From an uncultured delta proteobacterium (lineage in GTDB: Bacteria; Desulfobacterota; Binatia; UBA9968), in NCBI GenBank assembly GCA_963840855.1, contig CAWJBB010000084.1, positions 13,020-77,019 of the forward strand: a DNA stretch of 64,000 nt, in the 5' to 3' direction. This document shows positions 1 to 64,000 of the stretch, in pieces. How positions within the stretch are numbered: the first letter of the stretch is position 1; the number at the start of each line of letters is the position of its first letter. The notes beneath the pieces are model-generated. The model did not search any database and had not been told where the DNA came from. It saw only the letters and a program-made list of their open reading frames with translations. The position numbers were made by a program, and so were the translations under genes.

Positions 1-690
1 CGATGCCGACGGCGGTTGGTGCAGTTCGGACAATGCCGCCGATATGGGTAGCAGGCCCTGGCGTTCACTGGTGGCCAGCGGCAAAAGACTCGGCAAGCAG
101 GGTCCATAATCAGCCAGCGCGAGAGCGATCCATTTTCGCAGTAAAGACAAAGAGACACCGGCGGGATGCAAATACACGGGCAGGATTCTTTCCAGCTCGC
201 CGGCGCCGTCTTCATCCAGAACATCGAATTCCGGGTGAACGATGCGCTTTCCGCCGCGGGAATCAGATTCAACCTTACCGTGGACTAAAAGCCGCGCACC
301 TTCGGGCAAACGCCCGACGAGATAACCCGGCGCGCGGTACCAAAAGAGGCTTAGAACACCGGTTTCGTCGCTTAACATCGCGCTAAGCATTTGCCCGCGC
401 CGGCGCGGATTAAAGTGTTTTTTTAGTTTCGAAAGCCGCCCGATACAGGTCAAAAGGGCGCCGGGCACCGCGTCACGAATTCCTTTGATGCCGCGCCGGT
501 CTTCATAGCGAAACGGAAGATGATAAAGGAGATCTTCGACCGTGGTGAGACCGATGCCCTCGAGTTCCGCGGCGCGTTTCGGGCCAATGCCTTTAAGAAA
601 ACTGAGCGGTTGCTCCAGCGCGCGCAGGCACTGGCTTAAGGATTGAACTTCCCCAGGAGGCGGCCTAGCAGGCTGCTGCGAAATAGCCAT
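1..690 (-). CDS. recG: ATP-dependent DNA helicase RecG, N-terminal part (runs off the left edge)
   Basis: Manual translation from ATG at 690 gives ...FLKGIGPKRAAELEGIGLTTVEDLLYHLPFRYEDRR...LLVHGKV...IVHPEFDVL...ILPVY, the RecG wedge-domain motifs. Not in the ORF track because it has no stop in the window. Confidence 0.9.
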   Translation of the reverse strand, partial: MAISQQPARPPPGEVQSLSQCLRALEQPLSFLKGIGPKRAAELEGIGLTTVEDLLYHLPFRYEDRRGIKGIRDAVPGALLTCIGRLSKLKKHFNPRRRGQMLSAMLSDETGVLSLFWYRAPGYLVGRLPEGARLLVHGKVESDSRGGKRIVHPEFDVLDEDGAGELERILPVYLHPAGVSLSLLRKWIALALADYGPCLPSLLPLATSERQGLLPISAALSELHQPPSAS

Positions 691-711
691 GAAGTTGATT
701 GCAGTCAACCG

Positions 712-823
712 CTTCAAATAACAGTTCAAGCCGTTCAACGCTGCGCTCCGTTCAAACCGTTCAAATCGTATTCGGAGGTTGTTAACGGTTTGAACGTTTT
801 GAACGTCTGGAACGATTGGAACG
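712..823. repeat. 9-mer tandem array (CCGTTCAAA-like) followed by an inverted array (TTTGAACG-like), forming an imperfect hairpin
   Basis: Read directly: acagttcaa gccgttcaa ... ccgttcaaa ccgttcaaa ... ggtttgaac gttttgaac gtctggaac gattggaac, between carB and recG. Confidence 0.85.
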
Positions 824-834
824 CGCGCAAGCGT

Positions 835-4074
<3,240 letters not shown>

Positions 4075-4078
4075 TGAA

Positions 4079-5245
4079 TCATTGGCCTCGAAATTTTGCC
4101 ATGAGGTCGATGAAGCGACTAAATAGATAATGGGCGTCGTGCGGTCCGGGCGATGATTCCGGATGATATTGCACGGAGAAGATCGGCAATTCTCTGTGCG
4201 CTAACCCCTCCACCGTATTGTCGTTCAAATTCAGATGAGTGATTTCCACCGCGCCCTTGAGGGAGTCCGCGTCCACGGCAAAACCGTGATTCTGAGCCGT
4301 GATTTCGACTTTTCTCGTGGTCACATCCATCACCGGCTGGTTGCCGCCGTGATGACCGAATTTCAGTTTGTAGGTCTTGCCGCCCAAGGCCAGACCCATG
4401 ATCTGGTGCCCGAGGCAGATACCGAAGATCGGTTTCTTGCCGATGAGCTTTTGCACGTTTTCCCTGGCGTAGGGAACCGCGTCGGGATCGCCGGGACCGT
4501 TGGAAAGGAAAATGCCGTCGGGATTCATGGCCAAGACATCTGCCGCTGAAGTGTCCGCCGGAACAACTCTCACTTGGCATCCCGACTCGGCGAGGTTGCG
4601 CAGAATGTTGTACTTGATGCCAAAGTCGTAGGCGACCACGGAAAAGCCGGGAGATTGAAAGCTGGCCACCTTTTTGCCCCGCCGGGGGTTCTTCGCAGCC
4701 TGCCGCTTCTTGTAGCCTTCGCCCAATTCCCAATCGCCTTCGTCCCAATCGTAGGGCGCTGCGCAGGTCACATTTTTCACTAAATCCCGCCCGACCAGTC
4801 CCGGCGAAGCCTTAGCCTTGGCGATGGTATCGGCCGGGTTGGCGTCCGCCGTGGTAATGATCCCCTCCTGAGAACCCTGATCGCGCAAGTGGCGCACCAG
4901 CGACCGGGTATCGATTCCCTGAATGCCCACGATGCCGTGCTGCTCCATGTATTCATGCAGCGGTTTTGCGGCGCGCCAGTTGCTCGGCCTCGCCGTGTAG
5001 TCCTTGACGATAAATCCCTTGGTGTAAGGTCTTCTCGACTCGACATCTTCGAGGTTTACGCCGACGTTGCCGATCTGTGGATAGGTCATGGCAACGAGCT
5101 GGCCCTCATAGGATGGGTCGGTGAGAATCTCCTGGTAGCCGGTCATGCTGGTGTTGAATACCACCTCACCCGCCGCTTCGCCTGCCGCTCCGAAGGAGAG
5201 CCCTTCGAAATAGCGTCCGTCCGCCAATGCCAAGATCGCTTTCAT
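4079..5245 (-). CDS. carA: Carbamoyl-phosphate synthase small subunit
   Basis: [30 protein letters not shown] and SVQYHPE glutamine-amidotransferase motifs. Confidence 0.99.
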
Positions 5246-5266
5246 CTATTGCTTGCTATCCTTCCG

Positions 5267-7216
5267 TCATTTGGTCGGCGCCGCCGCGTTTTGCGGCCGC
5301 GGCCGCGTCGCACCGTCGCTTAGATTGATGATCGAATAGATCACCGCTTCATCTTTTTCACCCTGCTCCGTCGCTCGCAGTTTAACGCGCACCCGTTCCC
5401 GCTCCGAACTCGGAATGTGTTTGCCGACGAAATTGGGCTTCACCGGAACCTCCCTATGGCCCCGGTCGATCAGAACCGCCAGGCGCACCATTTTGGGACG
5501 GCCGGATCGGAAAATAATGCTCAGAGCGTCTTTGATCGTTCTGCCCGTATAAATGACATCGTCTACGAGCACGATCTCGCGGTCCCTAAGATTAAGCGGC
5601 CCGGCGTCGGTAGCGATGGGGGAAATCCGGCGAATTTCGTCATCGGCGCCGTAGATGTCAATCTCGCCGACCTCGTATTTTCGCTTGTTTTGCTTTTCCA
5701 GTTCCGCCGCGACGCGACGCGCCAGAACGGAACCTTGGGTGCGGATACCGAGAAGTAGCAGCCTGTCTGGGTCCTGGCATTCTTTGAGAATTTCCCGGCT
5801 CATCGACTGGACGGCCCCTTGGATCTCATCGTCGTTCATAATCATTCGCTGTCCGCGGCTCTTGTATGGCTCATAGCCGAGCTCTTCCGCCTCTTTGATC
5901 GAATCGAAGATCGCCAACTCATTTTTCTCGAGCCAGTCGCCAATCGTCGCCCGGAGCGAAATATCGTAGGCACAGTAGCGTTTGGACTTCACATGGCCCA
6001 CCAGTTGCACTTTGAACCGGTGATCGCAATAGACACAGCTGAGAATCAGCGCTCCGCCGGGCCCGCCGGAGAGCAGAGCGAATCGGCGCTGCGTCGAGCC
6101 GGCTTCGGTGACGGTCACACAATTGCTATTGACGCAGTGGGGGCCAAGGGACTCCGGGCTTTCATACAAAAAGACTTTATGTACCGCCGGCCCGGCTTTG
6201 TCCTCGGCGCGGTCAAACAAAAACTTTAACAGCGCCATGCGCACCGGCACGCCGTAGGCCGCCTGCTTAAAATAAATGCCGCGCTTGTCGCGGTCCAGTT
6301 CCGGCGATAGCTCATCGACCCGCGGCAGTGGATGCATGACCACGGTGTCCTTAAAGCGCTTTTCCCTGAGAAAGCGGTCTCCGATGGTCGGATAGCTGCC
6401 AGCGCCGGCGCCTTCTTTGATCCGCTCCTTCTGCTTGCGCGTCATATAAAAAGCGTCGTAGCGTAGGCCGGATGCCATTGCGCTGATGCGCGTCTGGATC
6501 GAGGCATCCAACTGCGTAAAGAGCGCCAACTGGTGCGGCTGTTGCGGCGTGAGATAGAGCGCGTCGGTTTCCGTAACCACGGCGCCTAAATCACCGGCGG
6601 CCAACCGGCTCAAGTTGTAGCCGTAATCCAGCTCCAAGCGTTCCAAGACATACTGCGGAAGTTCCATGCCGGCGGCAGCCAGGGTCACGACGTTGGCGCC
6701 AAAACGCGCCAGGGCGTAAACCAGAGAGTGAATCGTCCGGCCATTCTTGAGGTCGCCGCAAACTACCACGGTCAATCCTTTTAGCTCGCCCTTCTCCTTG
6801 CGCAAAGTATAAAGATCGCACAGTGTCTGCGTCGGATGCTCATGGCGGCCGTCGCCGGCGTTGATCACCGGTACATCAGCATGCTCGGCCATGGCGCGAA
6901 CCGCGCCGTCCCAGTGATGGCGCACGACCAGAACATCCGAATAGCTGGAAACCACCTTGGCCGTGTCGGCAAGGCTTTCTCCTTTGGCCGCCGACGACGC
7001 GCGCATGTCAGCGCAACTGATCACCTCGCCGCCCAGACGATGCATCGACGACTCGAAAGAAAGACGAGTGCGCGTGCTGGGCTCGTAAAAAAGCGTCGCC
7101 ATAATCCGGTCGCCTGCCGACTTTTCCTTCCGTAACTTATCCGCGTCATCCGCCAACGCGAAGATTTCTTCGATCTCCGCGTTGGTCAAATCGGCGATGG
7201 AAATCAGGTTGCGCAT
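5267..7216 (-). CDS. pyrB: Aspartate carbamoyltransferase fused to a PyrI-type Zn domain, an Ada-like module and a C-terminal PyrR/PRTase-like domain
   Basis: FYEPSTRTRLSFE, HPTQTLCDL, GDLKNGRTIHSL, MHPLPR (ATCase); CVNSNC...CVYC (PyrI Zn site); VLVDDVIYTGRT and LIDRGHREVP (PyrR/UPRTase), all in one uninterrupted 649-aa ORF. Confidence 0.92.
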   Translation of the reverse strand: MRNLISIADLTNAEIEEIFALADDADKLRKEKSAGDRIMATLFYEPSTRTRLSFESSMHRLGGEVISCADMRASSAAKGESLADTAKVVSSYSDVLVVRHHWDGAVRAMAEHADVPVINAGDGRHEHPTQTLCDLYTLRKEKGELKGLTVVVCGDLKNGRTIHSLVYALARFGANVVTLAAAGMELPQYVLERLELDYGYNLSRLAAGDLGAVVTETDALYLTPQQPHQLALFTQLDASIQTRISAMASGLRYDAFYMTRKQKERIKEGAGAGSYPTIGDRFLREKRFKDTVVMHPLPRVDELSPELDRDKRGIYFKQAAYGVPVRMALLKFLFDRAEDKAGPAVHKVFLYESPESLGPHCVNSNCVTVTEAGSTQRRFALLSGGPGGALILSCVYCDHRFKVQLVGHVKSKRYCAYDISLRATIGDWLEKNELAIFDSIKEAEELGYEPYKSRGQRMIMNDDEIQGAVQSMSREILKECQDPDRLLLLGIRTQGSVLARRVAAELEKQNKRKYEVGEIDIYGADDEIRRISPIATDAGPLNLRDREIVLVDDVIYTGRTIKDALSIIFRSGRPKMVRLAVLIDRGHREVPVKPNFVGKHIPSSERERVRVKLRATEQGEKDEAVIYSIINLSDGATRPRPQNAAAPTK

Positions 7217-7238
7217 GATCCACGCAGCTCCAGAATTC

Positions 7239-7796
7239 TCACAGCGCGCCGCGGCCTTGCCAGCGGGTGATCGTGATCTGATCGATTCCGTCGGACTCTT
7301 CCAGCATCACGTTCACTCGGTTGCCTTCGCCCGCTTCCACATTCTTTCCAACGATATCGGCACGAATAGGCAATTCCCGCGATCCGCGGTCGACGAGTAC
7401 CGCGACCAAAATTCTTTTCGGCTGCCCGAATTGCGCCACCGCATCCATCGCCGCGCGAATCGTCCGGCCACGAAAAATCACGTCGTCGACTAACACCACG
7501 GTTTTATCGTCCACCGCCACCGGCACTTCAAACGCGCCCACCGTAGCCGATCCCGGTTCCTGCGCGCGGTCATCACGGTACGGCGTGACGTCAAGAACGC
7601 CGACCGGCGTTACGACTCCGGTGATTTCCTCGACCTTGCGCGCGATGCGGCGCGCCACATGCACTCCCCTCGAGCGAATCCCGATGAGAACCAAACCAGC
7701 CGCATCGTTGCTCTGTTCAATGACCTCATGGCCCATGCGATTGATGGCGCGCGCCAATTCGTCGGCTTCGAAAAGGACTTGCTTTTCTTGCATCAT
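7239..7796 (-). CDS. pyrR: Pyrimidine operon regulatory protein PyrR
   Basis: RAINRMGHE, LDVTPYRDD, VLVDDVIFRGRT, VLVDRGSRELPIRAD; first gene of the pyr-car operon. Confidence 0.93.
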   Translation of the reverse strand: MMQEKQVLFEADELARAINRMGHEVIEQSNDAAGLVLIGIRSRGVHVARRIARKVEEITGVVTPVGVLDVTPYRDDRAQEPGSATVGAFEVPVAVDDKTVVLVDDVIFRGRTIRAAMDAVAQFGQPKRILVAVLVDRGSRELPIRADIVGKNVEAGEGNRVNVMLEESDGIDQITITRWQGRGAL

Positions 7797-7799
7797 GGC

Positions 7800-7830
7800 A
7801 AAAAAAAACCCCTCGGTTCACCGAGGGGTC
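7800..7830 (-). terminator. Intrinsic terminator (attenuator) immediately upstream of pyrR
   Basis: Minus strand ACCCCTCGG-TGAA-CCGAGGGGT followed by a long U run, ending 3 nt before the pyrR ATG. Confidence 0.88.
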
Positions 7831-7867
7831 AAACGATAGTATGCGAAATGGTTCCTAAGCTATTCAT
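7829..7867 (-). CDS. Putative 12-aa pyr leader peptide (MNSLGTISHTIV)
   Basis: ATG AAT AGC TTA GGA ACC ATT TCG CAT ACT ATC GTT TGA, preceded by GGGAAAGG inside the 3' arm of the PyrR loop. The stop codon overlaps the 5' base of the terminator stem. Translation is inferred. Confidence 0.55.
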   Translation of the reverse strand: MNSLGTISHTIV

Positions 7868-7871
7868 GGCG

Positions 7872-7904
7872 CCTTTCCCAGCCTCGCGGGACCGGATTAA
7901 AAGG
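7872..7904 (-). promoter_or_regulatory. PyrR-binding RNA stem-loop
   Basis: Minus strand CCTTTTAATCCGGTCCCGCGAGGCTGGGAAAGG matches the known PyrR binding-loop pattern (UUUAA...RGUCC-nGnGAGGCU...AAAGG) upstream of pyrR. Confidence 0.88.
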
Positions 7905-8029
7905 AAGACACGGTTTATTTAGCTATCATGACGCAAGCCGTCGGCTGCGTCAGCCCACAGAAACAATGGTACTGTAATATGATTTCCACGGTATATTCAA
8001 GATAGCGGCGAAAGATTTCGCGGAAAATT

Positions 8030-8491
8030 CTATTCGCGGATCTGCACAATGATTTCGGTTTCCACCGGCGCGTCCTGACTGAGCGACGCCACGCCGACCG
8101 CGGCGCGGGTATGTTGCCCCTTTTCGCCCCAGACTGAAACGAGCAAGTCGGACTCGCCGTTGACGACTTTAGGCATGTCGGTAAATCCCGGAGCGACGTT
8201 CACGTAGCCCAGCACCTTGACAATGCGCTCTACTTTGTCGAGATCGCCAAGCGCCGCTTTCATGGTCGCGAGATGATTGAGCGCGCAATCGCGCGCCGCG
8301 TCATAGGCCTGTTCCAGGGTGACCGTGCCGCCGACCTTGCCGCGGTATTTGAGCACGCCATTGATGCGGCCGATATTGCCGCCGATAAACAACAGATTGC
8401 CGACCCGGACAAAGCCGATGTAATTCGCGGCGGGGGTCGGCGGATCGGGCAACTCGATCCCCATCGTGTTGAGCTTTTTCTCTATTTCCAT
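8030..8491 (-). CDS. RidA/YjgF/UK114 family protein (Rid1-like)
   Basis: PTPAANY, RIVKVLGYVN, PKVVNGESDLL, GQHTRAAVGVASL motifs. Confidence 0.88.
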   Translation of the reverse strand: MEIEKKLNTMGIELPDPPTPAANYIGFVRVGNLLFIGGNIGRINGVLKYRGKVGGTVTLEQAYDAARDCALNHLATMKAALGDLDKVERIVKVLGYVNVAPGFTDMPKVVNGESDLLVSVWGEKGQHTRAAVGVASLSQDAPVETEIIVQIRE

Positions 8492-8589
8492 TTCCCCTCC
8501 CGGAGAATTGTTTAGACTACCAGCGAACCATAAATGCGAGTAATTATCTAGCCGCCCAGCGCGCGATCTGCTTCATGAATTGGGCTCCA

Positions 8590-8630
8590 AACGTTTGAAA
8601 CGATTGGAACTACTGGAACGATTGGAACGA
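8590..8630. repeat. 9-mer tandem repeat (CGATTGGAA-like), same family as 712-823
   Basis: acgtttgaa acgattgga actactgga acgattgga acg. Confidence 0.7.
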
Positions 8631-8642
8631 CCCCTCGTTAAA

Positions 8643-8670
8643 GTAAACTTTTTATTCCCTGTGTCGTCTA
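8643..8670 (+). promoter_or_regulatory. Putative ECF-sigma promoter
   Basis: GTAAAC-N16-CGTCTA upstream of the Spy/CpxP-like gene; matches the AAC/CGT ECF consensus. Confidence 0.6.
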
Positions 8671-8707
8671 ATTGAACAAAACCAACCCATAAGGAGGGGG
8701 GGATTAT

Positions 8708-9211
8708 ATGAACAAAGTGAAGGCATGGTTCTTGGGCGGCGCAGTCTTAGCATCGGCGGCTATTGCGGTTCCGATGTTGTTGCACGCCGATGGCGACGGT
8801 CAGGGGCGATTTGGCCGGAGGCCGGGTGCGCACCAGCTGTTTGCCGGCGGCGCGCCGATTATCAGCGTCGCGCTCAAGCATCAAAGCGAACTGAAGCTGA
8901 CTGCGGATCAGGTAGCGAACCTGGAAAAGACCAGGACCCATTATCAGAGCCAGATCGAGCCGCTCCACCAGCAGCTCAGGACGGGGGAAGGCGAAATCGC
9001 CAAACTGATGCAGGAGACGCCGGCGAATCTCGTCCAGCTAAAGATAAAGATTCAGGAAACCGAAAAACTCCGCTCCGAGCTTCGCTATCTGAGAGTCGAG
9101 GCGCTTGAGAATGGCAAATCCATCCTGACCAACGACCAGCGCGAGCAGTTGAAAAACATGTTCGCTTCCCAGCGCAGTCGACGTCACAGAAATCACGGAC
9201 AGCCGTCATAG
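8708..9211 (+). CDS. Periplasmic Spy/CpxP (LTXXQ) family protein
   Basis: Signal peptide, ELKLTADQ and ILTNDQREQL LTXXQ motifs, strong RBS AAGGAGG. Confidence 0.85.
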   Translation: MNKVKAWFLGGAVLASAAIAVPMLLHADGDGQGRFGRRPGAHQLFAGGAPIISVALKHQSELKLTADQVANLEKTRTHYQSQIEPLHQQLRTGEGEIAKLMQETPANLVQLKIKIQETEKLRSELRYLRVEALENGKSILTNDQREQLKNMFASQRSRRHRNHGQPS

Positions 9212-9234
9212 CATCGCGCCATTAGACACAGCGC

Positions 9235-9275
9235 GAAAGGCCCGGCTCCTTCGAGCCCGGGCCTTTCTGTTATAT
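9235..9275 (+). terminator. Putative intrinsic terminator
   Basis: GAAAGGCCCGG...CCGGGCCTTTC hairpin followed by a T-rich tail after the Spy-like gene. Confidence 0.65.
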
Positions 9276-9410
9276 TGAATGATTGCCGGTCGATCCTCGC
9301 GAGCCCGCCTCCTGTTACTGAAACGAAAAATCTCAGCCCTTGCGCAACCGATCGCAAACGAATAGCTTGCTTTTTGCTCGCAAATCAAACCCAGGGGAGT
9401 TACTCCGATT

Positions 9411-10409
9411 ATGGCTCAAGCGGAATTGATCGTTGACGTACATCATCATTACATGCCGGCGGCACTCTTCGACCGGCTGGCGGCCCAGGCGGGCGGCAAA
9501 CGCATCGTTACCAAGGAAATCAGTCTGACGCTCCATCCTTCGCGCAAGGATTTGGCGGCGCATATCAGCACCATGGACGAGGCCGGCGTAACCGTCTCGA
9601 TTCTCACCGATCAGGTGCAAGTCATGGGAGCAGAGGTCGCCAAAGCGCTAAACGACGGCGTCGCCGAGGTCGAACATAAGCATCCCACGCGGTTTCGTAG
9701 CGCGATTCACTTGCCGATTCACGAGCCGGATGCGGCGAAGCGCGAGCTGGAACGGGGAATCAACGAGCTCGGACTGCGCGCCGTCGCGCTGCTCGCGTGC
9801 CATCTGGAAATACAGCTTGACAACCCGGTCATGTTTCCGCTCTATGAAATCATTCAGAAAAACAATCTGCCGATCATCATTCATCCGCAGTCGAAGCCCA
9901 CGGGTTCGGAAACCACGTACAATTTAGATCGCTGCGTTTTTCGTCCCCTTGAAACGACGCAGGCAATCGTGCGCGTAATGAATGCGGTTTTGCCCCGTTT
10001 TCCTGAGCTGCGTTTCATCATGCCGCATTTGGGCGGCGCGACTTCCTCCCTGAAGGGGCGCATGATGGCTTTCTTTGAGACCGAAGACGCCGATATCCCT
10101 CCCGACATGAAAGGTTATCTAAAAACTCAATCGGAACAAAAGAAATTCGGCTTGACGGAGCGGTTCGAGAAACTTTTCAAGCGGCTCTACTTCGACACCG
10201 CCGGCACGGGCGCTTGGCTCCCGGCGATGGCAGCGGCCTTGAACATCACAGCGCCGGACCGCATCATGTTCGGGAGTGACTATCCGTTGGAATGCAAAAC
10301 GGCGGCAAATCTCACTGAGTCCCTGGAGATGATCCGGCAGGCACCCTGTTCCGCCCAGGAGAAAACCGCCATGCTAGGAAAAACCGCGGGGGAGTTGTTC
10401 AGTTTGTAA
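9411..10409 (+). CDS. Amidohydrolase_2 family protein (ACMSD/decarboxylase-like)
   Basis: VDVHHHY, IIIHP, MPHLGG, LYFDTA, IMFGSDYP. Confidence 0.88.
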   Translation: MAQAELIVDVHHHYMPAALFDRLAAQAGGKRIVTKEISLTLHPSRKDLAAHISTMDEAGVTVSILTDQVQVMGAEVAKALNDGVAEVEHKHPTRFRSAIHLPIHEPDAAKRELERGINELGLRAVALLACHLEIQLDNPVMFPLYEIIQKNNLPIIIHPQSKPTGSETTYNLDRCVFRPLETTQAIVRVMNAVLPRFPELRFIMPHLGGATSSLKGRMMAFFETEDADIPPDMKGYLKTQSEQKKFGLTERFEKLFKRLYFDTAGTGAWLPAMAAALNITAPDRIMFGSDYPLECKTAANLTESLEMIRQAPCSAQEKTAMLGKTAGELFSL

Positions 10410-10571
10410 GAGCAAGTTATTGAATGGAGCAAAATCGAATCTATGTTCCAGCGCTTCGGGAATGCTGGAAGGCCGAACCATCCGAGGCACGGGTGGCGGG
10501 GTTGAGCGGCAAAGAGACCTATTGAAAGTCTCATAGTCCCTTGCCTCCGGAAATAATCCCAGGCAATCGGT

Positions 10572-11135
10572 TCACGAGAGAGCTTGGCAACGGCTTAACG
10601 CAGCTAAAGATATTTCCACGAGCTTGTTCGGCTCCTTGTCGAACAGGACGACCCCACGGGTCGGTTTCTTGCAAAAACCGATGATTTCCCGGATATGGTC
10701 CGCAATCCCGCCGCTGCCTTCAAGGACGCCGATGATTTTCCCTTCGTCGTACGCAATCGTAAATTCGTTCAATGTACCGGTGGCGCCGCCGAAGATAATC
10801 ACGACGTCGGCGGAGCGGACGTTGATGACATTGCGGCCCTTGTAGCCGAAGCCGGTATAAATAATTACATCGGCGCCGTCCTCGGGCAATCCTAATCGAC
10901 GATGCTCCGTTAAATCGGCCGCCGGCGAAACGCCCACCGCAAAGCCGCCCCCTGCGCGAAACGCTTTTGCCACCAAGTCCGGCAGCCCGGTTGTGGCGCC
11001 TGTGACCAGGACGCATTCTTCGCGTGCGAGTACCGATCCCAGTTCCTCGGCGAGTTTTTTGACCCGCTGTGCTTCCGATTGGGTCAGGGCATCGTTGGCG
11101 GAAGCGCCCATGACGCCGACAACCGGCTTGCGCAT
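10572..11135 (-). CDS. SLOG/LOG-family Rossmann-fold protein (TIGR00725-like)
   Basis: Start re-called at MRKPVVGVMG; TGATTGLP, YTGFGYKGRNVINVRSAD, GGATGTLNEF. Confidence 0.8.
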   Translation of the reverse strand: MRKPVVGVMGASANDALTQSEAQRVKKLAEELGSVLAREECVLVTGATTGLPDLVAKAFRAGGGFAVGVSPAADLTEHRRLGLPEDGADVIIYTGFGYKGRNVINVRSADVVIIFGGATGTLNEFTIAYDEGKIIGVLEGSGGIADHIREIIGFCKKPTRGVVLFDKEPNKLVEISLAALSRCQALS

Positions 11136-11140
11136 GAGGA

Positions 11141-12340
11141 TTAAATTACCTTTTCCGCCCGAAGTTTCGCGGTGTCCTCGGCGTCGTAGCCCAGTTCGCG
11201 CAAAATCGCTTCGCTGTCTTCGCCCAAACCGGGAATCCGATCGTAGCGGGCTTCGCTGGCCGACATTTTGAGCGCGTTGGCGATCACCGGAACTTCGCCG
11301 ACCGGCGATGCGGCCTCGCGAATAAGTTTTCGCGCCGCCACTTGCGGATGCGCCAGCACTTGAGCGATGCCGCGCACAATGCCGTAGGGCAATTCGGCAT
11401 TTTTGAGTCGTTCGAGCCAATGCATATGATCTTTTTCGAGAAATAGTTTTTCAATCGATTCTTCCAGCTCGCCGCGGTTTCTCCGCCGGCCTTCAACCGT
11501 CGCGAAGCGCGGGTCTTCGAGCAGCTCCGGCTTTTCAATCACTTTGCGACAAAACACTTCCCAGTCCGCGGCGCTTGCCACGGCGAGATTCACATACTGC
11601 CCGTCGCCCGCGAGATAGGGGCCGTAAGGCGTGACGTAGTGATGGCGCATGCCGACCCGCGCCGGTTCTTCGCCGGCATGCCAGAAGTGATGCGGAAAAT
11701 AGCCGAGCCACGAAACGATGGAGTCGAACATAGAGACGTCGATCAACTGCCCTGCACCGGTCTTTTCTCTCTGATAAAGCGCGAGCAGAATGCCGATGGC
11801 CGCGTACATTCCCGACGCGATATCGGCGATGGCGATGCCCGCCCGCGCGGGCTTGTCCGGATAACCGGTCGTAGCGATAATACCGCCCTCGCCTTGAATC
11901 AAGAGATCATACGCTTTCACGTCGCGATACGGTCCGTCCTGGCCGTAACCCGACAGCGAGCAATAGATCAGGCGCGGGTTGATCCCGCTAAGCGTTTCGT
12001 ACCCAATCCCCAATCGGCCGGCGACGCCTGGCGCATAATTTTCAAAAAAAATATCCGATCGCTTGGCTAGTTCCTGGATAATCTCCCGCCCCTTCGTCTG
12101 CTTGACATCTACGGTAAGACTGCGCTTGTTTCTATTGAGCCAAACGTAACCCGAAGACAGACCCTTGACGACGGAATCCCACGAGCGAATCACATCGCCC
12201 ACGCCCGGCCGCTCGACCTTGATCACTTCCGCGCCCATGTCCGCGAGCAAACATGTGGCAAACGGACCGGACAGCACCTGTTCAAAGGCGAGAATCTTGA
12301 CGCCGTCTAAAGCGCGACTTGGTTGTGAATTGGACGCCAC
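11141..12340 (-). CDS. Class III CoA-transferase (CaiB/BaiF family)
   Basis: LADMGAEVIKVERPG, LNRNKRSL, SLSGYGQDGPY, AYDLLIQ, IADIASG; GTG start after GAGG (upstream alternative at 12358). Confidence 0.92.
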   Translation of the reverse strand: MASNSQPSRALDGVKILAFEQVLSGPFATCLLADMGAEVIKVERPGVGDVIRSWDSVVKGLSSGYVWLNRNKRSLTVDVKQTKGREIIQELAKRSDIFFENYAPGVAGRLGIGYETLSGINPRLIYCSLSGYGQDGPYRDVKAYDLLIQGEGGIIATTGYPDKPARAGIAIADIASGMYAAIGILLALYQREKTGAGQLIDVSMFDSIVSWLGYFPHHFWHAGEEPARVGMRHHYVTPYGPYLAGDGQYVNLAVASAADWEVFCRKVIEKPELLEDPRFATVEGRRRNRGELEESIEKLFLEKDHMHWLERLKNAELPYGIVRGIAQVLAHPQVAARKLIREAASPVGEVPVIANALKMSASEARYDRIPGLGEDSEAILRELGYDAEDTAKLRAEKVI

Positions 12341-12359
12341 ATTTACCTCATGTTTCACG

Positions 12360-12425
12360 TTGAACCTTGAACTTTGAACCTTGAACAGCGCCGAGTCCGT
12401 TCAAAGTTCAAGGTTCAATGTTCAA
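12360..12425. repeat. Heptamer array (TTGAACY)x4 + 12-nt spacer + inverted (GTTCAAN)x4
   Basis: ttgaacc ttgaact ttgaacc ttgaac agcgccgagtcc gttcaaa gttcaag gttcaat gttcaa; near-perfect long inverted repeat between two co-oriented genes. Confidence 0.92.
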
Positions 12426-12432
12426 AGCATGT

Positions 12433-12939
12433 CTATTTACCTTCCTTAATCTCTGGAAACAGATCAGCCTTCGGCGCATGGGCTTTCTTCCAAACCATCA
12501 CACTGCGAGCGTAGTCTATGACGACTTTGCCGTCTTGCTGGATGCCACGGGTGCGAACTTTGACGATACCCCACTGCGGCTTGGATTTCGATTCGCGCTT
12601 GTCCAGGACTTCGGATTCCGAATAGAGCGTGTCCCCCGCGAAGAGCGGGTTGGGCAGCTTGATCTCATCCCAGCCGAGGGCGAAGCCGTTTTCGCTGACA
12701 TCGGCGACGCCCATGCCGGCGACGATAGCGAGGGTGAGCGCGCTGTTGATGAGACACTTGCCGAATTCCGTGCGCTTGCCGTACTCGTTGTTAAAATGAA
12801 TCTGGTTCGTGTTGTTAGTCAATAGTGTAAACCAGATATTATCCGCTTCCGTTACGGTCCGACCGAGGCGGCAACGGTATATATCCCCTACTTCAAAGTC
12901 CTCGAAAAAACGGCCTTCCCAGCCGGGCTTGACGGCCAT
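12433..12939 (-). CDS. MaoC-family (R)-hydratase, RipB/itaconyl-CoA hydratase-like
   Basis: GRFFEDFEVGD, GRTVTEADNIWFTLLT, IHFN, GDTLYSESEVLDKRESKS. Confidence 0.88.
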   Translation of the reverse strand: MAVKPGWEGRFFEDFEVGDIYRCRLGRTVTEADNIWFTLLTNNTNQIHFNNEYGKRTEFGKCLINSALTLAIVAGMGVADVSENGFALGWDEIKLPNPLFAGDTLYSESEVLDKRESKSKPQWGIVKVRTRGIQQDGKVVIDYARSVMVWKKAHAPKADLFPEIKEGK

Positions 12940-13005
12940 GACGTTCCTCCTCTATTGGCAATCCGCGGGTTGCGCTATAGTCTACGCCAATTATAGGAGG
13001 CGGTG

Positions 13006-14166
13006 ATGGATTTCAACCTAACCACCGAGCAGCAGCAGATTCGCGAAGAGATCAAAAGGGTCTGCAAAGAATTTGCAGACGCCTACTGGCGCGAAGTCGA
13101 CCGGAACAAAGCCTACCCGGAAGCCTTTGTAAAAAAACTATCAGAGCTGGGCTGGCTGGCGGCGTTGATTCCCGAGGAATATGGCGGCACGGGCCTCGGC
13201 ATCACCGAAGCGAGTATTATTCTCGAAGAGATCAACCATTCGGGCGGTGTCGCCACGGCCTGCCACGCCCAGATGTACACCATGGGCACGCTTTTGCGCC
13301 ATGGGAACGATGAGCAAAAAAAACGCTACCTGCCCAAGATCGCCACCGGCGAGTTGCGTCTGCAAGCCTTCGGCATAACCGAACCCGACGCCGGATCGGA
13401 ATCGACGCGCATCCAAACCACGGCCGCGCGCAAAGGCGATAAATACATCATCAACGGTCAGAAGATTTTCATTTCCCGGGTTTTGCAGTCCGATCTGATG
13501 CTCCTGCTCGCGCGCACGACGCCGTATGACGAGTTGCAGGATAAAACCCGCGGCCTTTCGGCGTTCATCGTCGACTTGAAGGAAAATAAAGGAAAACTTG
13601 AAGTTAAGCCGCTGGACCTTATGATCAACCACCACACCAACGCGCTGTTCTTCGACAACGTTGAAGTGCCGGTGGAAAATATCATCGGCGCGGAAGGCAT
13701 GGGCTTTCGTTACATCATCGACGGTTGGAACGCGGAGAGAATTCTCGTCGCCGCCGAGGCCGTCGGCGATGGCCGGTGGTTTATCGAACGGGCCGCCAAG
13801 TATGCCAGCGAGCGCAACGTCTTCGGCAAACCTATCGGCTCCAACCAGGGCGTTCAATTCCCCATCGCCAAGGCCTACGCCAATATCGAGGCCGCCGATC
13901 TGGTGCGCTACCAGGCAGCGACCAAATTCGACCGCCAAGAAAAATGTGGCGCCGAAGCGAATTTGGCGAAGTACCTCGCCTCAGAAGCGGCCTGGGAAGC
14001 CGCGAACGCTTGCCTTACCACCCACGGTGGTTACGGTTTCGCTGTGGAATATGATGTGGAGAGAAAATTCCGCGAGACACGCCTACTGACCGTTGCGCCC
14101 GTAAGCAACAACTTAGTTTTGGCTTATCTTGGGCAGCATGTATTGGGAATGCCGAAATCCTACTAA
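13006..14166 (+). CDS. Acyl-CoA dehydrogenase
   Basis: IPEEYGGTG, AFGITEPDAGS, INGQKIFIS, FGKPIGSNQGVQFP, HGGYGF. Confidence 0.93.
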   Translation: MDFNLTTEQQQIREEIKRVCKEFADAYWREVDRNKAYPEAFVKKLSELGWLAALIPEEYGGTGLGITEASIILEEINHSGGVATACHAQMYTMGTLLRHGNDEQKKRYLPKIATGELRLQAFGITEPDAGSESTRIQTTAARKGDKYIINGQKIFISRVLQSDLMLLLARTTPYDELQDKTRGLSAFIVDLKENKGKLEVKPLDLMINHHTNALFFDNVEVPVENIIGAEGMGFRYIIDGWNAERILVAAEAVGDGRWFIERAAKYASERNVFGKPIGSNQGVQFPIAKAYANIEAADLVRYQAATKFDRQEKCGAEANLAKYLASEAAWEAANACLTTHGGYGFAVEYDVERKFRETRLLTVAPVSNNLVLAYLGQHVLGMPKSY

Positions 14167-14269
14167 TCACAGTTTCGAGAGCCGTAAAGAGCCTGGATGC
14201 CAGAATCCGGAAAGGCTTACGCCTCAAGCGCCAATCGCGCGAACATTCCGTCTAGGGTCTTGATTTAAC

Positions 14270-14335
14270 TCGAGACTCGGGGACGCTGGACGCTGGACCC
14301 TCGACCCTAGATCCCGGTCGCTAAACCCGGGTCCC
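14270..14335. repeat. Degenerate heptamer tandem repeat (GGACGCT/GACCCTN)
   Basis: ggacgct ggacgct ggaccct cgaccct agatccc between convergent genes. Confidence 0.55.
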
Positions 14336-15514
14336 TTAGTTCTGCTTTAGCCTCCTCACGACCAACACCGCTAACAAAAATAGCGCCGTCGAACCCAGCG
14401 AGCCGACGACGAAGACGCTGGCGATTCCAGTGGCGTGAGCGATGAAGCCGCCGATGGCTGGTCCCAAAATATTGCCGAGATCGCCGGCGGCGTTGTAGAC
14501 ACCCGAGGCCAGCCCGCGCCGCACCCGGCTTTCGGGAACGTCCTCTACCAGGCCGACTGCGTTGGCCACGACCACGATGGCCCGCATAAATCCCGATGCC
14601 ACGTATACAACCAGAATTGGACCAAAAGCGGTAAAAAGCGGCACGAGCATCAGAATCAACGACTGGAGTGGAAGCCCGAAGTAAGACAAGCCGCGGTGGC
14701 CGATCTTGTTGACGACATGGCCGCTGATAGGGCGAGTAACGGCATTACCGCCAGCATAGGCGGCGCGAATCACGCCGATCTGGGTCAAGCTCATCCCCAC
14801 TGCTAGGCCGTACAAAGAGATAAAAACTCCACCCATCTGATGCAGCAGATTGAGAAACAAGGCGACGATGACTACCGTGCAAAGCTTGGGCTCCAGTAAA
14901 ACTTTAAGTGATTCTTTAGATGTGAGTATGGCTTTGTCTCGCTCCTTTGACTTGCCCTTCCCTGTTCCAACCCGCCCATGGAAAAACCACAGCAGAGCAA
15001 CCGCCACCAGCGAGAGCAGCGCTGCTAATTGAAATGTCGTGCCAAAGTCCCAATGATCGGCAATCAGCCCGCCAAAAAAATTTCCCGTCGAATAACCCAG
15101 CGCTAGGCTGCCGACATAATATCCCATGGCATGATTGCGGTTTTCATCCGGCGCCAGCGAGTCCACGTAAAAAGCCATGTAGAGAGTCGTCACCGCGCCG
15201 TAAGAAAAGCCGTTTAAGCTATGAACGAGCGCAAATGTCAAACCATCGGTCGCGAAGCTGTAGAGAAAATTGGTGCAGCCCATCGCCAACACCGCCAGCG
15301 ATACCAGGACGCGGGCGCGCGCTTGGTTATAGGCCATGCCCATAGGCAGCCGCGACATGAGCGCCAGCACTGGGCCGAGGGAAATGAGCGTGCCGATGGC
15401 AGCCACGGGAATACGCATGTGATCGAGATACGGCGGAATGATAGTCGAGGCGGAATTGCTCTGGATCGTAACGGCAACGATGGGCACTAGAAGTTTCAGC
15501 GTGCTTAATTTCAT
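14336..15514 (-). CDS. MFS transporter
   Basis: Start re-called at MKLSTLKLLVP; about 12 hydrophobic segments; GGLIADHW and GPAIGGFIA. Confidence 0.88.
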   Translation of the reverse strand: MKLSTLKLLVPIVAVTIQSNSASTIIPPYLDHMRIPVAAIGTLISLGPVLALMSRLPMGMAYNQARARVLVSLAVLAMGCTNFLYSFATDGLTFALVHSLNGFSYGAVTTLYMAFYVDSLAPDENRNHAMGYYVGSLALGYSTGNFFGGLIADHWDFGTTFQLAALLSLVAVALLWFFHGRVGTGKGKSKERDKAILTSKESLKVLLEPKLCTVVIVALFLNLLHQMGGVFISLYGLAVGMSLTQIGVIRAAYAGGNAVTRPISGHVVNKIGHRGLSYFGLPLQSLILMLVPLFTAFGPILVVYVASGFMRAIVVVANAVGLVEDVPESRVRRGLASGVYNAAGDLGNILGPAIGGFIAHATGIASVFVVGSLGSTALFLLAVLVVRRLKQN

Positions 15515-15626
15515 ATCTGTTGAGTTATTCTCCAAAATTCGCGACAGCGCAAATCCGCTCACAGCGCAAGCCCGGATAGACATTTCCTCGACCTTCAGGT
15601 AATGAGACTCGGGAGGAGAATATCGA

Positions 15627-16511
15627 ATGGAATTACTCCGCTCATGGATGTTCGTGCCGGGCCACCGCCAACGAATGATCGACAAAGCGCTGGGGCTCAA
15701 CGCCGACGCCATCATGCTAGACATCGAAGACGGCGTGGCGCCCAACGAGAAAGATCAGGCGCGGAAAAACATCGGCGAATCCCTTGGTCGCAAAAAAACG
15801 CCCGGCTCCTCTGCTCGCTACGTGCGCATCAACGCCATCGGCCACCCGCGGATGGACGCTGACCTGGATGCCGTTGTCCGGCCTGGGTTGGAAGGTTTGG
15901 TGTTACCAAAAGTCGACACCGTGGCCGAAGCGCGCAAAGTCGATGCGATCCTCACCGATCGTGAATCCAAACGGAGGATGCCCTCCGGCGGTATCAAACT
16001 CCTCATTGCCATCGAGAGCCCCAAGGGACTGCTCAATGCGCCAGCCATCGCAGCAAGTTCCTCCCGCGTCACCGGTTTGATGTTTGGCGCAGAGGATTTT
16101 GGCCGCGAGATCGGACTTCCGGCGGTACGCGAAGGCGAAGCCCGCGATCTGATTTTCGCGCGCTCAGCAATGGTCATCGCCGCGGCGTCAGCTCATGTTC
16201 AAGCCATCGACGGCGTCTGGGTCGATTTAAACGACGGCCCCGGACTTCTGGGTTTTGCCAAGCAGTCGCGCCGGCTCGGCTTCTCCGGTATGTCGTGTAT
16301 TCATCCATCGCAAGTCGATGCCATCAATACGACCTTCAGCCCGACGGCGGAAGAAATCGATTACTGCCAAAAAGTTTTGCAAGCCTTTGAAGAAGCCAAT
16401 GCTCGGGGCGACGGCTCGATAGCCTTCGGCGGCCAGCTGATCGACCGGCCCATCGTCGAGCGCGCCCGGCGCACTATCGACATGGCCAAGTCCCTCGGAC
16501 TTTTAAAATAA
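15627..16511 (+). CDS. CitE/HpcH-family CoA-ester lyase (citramalyl-CoA/malyl-CoA lyase-like)
   Basis: LRSWMFVPG, MLDIEDGV, YVRIN, LPKV, IESPKG, FGAEDF, CIHPSQ, LIDRP. Confidence 0.9.
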   Translation: MELLRSWMFVPGHRQRMIDKALGLNADAIMLDIEDGVAPNEKDQARKNIGESLGRKKTPGSSARYVRINAIGHPRMDADLDAVVRPGLEGLVLPKVDTVAEARKVDAILTDRESKRRMPSGGIKLLIAIESPKGLLNAPAIAASSSRVTGLMFGAEDFGREIGLPAVREGEARDLIFARSAMVIAAASAHVQAIDGVWVDLNDGPGLLGFAKQSRRLGFSGMSCIHPSQVDAINTTFSPTAEEIDYCQKVLQAFEEANARGDGSIAFGGQLIDRPIVERARRTIDMAKSLGLLK

Positions 16512-16544
16512 GTTTTCCCCGTCAATATTATCAGGAAACGACAG

Positions 16545-17477
16545 ATGAAAACCGGATTACTGCCAATACTCGCGCTGATTTGGTTATTGAGCACTGGAGC
16601 CGCGGCTCCCGTTCGGATGACGCCGGTCAAAGTTACCGACGGCGTTTACATGTTCGAGCACTCGCAAGGCTCAGGCAACTCCACAGTCGTTATCACCAAC
16701 GATGGCGTGGTGGTGTTGGACTTCCATATCGACAACGCCGACCAGACCCTTGCCGGCATTCGCAAGCTCACGGACAAGAAAGTCAAGTATTTGATAACTT
16801 CACACAGCGCCGGCGACCACGCTTCCGGCTCCTGGCATTTCCGCGAGGACAATCCGGTTTGGATTGCCACCAAGAATCAAACGCACGACCTGCAAATGCA
16901 GGAGCTAAAGGGATTCAACGAGCGAAAAAACTCCAGCGACCCGCGGTACGCGGCCTACAAGAAAGCCGAGCAGGGCCAGCCGGATCTTGCCTTTGACGGC
17001 GCGATGACGCTCTACTTCGGCGGGCTGACGTTTGTAATCACTGCCGAAGGCCGCGGCCACAGCACCGGCGATCTGACGGTATATATTCCCCAGAAGCGCG
17101 TCATGCTCATGGGCGATCTTTTGGACACGGAAATCCATCCGGGCCAGGGCGAATCCGGCGAGATTTTTTATTCCAACGTGCAGGGTTGGATCAATATCCT
17201 CGACAACATCATGCGGCGCAATTTGGCAGTGGAGACCTATATTCCCGGTCATGGCCCTGTGCATATCGGACGCGGCGTCAAAGACCTCGAAGAACAAAAG
17301 CGCTACTTTGTCGTCATGAGAGACGAAATCGCCAAGATGGTCCAGGCCGGCAAGACCCTCGAACAGGTCGAAAAGGAATTTAAGATTCCGCAGGAATTCG
17401 CCCACTATAAGCGGCCGGAAAGACTCCGGCAGTTTTACAAGCTCTTCTACCATCAACTGGCTGAAACCGGCTATTAG
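16545..17477 (+). CDS. Secreted metallo-beta-lactamase-fold protein
   Basis: Signal peptide; TSHSAGDHASG, GHSTGD, MGDLL, IPGHG. Confidence 0.8.
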   Translation: MKTGLLPILALIWLLSTGAAAPVRMTPVKVTDGVYMFEHSQGSGNSTVVITNDGVVVLDFHIDNADQTLAGIRKLTDKKVKYLITSHSAGDHASGSWHFREDNPVWIATKNQTHDLQMQELKGFNERKNSSDPRYAAYKKAEQGQPDLAFDGAMTLYFGGLTFVITAEGRGHSTGDLTVYIPQKRVMLMGDLLDTEIHPGQGESGEIFYSNVQGWINILDNIMRRNLAVETYIPGHGPVHIGRGVKDLEEQKRYFVVMRDEIAKMVQAGKTLEQVEKEFKIPQEFAHYKRPERLRQFYKLFYHQLAETGY

Positions 17478-17507
17478 CCGTTCAATGGGATATCGAGGAG
17501 AAACATA

Positions 17508-18555
17508 ATGAAAGTTTTGTTTAGCGCGGTTCTTATCGCACTCGGCGTGGCGTCCAGCGGCTGGGCACAAAGCAAGATGTCACTCGCGCAACTGGCAGCC
17601 TATAACAAGCCGGACCGCGAAAAGGTCCTGTACGGCGGCGCGAAAGCCGAAGGCAAAATCATGTGGTACACTTCGCTGGCCGGCGGCTCTTACAAGGAGT
17701 TGGCCAACGCCTTCGAGGCGCGATATCCCGGCGTCAAAGTGGAAGCCTATCGCGGCACGCGCCAAGAGCTCGGCGCGAGAATCATGGCGGAAACCCAGGC
17801 CAACCGGCCGATCGTCGATACCATCGAGACCACCCTGCCGCTATTGAAACTCCTGCGCGACAACAAGCTGCTCGTGCCTTACTATTTTCCGACGCAGGCT
17901 AAGTACCCAGAGCATGTGAAAGAAAAAGGGCCGAAGGGCCTTTACTTCTGGGCCATCGACCGCGAGTCCCATATCGGTCTCGCGTACAACAAAAACTCCA
18001 TTCCCGAGCCACCTAGCGCCGAAGAACTACGACGGCCTGCTGCGGCCCGAACTCAAGGACAAGATCGGTTTTGCCGGCAGCGACACCGGCGTAACGGTTG
18101 TCGGCGCAATGATCAAAGTGAGGGGTGAAGAGTACTTAAAAAAACTACGGGGTCAGAATCCGGTGGTGCACAACGTTTCCGGTCGGGCGCTTCTCGATCT
18201 TGTGATTTCCGGAGAGATCGGCGTGTCGCCCACCACTTTCCGCAATCACGTGGAAGTGTCTCTCAAAGCCAACGCGCCCATCGAATGGATACCGATGGAT
18301 GTCGTTCCCTCCAACTCTGGCTCTACGGCGGTTTCAGCGCAAGCGCCTCACCCGCATGCCGCATTGCTCCTGGCGGACTTCATCCTTGGCGAAGGCGGGC
18401 AAAAAGTCCTGGCGGAATATGAATACGGCAGCCCGCTGAAAGAATACGGTTTCAAGCGCTGGTATCCGGAGCAAGGCTTGACCACCGATCAATACGAAAA
18501 GCTCGATGCGCGGTGGAATAAGGAACTGCGTGCGCTAACCCGAAAATCATCTTAA
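17508..18555 (+). pseudogene. ABC-type extracellular solute-binding protein (Fe3+/thiamine-like), frameshifted near 18005
   Basis: Removing one C in ATTCCCGAG restores ...IPSHLAPKNYDGLLRPELKDKIG..., joining ORFs 17508-18128 and 18109-18555 (APHPHAALL motif). May be a sequencing error. Confidence 0.8.
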
Positions 18556-18735
18556 AGCTATCCTTTAAGTTCTGCGCGCCGGCGGTTTCTCGACAAACCT
18601 AAGGGTAAAAGGTCGCGGCCGGTTTCTTTTTTCCGTCAAATCTTTCCGCTGCAATCATGGCTGATCGCAAGGTAGATTTTCCCGTCTCCTTCAAGTAATC
18701 AGGGTCTATAATCAGACGAAGTTCGGGAGGATTCT

Positions 18736-20205
18736 ATGCAGACGGGTTCCTATGTAAACGGCAATTGGTTTCATCCTAAATCCCCGCGGCTCGTGCGCAA
18801 CGTCAATCCCGCTGATCCCGACGATGTACTCGCCGAATTTCCCGCCGCGACGGCCGCGGACGTTGAAACCGCCATCGATGCGGCGCAGGCCGCTTCTCGA
18901 GGCTGGAAGAATACCCCTGGCCCGGAGCGGGGCCGCGTGCTGTGGCGCGCGGCCGATATCGCGCGACAACGGGCAGACGAAATCGCCCGCACGCTCACAC
19001 GCGAAGAAGGCAAAGTGCTCAAAGAAGCCAAAGGGGAAGTGATGAAAGGCATCTCGCTGCTCGAATTCTATGCCGGCGAGGGTTTTCGCATGCATGGAAA
19101 GACGTTGCCATCGGAAGCGCGCGACACCTTTACCTACACGATCCGCCGGCCGCTTGGCGTGGTCGGGCTCATTGCGCCGTGGAATTTTCCCTGGGCGATC
19201 CCGGTCTGGAAAAGCGCGCCAGCGCTCGCCGCGGGCAATTGCGTTATCTTCAAGCCCGCCGAACTCACCCCAGCGACTGCGACACTGCTCACGGAGATTT
19301 ACGCAGCAGCCGGGCTGCCACCGGGCGTGTTCAATATGATCGTCGGCTCCGGCTCGGTGGTCGGCGAAGCGATGGTTCACTCGCCCGTGCTCCGGGCGAT
19401 ATCGTTTACAGGCTCCAACGAGATTGGCGGCGCGCTCTACGGTAAAGCGGCCCAGCGTGGAGCGAAGGTCACCTGCGAAATGGGCGGCAAGAACGCGGTT
19501 ATCGTGATGGCTGACGCCGATCTCGATAAAGCCGCCATCGCCATCCACGGCGGCGCTTTTGGCTCAACCGGCCAGCGCTGCACGGCAACGTCGCGTGTGA
19601 TCGCGAATCCGGCGATCAAAGACGCGCTGCTGGAGCGCCTGGTGGAAGGCGCAAAGAAAATCAAAATTGGTCCGGGTCTGGACGAAACCGTGGACATGGG
19701 ACCGGCGGTGGACGAGAAACAATGGAGGACCGACTTCGACTATATCAACATCGGGCAACAGGAGGGCGCCCGTTTAGTCCTAGGCGGGAAGAAACCGGAG
19801 CAACTCGGCAAAGGCTACTTCGTTGAGCCGACGATCTTCGACAATGTCGCGCCGGGCATGCGTGTTTTCAAGGAAGAAATCTTCGGCCCCGTGCTCGCCG
19901 TAACAACGGCGAAGACTCTCGATGAGGCCCTCGCCTTCGCCAACGGCGTCGAGTACGGCCTGACCACATCGATCTTCACGGAGAACATAGACACGATCAT
20001 GAACTTCGTCGAAGAAGTCGAAACCGGCATGGTGCACGTCAACGAGCCGACCATAGGCGGCGAAGCGCAGCTTCCATTCGGCGGCACCAAGGCCACCGGC
20101 GTCGGCGAGCGCGAGATGGCCGAGGAAGGTTTGAATTTTTTTACCGAGTTAAAAACCGTGTTCATCAACTACTCCGGCAAGGCCGAGCGATTGATGATAC
20201 GATAA
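18736..20205 (+). CDS. Aldehyde dehydrogenase (2,5-dioxopentanoate dehydrogenase-like subfamily)
   Basis: PWNFP, FKPAE, FTGS, EMGGKN, GQRCTA, EEIFGPV, PFGG. Confidence 0.92.
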
Positions 20206-20254
20206 ACAGAAAAGGCGCATAGCCGAGAAACCATGCACCTCAAATCTGTGAAGC

Positions 20255-20278
20255 GGGCGCAGCACGCTGCGCCCCTAC
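20255..20278 (-). repeat. GTAG-type REP-like palindrome
   Basis: Minus strand GTAG-GGGCGCAGC-GT-GCTGCGCCC between convergent genes. Confidence 0.7.
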
Positions 20279-20305
20279 TCACGCCTGTCGCCTAACGCCT
20301 CGTGC

Positions 20306-20692
20306 CTATTCCTTGTCGAGCGGCGCCGCACCCTGCCAGTGGCCAACGTCGACGACGATATCCTCGGGGCCGACGAATTTGTCTTCATAATAGGCCGTGC
20401 CCAAATTTATTGCCCCAGCTTTCTTGGCGCCGGCGGCTTCCAACATACGGAAGGTCTCCTGATCATTCTCGGCCGTAAAGCCAATATGGTCGATGCCCGG
20501 CTGTTTCGTCGGCGCGCCATCCGCCGTGCCGGCTCGTAACGGCAGGACAGTTATGTTGACCGAGCCATCGCTCAGGTCAATGGCATTATTCTTGCGCTTC
20601 TGGACCATCTTCATACCCATGGCATCGACGAAAAACTTGGCCATAGCATCGACGTCCGCCGCCCGATATGCGATATGCCTTATCTTAGCCAT
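20306..20692 (-). CDS. VOC/glyoxalase family protein
   Basis: KIRHIA, LSDGSVNI, GIDHIGF, GPEDIVVDV. Confidence 0.85.
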   Translation of the reverse strand: MAKIRHIAYRAADVDAMAKFFVDAMGMKMVQKRKNNAIDLSDGSVNITVLPLRAGTADGAPTKQPGIDHIGFTAENDQETFRMLEAAGAKKAGAINLGTAYYEDKFVGPEDIVVDVGHWQGAAPLDKE

Positions 20693-20748
20693 AACTTTTT
20701 CTCCTTGTTTACCACAGTCGTCTTTAAAAAGTTTTTCCTATCCTCGTC

Positions 20749-20877
20749 GCCAGCCTGATCAAAAAGGCCCAGATGCGAGGCGCGCGATGGATCGACGAGC
20801 GCAGGCGTACTCCCACAGTACGTCGAAGCGAGGCGACCGAGCGCAACGAAGCAGGTGGTCTTTTTCATCGGGCTGGC
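20749..20877. mobile_element. ~129-bp MITE-like element with 21-bp imperfect terminal inverted repeats
   Basis: Left GCCAGCCTGATCAAAAAGGCC versus reverse complement of the right end GCCAGCCCGATGAAAAAGACC (3 mismatches); no coding capacity; structured interior. Confidence 0.65.
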
Positions 20878-21381
20878 CTATCCGCCATAAAAGACCTTGT
20901 CGCCTAGATCCCGCATCGCCAATATCGCGTCATCGGGCCTTCCCGATGGTTGCACGGCGACACCAGCGTCTTTCACCTCGCCGACAAAAATCGAGTGATC
21001 GCCCATTTCAACCGTATTGACGAGGGAACATTCAACAAATGCTGGGGCCGTTTCCAAAATCGGCGCGCCCAGAGAGCCCTTGCGAAATGCTTCCCCGCCG
21101 ATGCTGTTGCCCTCGCGCTCCAGCGATTTGAAGAACGTGAAAGCTTGCCCCTTTTGCTCCTTGCCAAGCATGTTTAACGCGAAGACTTTCGTTTCTTTAA
21201 TGATTGCATGGGCCCCCGAATCCGCCTTCACGCCAACGACCACGAGCGGCGGCTGAAACGCGGTCTGGGTCACCCAGTTGACCGTCGCGGCGGCCACTTT
21301 ACCGTCTTTGTTTTCGGCGGTAAGGACGTAAATCCCGTAGGGGATCATGCGCAATGCGGTTTTTTTAGCATCTACATCCAT
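20878..21381 (-). CDS. Flavin reductase (FlaRed/DIM6-NTAB) family protein
   Basis: ALRMIPYGIYVLT, WVTQTAFQPP, GAPIL, GDHSIFVGEV. Confidence 0.9.
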   Translation of the reverse strand: MDVDAKKTALRMIPYGIYVLTAENKDGKVAAATVNWVTQTAFQPPLVVVGVKADSGAHAIIKETKVFALNMLGKEQKGQAFTFFKSLEREGNSIGGEAFRKGSLGAPILETAPAFVECSLVNTVEMGDHSIFVGEVKDAGVAVQPSGRPDDAILAMRDLGDKVFYGG

Positions 21382-21486
21382 TTTTTAAACTTCCTTTCCG
21401 CTTGAGATTTTGTCTGCCGCACCATTTGTCCTTTTGACTCGCGATTCTATGGGAGCCAAGTCGATTCCGCAAGCCTCGATCTCCTC

Positions 21487-21585
21487 GGTTCAATTTTCAA
21501 AGTTCAAGGTACGCATTTCGGTCCTTTGTTGAAGTGTTGGCATTGGTTCCCCTAACTTTGAACCTTGAACCTTGAACTTTGAACC
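21487..21585. repeat. Heptamer arrays GTTCAAN x3 ... TTGAACY x4 (inverted pair)
   Basis: gttcaat tttcaaa gttcaag ... ttgaacc ttgaacc ttgaact ttgaacc. Confidence 0.85.
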
Positions 21586-21591
21586 AATAGG

Positions 21592-22146
21592 CTAGGGCAA
21601 GCGAAAAACTACGGCGGCGAAAACATTACCATTGACCTCAAAATCACCGGCTTCAATCATGCCAAGTCCAGCGACGTGCGCGTGCAGAGAGTGAACATTG
21701 TCGCGCGAAACGAGGCCGACGCCGATTTCAAATTGTCCCGCCATTTCTCGCCTTTGCGCCTCATAAAGTCCCCGTAGCAGTCCCCTTCGGCGAAAGGCAC
21801 GATCGATACAAACCGGGCCGTAGACGTACGAACGATAGCTGCTGAGTGATTTGCCCTCAAACCCCATGCGCTGGTAGGACGCGATCATCCTGGCCACCAC
21901 GGGAGAACCATGATCGAATTCATTGCGAAAGGCGCAGAGAAATCCCGCAACCCTGGCATCGACGACGGCAACCATGATGCCCAGGTCACCGGCCATCGCC
22001 GCGACCTGCTTCTCACTGAAAACCGCTGAGAGAAATCCGTCCTCGCGCTCTGCTGCGGTAAGATTGGCCATGAAATTAGCCTCGTTCAGGCGCAGGATCT
22101 CCGGATAATCCGTGGAGATAGCGCGCCGGTATTGCACCGTCGACAT
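21592..22146 (-). CDS. GNAT-family acetyltransferase-like protein
   Basis: YGPVCIDRAFRRRGLLRGLY acetyl-CoA-binding motif; NVHSLHAH. Confidence 0.8.
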   Translation of the reverse strand: MSTVQYRRAISTDYPEILRLNEANFMANLTAAEREDGFLSAVFSEKQVAAMAGDLGIMVAVVDARVAGFLCAFRNEFDHGSPVVARMIASYQRMGFEGKSLSSYRSYVYGPVCIDRAFRRRGLLRGLYEAQRREMAGQFEIGVGLVSRDNVHSLHAHVAGLGMIEAGDFEVNGNVFAAVVFRLP

Positions 22147-22158
22147 GAAGCCAACTTT

Positions 22159-22674
22159 TTACGAGACAGGGGGCTGCGGCCAAGCGCTCCTGCCGTTGCC
22201 TTTTAACCAACCCGCGGCGAAACCGCCCAGGGCGCCGGCAGGAATCACCGCCACGATGGAGACGAAGTTAAACCATTCCGGTAACGGCATCGACCGTTCT
22301 TGCATAGCCTGCTGGATTAATGACACGATCAGCGATCCCAGTCCAACGAAAGCACCGTGCTTCATCTCCAGTGTTCCTGCCCTGCGCGCGGCGATAAACC
22401 CGCCCAGTGCGGTGCAAAGGCTGCCAATAGCCAGTGCCACCGTAAGACCTTCAGGGGTTAACATGTATTTGGCAATGGCATCGTCAGTCATCTCGCCTTG
22501 TTCCGATAATTTCTTGGCTAAATAGCCGAAAATAAACGCCGCCATCGCGAGGTGGGTTGCGATGTAATCGACCACTATGCCGACGATTACCGGCCAAATC
22601 TGGACGCCAGTAAAAAATCCGGAGGGCTGGACGGGTGGAGGCACTGTCTCGGTTTGTCTTGGATTGTACTGCAT
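22159..22674 (-). CDS. Hypothetical membrane protein (about 4 TM helices)
   Basis: Hydrophobic segments with LGGFIAARRAG and GALGG motifs. Confidence 0.7.
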   Translation of the reverse strand: MQYNPRQTETVPPPVQPSGFFTGVQIWPVIVGIVVDYIATHLAMAAFIFGYLAKKLSEQGEMTDDAIAKYMLTPEGLTVALAIGSLCTALGGFIAARRAGTLEMKHGAFVGLGSLIVSLIQQAMQERSMPLPEWFNFVSIVAVIPAGALGGFAAGWLKGNGRSAWPQPPVS

Positions 22675-22830
22675 GGCGCAACGTCTAATACCGCGACCTA
22701 AAGCTGATTTGCAATTAACCGATTATCATATTCACAAGCGGCCATGTTCTCATCGCATAAAATACTCAAACCCGATGTCCCGCCCAAGCGGCGCAGGACT
22801 GCCCCAGGTTTTCTTGGCCGATTGTTTCGG

Positions 22831-23244
22831 CTACTGCCTTTTTCTCCACCGCGGCACCTTCGTCCGATTGGGAATACCATCACCGAGGAGCGTCCGGCCC
22901 CCGAGCGGAAAGTTCTTCGGCGGAATGGCGCCTAAAATCATATACACCACGTCATTCTTCGAATCATTCCCGATGGCCCTATAAACCGTGGGGCCGACCC
23001 GGACAATCGTGCCTTCCGGCATCGCGATACGCTTGCCGTCGAGGATGAGCGTGCCGTTTCCCTGTACCGTCAGAAAAACTTCTTCCTGCACCTTGTGGCG
23101 GTGCACGTAGGTCGCCCCCTGGCCCGGTTTGTAGCGCACGAAACTGAACCCCACGCCCTTGCACCCCAGCGGGCGCGACAAAAACTCCTTTTCCTTCACT
23201 TTGCTCAGCGGCATGAATGTCTTTGCGTATCTGGCGGATGCCAT
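22831..23244 (-). CDS. Cupin-domain protein
   Basis: Start re-called at MASARY after GGGGAG; HRHKVQEEVFLTVQG cupin motif. Confidence 0.8.
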   Translation of the reverse strand: MASARYAKTFMPLSKVKEKEFLSRPLGCKGVGFSFVRYKPGQGATYVHRHKVQEEVFLTVQGNGTLILDGKRIAMPEGTIVRVGPTVYRAIGNDSKNDVVYMILGAIPPKNFPLGGRTLLGDGIPNRTKVPRWRKRQ

Positions 23245-23416
23245 AGTCTCCCCCTGATATAGTATTTCGTTTACCCGGCGATTGCAGTCGGCAAACGGCC
23301 CTGAAGACATTGCTCGAGGGAGCGGACCTGCCATCCGGTTGACCTTTACGCCGTTGCTAGAGAAAATAACCGCGCATGAGGGAAAAACGCAACCCTTGAA
23401 GCAATGATTTGATGCC

Positions 23417-23875
23417 ATGTTTCACCGTTTCCGATATGAGGCTGAGTTCTATCCGGAGCTGAACCGGTTGCCGCTCCACGTGCGCATGAAGTTCGACCTC
23501 ATTGGCATCAAGCTTTCTTTAAAGCAATGGTTGGCCTTTAGCTTTGAGGAGCGTAAAGTGATTTGCCATCTGCCGGTTGAGAGCGAAGAAGAGCTTGAAG
23601 CCTTCGTGGTATATATGAATTTTCTTTGTCGAAGGTACAACGGCAGCGCGGCGCAAACGTTCCCGCCCGTAACGCCGGCGCTATGGGATACCCCAGGCGA
23701 CATTCCGGAACCGGTGGTGGAAAACAGTCGAGACAGCGGGCAAGCGATAACCCTCGAAGAATGGACGCACTGGCAATTTCACCAGCGCTACGCGCTGTAC
23801 AAAACCGCGGTCTCGAAAAACGAACCGGAAAAGTTTCTTGCCGTGCTAGCAGAGCTCCGGCAAAGGGAAAGATAG
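23417..23875 (+). CDS. Nitrate-reductase-associated protein family (NarM/Nitr_red_assoc-like)
   Basis: F.YEAEF, LPLHVRMKFDLIGIKLSLKQW, W...QRYALYK pattern. Confidence 0.75.
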   Translation: MFHRFRYEAEFYPELNRLPLHVRMKFDLIGIKLSLKQWLAFSFEERKVICHLPVESEEELEAFVVYMNFLCRRYNGSAAQTFPPVTPALWDTPGDIPEPVVENSRDSGQAITLEEWTHWQFHQRYALYKTAVSKNEPEKFLAVLAELRQRER

Positions 23876-23884
23876 CTGACGTCT

Positions 23885-25859
23885 ATGGTCAAATCCACCG
23901 ATACATGGGTCACGCGACTGGTTCCCCTGGGCTTGATCGGCCAGACCAAGCCCCGTCACTACCGCGAGCTGTTCGAGGTGTTATGGGAAAACAAAAGCGA
24001 CTTGTCCTACGCATGGAATATTCTCAATCACGGTGTATGCGATGGCTGCTCGCTGGGCCCCCACGGTTTGCGCGACAACGCGCTCGACGGCGTGCACCTG
24101 TGCACGACGCGGTTAAAGCTTCTCAGGCTCAACACCCTGAGAGCCCTCGACATATCAGCGCTGGGCGATGTGCAACGCTTGAGGAATTTCGATCAGGAAA
24201 AATTGCGCTCCCTCGGAAGACTTCCGTATCCCATGCTGCGACGCAAAAACCACAAGGGCTTTGTCCGTATCAGCTGGGACGAAGCTTTTGACGCAATCGC
24301 CAAGTCAATCCGCGGCATGGCGCCCAGCGAAATGGGCTTTTTTGCCACCTGCCGCGGCCTCACCAACGAAGTTTATTACGTGTTTCAGAAACTGGCCCGC
24401 ACCCTGGGTACCAATAATGTCGATCTCTGTTCGCGCCTGTGTCATGCCGCCAGCGTCTCCGGTCTTAAGAATACGTTAGGCTTCGGCGCGGCCACTTGTT
24501 CTCTCTCTGATTTTATTGGCACCGATCTGCTTGTGCTTTTCGGCACCGACCTGGCCAACAACCAACCAGTAACGACGCAGTATATGCATTTCGCGAAGAA
24601 GGCGGGCAGCAAAATCATCGTCGTCAGCCCGACGCGCGAGGACAGCCCGGAGCGCTATGGGGTGCCATCGATGATGTTGAGCGCGCTGTTCGACACCAAG
24701 TCAATGGATGATTTCTTCCAGGCGCGCGTGGGCGGCGACATCGCGTTCGTGAACGGCGTGCTCAAAGCCCTGATCGCCGCAAACCAGTTAGATGGGGATT
24801 TTATCGCCAAGCACACCAGCGGATTGCCGAAACTTAAAGAAGCACTTGAACAGCAATCTTGGAAAATATTGGAACAGCGCTCCGGCCTCTCGCGCGCCGA
24901 GATGGAACGCTTCGCGCGCCTTTACGGCGGCGCAAAAACCGCTGTGTTTGTTTACGGCATGGGCTTCACGCAGCACGAGTTCGGCGTTGAGAACGTCGAG
25001 GCCATCGTCAATCTCGCGCTGGCCCGCGGCATGGTCGGCCACGAGAAGTGCGGCATTATGCCGATCCGCGGCGACAGCGGCGTCCAGGGCGGCGGCGAAT
25101 GCGGCTCGGAACCGGACGTATTTCCCGGCGGCTTTAGCGTCAACGAGGAAAACGCTCGTCGTTTTTCCAACCTTTGGCGCCACCCGGTATCGTCGGCCCT
25201 CGGCCTTACGGCTCCGCACATGATCGAAGCCGCCCATCGCGGCGAAATCAAGTTCCTCTATTCCATCGGCGCCAACCTGTTCGAAACGATGCCTGACCAC
25301 AATTTCGTTGCCGAATCAATTGCCGGGGTGCCTTTACGCGTGCACCAGGATATCGTTTTGAATGCCTCCATGCTCCTCGATGCCGAAGAGGTCGTGCTGC
25401 TGCTTCCTGCCCAGACGCGTTACGAACAACGTGGCGGCGGGACCTCGACCAGCACCGAGCGGCGGATTCGATTCACACCCGAAATACGCGGCCATGGGAT
25501 CGCCGAAGCGCGGCCCGAGTGGGAAATCCCGGCGCTCATTGGACGCAAGACACTGTCCAATGGTGAGCTGCTGTTCCCCTTCGATGACACGCAGAGCATT
25601 CGCGAGGAAATGGCCCGGGTCATGCCGATGTATCAAGGTATCGATAAACTCGCCAGGGAAGGCGACCAGCTTCAGTGGGGCGGACCCTACCTTTACAAAG
25701 GCGGGTTTACCAACATGCCAAACCAAAGGGCGCGTTTCACGGTCCTCGAACCGCCGGACCGGGACACAGCACCTGGAGATTTTGCCTCACAATGCGGACT
25801 CGATTTCCGGCGAGGCGGATTATAATGCGGAGGTTTCCATACAACGGATTATCGCCTAG
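23885..25859 (+). pseudogene. FdhF/YdeP-family molybdopterin oxidoreductase with a damaged C-terminal domain
   Basis: GVCDGCSLG, HLCTTRL, GTNNVDLCSRLCH, TSTERRIRF. The ORF ends at 25825 without the dinucleotide-binding domain; remnants occur in other frames up to 25859. Confidence 0.75.
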
Positions 25860-25868
25860 GGGTCCCTA

Positions 25869-26582
25869 ATGATTTTCCATTCACTTAGGATTCTTGCCTT
25901 CGACGTCTTCGGCACGGTTGTCGATTGGCGATCCAGTGTCATTGCCGAAGGCGAACAACTAGGTAAATCGAAACGCCTTACTGTCGACTGGGCGGCGTTC
26001 GCCGACGCCTGGCGGAGCGTCTATCGTCCAACCCTCGATCGCGTCCTGTCGGGCGATTTACCATGGACCAAGCTGGATGATCTTCATCGCATGTCACTGG
26101 AGGAGATGCTCAAGCGCTTCAAGATTGAAGGTTTAGGCGAGGAAGAAATAACCCACTTTAATCATGTCTGGCACCGGCTCACGCCCTGGCCCGATTCGGT
26201 CCCAGGATTGAACCGCTTAAAGTCGCGCTTCACGATCGCTACTTTGTCCAACGGAAACGTTTCACTGCTCACCAACATGGCAAAAAACGCCGGTCTACCG
26301 TGGGACTGCATCCTGTCGGCTGAAAACGTCCGGCGCTATAAGCCTGACCCTGCCGTTTATCGCCTGGTGCCTGAGCTGTTCGATCTCAAGCCTGAGCAGG
26401 TCATGATGGTCGCGGCCCATGAGCATGATCTGCAAGCCGCGCAAAAGCACGGTCTGCGCGCGGCCTTTGTGCACCGGCCATTGGAGCATGGCTCCGGAAA
26501 AGAATCGGCTATACCACCGGCGGGACGATATGACATCGTCGCAACGGATTTCCTCGACCTCGCGAGCAAACTCGGAGTTTGA
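25869..26582 (+). CDS. Haloacid dehalogenase type II (HAD superfamily)
   Basis: FDVFGTVVDWR, TLSNGN, YKPDP, MVAAHEHDL. Confidence 0.92.
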   Translation: MIFHSLRILAFDVFGTVVDWRSSVIAEGEQLGKSKRLTVDWAAFADAWRSVYRPTLDRVLSGDLPWTKLDDLHRMSLEEMLKRFKIEGLGEEEITHFNHVWHRLTPWPDSVPGLNRLKSRFTIATLSNGNVSLLTNMAKNAGLPWDCILSAENVRRYKPDPAVYRLVPELFDLKPEQVMMVAAHEHDLQAAQKHGLRAAFVHRPLEHGSGKESAIPPAGRYDIVATDFLDLASKLGV

Positions 26583-26634
26583 ATTTTTGGCGGCAAACCG
26601 CCGCCCTTGCTACTTACTCTTCGTCGATGCCGCC

Positions 26635-28413
26635 TTACCGCATCTGGCACACAACATCCACCAGTGCCGGCTTGCCTTCCTTCACGACTTTCACCGCTTC
26701 GCGCAGCGTCTTGATCAGATCCTTCGGCTCGGTGATGGGTCCCGCGCCCCAGCAGCCGTAGGTCCGCGCCATGGCGCCGAAGTCGACGTTGGGATCTTCG
26801 ATGCGGATGCCGATGGTTTTGTTCTCCACCGGGCGGTTACGCACGATGGCGAGCCGCTCCTGGTGCTCTTCGTCGTTGAAATAGGAACGGTTGCTGCAAA
26901 CCACGACCAAGAGTGGAATTTGATGATGCGCCGCCGTCCACAGCCCACTGACGGTAAAAAGCAGATCCCCGTCGGGCTGAATATCGACGCAGAATTTGCC
27001 GGTGCCTTTGTGCGCCAGCGCCGCGCCCAACGAAGCCGGCAGGCCATAGCCCAATCCCCCGCCCTTGTACTTGCCAAGTATCTGATTGAACTTGGCGGCC
27101 GGTAAACAGAGATTTTCCTTACTCTGAGAACTGCCGTTGGTAAGCACCCAGTCTTCGCCTTTGAGCGCCCCGGCGAGCTCGGCGTAGATCCGCGTCATCG
27201 ATACCGGCTTCTCGTCCCATTTGGTTTTGGTTTCTTTTTCCAGGCCGGCTCTTTTATCTTCGTAGATTTTTCCCCAATCGGCGCGCCGTCTGTCAATATC
27301 GTCCTTCAAGTCATGCAGTTTCTTTTCGGCCTTCAAACGCCGCACCAGCTCGGGCAAAAACACGGACGTATCGGCAAGAATCATGAGATCGGCTTCGCGC
27401 AGCTTGTTGAAATCCGTCGCCCAGGCGCGCACGAGAAGATCGTCCAGGGCGACGTTGATGATCTTCGCGTTCGCCGGAATAAGCGAAGTCGCCTTTCTGT
27501 TCCCTCTCTCTTGCGCCCTCCGGGTGGTCGCGCCTTCGAGATCCGGCACGTCCAGTGCCAGGATGAGATCTGCTTGCGGAATGACCTTGTCCGTTTGTCC
27601 GGTCAGATTAAGAGGATTATGGACCGTAAAGTTAAATCGCCCGAACTGGTCGAGCACAGGCGCGGCGAGAAGCTCCGCGATCTGGCCCAGGGCGTTGAAA
27701 CCGGCTTCCTTTCCTCCCACCTGATCGGCGATAATCACCGGCTTCTTCGCTTCGATCAGCCAGCGCATCGTTTTCTCAAAGCCCTCCTCGGGGGCTTGCA
27801 GGGGTAACGGCGCCGGGTAACGATCCAGGGATGGAAACGAAACCTCACCGTCCAATTTTTTTTCCTGCACATCCCCGTCGTAACAAATATACACCGGTCC
27901 CATCGGCGCGGTGGTGGCGAGCCGGTAGCCGCGGATGAACGATTCCGGCACCGCTTCGACGCTTGCGGGTTGATCATCCCACTTCACGAAATCGCGCACG
28001 AGGTTGCCCTGCACCAGCGCTGTGTGCACCCAGTCGATCCAGGGACGGCGGTTGGCCGTATCCATCGGGCCGGTGCCGCCGAGAACGATCACGGGCAAAC
28101 GGTCCGCCCAGGCATTGTAGATCGCCATCGACGCATGCTGCAGGCCGACGATGTCGTGCACGGCGGCCGCCATCGGTTTACCCTTGGCGCGCGCGTAGCC
28201 ATGCGCCAGGGCGACGCAAATTTCTTCGTGATTGCAAAGAATCATCTCCGGCGTATGGTTGCCGCCATAGTTCACCAGCGAGTCGTGCAAGCCGCGAAAG
28301 GTCGCTCCGGGATTTACCGCGATGTATTCGAACTCGAACGCCTTTAGCAGATCGACTACCACGTCGGATCCCCACTCGGCGCGGGGCTTTTCCAATTTTT
28401 GCGCTTTGGCCAT
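26635..28413 (-). CDS. Thiamine-pyrophosphate-dependent enzyme (benzoylformate decarboxylase/ALS-like)
   Basis: NPGATFRGLHDSL, CNHEE, GGGLGYGLPASLGAALA, PDGD...SNRSY. Confidence 0.88.
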   Translation of the reverse strand: MAKAQKLEKPRAEWGSDVVVDLLKAFEFEYIAVNPGATFRGLHDSLVNYGGNHTPEMILCNHEEICVALAHGYARAKGKPMAAAVHDIVGLQHASMAIYNAWADRLPVIVLGGTGPMDTANRRPWIDWVHTALVQGNLVRDFVKWDDQPASVEAVPESFIRGYRLATTAPMGPVYICYDGDVQEKKLDGEVSFPSLDRYPAPLPLQAPEEGFEKTMRWLIEAKKPVIIADQVGGKEAGFNALGQIAELLAAPVLDQFGRFNFTVHNPLNLTGQTDKVIPQADLILALDVPDLEGATTRRAQERGNRKATSLIPANAKIINVALDDLLVRAWATDFNKLREADLMILADTSVFLPELVRRLKAEKKLHDLKDDIDRRRADWGKIYEDKRAGLEKETKTKWDEKPVSMTRIYAELAGALKGEDWVLTNGSSQSKENLCLPAAKFNQILGKYKGGGLGYGLPASLGAALAHKGTGKFCVDIQPDGDLLFTVSGLWTAAHHQIPLLVVVCSNRSYFNDEEHQERLAIVRNRPVENKTIGIRIEDPNVDFGAMARTYGCWGAGPITEPKDLIKTLREAVKVVKEGKPALVDVVCQMR

Positions 28414-28549
28414 GAACGATTCCTTTCTACGTGTAGTGCGTCGCTCTTTTGCGGCAAAAATAGTTTAACGATTCGCCGAGTGCAATCGTGCCTGTGAACC
28501 GTGGTCGTGCTAGTTGACGAACACGAATCGCGAACACGAGCACGGCGTA

Positions 28550-29167
28550 TTAGCGCTTGGGAATCTCCATCCCCCGCTTAACCGCCGGCCGCTCTGAAAT
28601 CGTATCGTACCAACGTTTCACGTTCGGATACTCTTCCAATTTTACTTGATGTATTTCGTGGCGCCACACCCAGGGATAGGTGGCGATGTCGGCAATCGAA
28701 TATGCACCGGCAAGATACTCCTTGCGGGCGAGTTCCTGGTCGAGAACGTTGTACAAGCGCCGCGCTTCTTTGTGAAAGCGCTCGATGGCGTAGGGGACTT
28801 TTTCCTTCAGTCGATAAAAATAATTCGCCTGGCCGAACATCGGCCCAACGCCGCCCATCTGAAACATGAGCCATTGAATCACCGTGTAGCGCTGGCGCAT
28901 GTCCGAGGGCCAGAGTTTGCCGGACTTTTCCGCGAGGTACAGCAAAATGGCGCCAGATTCGAATAAAGTAAAAGGTTTATCGCCCGGTCCGTCGGGGTCG
29001 ATGATGGCGGGAATTTTGTTGTTCGGATTGATGGCGAGATACTCCGGCTTGAACTGATCCCCCTGACCGAGATTGACCGCATGGACTTCGTAGGGCATCC
29101 CAAGTTCTTCCAACATGATGGAAACTTTTTTTCCGTTAGGTGTGACCCAGGTGTAGAGTTGAATCAT
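28550..29167 (-). CDS. Glutathione S-transferase, YfcG/Nu-class-like
   Basis: TPNGKKV, INPNNKIPAI, FESGAIL, QMGGVGPMFGQ. Confidence 0.92.
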   Translation of the reverse strand: MIQLYTWVTPNGKKVSIMLEELGMPYEVHAVNLGQGDQFKPEYLAINPNNKIPAIIDPDGPGDKPFTLFESGAILLYLAEKSGKLWPSDMRQRYTVIQWLMFQMGGVGPMFGQANYFYRLKEKVPYAIERFHKEARRLYNVLDQELARKEYLAGAYSIADIATYPWVWRHEIHQVKLEEYPNVKRWYDTISERPAVKRGMEIPKR

Positions 29168-29170
29168 TGC

Positions 29171-30421
29171 TCATTTCCTTTCCGCGCAATTTTGCGCCAT
29201 AACGACGCGGCTGCTGGCCAGCACGATAAACACGGAACCGATCAAACATGCAAGCGAGACCCCAAAAGCACTGCATAGCTGTCAGTGACATCGAACAGGA
29301 ACCCGCCGAGCCACGCGCCGACGGTGCCTCCGAGGCCGATGCTGAAGGTAAAAAAGCCGAAGATCGCGCCGGAGTGCTTGCCGTGGAATATGTCCGCTGA
29401 GATCGCCGATAATACCAACGCTCGCGAGCCCTGCCGCAGACCATAGCAAACGGCGTAGATACCATACCCTGCTGTCATCGCGCATGGCTAGCAGGGCTAG
29501 CGTGCCGATCGCCGAGATGATCTGCACCAAGGTGAAAACCATCTCCCGCCGCATTACGTCGGCCAGATAGCCAAACAGGATCCGCCCGCCGATGCTAATG
29601 ACTCCCATGAGACCGAAGATCGCCGCGGCGAATACCTTGGCGTACCCCACGTCGACAGCATGGGCGATCTGGTGAGTTACGATGATCTGGTTGCCCAGGC
29701 TCGCCAGCGTGCGCGCGGTGAAGAGCAGCCAGAATGCCGAATTGGTGAGCGCGCCTTTTACCGTCCAATCCGTGGGTTGATGCTCGCTGAATTGCATTTT
29801 AGCATCGGCGGTTTTGCTCCCGGCGGGATTTTCGCCGCTTGGCAAAAAGATCTGCACCGGTGGAATCACCAGCAATAGAGTAATCGCCGCCAAGCCGATA
29901 TAGGCCATCGGCCAGCTCCAGTTGTCGATCATCAACTGGGTCACCGGCACCAGGAGAACGATCCCAACACCGCCCCCGGCCCAGGCGATGCCGAGAGCCG
30001 TGGCGCGCCGTTGCAGAAACTCGCGGGTCAGAATGGCGACATGAGGCACCATGCCGATCAGCGCGATGCCAACGGCGCACACGATCCCCACCCAAAAATA
30101 AAACTGCCAAATGGCGGAGATCGTCGAGCAGAAAGCGAGTCCGACGGCAAGTACCAGCCCGCCGAGCATAAGCGTTTTGCGTCCGCCGATGCGGTCGATC
30201 AAGCCACCCGCCCACGGCAGACAGGCACCCTCAAAAATGATTGCCAAGGAAATCGCCCCAGCGGTCGCCGCCCGTGACCAACCAAAGGTATCCAGCATGG
30301 CGACAAAAAACACGCCGAAGGTGCCATGCAGTCCGTGCCCCACGGCAATATGGAAAAACGCCAGGGCTACCAGGCCATAGCGTCCAAGGCTTGCTGATTT
30401 GTCGCTGTTTTCTTCCGGCAT
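29171..30421 (-). pseudogene. MFS transporter (OFA/MCT-like) with two frameshifts near 29468 and 29270
   Basis: GWSRAATAGA, GRILFGYLAD. The C-terminus continues as ...ADIFHGKHSGAIFG... and then AFGVSLACLIGSVFIVLA...ERK* in shifted frames. Confidence 0.78.
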
Positions 30422-30661
30422 GAGTCGTGAAGTGGAACTCCAGCCATACATTGCGCTGCGGCGAAAGTCTATTGCGGAAACCGCGCAGGTGCTCGTAATT
30501 AGACGATCACGGTCCACGTTGTCCCGCCGAGACGTCAAGACTTCTCCAAAGAATTCGCCGATCGGAAGTCTGCACTCTAATTTTGTCGCTTCACGCGCTT
30601 GACACCCGAAGGGTTCTCGTACCATCATCGGCGCATCTTAAAGAACTCGGAGGTAAACGCT

Positions 30662-31357
30662 ATGAGAAGCGCATTCAAACATGTCGCACTTTATACCAAG
30701 GACCCGGACCGGTTGCTGGACTTTTATCAGAAAAACCTCGGCTTCAGCCTGATTCGGCGATCGCCGTCGGGGTCGCTGTACACTTCGGACGGTGTCATTA
30801 TGTGCGCCATGCTGAAACACCGCGAAAATACCGAGGCGCGATGGATCGGCTACGATCACTTCGGTTTCCACGTGGGTAATATGAACGAAGCCAAACAGCG
30901 CATTACCGCGGCGCTGCCTAATTGCCAATGGGGGCAACGCCCACAAGATGGCCGCTATGCGGAATATCGTTTTCTCGACATGGACGGCCATCCAGTGGAC
31001 GTATCGGAAGAAGGCTTTCGCACCAGCGACGATCTTACTCCCCCGACAGTGCGCCACGTTGCCATCGAGGCCTCCGATCCAGCGAGAACCGGGACCTTTT
31101 ACAAGACGGCTTTCGAGTTAAAAGAGTTACAACGCTCCGACAGTGAAGTGGTGCTTTCCGACGGCACCGTCAGCGTATCTTTCGTCAAACAACAGGGCGG
31201 CGGCTCATGTAAAGTCCTGGGCGTCGGATTCGAAGTGAAGGACCCGGAAAAGACCGCTGCCGGATTTCCATCTAAGAAAAGTCTGGGGGGTGGAAGATTC
31301 GAGGTCCAAGACGTCGATGGCAACACGGTGGAGTTGGCGTCGTCGTGGCTAGTATAA
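30662..31357 (+). CDS. Two-domain VOC/glyoxalase family protein
   Basis: FKHVAL, GYDHFGF, DMDGHPVDV, VRHVAI, DVDGNTVEL; RBS GGAGG. Confidence 0.82.
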   Translation: MRSAFKHVALYTKDPDRLLDFYQKNLGFSLIRRSPSGSLYTSDGVIMCAMLKHRENTEARWIGYDHFGFHVGNMNEAKQRITAALPNCQWGQRPQDGRYAEYRFLDMDGHPVDVSEEGFRTSDDLTPPTVRHVAIEASDPARTGTFYKTAFELKELQRSDSEVVLSDGTVSVSFVKQQGGGSCKVLGVGFEVKDPEKTAAGFPSKKSLGGGRFEVQDVDGNTVELASSWLV

Positions 31358-31373
31358 GGATCTGCCTCAGTAA

Positions 31374-31412
31374 GAGTTCAATTCGTTCAAGCCGTTCGAA
31401 TCGTTCAAAACG
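31374..31412. repeat. 9-mer tandem repeat (YCGTTCAA-like)
   Basis: gagttcaat tcgttcaag ccgttcgaa tcgttcaaa acg. Confidence 0.75.
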
Positions 31413-31500
31413 TTGTGCGCTGCGCTTGCCGTTCCAGGGCACCTCCCTCGGTAGCTAGATGACGCCTTACTTTTGGAATTCTTAGTAATCAGGTTGTCCC

Positions 31501-33000
31501 ATGGCACATTCAGATCTCTACGGAAAAGTCGCGCCAGGTGAAATTTACCGTAAAGCCGGGGCGCGCTTGAAGGAAGACGCCGACCCATCGCAGATCGCGC
31601 ACAAGGTGGGAAGCGCTGAGAGAACCCAGCCTCTTCTGCACGTTTACCATATGTTCGACAAAGCGCATGTCGTTATGTTGATTGAGGAACGCTTGGTGCT
31701 AAACAACGACGGCAAGGCCATCCTCCGGGCATTCCGGGAGATGGAGGAAAAGGGCGGGGAGCGCCTGCGCGGCGAAGGCGGCCACGGCCTGTTTTCCGGC
31801 GAGGCCTACCTGATTGAAAAACTCGGCGAGGAAATCGGTGGCAAAATACATCTAGGCCGAAGCTCCGGGGACCTGAATTCAGTGTCGGCGCGCATTGGCA
31901 CGCGCGAGAAGCTGTTATCCGTGATGGAAGCCGTTTTGGAATGCCGCAGCGCTTATCTAATCCTCGCCGAACAGCATCTTGAAACGGTTCTGCCCACCTA
32001 CACCATGATGCAGCAGGCTCAGATCGGCACCTTCGCTCATTATCTGGTGGCCTGGGCGCTGCCGTTGGAGCGGGACTTTGAACGCCTTCTGGGCGCTTAC
32101 GACCGAACCAACGTCAGCTCCGCGGGCGCCGGTATCGGCACCGGTTCGGATTTTCCATTGAATCGTGCGCGCACCGCGGAATTGCTTGGGTTCGACGGCG
32201 TCTGCGACAACGTGCGCGACGCCAACGCCGGCCGCGATTTCGTCATTGAGTCGCTGAGCGCCATCGCCATTCTCATGTTGAACATCGCGTGGTCAACCGA
32301 CACGATCTATCTCTTTTGTTCCAACGAGTTCAGTTTCGTCGAAATCGCCGACCGCTATTGCGGTTCCAGTAGCATCATGCCGCAAAAGAAAAATCCCCAC
32401 TCCCTCATGGAAGTTGCCGAAACGGCCAGCCAGCTGAGCGGCGCCCTGAGCGCCATGATGACCAATGCGCGAAGCAGCTCGGGATCGATCAAATCCGCGC
32501 TGCAAAATTTCGACAAGACCAGTGCGGCGCTCAAGCTCTGGGCCGGTATCGTCTCCACTCTGACGGTGAACAAAAAAATCATGCGCCAACGCACGCTCGA
32601 TTTCTGGGCCCTCGCGACCGACCTCGCCGGCGCCATCGTTCGCGAGCGCAATCTTCCCTGGCGCACGGCGCACCAGATCACCGCCATTCTTGTGCGCAAG
32701 GCTCTGGAACAAGGCAAAAAGCCGCTGGATATCGATAGTGGGTTTTTGGATCAGGCGGCACGCGAATATATCGGCAAACCTATCGATCTTGGCAACTCGC
32801 GAATCCGTGAAGTCCTCGATCCTTTGCGCGCCGTTAAAGCGCGCACCTTGATCGGCGGCACAGCGCCGGTAGAAGTGAAACGGCAGATCGATAATTGTTT
32901 TGCTCGTTTGCGTAAAGACACAGAGACGCTGGCGCGGAAAAAACAGCAGTTGGACGACGCCGCGGCGCGGCTGGAGCGCGCCATCGACGCCATCGTTTAA
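31501..33000 (+). CDS. Argininosuccinate-lyase-fold C-N lyase, non-canonical active site
   Basis: GSSSIMPQKKNP signature; GRSSGD and YTMMQQAQ in place of ArgH GRSRND and YTHLQ. Confidence 0.85.
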   Translation: MAHSDLYGKVAPGEIYRKAGARLKEDADPSQIAHKVGSAERTQPLLHVYHMFDKAHVVMLIEERLVLNNDGKAILRAFREMEEKGGERLRGEGGHGLFSGEAYLIEKLGEEIGGKIHLGRSSGDLNSVSARIGTREKLLSVMEAVLECRSAYLILAEQHLETVLPTYTMMQQAQIGTFAHYLVAWALPLERDFERLLGAYDRTNVSSAGAGIGTGSDFPLNRARTAELLGFDGVCDNVRDANAGRDFVIESLSAIAILMLNIAWSTDTIYLFCSNEFSFVEIADRYCGSSSIMPQKKNPHSLMEVAETASQLSGALSAMMTNARSSSGSIKSALQNFDKTSAALKLWAGIVSTLTVNKKIMRQRTLDFWALATDLAGAIVRERNLPWRTAHQITAILVRKALEQGKKPLDIDSGFLDQAAREYIGKPIDLGNSRIREVLDPLRAVKARTLIGGTAPVEVKRQIDNCFARLRKDTETLARKKQQLDDAAARLERAIDAIV

Positions 33001-33021
33001 AGGCCAAAACGGAGGAACGGC

Positions 33022-34062
33022 ATGAAACGCGTGACCGGATTCCTGGCAATAACTTTTCTGCTTGCAGTCGTCATTCATGGACCCGGCAGCGCCGCTGCGG
33101 CGGCCCAGGAGCTCAAGCGCGAGGCGATCATCGAAGGGGCAAAGAAAGAAGGCAAGGTGCAAATTTACGGCCTGCTGGCTGTCCCCGAACATATGCAGAT
33201 CATTGAGCGTTTCAAGGAAAAATACCCGTTCATTGAACCGTCGCTGTACCGCGCCACCAGCGAGCGGCTTTACACCCGCATCGAGAACGAGGCGCGTGCC
33301 AATGCCCATCTGGTGGATGTGATCGGCGTCAGCGGCTTTCAGTACTACCAACTTCTCAAGCGCGGGTTGATAGGCAAATACGAATCCCCGGAAAGACGCT
33401 CTTTCGATCCGGCGTTCAAAGACAAGGACGGGCGTTGGACAGCCTACTACGTCAACCCGATGGTCACCGCTTACAACACGCGCCAGTTGACTCCCCAAGA
33501 GGCGCCCAAGGATTACGGTGACTTGATCGACCCAAAGTGGAAGGGCAAGCTCGTCATGGAAGACGAGGAAATCGAATGGTTCTCGACCATGATGACTTTC
33601 TGGGGCGAAGAAAAAGGGTTGTCCTATATGCAGCGACTGGCGGCGCAGAACTTCACCATCCGCCATGGTCACACGCTGATGACGCAACTCGTCGCCGCCG
33701 GCGAATATCCCGCGGCGGTGATCGTCTATGGCCCACAGACCCAAATGACCCGGAACGCTGGCGCCCCCATCGATTGGTACGCGCTCAACCCCACGGTCTC
33801 CGGCACCAACTTGATGGGCATCGCGGCGCGGGCGCCCCATCCCCACGCGGCAATGCTTTACATCGACCATATGCTTTCCGAGGAGATCCAAAAAGATTAT
33901 CTTTCCGCCAAGTTCTTTAAAGTATCGGCGCGCCAAGGCATTCACAGTACGGTTATGCAAAAACTGAGTAAGGTCAAAGTGATTCCGGTTGACATCACGC
34001 AGTCGGAACATTTCGAGAAGAACCGCAAGAGGTTTCGCGAGATATTTCTCGGTGGCCGCTAG
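33022..34062 (+). CDS. ABC-type extracellular solute-binding protein (Fe3+/AfuA-like)
   Basis: Signal peptide, GAKKEGKV, AYNT, DLIDPKWKGK, APHPHAAML. Confidence 0.88.
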   Translation: MKRVTGFLAITFLLAVVIHGPGSAAAAAQELKREAIIEGAKKEGKVQIYGLLAVPEHMQIIERFKEKYPFIEPSLYRATSERLYTRIENEARANAHLVDVIGVSGFQYYQLLKRGLIGKYESPERRSFDPAFKDKDGRWTAYYVNPMVTAYNTRQLTPQEAPKDYGDLIDPKWKGKLVMEDEEIEWFSTMMTFWGEEKGLSYMQRLAAQNFTIRHGHTLMTQLVAAGEYPAAVIVYGPQTQMTRNAGAPIDWYALNPTVSGTNLMGIAARAPHPHAAMLYIDHMLSEEIQKDYLSAKFFKVSARQGIHSTVMQKLSKVKVIPVDITQSEHFEKNRKRFREIFLGGR

Positions 34063-34084
34063 GGGCGGATGCGACTGCGCCGTA

Positions 34085-34216
34085 GTTCAAAGTTCAACGT
34101 TTAAGGTTCAAAGTTGGGGATTTCACCCATGCAGTTCACAAACGGATACGTTGAACATTGAGGACTAAGTATCGACTTCATCGTATTAAACGATTTGAAC
34201 CATTGCGGCCGTTCAA
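34085..34216. repeat. Heptamer array GTTCAAN x4 with downstream TTGAAC units
   Basis: gttcaaa gttcaac gtttaag gttcaaa ... gttgaacattga ... gatttgaacc...gttcaa. Confidence 0.7.
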
Positions 34217-34286
34217 TCCAGTGCGCAATCTACCATCAACGAAGAACTTTCGTGCGAGCAGAATTATTATCTAGGAGGAAAAATTC

Positions 34287-35771
34287 GTGGCAACTTTGAA
34301 AGAACATGAAACCGATGTCTTAGTGATCGGCGCGGGCAACGCGGCGCTGGTAGCGGCCGAGACCGCTTACGATGCCGGACTCAAGGTCACCGTGTTGGAG
34401 CGCGCGCCCAAGGAGCGGCGCGGCGGCAACTCGGCATTTTCCGGCGGGCTATTCCGGTTTGCTTTCAAGGATTTCGAGCATGTCAAAGAAATCATCAAAG
34501 ACAGCCCCGGCATCGATTTCAAGGACGTCGACGTGGAACCTTATCCCACCGATATGTTCTACGGCGATCTCATGCGCGTCACCGAAGGTCTCGCCGACCC
34601 GGCGCTCTCGGAAATGCTGGTGACAAGATCGGAGGAAGTCGTCACCTGGATGGCCAAACATGGCATCGACTGGGAACTGCACATGAGCCATGTCGCCAGG
34701 GTTAAAGGCAAATATATTTGGCGCTCGGGTACGATCCCGGTGTCGGCCCGCGGTGGCGGCGCCGGCCTGCAGCAAATGCATTTCAAACATGTGGAAAGCC
34801 GCGCTATCGAAGTACTGTACGGTGCCCGCGCGCTAGAATTTTCCCAGGATCAAAGCGGCGCGGTGGATGGCGCGCTTGTCTCCACCCCCGGCGGCAAACA
34901 GACCATCAAGAGCAAGGCCGTGGTTCTCGCCTGCGGCGGCTTCGAGTCTAATCCGGAAATGCGCGCGCGCTACTTGGGAGAGAATTGGGACCTCGTCAAG
35001 GTCCGCGGCACCCGCTACAACACCGGCGACGGCATCAGGATGGCGACCGATATCGGCGCCAGCCCCTTCGGCCACTGGAGCGGCTGCCACGCCTCGGTCA
35101 TCGACGGCGACAGCCCCAATGTCGAGGCGGCCACGGACGAAAGTACGCGCTATTCGTATCCCTACAGCATAATGGTGAACATGCTGGGCGAACGTTTCGT
35201 CGACGAAGGCGAAGATTTCCAGGTTTACACCTACGCCAAAACCGGCCGTCGCATACTAGCGCAACCCGGCCACATCGCGTTCCAGATTTTCGATCAGAAG
35301 ACCGTGCCGCTGCTGCGCAGCAACTACATGCGCAGCCGGCCCGTGGTTGCCAATTCGGTTGATGAGCTGGCGGCTGGCTTGGGCATCGAACCGGCCCGCC
35401 TGCGCCGCACGATTGACGGATTTAACAAAGCGGCGGCGCCGGTGGAATTCGATTTCTCCAAACGGGACGGCAAATGCACCACCGGTCTAAATCCCGATAA
35501 GTCGAACTGGGCGTCGCCCATCGACTCCCCACCCTACCATGCCTACGCCGTCGCTTGCGGCATCACCTTCACGTACGGCGGGGTGAAGATCGATCCGCAG
35601 TGCCGGGTGCTGACCGCGGATGACGAAGCGATACCGGGCCTGTGGGCGGCGGGTGAATTGACCGGCGGATTCTTCTACCATAATTATCCCAGCGGCTCCG
35701 GCCTCATGCGCGGCTCCATCACCGGCCATGTCGCGGCCGCGGAGGCGGCGAAGTATATCAAGGGACAATAA
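34287..35771 (+). CDS. FAD-dependent tricarballylate dehydrogenase TcuA-like flavoprotein
   Basis: DVLVIGAGNAAL, RGGNSAF, ACGGFESNPEMR, VRGTRYNTGDG, RFVDEG, GITFTYGG, NYPSGSGL. Confidence 0.88.
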   Translation: MATLKEHETDVLVIGAGNAALVAAETAYDAGLKVTVLERAPKERRGGNSAFSGGLFRFAFKDFEHVKEIIKDSPGIDFKDVDVEPYPTDMFYGDLMRVTEGLADPALSEMLVTRSEEVVTWMAKHGIDWELHMSHVARVKGKYIWRSGTIPVSARGGGAGLQQMHFKHVESRAIEVLYGARALEFSQDQSGAVDGALVSTPGGKQTIKSKAVVLACGGFESNPEMRARYLGENWDLVKVRGTRYNTGDGIRMATDIGASPFGHWSGCHASVIDGDSPNVEAATDESTRYSYPYSIMVNMLGERFVDEGEDFQVYTYAKTGRRILAQPGHIAFQIFDQKTVPLLRSNYMRSRPVVANSVDELAAGLGIEPARLRRTIDGFNKAAAPVEFDFSKRDGKCTTGLNPDKSNWASPIDSPPYHAYAVACGITFTYGGVKIDPQCRVLTADDEAIPGLWAAGELTGGFFYHNYPSGSGLMRGSITGHVAAAEAAKYIKGQ

Positions 35772-35787
35772 ACAAAGGCACTTCGGC

Positions 35788-35813
35788 GGGCGGGGTTCTG
35801 ACCCCGCCCTAAC
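35788..35813 (-). repeat. REP-like palindrome / possible bidirectional terminator
   Basis: Minus strand GTTA-GGGCGGGGT-CAGA-ACCCCGCCC between convergent genes. Confidence 0.55.
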
Positions 35814-35946
35814 ATCCTTGTCTTTTCATCCCATTCGCTCAGATAGCTTAAAGACTTATCAAGCAATGCTCCAGGCGGGTCTCAGTCTGATAGCGGAACG
35901 CTTCAATCTTGAACATTGACCCGGAACTTGGAACAGCGCTTCGCGC

Positions 35947-36348
35947 TTACCAATGCTTCTCGACAACGCCAATGCATAACTCCAGCGCCCGTTCTGCATC
36001 CTGCGTGTTGCCGGCGCCACCGGTGTCATCCAATTGAACCCGCGCAAGATGCAGCTTTTGCAAACGCACCGCGTCCAACCGCGTTACCAGCTCTTTCTCA
36101 ATCGCCCGGTTGAGTAGTTCGGGCAATCCCCACGAAGACCAGGGGCGAAGCCCTAACCTGATCTTCAACCAATCTTCCATGCCTTGCTCGCACAGCACCA
36201 AGACGTCGAGGACTCTGAGATTGCCCGTCAACCATCCCGTGAGCGCGCGACTGAAAGTTCTGATTGCCAGGCCCTCGGGTGAATGATGACCTTTTAGTTT
36301 CTCTTTCTCAGCCAGATTCGCGAAGATTTCTCGAAGGTCAAACGCCAT
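35947..36348 (-). CDS. Hypothetical helical protein, possibly HEPN-like
   Basis: 133-aa ORF with LCEQGMEDWLK...LPELLNRA...LQKLHLAR...DAERAL helix pattern. Confidence 0.6.
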   Translation of the reverse strand: MAFDLREIFANLAEKEKLKGHHSPEGLAIRTFSRALTGWLTGNLRVLDVLVLCEQGMEDWLKIRLGLRPWSSWGLPELLNRAIEKELVTRLDAVRLQKLHLARVQLDDTGGAGNTQDAERALELCIGVVEKHW

Positions 36349-36494
36349 GGCAACCATAATTCCATCGATGTCGCTTTGTTATAGCATGATTCACTGTGAC
36401 GCCGTAGCTTTCGGATTCATCTTGTCCATGAATTTCTTTGCGTTCTGTGTGTTCTTTGTGGTTAAATCCGTCCAAACATTTTGGAGGGGACGAC

Positions 36495-37457
36495 ATGGAA
36501 CCACTGCCCAAGGGAGCAAACTTTCAGCGCGCGTTGATGCTTTGGGAAATCGGCCTGCAGATCGCCGGCAACCCTCTGACCCCTTATTACGGACCGCGCG
36601 ACATATGCATCGCCGTGGGCAGCGGGTCCAACGAAACTTTCAAACCGTGGCTGCGCATGTCCACCGGCTCGCCGATTCTCGCCCACGCGGTCTGCCGCGA
36701 CGAGTTGGAAGCGGCGATAATCAATCCGTCCGGATTGCTCACACAGGCTTATCGGGGTTCGGGCTTGTTTTCCGTGGCCCTCCCCGTGCGGATTCTCGCC
36801 ACCTATCCTTCGTTAGACCATTTTGTATACGCCATTCACCCGCGCACGGGGCTGAAATCGCTAGCCGAGATCAAAGAAAAAAAGTTTCCGCTCCGGCTTT
36901 CCATTCGCGAGGATGCGACTCACTCGACCCGCGTGTTGCTGGATCAAACCCTCGCGGCCTATGGTATGACGCTCAAAGACCTCGAATCTTGGGGCGGGAG
37001 CCTTCAGTTGAACGGCGGTCCCGGCGATGCGCGGCGCATGAAAGCGATCGCGGACGGCACGGTCGACGCGGTCTTCGACGAAGGTTTGGTTCTCTGGCTG
37101 AACGCGGCCCTCGACTCGGGGATGCAGCCGGTGACGCTCGAAGACTCGACGTTCAAGCATTTGACAGACCTCGGCTGGCGCAAATACACCATCAAACCCG
37201 GCCGTTATAAAAGTCTCAAACAAGAGCACACCTGCATCGACTACAGCGGCTGGCCGCTCTACACCCGCGCCTCATTGCCGGATGACGACGCCTACAAAAT
37301 CTGCGACGCCATCATGGCGCGCAAGGATCTAATCTATTGGGAAGACTCCTACACCGGAGTCGGCCAGTTAGGAGAGGAGACCGATGCCACGCCGCGCGAC
37401 GTGCCACTGCATCCTGGAGCGGAGAAGTGGTACCGCGAGCATGGCTTAAGGGTGTAA
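36495..37457 (+). CDS. TAXI-family (TRAP) substrate-binding-fold protein without a signal peptide
   Basis: ATG after GGAGGGG; GLKSLAEIK, ASLPDDDAYKI, VPLHPGAEKWYRE TAXI C-terminal motif. Confidence 0.8.
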   Translation: MEPLPKGANFQRALMLWEIGLQIAGNPLTPYYGPRDICIAVGSGSNETFKPWLRMSTGSPILAHAVCRDELEAAIINPSGLLTQAYRGSGLFSVALPVRILATYPSLDHFVYAIHPRTGLKSLAEIKEKKFPLRLSIREDATHSTRVLLDQTLAAYGMTLKDLESWGGSLQLNGGPGDARRMKAIADGTVDAVFDEGLVLWLNAALDSGMQPVTLEDSTFKHLTDLGWRKYTIKPGRYKSLKQEHTCIDYSGWPLYTRASLPDDDAYKICDAIMARKDLIYWEDSYTGVGQLGEETDATPRDVPLHPGAEKWYREHGLRV

Positions 37458-37529
37458 CGACGACGGCTCCATCGGAGATTTTCGGGTCAGCAAGTTCTTT
37501 GCCCATGCCTGGCACTCGACTGATAAGAA

Positions 37530-37741
37530 CCGTTTTCGATCGCGGCACCGTCCCCATCAAATGCCGGCTCAACCCCGATCTCCGGCCCGGCGTCATCGTG
37601 ATCCCGGAAGGCTCCTGGGTCAAAGACTTTCCCCAAGGAGACCCTTACAGCCTGACCCACGAGCTGGTCAGCCCAACGTCAGAAAATTACGCCTTCTTTG
37701 ACACGCTCGCGGAAGTTGAACCCGACCACACGGAAACCTGA
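37530..37741 (+). pseudogene. Orphan C-terminal fragment of a molybdopterin dinucleotide-binding domain
   Basis: DRGTVPIKCRLNPDLRPGVIVIPEGSW...YSLT...AFFDTLAEVE with no upstream catalytic domain. Confidence 0.65.
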
Positions 37742-37758
37742 AACTAGGAAGAATTGCC

Positions 37759-38865
37759 ATGAAGCTACTTTCTGCGACGTTCATCGCAGTTTTACTTTTG
37801 CAGGGCGCGCCCGCGCTCGGCGCCGCTCAGCCAAAACCGGGCTGGGAAGAGGAATGGAAACGGACGCTAGAAGGAGCCAAAAAGGAAAACACCGTGGTGG
37901 TTGCCGGTTCTCCCGATCCGGTTATGCGCAATGAGATCATCCCAAAATTCACGGCGCGTTTTGGCATTTCCGTCCAGTACATTGCCGGCGGAGCGAACCA
38001 GATCGTTGCCCGCCTGAGCACGGAACGAAATACCAGACTCTATTCGACGGACATCTTCATGGTAGGCATGAATACCGCTGCTAACGTGCTCTATCCCAAC
38101 AAGATGCTCGATCCCTTGCGGCCTGGGTTCATTTTGCCGGATGTGGTTGACCCATCTAAATGGCGCAAGGGAAAACTATGGTTTCAGGACCCCGAAGAAA
38201 GCTATGTGCTGCGCGCTTTCAGCAGCATTGCCAGCCTTTTTTTCATCAACGGCGATCACGTCAGGGCGGCGGAGCTTCGGGGTTCGAAGGATCTTTTGAA
38301 TCCCAAATGGCGAGGAAAACTCTCGGCCGAGGATCCACTCCTGGGCGGCGGCGGAGCCAACAAGGCCGCCAGGCTCTATGCCGCGTTGGGCGAGGATTTC
38401 GTCAAAAGATTGTACAAAGAGCAAAAACCGGCGCTATCCCGCGAGCGCAGACAGCTAGCGGATTGGCTCGCCCGCGGTACTTATCCGATTTGCCTTGACT
38501 GTCGCGCCGATGACCTCAAAGCGCTTAAGAAAGAGGGTTTCAATTTTTTAGAATTTTTCGAATTGACGGATATACCCGGCACCTTGACGAGCGCGCCCTG
38601 GCTGCTCACCTTGCTAAACCAAGCCCCTCATCCTCATGCGGCGCGTGTTTTCGCCAACTGGATTGTTTCGAAAGAGGCCCTGGAAATCTATTCGCGCGGG
38701 TTTGGTTACGCGACGCTGCGCAACGATGCGGATGAATCCTTCTTGCCCCCTGAAACCATCCCGCGGCCAGAAGTCAAATACTTCGACGATGCCGATTGGC
38801 AATGGGCCGTTAGTGGCAGGGTCGAGGCCAGGAAGCGGATCGAAGCCATTCTCAAGGCACCTTGA
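37759..38865 (+). CDS. ABC-type extracellular solute-binding protein
   Basis: Signal peptide, EWKRTLEGAKKE, DLLNPKWRGK, APHPHAARVFANW. Confidence 0.88.
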   Translation: MKLLSATFIAVLLLQGAPALGAAQPKPGWEEEWKRTLEGAKKENTVVVAGSPDPVMRNEIIPKFTARFGISVQYIAGGANQIVARLSTERNTRLYSTDIFMVGMNTAANVLYPNKMLDPLRPGFILPDVVDPSKWRKGKLWFQDPEESYVLRAFSSIASLFFINGDHVRAAELRGSKDLLNPKWRGKLSAEDPLLGGGGANKAARLYAALGEDFVKRLYKEQKPALSRERRQLADWLARGTYPICLDCRADDLKALKKEGFNFLEFFELTDIPGTLTSAPWLLTLLNQAPHPHAARVFANWIVSKEALEIYSRGFGYATLRNDADESFLPPETIPRPEVKYFDDADWQWAVSGRVEARKRIEAILKAP

Positions 38866-38906
38866 CGCGGGAGAGAATCACGCCACGATAAAAACCATAT
38901 GGATTT

Positions 38907-39639
38907 ATGAAAGGCTACAGACGGCGCGCGCTTTTTATCGCTGGCTTTTCCTGCTGTGTTCCGGAGCGTTCTCCGAGCAAGCCGCGGACCTTTTGCTGGC
39001 GAAGTTAAAGGTTCTTTAGCGATGCCGATGGCTACCGCGTCGCGCCGTTCACCTACGCGTTGGTGATCGGTTACAACCATCGAGCCGTGCCGAAGGGACA
39101 ACAACCCAGATCTTACGAAGAACTTTTGCACCAAATGGAAGGGTCAAATCGGACTCGAAGCGGCCGGTTACGAGTGGCTGGCCGCCATAATCGACACCAT
39201 GGGCGAGGACAGGGCGCTTGCCTTTGCGCGTAGGCTGGCAACCCAAGACTTGCGGGTTCAGCAGGGCAGCTCGTTACTCATACAGCAGATGAGCGCGGGG
39301 GAATTCAACGTGGTGATCGACGGATTGCACTACCAGATTGAAAATCAAAAGCAGCTCGGCGCGCCGATAGTACGTATTCCCGACCCGCTGCTGATCAAGG
39401 ATCCCAGCGGCCTCGGGTCGCAAAGTATGCCCCTCATCCCCACGCCGCCGTGCTCTTTGCCGATTTCCTCTTGCCGGGAAGCCCAGGAAATCTTGGCACG
39501 ACAGAACCGCCTGCCGGCAGCAAAGACATGGAATGGCGCCTGGCGCAAAAAATGCCGGACCGAATGCATATTTATCCGTCGACAAATGGGCCCGCGGTTA
39601 CACTGAGCTCATCAGTAGGTTCATAAAATCTTCCGTTAG
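38907..39639 (+). pseudogene. Degraded solute-binding protein (internal deletion, several frameshifts)
   Basis: Fragments: signal-like start; VIGYN...PRSYEELL; KWKGQIGLE...YEWLAAIIDTMGEDRALAFARRLA; APHPHAA-like in a shifted frame. Confidence 0.7.
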
Positions 39640-39676
39640 CTAGAAGACCCATGATTCCGTTCAGTATCCTCTGCTA

Positions 39677-40743
39677 CTAGAAAGGTCGCTTGCTTCGGGA
39701 GGGAGTTACTACTGGAGTCGATTTATATAATCGATCAATAAATCTCGAGCTGTCCAATTCTCTGAGAAAGGTTGAGTTTATGCTGCTCCGGCCGCGCCGA
39801 CTGGGCCTGAGGGTATTTGACCGACAATTCCTGAAGCATGACCTGGATGCCGCGAAGGGTTGGATATGGCTTCTCTGGAATGAGAGCCAGCCCTATACCC
39901 TCGTAGGTCTCGAGGATGGCGTCGGGGTCGTTGATCTTGAGACGCTTTTGCAGAAGCGCTAGAGCTTCATCGCGATGGCTCTTGTAGTAGTGAATACCCT
40001 CCACGTACGAAACTAAGACCTTCCTTACCAGATCGGGACGCAACTTGACCATCGATTGCGTGGCTGCCAGCACCGTCGCCTGGTATTCAAGTCCCAGCGA
40101 TTGCAAGTCGGTCAGAACCGGGAAGCCATTTCCTTTGCCTTTAACGTAAGCGGCACTTCCAGCATTACCCCTTGAATTTTACCGCTTTTGAGGGCCGAAA
40201 GCGATCCGGCTGGTTACCGATTTCAATGATCGCCACGTCCTTAGCGGGAACCAGACCATATCTGTCGAGCGCGTAGCGCGTGGCAAAATCTGAAGAGGAG
40301 CCAAATCGGCTAACGGCCACGGTCTTTCCCTTGAGTTGATCGGGTCGTTTGATTTCTTTGCCGACGATGAACTGGTAGTTCATCGTGTTGAGAAGCCCGG
40401 CAAGAATCGCAATCCCGGACCCCTGAAGGCTGCTTTCGACCACTGGCAGTCCGGAAACCTGACCGAATTGCACTTGCCCTGAGAGCAATGCTTGCACGCC
40501 CGTAGCGCCGCCTATGACGCTTACCAGTTCAACCTCCAACCCGTTCTTACGGAAAAACCCGCCCTCATAGGCTGCCCAACCCGGCGCCTGGTTGCCGGAT
40601 AATCCGGCGTACACGATTCTGATCCGTTCAAGCGGCTGTTCGGAAATTCTCTCAGCTGTGTAACCAAGAACGGGAAAAAATAGCGGTAGCAAAGCGATAA
40701 CCGCCAGTCCTCCACATCTGCGCACACAGTTCGGTTTAGCCAT
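39677..40743 (-). pseudogene. NitT/TauT (SsuA/THI5-like) substrate-binding protein with three frameshifts
   Basis: GFFRKNGLEVEL, LKGKTVAVSRFGSSSD; continues ALKSGKIQGVML, GFPVLTDLQSLGLEY, then INSTFLRELDSSRFIDRLY across small deletions near 40195, 40122 and 39781. Confidence 0.8.
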
Positions 40744-41107
40744 CTTGCCTCCCGATAGCTAATTCAAGCATCACCAAGAAGTTGAGTCACGATGTCGTTC
40801 CTTATTCTCCTGTACCAAGGCGCGGGTTCCAAGTCAAAATGAATTTCTTATCCCCCACCACTCGCTCATCTCAATGTTGTTCCGCCGTTCATGTTACGGT
40901 ATTTAACAATAATTCGAGGTTATAAAGACCGCGGGCGTGTCACAAAACGGACGCCCGAAGTGATGTCGGCGCGGACGGAATTGGTTCCGGTGGTCCGAAC
41001 CTATTCGGCATCGGACCTTCCCTATCCGCCCGCTAACGCGCGACTCTACGGTGCCGCTCTGGTAACATAGCCGGGTTATTTTGCATGGTTTTCGAGGCTG
41101 CATCACA

Positions 41108-42743
41108 ATGTCGCTAATGCATCGCTTGCTTTCTTGGCTTGCCTGCGCCGGTTTGGGTCGGGGCTACCTGATCAGCCTAATCGTCGTGAGCGGCATCGCG
41201 GCGACGCTGGCGCTTTCTGTTTCGATCAGACATCAGGAATCGGACCACATTCGGCGCACCGTTGACGGGGAGGCCGAGGCGGTGTCCAGAGCAATCCAGA
41301 GCGCCATTTTGTGGCACGTCCAGTCCCTGCTCCGAATTGCCAGACGGTGGGAAGTGCGCAAACCATCGATGATCGAATGGCAGGAAGATGCTCGAATGAT
41401 GCTCGAGCATTCCTATGGCTTTGAAACTATCGATTGGGTGAATTCATCCTATAGCACAGAATGGTCGGTTTATACGGGCGGACAAAAGACCATCGATGTG
41501 GCATCCGCATTCGACGAGCCGCGCGAGAACGCGTTGAAGAAAGCACGGAAGAGTTCCGGACCCTAAACGTGAGTCGAGCCATCGATCTTCGCGCAGTGGA
41601 ACAGCAGTATTGATTTATGTGCCACTCTTTACCGGGACCGAACGCGGCACGTTCGACGGTTTTATCGCCGCGGTCCTGAACCTCTCCTCCACGATGACCG
41701 AGATTCTGGACGTCAATCTCTTGCGCCGTTACGACCTGGAGATCCTCGAAGGCAACAAGCCGATTTATACGAAACCCGGCGCCCACGATACTTTAAATAA
41801 CAAATGGGCCCAAGAAGCGGAACTCAAGCTCTATGGCGTCGTTTGGCATGGGTCGTTGTGGAAGATACGCCTGTGGCCGACCGATGCCTGGCTCAACGAA
41901 ATGCGCTCATTTCTCGACGAAATAACGCTGGTTATTGGGTTCGTCCTGACGGCTCTTCTCGCGCTGTTGAGTTACTTCTTTCAACTGGCGCGCGAGCGGG
42001 CGCGCCAGCTTGAGACCACCAATGCCAAACTTCAGCAAGAAGTGACCCAGCGTGAGCATGCGCAGGCAGCCCTCGCCGATTTCACGGCTATGATTGTTCA
42101 TGATCTGCGTTCGCCATTAAGCAATGTTATCAACATTCTGGAAATGACCAGGGAGGGACTGTTCGGCTCCCTTCACTCGGAGCAGGATACATGGCTGGGA
42201 AAGGCGGAAACCACCACTCGCAATTCGGTGGATCTGATCAGTGACTTTTTGGATGTGTCCCGACTGGAGTCGGGCCGCATTGGGCTCGTGAAAGAACCCG
42301 TCGACCTGCGCCGTTTTCTCAAAGCGAGTCTGGAGAGTTACTCCCTTGCCGCGCAAGAGAAATCAATTCAACTCAACGATGAAATAGATGATTCTCTTCC
42401 GCCCGTCGAGGCCGACGCGCGGCGACTCGACCAGGTCTTAAGTAATCTCCTCAGCAACGCCTTAAAGTTCACTCCCAACGGAGGGGAAATCGTGGTGGGT
42501 GCGGCTTGCAGCCACGAGCAAATCCAGATTTGGGTCCGGGATACCGGACCGGGGATCCCACCTGACGAGATCGGTCAGATTTTTGAAAAATACAAACAAA
42601 CGAAGAACGGTGTCAGGTCGAAACAAAAAGGCACTGGTCTTGGATTAGTGATTTGCAAGATGATCGTGGACGCCCACGGGGGAGCCATCTGGGCCGAGAG
42701 CAACGGAGGCGCGACCTTTAAATTTACCCTGCCGCGCCGTTAG
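41108..42743 (+). pseudogene. Membrane sensor histidine kinase (CHASE-like periplasmic domain), frameshifted near 41550-41600
   Basis: H-box IVHDLRSPL, N-box QVLSNLLSNALKF, DTGPGI, GTGLGL. The N-terminal TM/sensor part lies in ORF 41081-41566. Confidence 0.8.
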
Positions 42744-42806
42744 CCAGCAGCGACTTGCCGCCCGCCAGTGCTTTCGCGAAAAACCAGCTGTGCTCCGGGA
42801 TTCGTG

Positions 42807-43952
42807 TCAAGATTCCGTAACAACGGCCTGCCAATGATCTAAAAAGACTATGAAACTGCAGAGTGGGATTGTATTTGCTAATCCAGGTTTGTTCCGCTCA
42901 CACCGCCACGCAGCGTTACCCTTGGAATCCAAGTTCGGTACCATCGGCGATGTCTGGCGCTCCGTCTGCGCGGCCGAAGGCAACCGCTCCCGGTCGTGGG
43001 ACAGCTCGAGATGATCTAGATTGGGTCCCATCGGCACGATACCGGTGGGATTGACGTTGAGCTGGCTGTAATAGCCCGCTTTGGTCCTCTGTAAATCGCA
43101 GGTCTCTTTGATGCCAGGCCACTGGTATAGCTCACGCAGGTAGTTGGCGAGATTCGGATAATCCTGAATGCGCCGGAGATTGCACTTGAAGTGGCTGTAA
43201 TAAACCAGGTCGAAGCGCAGCAGGGTCGGAAACGCGCGCCAGTCGGCCTCGGTTATTCTTTCGCCGGCCAGATAACGGCGCTCGCCGAGCTGTTTCTCCA
43301 TCGTATCGAGACAGAAAAACACTTTCCGCACCGCATCATCGTAGGCTTCCTGGCTGCGCGCGAAGCCGGCGCGATAGACGCCGTTGTTCAAATGGCTGTA
43401 GACGAGTTCATTGATGCGGTCGATCTCAGCGCGGAGTTCTTCGGGATAGAAATCGTAGCGAACATTGGTGTGCGCGCCGAAGGCGGCATTGAGCATGCGG
43501 ATGATTTCCGATGACTCGTTATTCACGATGGTGCGCCGCTCGCGGTCCCATAACGTCGGCACGGTGACTTTGCCGGTGTAATTCCCATCCGCAGCGGCGT
43601 ACACTTGATACAAGCGAAAACTACCGTCATCGCATGGCTTAAAGTCATCGATGGCTTCGGAATAAGTCCAGCCCTCCGCTTTAGGCCGGTCGGCGCTGGA
43701 CATGGAAATGGCGCCTTCGAGCTTTTTCAATTTACGCATGATGATGGTCCGGTGAGCCCAGGGACAGGAAGGCGACACGTACAGATGATAACGCCCTGGT
43801 TGGGCCTTGAAGCCGCCTTGGCCCGAGGGCCCCGGGCTTCCATCCGCTGTAATCCAATGGCGAAATTGTGAGTCTGCGCGCACGAAATGGCCCCGCGCAT
43901 CGGCGGGAATCCGGTCATCATTCACCCATTTGCCGTCGATCATATGGCCCAT
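42807..43952 (-). CDS. Glutathionyl-hydroquinone reductase (YqjG/ECM4, Xi-class GST)
   Basis: GRYHLYVSPSCPWAHR, VTVPTLWD, IVNNESSEI, NNGVYRAGFA; start re-called at MGHMIDGKW. Confidence 0.9.
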   Translation of the reverse strand: MGHMIDGKWVNDDRIPADARGHFVRADSQFRHWITADGSPGPSGQGGFKAQPGRYHLYVSPSCPWAHRTIIMRKLKKLEGAISMSSADRPKAEGWTYSEAIDDFKPCDDGSFRLYQVYAAADGNYTGKVTVPTLWDRERRTIVNNESSEIIRMLNAAFGAHTNVRYDFYPEELRAEIDRINELVYSHLNNGVYRAGFARSQEAYDDAVRKVFFCLDTMEKQLGERRYLAGERITEADWRAFPTLLRFDLVYYSHFKCNLRRIQDYPNLANYLRELYQWPGIKETCDLQRTKAGYYSQLNVNPTGIVPMGPNLDHLELSHDRERLPSAAQTERQTSPMVPNLDSKGNAAWRCERNKPGLANTIPLCSFIVFLDHWQAVVTES

Positions 43953-44143
43953 AAAATTTCTCCTCCCGCATCGCTGGTCGACTTTTATCAGAATCCCCCG
44001 GATCCGAAAAAGGCCCATTCGACGCCTTCACTTTCGAGTTCTCTGCCGCCAAAACTCGAAACTCCCCCGCGCGCGTTGACACCCGCGGCGCGACTCTGCG
44101 ATAAGCTGGTAAATCATTTACCGCTATCGGCACAGGAGACGCA

Positions 44144-45091
44144 ATGGAAACAGTAGGTTTCATCGGTCTGGGCAACATGGGCGGTCCCGTCGCCGGCCAT
44201 ATTCAACGGGCGGGTTATCCAATGGTCGTCTGCGATCTCCGCGCGCAGGCGACGCGGCCTTTTCAGGAGCGCGGCGCAGCCGTGGCCGAGTCAGCGGCGG
44301 AGCTAGCCGAGCGCAGCGACGTTATCATCACCGCCCTACCGATGCCGCGCGACGTGGAACAGGTTGCTTGCGGCGCCGGCGGCATCGTCGAAGGGATCAG
44401 GGCCAATTCTATTTATATCGATATCTCCACCAGCCCGCCGTCACTTATGCGCGGCATCGAACCACGGTTTGCGGCCAAAGGAGCTTTTGTTCTCGACGCC
44501 CCGGTCGCTTCGGGCCAGCCAGGCGCGGCGCGCGGCATTCACGAAGTCATGGTCGGTGGCGAGCGCGAGGTTTTCGAACGGGCAAAGCCCATACTCGGCG
44601 CGTTCGGAGACCAGGTTTTGCACGCCGGGCCGCTGGGGACGGGAAGCATCTGCAAGCTCATGCATCAGATGATCAACAGCACGATCTCTCAAGCCATCGC
44701 CGAAGGATTGACTCTTGGCGTCAAAGCCGGAGTCGAGACCGAGGCGCTCTGGGAATGCGTGCGGCGCGGCATGGTAGGCAGGATGCATGTGCTTCACTAT
44801 CAAGTCCCACAGACCGTCTTTCGCGGTCGATTTGAAACTGACACCTTTCCATTAAAGCTGCTGCGCAAAGATGTCGGACTGGCCACGGCCCTGGGTCGCG
44901 AGCTAAACGTTCCCCTGCCGTTAGCAAACATGGCGGAACAAAACCTGGTGGCCGCTATCAATCGCGGCTGGGGTGATAAATCCGCTTACACGGTTACGTT
45001 CCTGCTTCAGGAAGAGGCGGCGAACGTGGATCTGCGAGCCCAAGGAGTGGACCCGGACAAAGCGGCGCAATATATTTCCACCAACCCTTAG
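44144..45091 (+). CDS. 3-hydroxyisobutyrate dehydrogenase-family NAD(P)-dependent oxidoreductase
   Basis: GFIGLGNMG, LDAPVASG, GSICKL, LRKDVGLA. Confidence 0.9.
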   Translation: METVGFIGLGNMGGPVAGHIQRAGYPMVVCDLRAQATRPFQERGAAVAESAAELAERSDVIITALPMPRDVEQVACGAGGIVEGIRANSIYIDISTSPPSLMRGIEPRFAAKGAFVLDAPVASGQPGAARGIHEVMVGGEREVFERAKPILGAFGDQVLHAGPLGTGSICKLMHQMINSTISQAIAEGLTLGVKAGVETEALWECVRRGMVGRMHVLHYQVPQTVFRGRFETDTFPLKLLRKDVGLATALGRELNVPLPLANMAEQNLVAAINRGWGDKSAYTVTFLLQEEAANVDLRAQGVDPDKAAQYISTNP

Positions 45092-45106
45092 GATTGGGTT
45101 CCAGAC

Positions 45107-45161
45107 ATTCAAGCTGATCAAGCCGTTCAAGCCGTTTTGAACGATTTGAACTGTTTGAACG
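45107..45161. repeat. 9-mer arrays (CCGTTCAAG then inverted TTTGAAC)
   Basis: attcaagct gatcaagcc gttcaagcc gttttgaac gatttgaac tgtttgaac g. Confidence 0.78.
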
Positions 45162-45187
45162 TTGCATGTTTAAGAACCGGAGGTACT

Positions 45188-46321
45188 ATGGCCAATAATG
45201 GTTATAAAGTTCTCGACAGCGATATGCATATTCTCGAACCGGCGGATCTATGGCAGCGCTACATCGATTCCAGGTTCAAGCATCTCGCGCCCGTCGGCAC
45301 CACTGATCATGTAAGAGATTTACGTCTCGTCGGACCGGACGGACGCGCCTGGGGCCGCCCCATCGACCCTGCGCCGGGCACTCTGCCGCCGCCCGGTCAT
45401 ATTTTTCATAAGAACCAAAAACTCTTTAAGACCCACAACGAGCGCGGCTGGTCGCCTCAAGTGCAACTGGACGCCATGGCCGAGGAGGGCATCGATGTCG
45501 CGATACTCTATCCGAGCCGCGGTTTGAATGTTCTCAGCATTCCAGACTTGGATCCCCAATTCGCTGCCGCCCTGGCGCGCGCCTACAACAACTGGCTCTA
45601 TGACTTTTGCCAAGCCGACCCCGGCAGAATGATCGGCGCCGGCATGATCTCGCCTTTTCACATGGGTGACGCCGTCGCTGAAACTCAACGTTGTGTAAAC
45701 GAATTAGGCTTTCGCGCAATTTTTCTTCGCGCCAATATCGTCAGCGGGCGCAACTGGCACGATCCTTTTTACGAACCGCTATGGTCCGCTCTAGAATCGC
45801 TCGACGTGCCACTGGGGTTTCATGAGGCGAACAATTCCGCGGCGCGCCAGGCGGGCGAGCAATTCGGTTACGATTTCATGCTGCGCCATACCTTTTCACA
45901 TCCCGTGGAGCAGATGTACGCCGCCGGCAGTTTTTGCGGCGGCGGTATCCTGGATCGCCATCCCAAATTGCGCGTGGCATTTCTCGAGGGCAACTGCGGC
46001 TGGCTGCCCTTTCTGCTCTGGCGCCTGGACGAGCATTGGGAGCTTTACGGCGATCAGTGGGCGCCTGAGTTAGAGCACCCGCCGAGCTATTACTTCAAAC
46101 GGCAATGCTATGCATCCGTCGAGTGCGATGAAGAACCGGTGAAATACGCCATCGACTTTCTCGGCAACGAGCGCCTGGTTTTTTCCACCGATTTTCCCCA
46201 CGTGGACACCAAATATCCAAAGGCGGTGGAGCGGTTCTTGGAACTGCCCATTAGCGAGGAAGACAAGCGAAAAATTTTGTGGGACAACTGCGCCGCCTAT
46301 TACGGCATGATGGGAATGTGA
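45188..46321 (+). CDS. Amidohydrolase_2 family protein
   Basis: LDSDMHILEP, LGFHE, AFLEGNCGW, FSTDFPH; RBS GGAGG. Confidence 0.88.
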   Translation: MANNGYKVLDSDMHILEPADLWQRYIDSRFKHLAPVGTTDHVRDLRLVGPDGRAWGRPIDPAPGTLPPPGHIFHKNQKLFKTHNERGWSPQVQLDAMAEEGIDVAILYPSRGLNVLSIPDLDPQFAAALARAYNNWLYDFCQADPGRMIGAGMISPFHMGDAVAETQRCVNELGFRAIFLRANIVSGRNWHDPFYEPLWSALESLDVPLGFHEANNSAARQAGEQFGYDFMLRHTFSHPVEQMYAAGSFCGGGILDRHPKLRVAFLEGNCGWLPFLLWRLDEHWELYGDQWAPELEHPPSYYFKRQCYASVECDEEPVKYAIDFLGNERLVFSTDFPHVDTKYPKAVERFLELPISEEDKRKILWDNCAAYYGMMGM

Positions 46322-46467
46322 GCCGTTTGCCGGGCGCCTGGCCATCGTGACATAGGTCGATCGCAGGGCATTTTTCAGGCAACCTTAGAAGCAAGTCTTT
46401 AGGTTAGATCTTGATATGGGGATTACGTCCTGACAGATCTTAATTCTAGGGGAGCGAAGGAGCGATT

Positions 46468-46953
46468 ATGAAAATGTTTCACCTATTCGTCGCTATTTTC
46501 GTTCCATTGATTCTCTGCGCTGCGCCGCGCTCTGCTTGGCCGGCCGCCGACCAACTCGAAGAGATTCGCCAGGAGCAAACCAAGGATCGGCAAAAGAGAC
46601 AGCTGGAAGATCTCAAGCGTCAAGAGCAACTCGAAAACCTCAAACGCGACCAGCAAATACAACAAGTGCAACGCGAGCTGGAGCAAATAAAGCAGTCAAA
46701 GGGCGACGATCCTCAGGCCCGGCAACAGGCCAGCGAGCTGCAGCGGCGCTTGGATCAACTCAGAAACGACCAGCAGCTCGAACGGGTGCAAAGGGAATTG
46801 CAGATTAACCGGATTCAGCGCGAGCCAAATTCGTTCCGCCAGCAGGAACAGATCAGAGAACTCCAGCGCCAGCAGCAAATCGATTTTTTGCGCGATCAGT
46901 CGCGCAAAACCCAACAGGATCTCAATCGTCAGGATCTCAACCGTCCGCGCTAA
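46468..46953 (+). CDS. Secreted Gln/Arg/Glu-rich coiled-coil hypothetical protein
   Basis: RBS AAGGAG, signal peptide, internally repeated QQL...RDQQ...VQREL segments. Confidence 0.7.
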   Translation: MKMFHLFVAIFVPLILCAAPRSAWPAADQLEEIRQEQTKDRQKRQLEDLKRQEQLENLKRDQQIQQVQRELEQIKQSKGDDPQARQQASELQRRLDQLRNDQQLERVQRELQINRIQREPNSFRQQEQIRELQRQQQIDFLRDQSRKTQQDLNRQDLNRPR

Positions 46954-46986
46954 CCGGGTGTGTTTTTCGATTGCAGCTCTGCCGCG

Positions 46987-48471
46987 CTACGGCAAGTTCG
47001 TGCCGCCCATCAGGTAGCGGTCGCATTCCCGCGCCGCGCCGCGCCCTTCGTTGATCGCCCATACGACTAAACTCTGGCCGCGCCGGCAATCGCCCGCAGC
47101 GAACACTCCCGGCACATTGGTGGCGAACTTGCCGTAATCGGCCTTGGCGTTGGAGCGCGGGTCTTGTTCGACGCCCAACTGCTTGAGCACCGCATCCTCC
47201 GGTCCGAGAAAACCCATGGCGAGCAGCACGAGATCGGCTTGTAAAACTTTGTCGGTACCGGGCACTCGCTTGGGGATAAACGCGCCCTGCTCGTTCTTAG
47301 CCCATACGACATCGTAAATATGCAATTCTTTGACGTTGCCGTTTTCGTCCCCTGCGAATTTCTCGCCGGTGGTAAGATAAACGCGCGGGTCGGAGCCAAA
47401 GCGCGCCGCCACTTCTTCCTGGCCGTAGTCGAGCTTGTAAACCTTCGGCCATTCGGGCCAGGGATTGTCAGGCTGCCTTTCATCGGGCGGCCGCGGCAGG
47501 ATTTCGAGCTGGGTCAAGCTCTTGCAGCCGTGGCGCATGGCGGTGCCAACGCAGTCCGTGCCGGTATCCCCGCCGCCGACGACGATGACGTGTTTATTTT
47601 TCGCCGAGATGTATTTGCCGTCCTGGTGGCCGCAGTCAAGCAAGCTCTTAGTATTGGCATGGAGAAATTCCATCGCCATATGGATGCCCTTTAACTCGCG
47701 CCCCGGGATCGGCAAGTCGCGCGCCTTGGTGGCGCCCGTACAAATGACCACAGCGTCAAAATTCTCTTTCAGTTCTGCACCGGGAATATTCGCGCCGATA
47801 TGCGCATTAGTGATGAATTCAACTCCCTCCGCCGCCAGCAAGTCGACCCGCCGCTGCACGATGGTCTTATCGAGTTTCATATTGGGAATGCCGTACATGA
47901 GCAGTCCGCCGATGCGGTCGGCGCGCTCGTAAACTGTCACCTGATGGCCGGCGCGATTGAGTTGCGCTGCGCAGGCGAGTCCTGACGGACCGGAGCCGAT
48001 GACGGCGACTTTCTTGCCCGTGCGTTTCTCCGGAATCTCAGGCGTCACCCATCCTCGGGCGAAACCGTTATCGACGATCGAGCACTCGATAGTTTTGATC
48101 GTGACCGGCAGTTCGTTGAGACCGAGAACGCAGGAACCTTCACAGGGTGCGGGGCAGACGCGCCCGGTGAATTCGGGAAAATTGTTGGTCTTGTGCAGCC
48201 GCTCCAGCGCCTCTTTCCAAAGCCCGCGATATACTAAATCGTTCCATTCCGGAATTAAATTATTGATGGGGCAGCCCGATGCCATGCCGCTGATCAGCTG
48301 CCCGGTGTGGCAGAACGGGATGCCGCAATCCATGCAGCGCGCCCCTTGTTGGCGCAGTTTCTCGTCTGAAAAATGCTCGTGGAACTCTTGCCAATCCTTC
48401 ACCCGCTCTAACGGTGAGCGGTCGACTGGCAGCTCGCGCTCATATTCCATGAAACCCGTTGGCTTACCCAT
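46987..48471 (-). CDS. gltD: Glutamate synthase small subunit
   Basis: [46 protein letters not shown]. Confidence 0.98.
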
Positions 48472-48638
48472 CTCGCTTATCTCTCACTCCTAAGGGTACA
48501 GATATCCCACGCGCATGCCCGGCGCCCAAAAACTCTCAAATTGTTGGATTTGAGATTTTGGTTTTGAGTTGGAAGCGATCGCGAATACGCGGAGCTTAGA
48601 ATACCAAACCCAAATTGGCTTGATGCGGGCCCCGCGAT

Positions 48639-51600
48639 TCAATTCCCGCTCACCCGCGACGCATCGTTTTTGTTCGCTTCGAACGCCGCCATCAACGCCT
48701 CGTCACCCACCAACCCTTTGGCCTCGGCCTGTTTTAGCGCCTCGACGACCCGGAGGTAGTCTTTGGGCATGACCTTGACGAATTTGGGCGCGTTGTCCTG
48801 CCAGCGCGCACGAATCTTCCAGGCACGCTCGCTGTGCGTATAATAGGCGTGGCGCTTGAGCAACTCCTCGACTTCCAACATATCGCTAGCGTCAAGTTTT
48901 TCCAGAGACACGGTTTCCGGATTGCAACGGTTTTTGAAGCCGCCGTCTTCATCCAGAACAAAGGCGACGCCGCCGGACATACCCGCGGCGAAATTGCGCC
49001 CGGTGGTGCCGATGACAACGACCCGGCCGCCGGTCATATACTCGCAGCCGTGGTCACCGACGCCTTCCACCACCGCGCTTACGCCGCTGTTGCGCACGCA
49101 GAATCGCTCGCCGGCCATGCCCCGGATATAGGCCTCTCCGCTAGTGGCGCCGTAAAACGCCACGTTGCCGACGATGATATTTTCTTCCGGCGCGAAGGTC
49201 GAGCCTTCGGGCGGAAAAAGGATCACCTTGCCCCCCGACAATCCCTTGCCGAAATAATCGTTGGCGTCGCCTTCAAGCTCCAGGGTCAAGCCCGGCGGCA
49301 CAAAGGCGGCGAAGCTTTGCCCGGCGGAGCCTTGGAAGTGAAAATGAATCGTGTCTTCGGGCAGCCCCCGCGGTCCGTACTTCCGCGTCACCTCGCTGCC
49401 GAGAATCGTCCCCACGACGCGATTGGTGTTTCGAATATCCAAGGTCGCCTTTACTTTCTCTCCGCGTTCGAGCGCCGGCGCCGCCAAGTCGAGCAGCACC
49501 TGGTTATCGAGGGCGTTCTCAAGCCCGTGGTTCTGTCCGATCTGGCAGTAGCGACCCACGTCGGCGGCCACCTGCGGCTGGTAAAGAATCGCCGCGTAGT
49601 CCAATCCTCGGGCCTTCCAGTGTTCCACGGCGCGGCGCACTTCGAGCCGGTCCGAGCGGCCCACCATTTCGTTCACGGTGCGAAATCCGAGTCTGGCCAT
49701 GTGCTCGCGCATCTCCTGAGCGATGAAGCGCATGAAGTTAACGACATGGCCCGGGTCGCCAGTGAATTTCTTGCGCAGCTCCGGATTCTGTGTCGCCACG
49801 CCGACGGGACAGGTATCGAGATGACACACGCGCATCATGATGCAGCCCAGGGTCACCAGCGCCGTGGTCGCGAAGCCGAATTCCTCGGCGCCGAGCATCG
49901 CCGCGATCACCACGTCACGCCCGGTTTTCAGCTGCCCGTCGGTTTCCACCGCGATGCGGCTGCGCAGATTATTGAGCACCAGAGTCTGGTGCGTTTCCGC
50001 AAGTCCCAACTCCCAGGGTAAACCTGCATGCTTGATGCTCGTTTGCGGCGAGGCGCCGGTGCCGCCGTCGTGGCCGCTGATCAAGACCACGTCCGCGTGG
50101 CCTTTTGCCACGCCCGCGGCAATGGTACCGACGCCGATCTCGGAGACGAGTTTCACGCTGATGCGCGCGTGGTGGTTGGCGTTTTTGAGATCATGGATCA
50201 GCTGGGCCAAATCTTCGATGGAGTAAATGTCATGATGCGGCGGCGGCGAGATGAGCCCCACGCCGGGCGTCGAATGGCGCACCTTGGCGATCCACGGATA
50301 AACTTTTCGTCCCGGCAACTCGCCGCCCTCGCCCGGCTTGGCGCCCTGCGCCATCTTGATCTGAAGCTCCTGGGCCTGGGTGAGATAGTAACTTGTCACG
50401 CCGAAGCGCCCGGAAGCGACTTGCTTGATGGCGCTGTTTTTGGAATCGCCGTTGGGCTCCAGAGTATAGCGCGCCGGATCTTCACCGCCTTCGCCGGTAT
50501 TGCTCTTACCACCGATTCGGTTCATGGCGATGGCGAGGGCTTCATGGGCCTCTTTGCTGATGGAGCCGTAGGACATGGCGCCGGTTTTGAAACGCTTCAC
50601 GATGGCGTCAACCGGTTCCACCTCCTCGATGGCAATGGGCTGCGGCTCGTATTTGAGTTGCATCAGCCCGCGCAGCGTAGCCATGCGCTCGGACTGGTCG
50701 TCGATGAGCTGGCTGTACTCTTTAAATGTCTTGTAATCGTTGATGCGGCAAGCTTTGTGCAACAAGTGAATCGTCCGCGGGTTGAAGAGATGCAGCTCGC
50801 CGTCTTTGCGATACTGGTACTGGCCGTAAGCTTCCAGAGTGTGGCCGTTCAGCGAATAGAACGGAAAAGCCTTGGCGTGCTGCTGTTGCGCTTCCCGCGC
50901 GATCTCCTCCAGACCCATGCCGCCGACCCGCGACGGCGTCCAGGTGAAATATTTATCGACCAACTCTTGGCCGAGCCCCACCGCCTCGAAAATCTGCGCG
51001 CCGCAATAGGACTTGATGGTGGAGATACCCATCTTTGCCATCACCTTGACCACGCCCTTGTAGACTGCTTTGTCGTAACCTTTCACGGCATCGTGATAAC
51101 TGACGTCAGGCAGCATGCCTTCACGGATCATGTCGTTGAGGCACTCGTAGACGAGATATGGATTGATCGCTTGCACGCCGTAGCCGAGCAGCAAACAAAA
51201 GTGATGCACCTCGCGCGGCTCCCCCGACTCCAGCACCAAGCCAACCCGCGTCCGGGTGCCGTTGCGGATCAAATGATGATGCAAGCCGGAGGACGCCAGC
51301 AGCGCCGGAATCGGCGCATGTAACGGGTCCACGCCCTTATCGGACAGGATAAGAATCGTCGCGCCGTCGGCAATGGCCTGATCCGCCGCATGGAACAGAT
51401 CTTCCAGCGCCTTTTCCAACCCTGCCTTCCCCTGGTTCGGATTGAACACCATCGGCAGCGTCACCACCTTGATCCCCGGCAGATCGACGCGGCGCAATTT
51501 TTCCATGTCGGAGTTTTTCAAGATCGGCTCCGCCAGGCGCAGCTGGCGGCAGCTTTCCGGTCTGGGATCCACCAGATTTCCTTCGGAACCAAGAGTCAAA

Positions 51601-53237
51601 GTCGTGGACGTAATCAGTTCTTCGCGAATCGGATCGATGGGTGGATTGGTTACCTGCGCAAAGAGCTGTTTGAAATAGTTATAAAGCAGCTGCGGCTTGT
51701 CCGACAAAACCGCTAGCGGCGTGTCGGTACCCATCGAGCCGACGGGCTGAATGCTGTTTTGCGCCATCGGGCCGATGTTGACGCGCAAGTCCTCAAAACT
51801 ATAACCGAAGGCCTGCAAGCGTTTCAGCGTCGCGTGGTGATTGTAAACGGGCTCTTCCTCGGGCACATCGGGCAAATCATGGAAGTGAACCTGGTTATCC
51901 TTGAGCCATACGCCGTAGGGTTTCGCAGCCGCCATCCCCTGCTTGATTTCCTCGTCGCTGATGATGCGCCCTTTGCCGGTGTCGACGAGAAACATACGCC
52001 CCGGCTGGAGACGCCGTTTTTCCAGCACGCGCTCCGGCGCCACGTCGAGCACGCCCACTTCCGAGGCCATGATTACGAGATCGTCTTTGGTCACGTAATA
52101 GCGCGAAGGGCGAAGCCCGTTGCGGTCGAGCACCGCGCCCACCACGGTGCCATCGGTAAAGGCAATCGACGCCGGACCGTCCCAGGGCTCCATAAGGGCG
52201 CTGTGATATTCGTAAAATGCCCGTTTCTTGGCATCCATGCTCTCGTGATTTTCCCAGGGCTCGGGAATCATCATCATCACCGCGTGGGGCAGCGAGCGGC
52301 CGCTGAGCGCGAGAAATTCCAGACAATTGTCGAACTTCGCTGAGTCGCTGCCGTCCTCCTGGATTATCGGAAAGATTTTTTTCAAATCATCGCCGAACAA
52401 GTCCGAGGCAACCATCCCCTGGCGCGCGTGCATCCAGTTTTCGTTGCCGCGCAGAGTATTGATCTCGCCGTTGTGAATCAAATAACGATACGGATGCGCC
52501 CTGCCCCAGCTGGGAAAAGTGTTAGTGCTGAAGCGCGAGTGGACCACGGCAATGGCGGTCTCGACCGCGGGGTCCTTAAGGTCTGGATAAAAAGTCGACA
52601 ACTGCCGCGGCGTGAGCATGCCTTTGTAGACGATCGTCCGGTGCGACATGCTGGAAACGTAAAAGAAATCCCCACCCGATAAGCCACCGTAACGAATCTT
52701 GTTTTCAGCTCGCCGGCGAATCACATAGAGCTTGCGTTCAAATGCCATCTCGTCTGTGACGTTATCCCCACGGCCGATGAAGACCTGGCGCACAAAGGGC
52801 TCGGAGATTTTGGCCGTCTCCCCCAGATAGAGATTATCGGTGGGCACCTTGCGCCACCCGAGCAGGCGTTGCCCTTCGTCGACGATGATTCCCTCGATCA
52901 GTTTTTCAAAGCGCCGCCGTTGCTCGCGGTGGTCCGGCAAAAAGATCATCCCGACGCCGTAATCACCGGCATCCGGCAGGTGGAAACCCAACCCTTCGCA
53001 AGCGTCGCTGAAAAACGCGTGCGGCACCTGCGTGAGGATGCCCGCGCCGTCGCCGGTATTCTCCTCACAGCCGCAAGCGCCGCGATGGTCAAGATTTTCC
53101 AGCACCGTCAAAGCCTGATCGACGATCTCGCGAGACTTTTGACCTTTGATATTGACGACGAACCCGACACCGCATGCGTCATGTTCGAATCTTGGATCAT
53201 AGAGACCCTGTTTTGCTGGCAATCCTGCGATCTTCAT
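48639..53237 (-). CDS. gltB: Glutamate synthase large subunit
   Basis: [40 protein letters not shown]; 1532 aa. Confidence 0.99.
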
Positions 53238-53372
53238 TGCTCTACCCTTTATACTTGCGCGGCGGAATCGAGCCGCGTCCGGCTGATATGCACGAAAGCA
53301 GCAGCGCCGCGCAGAATAAAATCGACTTATCGGGAAAAGTATTCTGCGTCAACATCGGGGTTGCCCGACGCC

Positions 53373-53855
53373 TCATTTCCGCCTCCCTTGGCCCTCCGCA
53401 ATACTCTCGTCCAATTCCAAAATCTGGCTCTCTTTAGCCGTTGATAGCACGACTTTAGTGACGGTGCGCGTCACGCCTTCGACGGAGCGAATCTCGCCGA
53501 GCAGTTTTTCCAAAGAGCCGGTGTTACCGGCTTTTACCTTGAGAATAAAACTTTCATCGCCCGTGACATGATGGCACTCGAGCACGTCGGGATAGCGCAA
53601 AATTTGCGTCGCGAAGCCGTCGATATCGCGCTGGTGGCTGATCGAAACCCCGATAAACGCGGTGATATCTTTACCGACCATCTTGCCATCCAGCAACGCC
53701 GCGTAGCCCTTGATGACGCCGCTCGCCTCAAGCTTTTTCACCCGTTCCATCACCGCGGGCGCGGAAAGATCCACTTCCTCAGCTATGTCCGCCAGCCGGG
53801 AACGGCCTTGGGACTGAAGAATGGATAGTATTTTTAAATCGATTTGGTCCAGCAA
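53373..53855 (-). CDS. Lrp/AsnC-family transcriptional regulator
   Basis: LDQIDLKIL, LSAPAVMERVKKLE HTH, ECHHVTG; TTG start. Confidence 0.92.
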   Translation of the reverse strand: MLDQIDLKILSILQSQGRSRLADIAEEVDLSAPAVMERVKKLEASGVIKGYAALLDGKMVGKDITAFIGVSISHQRDIDGFATQILRYPDVLECHHVTGDESFILKVKAGNTGSLEKLLGEIRSVEGVTRTVTKVVLSTAKESQILELDESIAEGQGRRK

Positions 53856-54111
53856 CCTAATAATCTTAAGTATTTCAAATTAATTTCTTAACTTTCTATG
53901 TCAACTCAAACGTTATGTCAAGTGCAAAATTACGAAAAATTCAAAATTTCCGCGCTAAATTGGCGGCCGGAAGGTAACGCGGTCGGAAATCGACTCAGTC
54001 GGCCCCGGAGAATGGAAGGCAATTGCGCTAGAAGCGAGCGTTAGGGAGTCACCAGGGGGATGGATTGAATAAGGTTTCGCGGCCGAAATCGTCTGGAGAT
54101 TCTGGCGTAAC

Positions 54112-54201
54112 ATTCAAGTTCAGCGATTCGAGTCTTGCTCGGACGCTGAATTTTTAAATCTTGAAGCTTGAATTTTGAACCCGAAACTCAAAAGTTTCGG
54201 G
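54112..54201. repeat. Degenerate TTGAA heptamer array plus hairpin
   Basis: cttgaag cttgaat tttgaac followed by CCCGAAACT-CAAA-AGTTTCGGG. Confidence 0.5.
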
Positions 54202-54288
54202 CGGGAGAGCGGTCCCCGAGAGACAGTCCCGCGAACGACGCTGAAATCTTGCCCCGAGGACCGCTCTTGGGTGGGAGGCTGTGAATCG

Positions 54289-54957
54289 TTATCCCGATAG
54301 GGTCTCTTGTTTCGGTGCTGCTGCGCCGGGATCAAGTCCTACCAGGATCCAAGGACATTGTTGCATCAAAGAGGGGTGGTCGGACGCGAGTTTCTTCAGC
54401 AAGATACGCGCACGATCATCCGAAGAATCCATCTTAATGGCTTCAAATAACGCCCAGGCGGCAGAAGGGATTTTTCCCTGACCGTGAAAGCTGATGCCAA
54501 GATTGCGATACGCGCTGGGACGAGTCCAGTTGAGGTCCAGCGCCGTGCGGCAATGCCGCTCTCCCTCATCGTAACGGCCGACCATGTTTAAACAGTAGCC
54601 CAGATTGTTGCGCAGAATATATTCAATTTTTTTGCTGTTCGGTTGCAGGTCCAGTGCTGCTCCGAAATGGCCAATGGCGTTATCCATCTTTTGTTCGTCC
54701 GTGGCAATCTGTCCCAGCGCGAGCTGGCATTGAACATGGTATTCCGGATTGCTAGTGGTGCCGAGAAAACGGCGGAGCAAATCCTTAGCGGATTCCGCTC
54801 GCTCTATGCCCCGATAGTAGCCCACCGTAAATAGCATCCAACGAAAGTATTGGTCCTCATCGGTGGTCGTCTCGAGACGTTGGAGCAGCATCTTTTCGGT
54901 GTCCTGATCCTGAGAGGCCTCGGATGGGGCCGCTGTTTTCTTCATGAGGGTGTTCAT
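54289..54957 (-). CDS. Tetratricopeptide-repeat protein
   Basis: LALGQIA, NNLGYCL, AYRNLGI TPR helices; start uncertain (54957 or 54945). Confidence 0.8.
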   Translation of the reverse strand: MNTLMKKTAAPSEASQDQDTEKMLLQRLETTTDEDQYFRWMLFTVGYYRGIERAESAKDLLRRFLGTTSNPEYHVQCQLALGQIATDEQKMDNAIGHFGAALDLQPNSKKIEYILRNNLGYCLNMVGRYDEGERHCRTALDLNWTRPSAYRNLGISFHGQGKIPSAAWALFEAIKMDSSDDRARILLKKLASDHPSLMQQCPWILVGLDPGAAAPKQETLSG

Positions 54958-55190
54958 GGCTAGAGTTAGTAGCAACTGAAAGACCAGGCCGAATCATACT
55001 GATTTGGCACCAAAACGGCCAAAAAATACTCCTGTGCAGGCTTAAAAATGGGCAGTTGCGAATTAACCGAATTAAAGCAGGCGTTTGGACCCGATGGGAA
55101 CTGAGCGAGTGCAAAGGGTTCAAGCGGTTCAAGCCGCCCGAAACCTCAGGACTCGTCTATCGTAAATTCCTCAGCAAATGAATAAGAAGT

Positions 55191-55267
55191 TGGTGGGCCC
55201 ACCTGGACTCGAACCAGGGACCAACCGGTTATGAGCCGGTGGCTCTAACCAACTGAGCTATGGGCCC
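55191..55267 (-). tRNA. tRNA-Ile2 (CAT anticodon, lysidine type)
   Basis: 77-nt cloverleaf GGGCCCA...CTCATAA...TTCGAGT...TGGGCCCACCA; resembles ileX-type tRNAs and lies downstream of rpoD. It has no C1:A72 mismatch and no GGG/CCC anticodon stem, so it is not the initiator. Confidence 0.9.
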
Positions 55268-55325
55268 TTGAGAATGTGGGATCTGATTTCGGCGTTTAGC
55301 GCCTTGCGGTGTTTGGACTGGGTAA

Positions 55326-57185
55326 TCAGCCTTCCATGAAGGTTTTCAAGCGCTTGCTCCGGCTTGGATGTCTCAGCTTGCGCAACGCCTTGGCTTCGAT
55401 CTGGCGAATCCGTTCGCGGGTTACAGTGAATTTTTGCCCTACTTCTTCGAGCGTATGATCCGACCTTTCGCCGATACCGAAACGCATGCGCAGGACCTGC
55501 TCTTCGCGCGGCGTCAACGTCGCCAAAACCTTTCGCGTTTGCTCCTGCAAATTAATGTTGACCACGGCATCCGACGGGGTGATGATCCGTTTGTCTTCGA
55601 TAAAATCGCCGAGATGGCTGTCCTCCTCTTCGCCCACCGGCGTCTCGAGAGAAATCGGCTCTTTAGCGATCTTCAACACCTTGCGGACCTTGTCTAATGG
55701 AATCTCCATCTTATTGGCGATCTCTTCCGGCGTGGGTTCGCGGCCAATCTCCTGGACCAGATAGCGCGACGTACGGATGAGCTTATTGATGGTTTCGATC
55801 ATGTGCACCGGAATACGAATGGTTCGCGCCTGATCGGCAATAGCGCGAGTAATCGCCTGGCGAATCCACCAGGTGGCATAAGTGGAGAACTTGTAACCGC
55901 GCTGATATTCAAACTTGTCCACCGCCTTCATGAGGCCGATGTTTCCTTCCTGAATCAGATCGAGAAATTGCAGGCCCCGATTGGTGTATTTCTTTGCGAT
56001 GCTGACCACGAGTCGCAGATTGGCCTCGATCAACTCCTTTTTGGCGAGATTGGCGTTGGTTTCTCCTTCGACAATAGACCAGACGCGCCGCTTGACCTCT
56101 TCGGCCGGCATTTCGAGTTCTTTTTCGATCTGGCGAACATCGCGCCGGGCATTTTTGATATCCTCGGCCATCCGCAAAATCGCCTCATGCCCCATGCGTA
56201 GCTGGCCCGAAAGCCGCTGCCAATCCTTTTTGCGGCCATTCATACCGGAAACCAGCTTGACAATCTCCGGCCCGGGTCTGCCAATTTTTTGCTCAAAGTC
56301 CTTGACCCGCCGCTCCAACGACTGCATCCGCTCCATGGCCCTCTTCAATCCTTCGGCAATGGCTTCGGTCTGCTTACGATTGAGTTGCAACGCTTTGAGT
56401 CCAGCAATGATCTTGTCTTGGAATTTGCCAAGGCCGACCAGAAGCGTCTCTCGCCGCCGGGCCGAGAGGCGTTTGCCATCTAGTTGTTTGTGGATCTTTT
56501 CACGCTCATTTACGGTGCGGCGGATTTTGCCGATTTGATCGAGCAACCGCCGCTCTTGGATTTCGTCGTCGTCGACAGATTCGGCATCTTCCTCCCCATC
56601 ATCTTTAATGATTTCACGCACGCGGATTTCATGATTGGCGAGCTGATCGCCGAGTCCCAAGATATAGGTGAGTGCCAACGGGCTGGTCAGCACTTCGTGA
56701 ATGACTTGATTTTCGCCTTTTTCGATTTTTTTCGCGATTTCGACTTCGCCTTCACGGCTCAGGAGTGAAACGGTCCCCATTTCCCTGAGATACATGCGCA
56801 CCGGATCGCCGGTCTTGCCCACGGCATCGCCGTCGCCATCAGTATCATGTTCCTTTTCTTCTTCTTCATCGTCTGATACTTCATCACCGCCCCCGCCCAG
56901 CGTAACCCGCTGGTTGGAGTCCACCACTTCGATATCCATCTCGCCGAAGATGGACATGACATCTTCGATTTGGTCCGGCGAAACCGCCTCGGCGGGAAGC
57001 ATGTCGTTGACGTCGTCATAGGTCAGATAGCCCTTTTCCTTGCCCAGGTCGATGAGCTTTTTGACCTCTTTGCTGCTTTCTTTTTTTCCCCCGCGGCCGA
57101 TGGCAGGCTCAGCCACCGCTAACGCGGAGGCATCTTCGGCGCGAGCTTTTGGCGATCTTATTGACGTTTTCTTACGTCTTGCCAT
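55326..57185 (-). CDS. rpoD: RNA polymerase sigma factor RpoD
   Basis: [53 protein letters not shown]. Confidence 0.98.
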
Positions 57186-58909
57186 TCTAGCGTCCTTTCT
57201 CGCTTCGCTTGCTCATCGTTTTTTTCTTCGGCGGCTCGAATCGCTACGCGCAAGTTCTGCCGGACATTCTTCAAGTGCTTTTGGCGTAAGTAATCAAGAC
57301 AATCGGCCGCCGCCTTGGCGCACTCGGTCTCAGCGAAACTATCACCTTCAAGTGCGAGCGCGGCGATATCGGACGCTTTGTCCGGCGCGCAGTCCTGGGC
57401 GATTCGCTCCACATCGACCCTACCATGTTCTTGCCACTGGCTCGTGATGAGGTCAACAGTGTCACGCCAGGCAGCGCCGATCCACTGTCGCGATTCAGGC
57501 TCCTTGTGAAAATCGCCAACGATCGACGGATAGCGCAGCATTAGTCCGACAAGCAACCGCTCGGCGCGATCATCGCGGCTGCGCGCCGACGTTGGTGCAG
57601 GAGGACGATCTGCGGTGAAAGCTTTTGGCGCGAGGTTTCCCCCTGGACGGCGCAACGACTCTTCGCGGATTCCGAGGGCGTCCACCGCCCGGCGCACGAG
57701 CAGATCCGCTTCAAAAGGGTTACTGATTTTCGCCAGCAGGCGACTAATCTCGGAAGCGGTTTGGCTCTTGCCCTCTAGCGTCGCGCCGTGGCGTTGATCC
57801 AACCAGGAAAAATAATAGTCCGCTAAAGGGACCGCCCCGCCGATAACGTTTTCGAGCGCGGCTTTGCCATGCTTGCGCACATAGGTGTCGGGGTCTTCGC
57901 CTTTGGGCAAAAACGCCCCCCGCCCCAACAGACCAGCGTCAATAAAAATCTCGAAGCTGCGCGCCGCCGCTTTGCGTCCCGCGTCATCGCCGTCGAAAAG
58001 CGCGATGATATTCCTGGTGTAACGCGCCAAGGCGCGCAGATGATTGGGCGTCAGCGCAGTCCCCAATGTCGCCACCGCATAATCGATCTCGTGCTGCGCC
58101 AGCGCGATAACGTCCAGGTAGCCTTCCACGACCACGACACGATCGGTTTTACGGATGCCGTCCTTCGCTTGGTGCAGGCCGTAAACTGTGGCCCCCTTGT
58201 GGAAAAGCGGCGTTTCGCTGGAGTTCAAATACTTGGGAAGCCCTTGATCCAGAACGCGTCCGCCAAAACCCACGATTTTGCCGGCGGCGTCGGCAATAGG
58301 AAACATGAGCCGGTCGGAAAATTTTTCGTAAACCCGACCGGGGTCCCGTTGCCCCATAAGTCCAAGGCGCAGCGCGTCCTGTATCGACAGGCGTTCACTA
58401 TTAAGCACGTCCGCGAGCCCCGACCCGCCCATGGGCGCGTAACCGATCATAAATCGGCGCGCCGTTGCGTCATCGACGCCGCGGGTTTTTAGGTAGGCCA
58501 GAGCCCTTTTCCCCTCGGGATGGCTCGTGAGCATCTTTTGATAATTGACTGCCGCGCGCTCGTTGATACGGTATAAGGATTCGCGTTCACTAACTTGGCG
58601 CGATGCCGGCCCGCGCTCACTCGGCTCAATGACGATGCCATAGCGCTTGGCGACTCGCTCCAGCGCCTCGGGAAAGGAAAGCTGGTCGATCTGCATGAGA
58701 AATTGAAAAACTCCACCCCCGGTATTGCAGCCGAAACAGTGAAAAATGCCCTTCTCCTCACTCACTGTAAACGAGGGGGTCTTTTCCGAATGAAATGGGC
58801 ACAGCCCCATGTGATTCCGGCCGGCTTTTTTCAAAGTCACGTAATCCGAAATCACTTCGACGATGGAAGCGCGGTCACGGATTTGGCTGATTGTTTCTTG
58901 CTTGATCAT
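57158..58909 (-). CDS. dnaG: DNA primase
   Basis: [44 protein letters not shown]; start re-called at MIKQETI. Confidence 0.97.
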
Positions 58910-58913
58910 AGAG

Positions 58914-59448
58914 CTACGCGGCTCGCAAACGCACCGTCGCCCGAGCTTCACCGGGTTCCTTGATAAAGATCTTCGTTTTGCCAAAGCGGATCAGAGTATC
59001 GGCGAGACGCGCCAGGGGCGATACGAGATAGGTGTCATCCAGCCTCTCCCGCGCGGACGGCGGGACCAATGTCGTTGAAGTCAAAGTAAAAACAACTAGA
59101 GCCGCCAGCGCAGCCCCTTTGCCGACCCCCAACAAAACACCACCCAGCCGATTGACCGTTTGCAAGAACAAGATTTCTCGCGGAACGGTGGAGCAGCCAA
59201 CCGGTCATATTGAACAAAACATAGATCACGAAGAAGCAGATCATAAAGGCGACACCTTTGAGAATGATCGGCGTAGCATTCCAATGGGTCGCGACCAGGC
59301 CGGCAAGCGGCTCGGCATAACGGGCCGCCCCGACAAACCCTGCGACTAGACCCAACAAAGAAAACACCTCACGGAACAGTCCGCGAAAATAGCCCCTGAG
59401 CCCGAACAAAAGCATTACCACCAGCAGCGTTAGATCGATCCAGTTCAC
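58914..59448 (-). pseudogene. cvpA: CvpA (colicin V production) family membrane protein, single frameshift near 59178
   Basis: MNWIDL...RGYFRGLFREVFSL in one frame and NRLGGVLLGVGKG in the next; one extra base separates them. Confidence 0.82.
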
Positions 59449-59693
59449 CCGCGAGAACCATCATTCCACAATGACAACGCAAATCCGAAATTATCAAGGC
59501 GAGAATAACGATTTGAAACCATGAAATGTACGGTTGGCCTATTCCTGTTGTTGGACGGCGCAATTCGATGAATTGCCGCCGTTAGCGGACGGTGACAACG
59601 CGCAAGGCTCCATCGTATCGCGCGCCTCTAAGCCCCATAGGCTTGGATGATGTGCCCTCTCCGCCGCCGGGGCGCACTATAACCGCCCTCCTA

Positions 59694-60140
59694 TCAACCG
59701 CCAAGCAGCGCCTTGGCCAATTCGTTCACTCGTTTGCCGTCGGTTCGACCGCTAACCTTGGGCATCACCTGCTTCATGACTTTGCCCAAGTCCTGTACTC
59801 CAGTCGCGCCTAATTCAGCGATGCTCTCCCGGATCAAAGTTTGCACTTCTTGCTCCGTGAGGGGCTGCGGTAGATAGGCCTGGAGAATCTCGAGTTCCGC
59901 CTCTTCTTTTTGAGCCAAATCATTTCGGCCACCCTTACGGTAAAGGTCGATGGCCTCGCTGCGCTGCTTGCTGAGAGTTGCAATGACCTTTTGAATTTCT
60001 TCGGCGCCAAGCTCCTTACGTAGCCTGATTTCCTCGTTATGAACAGCCGCCAATAGCAGTCGCAAGGTCGACAGTTTTACCGCGTCGCGGCTTTTTAGCG
60101 CTGCTTTGGCGGCTTCCTGGAGCCCGGCTTTTAGTTCCAT
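59694..60140 (-). CDS. GatB/YqeY domain protein
   Basis: KQRSEAIDLY, YLPQPL, DLGKVMK, GRTDGK; follows rpsU. Confidence 0.93.
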   Translation of the reverse strand: MELKAGLQEAAKAALKSRDAVKLSTLRLLLAAVHNEEIRLRKELGAEEIQKVIATLSKQRSEAIDLYRKGGRNDLAQKEEAELEILQAYLPQPLTEQEVQTLIRESIAELGATGVQDLGKVMKQVMPKVSGRTDGKRVNELAKALLGG

Positions 60141-60165
60141 TTTTAATTCGCCGCCCGCCTATGGG

Positions 60166-60360
60166 TCAAAAAGAATGGCGTACACGCCGCAGCGCGCGCT
60201 TTTTCGCCGCGATCGCTTTTTTCTTTCTCTTGACGCTCGGCTTTTCGTAATGCTCTCGCTTGCGTAATTCCGCCAAAATGCCAGCCTTTTCACACAGTTT
60301 TTTGAAACGACGAATGGCGCTTTCGATGGACTCGTTTTCGCGAACTCGAACACCTGTCAT
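60166..60360 (-). CDS. rpsU: 30S ribosomal protein S21
   Basis: [26 protein letters not shown]. Confidence 0.97.
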
Positions 60361-60405
60361 AAAATAAGCTCACCCCCAATCACCACGGGCCGTTGCCGAC
60401 TTATG

Positions 60406-60433
60406 ATTTTAGCCGAATTCCGAGTCAAGTCAA
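60406..60433 (-). promoter_or_regulatory. Putative sigma70 promoter of the rpsU-yqeY-cvpA-dnaG-rpoD cluster
   Basis: Minus strand TTGACT-N16-TAAAAT. Confidence 0.5.
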
Positions 60434-60537
60434 GCAATTGCCTTGAAGAACAAGGTATTTACGAATCGCCGCTGCTATTCAACCTATTAAATCACCCGGG
60501 GCAACATGAAATTCAGCCTGAGAGCTTGGACTGCCTG

Positions 60538-61257
60538 TTAGATTTTTGCAAAGCGCTCGGGAAAATCGGAAACGATCCCCTGGACTCCGAGAGACGCGAA
60601 CCTCTCGATCTCGACGCGATCGTTTAAAGTCCAAACGTAGACGTCGAACCCTTCGTCCCAGGCCCGCTGGAGAAAGTCGCGCGACGCCAGTTCCTTTTGG
60701 ACATGAATGGACCGAGCTCCCAGGCCGATGGCCGCCGTGATTGGATCCTCTCGTACGCCATCGCCGAAAATCACTCCGATGCGCGCGTCGGGCGCGAACT
60801 CACGCACCCGTCGCAAACAATGGTAATCGAAGGACGACAGAATCACCCGGTCCAAATAATCGAAATGGCTGATAGTAAATAACACTTTGAGCTCGATTCC
60901 CGCGGGCGAGCTGGAAAATTGCTTGATATCGATGCAAAGACTGGCATCGCCGTCGATGAACGCCAAGACCTCTTCTAGGGTTTGAATGCGCTCGCGGCAA
61001 AAACTCTTTTTGCGCCAGCTGCCGATATCGACTTTCTTGAGTTGTTCTAGGGAACGCTGGCCGATGGTACCGCGCATTTTCGCGATGCGCGAGAGCTTTT
61101 CGTCATGAAAGACTACAACGTGACCGTCATGGCTGAGCTGGCAATCCAACTCGATCATGTCAGCGCGCGCTTCGATGGCTTTTTGAAACGCCAGACGAGT
61201 ATTTTCAGGAAACAAACCGGATGCGCCCCGGTGAGCGATTTTGGTCAAGTTCCGCAT
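60538..61257 (-). CDS. Glycerophosphodiester phosphodiesterase family protein
   Basis: IAHRGASG, PENT, IELD, VVFHD, LSSFD, VWTLN, IVSDFP. Confidence 0.92.
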   Translation of the reverse strand: MRNLTKIAHRGASGLFPENTRLAFQKAIEARADMIELDCQLSHDGHVVVFHDEKLSRIAKMRGTIGQRSLEQLKKVDIGSWRKKSFCRERIQTLEEVLAFIDGDASLCIDIKQFSSSPAGIELKVLFTISHFDYLDRVILSSFDYHCLRRVREFAPDARIGVIFGDGVREDPITAAIGLGARSIHVQKELASRDFLQRAWDEGFDVYVWTLNDRVEIERFASLGVQGIVSDFPERFAKI

Positions 61258-61273
61258 CGCCGCTCAAATGCGC

Positions 61274-62023
61274 TCAGGCAGAGCTTCCCGGTAGACTTAA
61301 ATGGATCAAAAACTCCTTGTTGCCTTTGGGGCCCAATAACGGCGACTCGATGACCCCATGCAGGTGAAAATAGAGGCCGGCGGCAACATTTTCTATTTCT
61401 TCGACGACGCGCCGATGGTCCTCGTTGGATCGCACCACGCCGCCTTTGCCGACCCGTCCTTTCCCGACTTCAAATTGAGGCTTGATGAGCGCAACCACTT
61501 CAGCGCCTGGCTCAAGCAGTGTTTTCACCGCCGGGAGTACCAGTTTAAGCGAGATGAACGAGACGTCGATTGTGGCAAGACTTACGCGGGATGGAAGAGC
61601 GCCAATCTCGAGAAAACGAATGTTGGTTTTTTCAAAAACAACGACGCGCGGATGGTTTCTCAGCTTCCAATCCAGCTGGCCGTAGCCCACATCCACCGCG
61701 TAGACTCGCGCGGCGCCATGCTGCAGCAAGCAATCGGTAAATCCGCCGGTGGACGCGCCGACGTCAAGGGCGATTTTGCCATCGACGTCGACTTTAAATT
61801 CTTGAAGCGCTTTTGCCAGCTTGATTCCGCCACGGCTAGCATAGGGCGCGGTAGTGGACCTAAATCGTATCGCCGCGTCGGCATCAACGAGACTTCCGAC
61901 TTTCGTAACCGGATGATCATCGACCAACACCTCACCGGCCAAGACCCGCGCCCGTCCCGCTTCGCGGCTCGTTACCAGACCTCGCGCTACCAGCAGTTTG
62001 TCTATGCGCTCCCGCGTTCCCAT
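61274..62023 (-). CDS. tlyA: TlyA family rRNA (cytidine-2'-O)-methyltransferase
   Basis: [44 protein letters not shown]; start re-called at MGTRERID. Confidence 0.95.
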
Positions 62024-63918
62024 CCCTCCCTGGTTCTTTTTCTGCCGAGGCGCATCATCTGAAGCGCCGCCTGTGTAATGCTTTCGCGGTCGAAACCACA
62101 AAGCTTTCTAAGTTCATCTTGCGTGCCGTGGGGAATGAATCGGTCCGGCACCCCCAAACAGCGCAGGTGCACGCCGGTGATGCCTGCTTCGGCGAAAAAC
62201 TCCAGCACCGCGCTGCCAAATCCGCCGGATATGGCATGGTCTTCAACCGTGATCACATAGGAAACATTGCGCAACGCTCCTCGCAGCAGTTCCTTATCCA
62301 GAGGTTTCACGAAGCGCGCATTTACCACGGCCGCATCGATGCCCAAGGGCGCCAATTCTTCCGCCGCCGCCAAAGCCGGAAGGACAGCTTGGCCAATGGC
62401 CAATATCGCCACGCTTTTTCCTGGCCGCAGTAATTCTCCTTTGCCGATCTCCAGCGCGCGCCCTTGAGCCTCCATGGGCACACCCCAACCTTCACCGCGC
62501 GGATAGCGGAGCGAGATTGGACCGGTATGTTCGATGGCGGTTTGCAACATATGCTGCAGCTCATTTTCGTCCTTGGGTGCCATGATCACGAGATTGGGAA
62601 TCGAGCGCATATAGGCAAAATCGAATACGCCGTGATGCGTCGGCCCGTCGGCCCCCACCAAGCCGCCGCGGTCGAGCGCCAAGACAACGTGGAGATTTTG
62701 CACGCAGACATCATGGAGAATTTGGTCATAGCCGCGCTGCAAGAATGTCGAATATATCGCCACCACTGGAATCAATCCTTCCGTCGCCATGCCCGCCGCG
62801 AAAGTCACGGCGTGCTGTTCAGCGATGCCGACGTCGTAGGAACGCTCGGGGAAGTCCTTGGCAAATTTATCGATGCCTGTGCCGCTGCCCATGGCGGCAG
62901 TGATGGCGACGACCTTGGGATTTTCTTTCGCCGCCCGCAAAAGCGCCTGGGCGAAAATTTCCGTGTAACTCGGGACCGGGCTCTTGGCTTTCTTGGGTTT
63001 TCCCGTCAGCACGTGGAACGGCGTCACGCTGTGGTACTTGACGGGGTCCGCCTCGGCGGGCGCATAACCTTTGCCTTTTTTGGTCAGCACATGGACCAGT
63101 GTCGGTCCTTCGATCTTCTTGACATTTTCCAACGTCTGAATCATTTCGCCGACATTGTGGCCATCGATGGGACCGACGTATTGAAAACCCAGACTCTCAA
63201 ACAAAAATCCCGGGGTGACCAGACCGAGAAACACGTCTCTGAGCTTGCGCGCGGCGAGCTTGAGATTCTCGCCACTGGGAAGGCTTTTGAGCCAAGTGGA
63301 AATATTTTTTTGCAACCGCACGGCGAGATTGGTGGTGAACTGCTTGCTTAGAAAAGCCGACACGGCGCCGACCCGCGGGTCGATGAAATGTTCGTTGTCG
63401 TTCAAAACTACGATCAAGTCGCGATCGAGATGGCCGGCCTGATTCAGGCCCTCGAATGTGAGCCCGGCGCTCAGGCCGCCGTCGCTGATCACGGCGACAA
63501 CGCGACGTGGCGAACGCTGTAATCTATTGGCTTCGACCATGCCCAGCGCCGCCGATATTGACGTTCCCGCGTGGCCAGCGCCAAAGACATCGTATTCGCT
63601 TTCCTCGCGGCTCAAAAATCCGCTCAACCCGCCCAACTGCCGGATCGTCCCGAGCCGTTCGCGCCGCCCGCAGATAAGCTTATGCGCGTAAGCTTGATGA
63701 CCGGTATCCCAAACGATGCGGTCCTCGGGCGTGTCGAACACATAATGCAACGCCAAGGTCAGCTCAACGGCGCCGAGAGTCGAGGCAAAATGGCCGCCCA
63801 CCTCCGACACCACGGAAATAACCTCTTCGCGGATTTCCTCCGCGAGTTGCGGCAGCTCTTCCGGCGTTAATTTGCGAACGTCTTTTGGATAATCGATACC
63901 ATCGAGTAAGCGAGCCAT
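62002..63918 (-). CDS. dxs: 1-deoxy-D-xylulose-5-phosphate synthase
   Basis: [48 protein letters not shown]; start re-called at MARLLD. Confidence 0.97.
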
Positions 63919-63952
63919 ATTAGCAGCGCATCTCCTGTGTCTGTAAATTTGC

Positions 63953-64000
63953 CTAAATCCTGAGGGCTCTCTCTGCCACGTAACCGGCAATGGCGCGGAG
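63953..64000 (-). CDS. C-terminal end of a polyprenyl synthetase (IspA-like), truncated by the window edge
   Basis: LRAIAGYVAERALRI* resembles IspA C-termini, and ispA commonly precedes dxs. Confidence 0.55.
   Translation of the reverse strand, partial: LRAIAGYVAERALRI

Follow-up and report, generated by a model that had tools for sequence, protein, structure and literature searches.

The window, by which we mean the whole 64,000-nucleotide stretch analysed, comes from an uncultured soil bacterium. On its reverse strand, where all features described below lie, it carries an operon in which a PyrR-binding leader with a terminator is followed by a free-standing pyrR gene, a gene for a four-part fusion protein, carA and carB. 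The fusion gene (5267..7216) is a single open reading frame that runs from 7216 to 5267 without internal stops and encodes 649 amino acids plus the stop codon. Its ATG, which corresponds to the start in most homologues, is preceded by a GGAG 13 nt upstream. From the N- to the C-terminus, the product consists of the catalytic chain of aspartate carbamoyltransferase (ATCase), a PyrI-type zinc domain with a Cys4 site, a cysteine-poor Ada-like module and a PRTase domain of the PyrR type. In the databases, copies go by one of two names, ‘aspartate carbamoyltransferase catalytic subunit’ and ‘PyrR’.

The leader (7800..7908) comprises a PyrR binding site (anti-antiterminator loop) with an attenuator. 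It matches the full length (1-115) of the Rfam model RF00515 with 54.2 bits (gathering score 54; E 1.8e-5), and no other match to this model occurs anywhere in the source genome. The intrinsic terminator of the attenuator (7807..7830) lies inside this match; its stem of 10 bp, seven of them G-C pairs, encloses a loop of 4 nt and is followed by TTTTTTT. In 13 of the 17 related fusion loci examined, a match of the same type immediately precedes the free pyrR, at or above the gathering score in five of them and at 45.8-53.6 bits in eight. The other Rfam hits (SRP, Pistol and two Burkholderia sRNAs) scored below gathering and were taken as chance matches.

The free-standing pyrR (7239..7796; 185 aa) scores 202.7 bits with the PyrR model NF003549 (cut-off 138), and its best match in the PDB is the PyrR 1non (E 2e-49). 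It retains R20 and H23, which we equate with R19 and H22 of Bacillus subtilis PyrR, and its product is likely an RNA-binding attenuator. Such a gene lies upstream of the fusion in 18 of 20 loci, the remaining two being cut by contig ends. The free pyrR and the leader are additions to the first-pass annotation of this DNA. Downstream of the fusion, carA (4079..5245; 388 aa) follows after 21 nt and was assigned by sequence reading and a Pfam search with its equivalent in L102, while carB (835..4074; 1079 aa) was assigned by sequence reading. As noted in the first pass, no pyrC lies between the pyrB part and carA in the window; the relatives G244 and G046 differ in that a pyrC-like gene does follow.

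Domain architecture of the fusion protein

The claim of one uninterrupted 649-residue frame with a four-part architecture is borne out by profile searches and by conserved homologues. Pfam detects OTCace_N (aa 2-139, E 3.3e-49), an OTCace match split in two (1.3e-18) and Pribosyltran (aa 468-593, E 4.4e-18). NCBIfam adds TIGR00670 (287.9 bits, cut-off 236.95), NF002032 (270.7 bits, cut-off 263) and, at aa 456-620, the PyrR model NF003549 (155.9 bits, cut-off 138). The coordinates first proposed for the Cys4 site (nt 6136-6026), the VGHVKSKRYC...GYEP segment (aa 406-450, nt 6001-5867) and the PRTase domain (from about 5848) fit these boundaries as well. Across 68 homologues, the mean majority-residue fraction is 0.80-0.90 in each domain, roughly the level of the enzyme itself, and falls to 0.37 in a variable tether (aa 336-350; 6167..6211) and to 0.31 in a variable C-terminal tail (aa 633-649 with the stop codon; 5267..5320), which is modelled with a pLDDT below 50. 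The full-length AF2 model has a pLDDT of 65.5, with values below 50 in the insert described below and in the last part of the PRTase domain, so that its inter-domain geometry is unusable.

The solved chains nearest to the catalytic part (aa 1-335; 6212..7216) are 1ml4 (251 bits), 2rgw and 1q95 (207 bits), with 2at2 reaching only 128 bits. 1q95 is the E. coli ATCase chain. Judged by these bit scores, the catalytic part groups with the ATCases that associate with PyrI, the branch of the class B enzymes (PyrB6-PyrI6) of E. coli and archaea. Invariant in the 68 homologues are S47, T48, R49, T50 and R51, H127, P128 and Q130, T259, R260, Q262, E264 and R265, and H295, P296, L297, P298 and R299; the corresponding motifs S-T-R-T-R, H-P-T-Q, T-R-x-Q-x-E-R and H-P-L-P-R bind carbamoyl phosphate and aspartate. 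The class B enzymes differ in lacking a family-specific insert of about 39 residues in the aspartate domain (aa 196-251; 6464..6631), which splits the HMM match: aa 2-195 and 252-332 align with residues 6-203 and 221-303 of 1ml4. As read from the sequence, the insert holds a second copy of a DA.Y.T..Q strand (DALYLTPQQ at 218-226, DAFYMTRKQ at 254-262). It is found in every family member, even where the PRTase domain is missing, and its pLDDT is below 50. The fusion is the only ATCase detected in the source genome (G000), where it is the sole match to OTCace_N.

The domain that follows (aa 351-403; 6008..6166), with C361, C366, C394 and C397, is the zinc domain of PyrI (PyrI_C, PF02748). In the fusion itself, the Pfam model scores slightly below its cut-off (21.6 bits at aa 360-402, cut-off 23.4), but divergent relatives reach 24.4-39.1 bits, and the cut-off is exceeded in 9 of 18 scanned relatives as well as in L104 and L102. 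All four cysteines are invariant in alignments of 68 close and 28 wider homologues. In a Foldseek search, ranks 1 to 23 are PyrI chains throughout; superposition on PyrI residues 98-146 gives VIA Z scores of 6.1 and 5.4, and the C-x-N-S-N-C ... C-x-Y-C motif aligns with residues 109-147 of E. coli PyrI. The zinc domain is thus shared with PyrB6-PyrI6 by both motif and fold.

As the first-pass annotation had stated, the allosteric domain of PyrI is absent: PF01948 has no match in the fusion protein at E <= 1, and the domain was found neither in the source genome (94% complete) nor in any of the 41 relatives, in searches whose control was positive in 7 of 14 named genomes. This also sets the protein apart from the fused PyrB-PyrI of the Thermotoga type (NF009916), which likewise unites catalytic and regulatory parts in one chain but includes the entire PyrI with its allosteric domain; the fusion described here scores 85.5 bits with that model (cut-off 800).

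The subsequent module (aa 404-455; 5852..6007) had been called Ada-like. The name finds weak support in the fold: aa 404-453 resemble the N-terminal zinc domain of Ada (N-Ada) in 1u8b (residues 27-71; VIA Z 4.4, rmsd 2.2, 45 residues aligned) and in 1eyf (Z 4.0), just under PyrI in rank and followed by an unrelated structure at Z 3.4. Foldseek returned 1zgw at E 1.1 with a query model of pLDDT 73.6, while the ESM Atlas, queried with this part, gave no usable match. The F-x-S-x-x-x-A-E-x-x-G-Y-x-P motif of the module also resembles that of Ada. PF02805 (Ada_Zn_binding) is not listed at E <= 1 for the fusion, in a search whose HMMER filters discard most weak matches, and the Cys4 site, the zinc and methyl-acceptor site of the N-terminal domain of Ada, is absent: aa 404-455 contain C415 as their single cysteine, which is replaced in divergent members. 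We see no sign of a repair function. The module is conserved (0.84 in the 68 homologues) at the level of the enzyme domains. Forms that end after it, consisting of ATCase, zinc domain and Ada-like module, also exist (L104, 468 aa; P0165, 476 aa), which argues that the zinc and Ada-like part has a role even without the PRTase domain.

Distribution of the architecture

A search with aa 336-649 returned 702 database matches at E <= 0.001. The gene is present in 28 of 41 related genomes and forms one unbroken frame in 23 of the 41, including single-contig genomes such as G025; among the 120 matches listed, 104 have a length of 635-672 residues. The homologues are therefore not split into separate genes, and we regard it as practically negligible that the architecture is an artefact of assembly or gene calling that joins separate genes. 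Shorter forms do occur in the databases and could be cited in favour of an artefact, but they lie mostly on contigs of 1-5 kb, with 7 of 120 listed on contigs above 10 kb. The four examined from long contigs (P0286, P0330, P0343 and P0347) start within the zinc domain or where it ends, rather than at the tether, for which reason we read them as frameshifted calls; the 313-residue frame in G214 is cut by a contig end. A further point in favour of an artefact would be singleton frames with the reverse order, an N-terminal PyrR followed by ATCase. They are 337-905 residues long, mostly with one member each, and we take them for calls in which neighbouring pyrR and pyrB genes were probably merged.

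The fused PRTase domain and its free-standing neighbour

The C-terminal domain (aa 456-632; 5321..5851) matches PyrR structures in the PDB with E-values between 1.6e-34 and 8.5e-31 and has the fold, family model, PRPP loop and DRGHRE motif in common with the attenuator and UPRTase PyrR of Bacillus (1a3c, 1non). Unlike the latter, it is fused to an enzyme, belongs to a clade apart from the free PyrRs and lacks R20, H23, K/R28 and YRDD. Its initial description as a complete PyrR domain therefore holds for the fold, but not for the conserved helix and YRDD-loop residues. In alignments, the fused domain has kept the PRPP/nucleotide loop and has lost the N-terminal-helix positions and the YRDD motif of free PyrRs.

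On the side of what is kept, D552, D553, V554, G558 and T560 of the loop V-D-D-V-x-x-T-G-R-T are invariant in the 68 close and 28 wider homologues. The two aspartates, the glycine and the threonine are retained in all 24 fused domains, as is K151, whereas the DRGHRE histidine is found in 23 and R111 in 19 of them. The arginine of the PRPP loop is replaced by tryptophan in four of the 24 and DRGHRE is altered in one deep member (P0159), so that nucleotide binding may not be universal in this family.

The losses concern the presumed RNA-binding surface and the flexible loop. In B. subtilis PyrR, R19, H22 and R27 are the basic residues of the N-terminal helix that bind pyr mRNA; the RNA-binding residues of PyrR were reportedly treated by Savacool and Switzer in 2002, and what we measured here is the contrast in conservation alone. 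At R20, arginine is found in 3/24 fused domains, 18/18 adjacent free PyrRs and 67/68 other free PyrRs; at H23, the counts for histidine are 0/24, 16/18 and 50/68. Position 28 is acidic (D/E) in 20/24 fused domains and basic (K/R) in 15/18 adjacent and 62/68 other free PyrRs. For the free PyrRs pooled, this amounts to 85/86 (R), 66/86 (H) and 77/86 (K/R). The arginine of YRDD is present in 3/24 fused domains, in contrast to 18/18 adjacent free PyrRs and 67/68 others; among the residues listed for the fused domains, its tyrosine occurs in none and its second aspartate in three of the 24, whereas 66-68 of these 68 others retain the motif.

This pattern bears on the possibility that the fused domain has remained an RNA-binding PyrR, in which case the enzyme itself would be the attenuator acting on the leader. 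The operon leader does contain a PyrR binding site, and the fused domains retain R141, K152 and K/R at 146 (in the numbering of B. subtilis PyrR). Yet the basic helix is not only lost but reversed in charge, almost every locus has a neighbouring gene for a free PyrR with the helix residues, and the genome has a single binding site to offer. We thus hold this reading to be very improbable.

The fused domain and the adjacent free PyrR are 35% identical, and in a quick tree of 111 rows the fused domains are separated from the adjacent free PyrRs with SH-aLRT values of 92 and 91. Since they cluster apart, they appear to represent an old, specialised paralogue. A recent duplication of the neighbouring pyrR, considered as an alternative origin, was rejected on account of this identity and the separate groups in the tree.

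In type I PRTases, a flexible loop closes over the active site. Its YRDD residues are replaced in the fused domains, and their loss weakens a further reading, in which the C-terminal domain is an active UPRTase, the protein would combine the first committed de novo step with a salvage step, and any regulation would be secondary. We consider such a bifunctional enzyme unlikely, although several observations speak for it. The PRPP loop D-D-x-x-x-G-R-T is retained, and T109, R125, H139 and P-T/S-S are kept in the fused domain but lost in the adjacent free PyrR. A canonical upp above cut-off was not found in the source genome, and a full-length upp is present in only one of the 41 relatives. UPRTase activity is possible in PyrR proteins according to PMC7430163, and the PyrR of Mycobacterium tuberculosis is weakly active as a UPRTase (PMC3570474). 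Against this, the Upp-type UPRTase model PF14681 reaches 12.4 bits on the fusion (cut-off 27), and the source genome encodes two further PyrR-type proteins with an intact YRDD, which could supply the activity.

A candidate regulatory chain for ATCase

The explanation we favour, with middling confidence, is that the fusion is an ATCase with a regulatory chain of its own, a built-in sensor of nucleotides or PRPP; its function, ligand and oligomeric state are what we infer. As in PyrB-PyrI, the zinc domain would dock on the catalytic trimer, and the PRTase domains would form pairs like those of PyrR, which would link two trimers. ATCase activity could then shift when a pyrimidine nucleotide, a purine nucleotide or PRPP occupies the PRTase site. 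In parallel, the free PyrR from the upstream gene would run transcription attenuation via the leader, so that one kind of sensor fold might control both the transcription and the enzyme activity of the same operon. According to PMC7430163, PyrR functions as a dimer, and its response sets UMP/UTP against GMP/GTP.

Compared to PyrB6-PyrI6, this arrangement would follow the same logic of a docking domain combined with a nucleotide sensor. It differs in that it is built from one polypeptide rather than two chains and uses, instead of the PyrI allosteric domain, a PRTase fold that is encoded 3' of the zinc domain, with the Ada-like module in between. The first-pass annotation had proposed the PRTase domain as a replacement for the allosteric domain that brings ATCase under the control of UMP, GMP or PRPP. 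The residue pattern fits such a control, but the sensor is C-terminal to the zinc domain here and N-terminal to it in PyrI. The PRTase domain would therefore be a functional analogue rather than a positional replacement, and the geometry of E. coli ATCase cannot simply be copied.

One could also envisage that the fused domain pairs with the free PyrR, making ATCase a trigger enzyme that holds or releases the attenuator depending on the metabolite state. The two proteins would then be halves of one device, in which the nucleotide or PRPP state sets operon transcription and the same contact tunes catalysis. The dimeric state of PyrR (PMC7430163) and the position of the free pyrR directly upstream in nearly all fusion loci agree with this, as do the broadly parallel trees of the two clades. 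Moreover, at positions conserved in at least 85% of the 68 other PyrRs, the paralogues have decayed in a complementary manner: helix residues and YRDD persist in the free copy, which has lost T109 (R in 13/18), R125 (3/18), H139 (1/18) and P154-T-S, while the fused copy shows the opposite, with these positions retained and the helix and YRDD residues lost. However, complementary loss is also compatible with plain subfunctionalisation without contact, and co-occurrence alone is weak evidence, because pyrR and pyrB are often neighbours in ordinary operons. Both the pairing and the two-halves device derived from it seem quite improbable to us.

Unregulated ATCases are known as well (class C) and provide a precedent for a last alternative, in which the extension of zinc, Ada-like and PRTase domains serves only to build a higher oligomer or to stabilise it, and the nucleotide pocket is a relic without ligand control. 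The variants without a PRTase domain and the clades with altered PRPP-loop or DRGHRE residues would be in line with such a scaffold. The invariance or near-invariance of these residues across the close and wider homologues is, on the other hand, unexpected for a relic pocket, and we regard this alternative as distinctly unlikely.

ATCase is a textbook allosteric enzyme. To our knowledge, control in all regulated bacterial ATCases described so far is exerted by PyrI, by an inactive dihydroorotase partner or through sites on the catalytic chain. The earlier impression that the architecture had not been described agrees with a search of largely open-access literature, which found no description of it; a fused, built-in control of pyrimidine synthesis of this kind is thus probably undescribed. 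If our preferred reading of a nucleotide- or PRPP-sensing regulatory chain is true, the PyrI zinc domain was kept as a docking adaptor and the sensor was exchanged for a PRTase fold from an RNA-binding attenuator. Allosteric sensors would then be modules that can be exchanged while the docking domain stays the same, the PyrR fold would be convertible from RNA control to enzyme control, and there would be a second way of wiring purine/pyrimidine or PRPP sensing into ATCase. The present labels of the database copies would be corrected accordingly.

The fused gene and its operon

Translation of the minus strand from 5267 to 7216 yields one uninterrupted ORF of 649 residues, in which the first-pass annotation had recognized an ATCase, a PyrI-type zinc domain, an Ada-like module and a PyrR-type PRTase domain joined in a single chain. 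This fused ORF is borne out by domain scans. In Pfam, OTCace_N matches residues 2–139 (E = 3.3e-49), OTCace two separate stretches (E = 1.3e-18), Pribosyltran residues 468–593 (E = 4.4e-18), and PyrI_C residues 360–402 at 21.6 bits, slightly below its cut-off of 23.4. In NCBIfam, the N-terminal part is recognized by the ATCase model TIGR00670 (287.9 bits, cut-off 236.95) and residues 456–620 by the PyrR model NF003549 (155.9 bits, cut-off 138). The positions initially assigned to the four-cysteine site, the VGHVKSKRYC...GYEP segment and the PRTase domain also agree with the translation.

The fusion begins 22 nt after a free pyrR gene (7239–7796, minus strand), which encodes a protein of 185 residues (NF003549, 202.7 bits; PDB PyrR 1non, E = 2e-49), and is followed on the same strand by carA (4079–5245) and then carB (835–4074). 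Directly upstream of the free pyrR, a PyrR binding site with a terminator (RF00515; 7800–7908, minus strand) scores 54.2 bits in Rfam (gathering score 54, E = 1.8e-5); it is the sole such match in the 7.1-Mb genome, and its terminator forms a hairpin with 10 bp in the stem, followed by a T run. Neither the free pyrR nor this leader was mentioned in the first-pass annotation, and they matter because the usual job of PyrR is thus already done by another gene.

Of 20 other fusion loci, 18 have a free pyrR as the gene directly upstream, and two are cut by contig ends. Directly ahead of this pyrR, RF00515 is matched in 13 of the 17 fusion loci examined: five matches reach the gathering score (18 loci searched), and eight more score 45.8–53.6 bits (11 loci searched, E ≤ 0.01). 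No match was found in three loci of relatives (L006, L010 and L102), and a fourth, L009, was searched at the gathering score only. In one related genome (G244), the gene order is pyrR, fusion, a pyrC-like gene and carA; in the window's own genome, pyrC lies on another contig.

Just 3' of carB, positions 748–823 hold the 9-nt tandem repeats CCGTTCAAA (2.4 copies) and AACGTTTGG (4.4 copies), which produced a sub-threshold SRP RNA match that we regard as chance. Upstream of the operon (8030–16511) lie unrelated genes whose translations resemble a RidA-like protein, a small periplasmic protein, an amidohydrolase, a family III CoA-transferase, a MaoC-like hydratase, an acyl-CoA dehydrogenase, an MFS transporter and a citrate-lyase-beta-like protein.

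Occurrence of the fusion

The concern that the gene might be split in relatives, and its fusion an artefact, can practically be dismissed. Among 41 genomes of the same order, the window's own included, 28 carry the gene and 23 carry it as a single unbroken frame, among them a genome assembled into a single contig (G025); both counts take in two unpublished genomes, G009 (partial) and G015. By group, it occurs in the window's genome and 22 of 24 others of f1, in all five of f2 and in none of the 11 of f3. A search with residues 336–649 retrieved 702 proteins at E ≤ 0.001, and among the 120 matches listed, 104 are full-length, with 635–672 residues and both ATCase and PRTase Pfam domains. Shorter database forms come mostly from contigs of 1–5 kb, and a 313-residue frame in genome G214 is cut off by a contig end. 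The four short forms examined from long contigs have their start inside the zinc domain or at its end, rather than at the tether, a pattern as seen after a frameshift.

The named records derive from metagenome-assembled genomes labeled Candidatus Binatia, Deltaproteobacteria, Syntrophobacteraceae and Syntrophobacter sp. SbD2, the closest being a Candidatus Binatia bacterium with 96% identity across the C-terminal half. The zinc-plus-linker part is rare: a search of 1.84 billion cluster representatives gave 44 matches at E ≤ 0.001, and a phylum-wide sample of 401 genomes contains it in 8. Nearly all of these 44 are fusions or pieces thereof; P0157, a 1617-residue repeat protein, was set aside as unrelated. 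In the literature searched, which covered few subscription journals, we found no description of an ATCase-PyrR fusion.

A second architecture lacks the PRTase domain. At locus L104 of genome G046, a gene for 468 residues of ATCase, zinc domain and linker (L104:2773–4179, minus strand) ends there and has no adjacent pyrR, and a pyrC-like gene starts 58 nt further downstream; the database protein P0165 (476 residues) and the fragment P0161 share this ending, with ATCase, PyrI_C zinc domain and Ada-like module. Separately, proteins P0166–P0285 include many singleton ORFs of 337–905 residues with an N-terminal PyrR followed by an ATCase, in one case with an additional dihydroorotase part, and these are probably merged calls of neighboring pyrR, pyrB and pyrC genes.

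Catalytic part, zinc domain and Ada-like module

All ATCase motif residues are invariant across 68 homologs. The best structural matches of the catalytic part are 1ml4, 2rgw, 6yw9, 1pg5 and the E. coli chains (207–251 bits), which we take to represent the PyrI-associated and plant branch, whereas 2at2, presumably the Bacillus enzyme, scores much lower (128 bits). The match is interrupted at residues 196–251 (6464–6631, minus strand) by about 39 extra residues in the aspartate domain, which hold a second DA.Y.T..Q strand immediately ahead of the real TRKQKER motif and lie, we assume, near the equivalent of the E. coli 240s loop. This insert occurs in every member of the fusion family, PRTase-less forms included. 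The fusion is the sole OTCace_N match in the genome, which is 94% complete and in which no ornithine carbamoyltransferase was detected; most relatives have a second, OTCase-like match.

After the catalytic part follows a tether of about 15 residues (conservation 0.37 vs 0.80–0.90 in the domains) and then the zinc domain, with C361, C366, C394 and C397 invariant among homologs. Its C-x-N-S-N-C ... C-x-Y-C pattern aligns with residues 109–147 of E. coli PyrI, and PyrI_C exceeds its cut-off in 9 of 18 relatives scanned, and also in L104 (39.1 bits) and L102 (25.3 bits). Fold searches with a model of residues 336–460 (pLDDT 73.6) returned PyrI chains throughout Foldseek ranks 1–23 (43 columns, 30% identity, rmsd about 2 Å, E = 0.01–0.24), and VIA aligned the model with PyrI residues 98–146 at Z 6.1 and 5.4.

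For the Ada-like label, the fold comparison provides weak backing: residues 404–453 of the same model match the Ada N-terminal domain in VIA at Z 4.4 and 4.0, the next unrelated row scoring 3.4. The module has no Pfam match at E ≤ 1, and its single cysteine is not retained in divergent members. We treat it as a zinc-free adaptor; its conservation (0.84) equals that of the enzyme.

The fused PRTase domain and its possible role

We aligned 24 fused PRTase domains with 18 fusion-adjacent free PyrRs, 68 free PyrRs of other phyla and the genome's third paralog, and contrasted positions conserved to at least 85% in the 68 outside PyrRs. Positions 20, 23 and 28 presumably correspond to R19, H22 and R27 on the basic RNA-binding face of B. 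subtilis PyrR. In the fused domains, R20 is retained in 3 of 24 and H23 in none, and position 28 is D/E in 20, against K/R in free PyrRs. The YRDD loop keeps its arginine in just three, whereas the D-D, G and T of the PRPP loop and K151 persist in all 24, the DRGHRE histidine in 23 and the PRPP-loop arginine in 19 (tryptophan in four). PyrR binds RNA through a basic concave surface as a UMP-bound dimer, antagonized by GMP/GTP, according to a review (PMC7430163). That the fused domain itself binds RNA is highly improbable.

The adjacent free PyrRs retain R20 (18/18), H23 (16/18) and YRDD (16–18 of 18), but have lost T109 (arginine in 13/18) and mostly R125 (retained in 3/18) and H139 (1/18), and their P-T-S motif is replaced, although the 68 outside PyrRs conserve these residues almost invariably. 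Their losses mirror those of the fused domain. This complementary decay is suggestive of a heteromer between fused domain and free PyrR, which we nevertheless judge to be quite unlikely. In a quick tree computed without locus L030, the fused domains cluster (SH-aLRT 92) apart from the adjacent free PyrRs (91), so that the fused domain is an old, specialized paralog; at 35% identity and with separate groups, a fresh copy of the neighboring pyrR was rejected. The third paralog attaches to the fused group by long branches only, and its placement is unsure.

An active UPRTase in the fused domain would fit the genome, in which no upp scored over the cut-off (a full-length upp occurs in 1 of 41 relatives), but it is unlikely given the loss of YRDD. 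The third PyrR-type gene (C20:18385–18903, L012:1372–1989, minus strand; NF003549, 195.6 bits) is a candidate UPRTase, because its protein retains YRDD and the PRPP loop. It is flanked by a hydantoinase/carbamoylase-family amidase and an ABC substrate-binding protein, and many relatives have a third PyrR-like match on a separate contig.

Established are the conserved architecture, the retained PRPP/nucleotide loop, the loss of residues that free PyrRs characteristically keep, a separately encoded PyrR and its RNA target, and the absence of the PyrI allosteric sensor domain, which was found neither in this genome nor in any of 41 relatives. Beyond this, we propose a built-in control, for which the chances appear evenly balanced: docking of the zinc domain on the catalytic trimer would follow the PyrB-PyrI pattern, paired PRTase domains would bridge two trimers, and UMP/UTP, GMP/GTP or PRPP at the PRTase site would tune ATCase activity. 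Against it speak the position of the sensor after rather than ahead of the zinc domain, the existence of PRTase-less forms, and a full-length model (pLDDT 65.5) whose quality is too low to reveal contacts. A scaffold with the PRTase pocket as a relic is rather unlikely.

If this built-in control holds, the closest functional analogue of the fusion would be a class B ATCase, from which it would differ in its sensor. The protein belongs to the ATCase catalytic family and shares PyrI_C with PyrI, but is not a PyrI, given that it lacks the allosteric domain, and it does not match the Thermotoga-type PyrB-PyrI fusion (85.5 bits, cut-off 800). Likewise, it passes the PyrR family model, but fails its helix and loop features.
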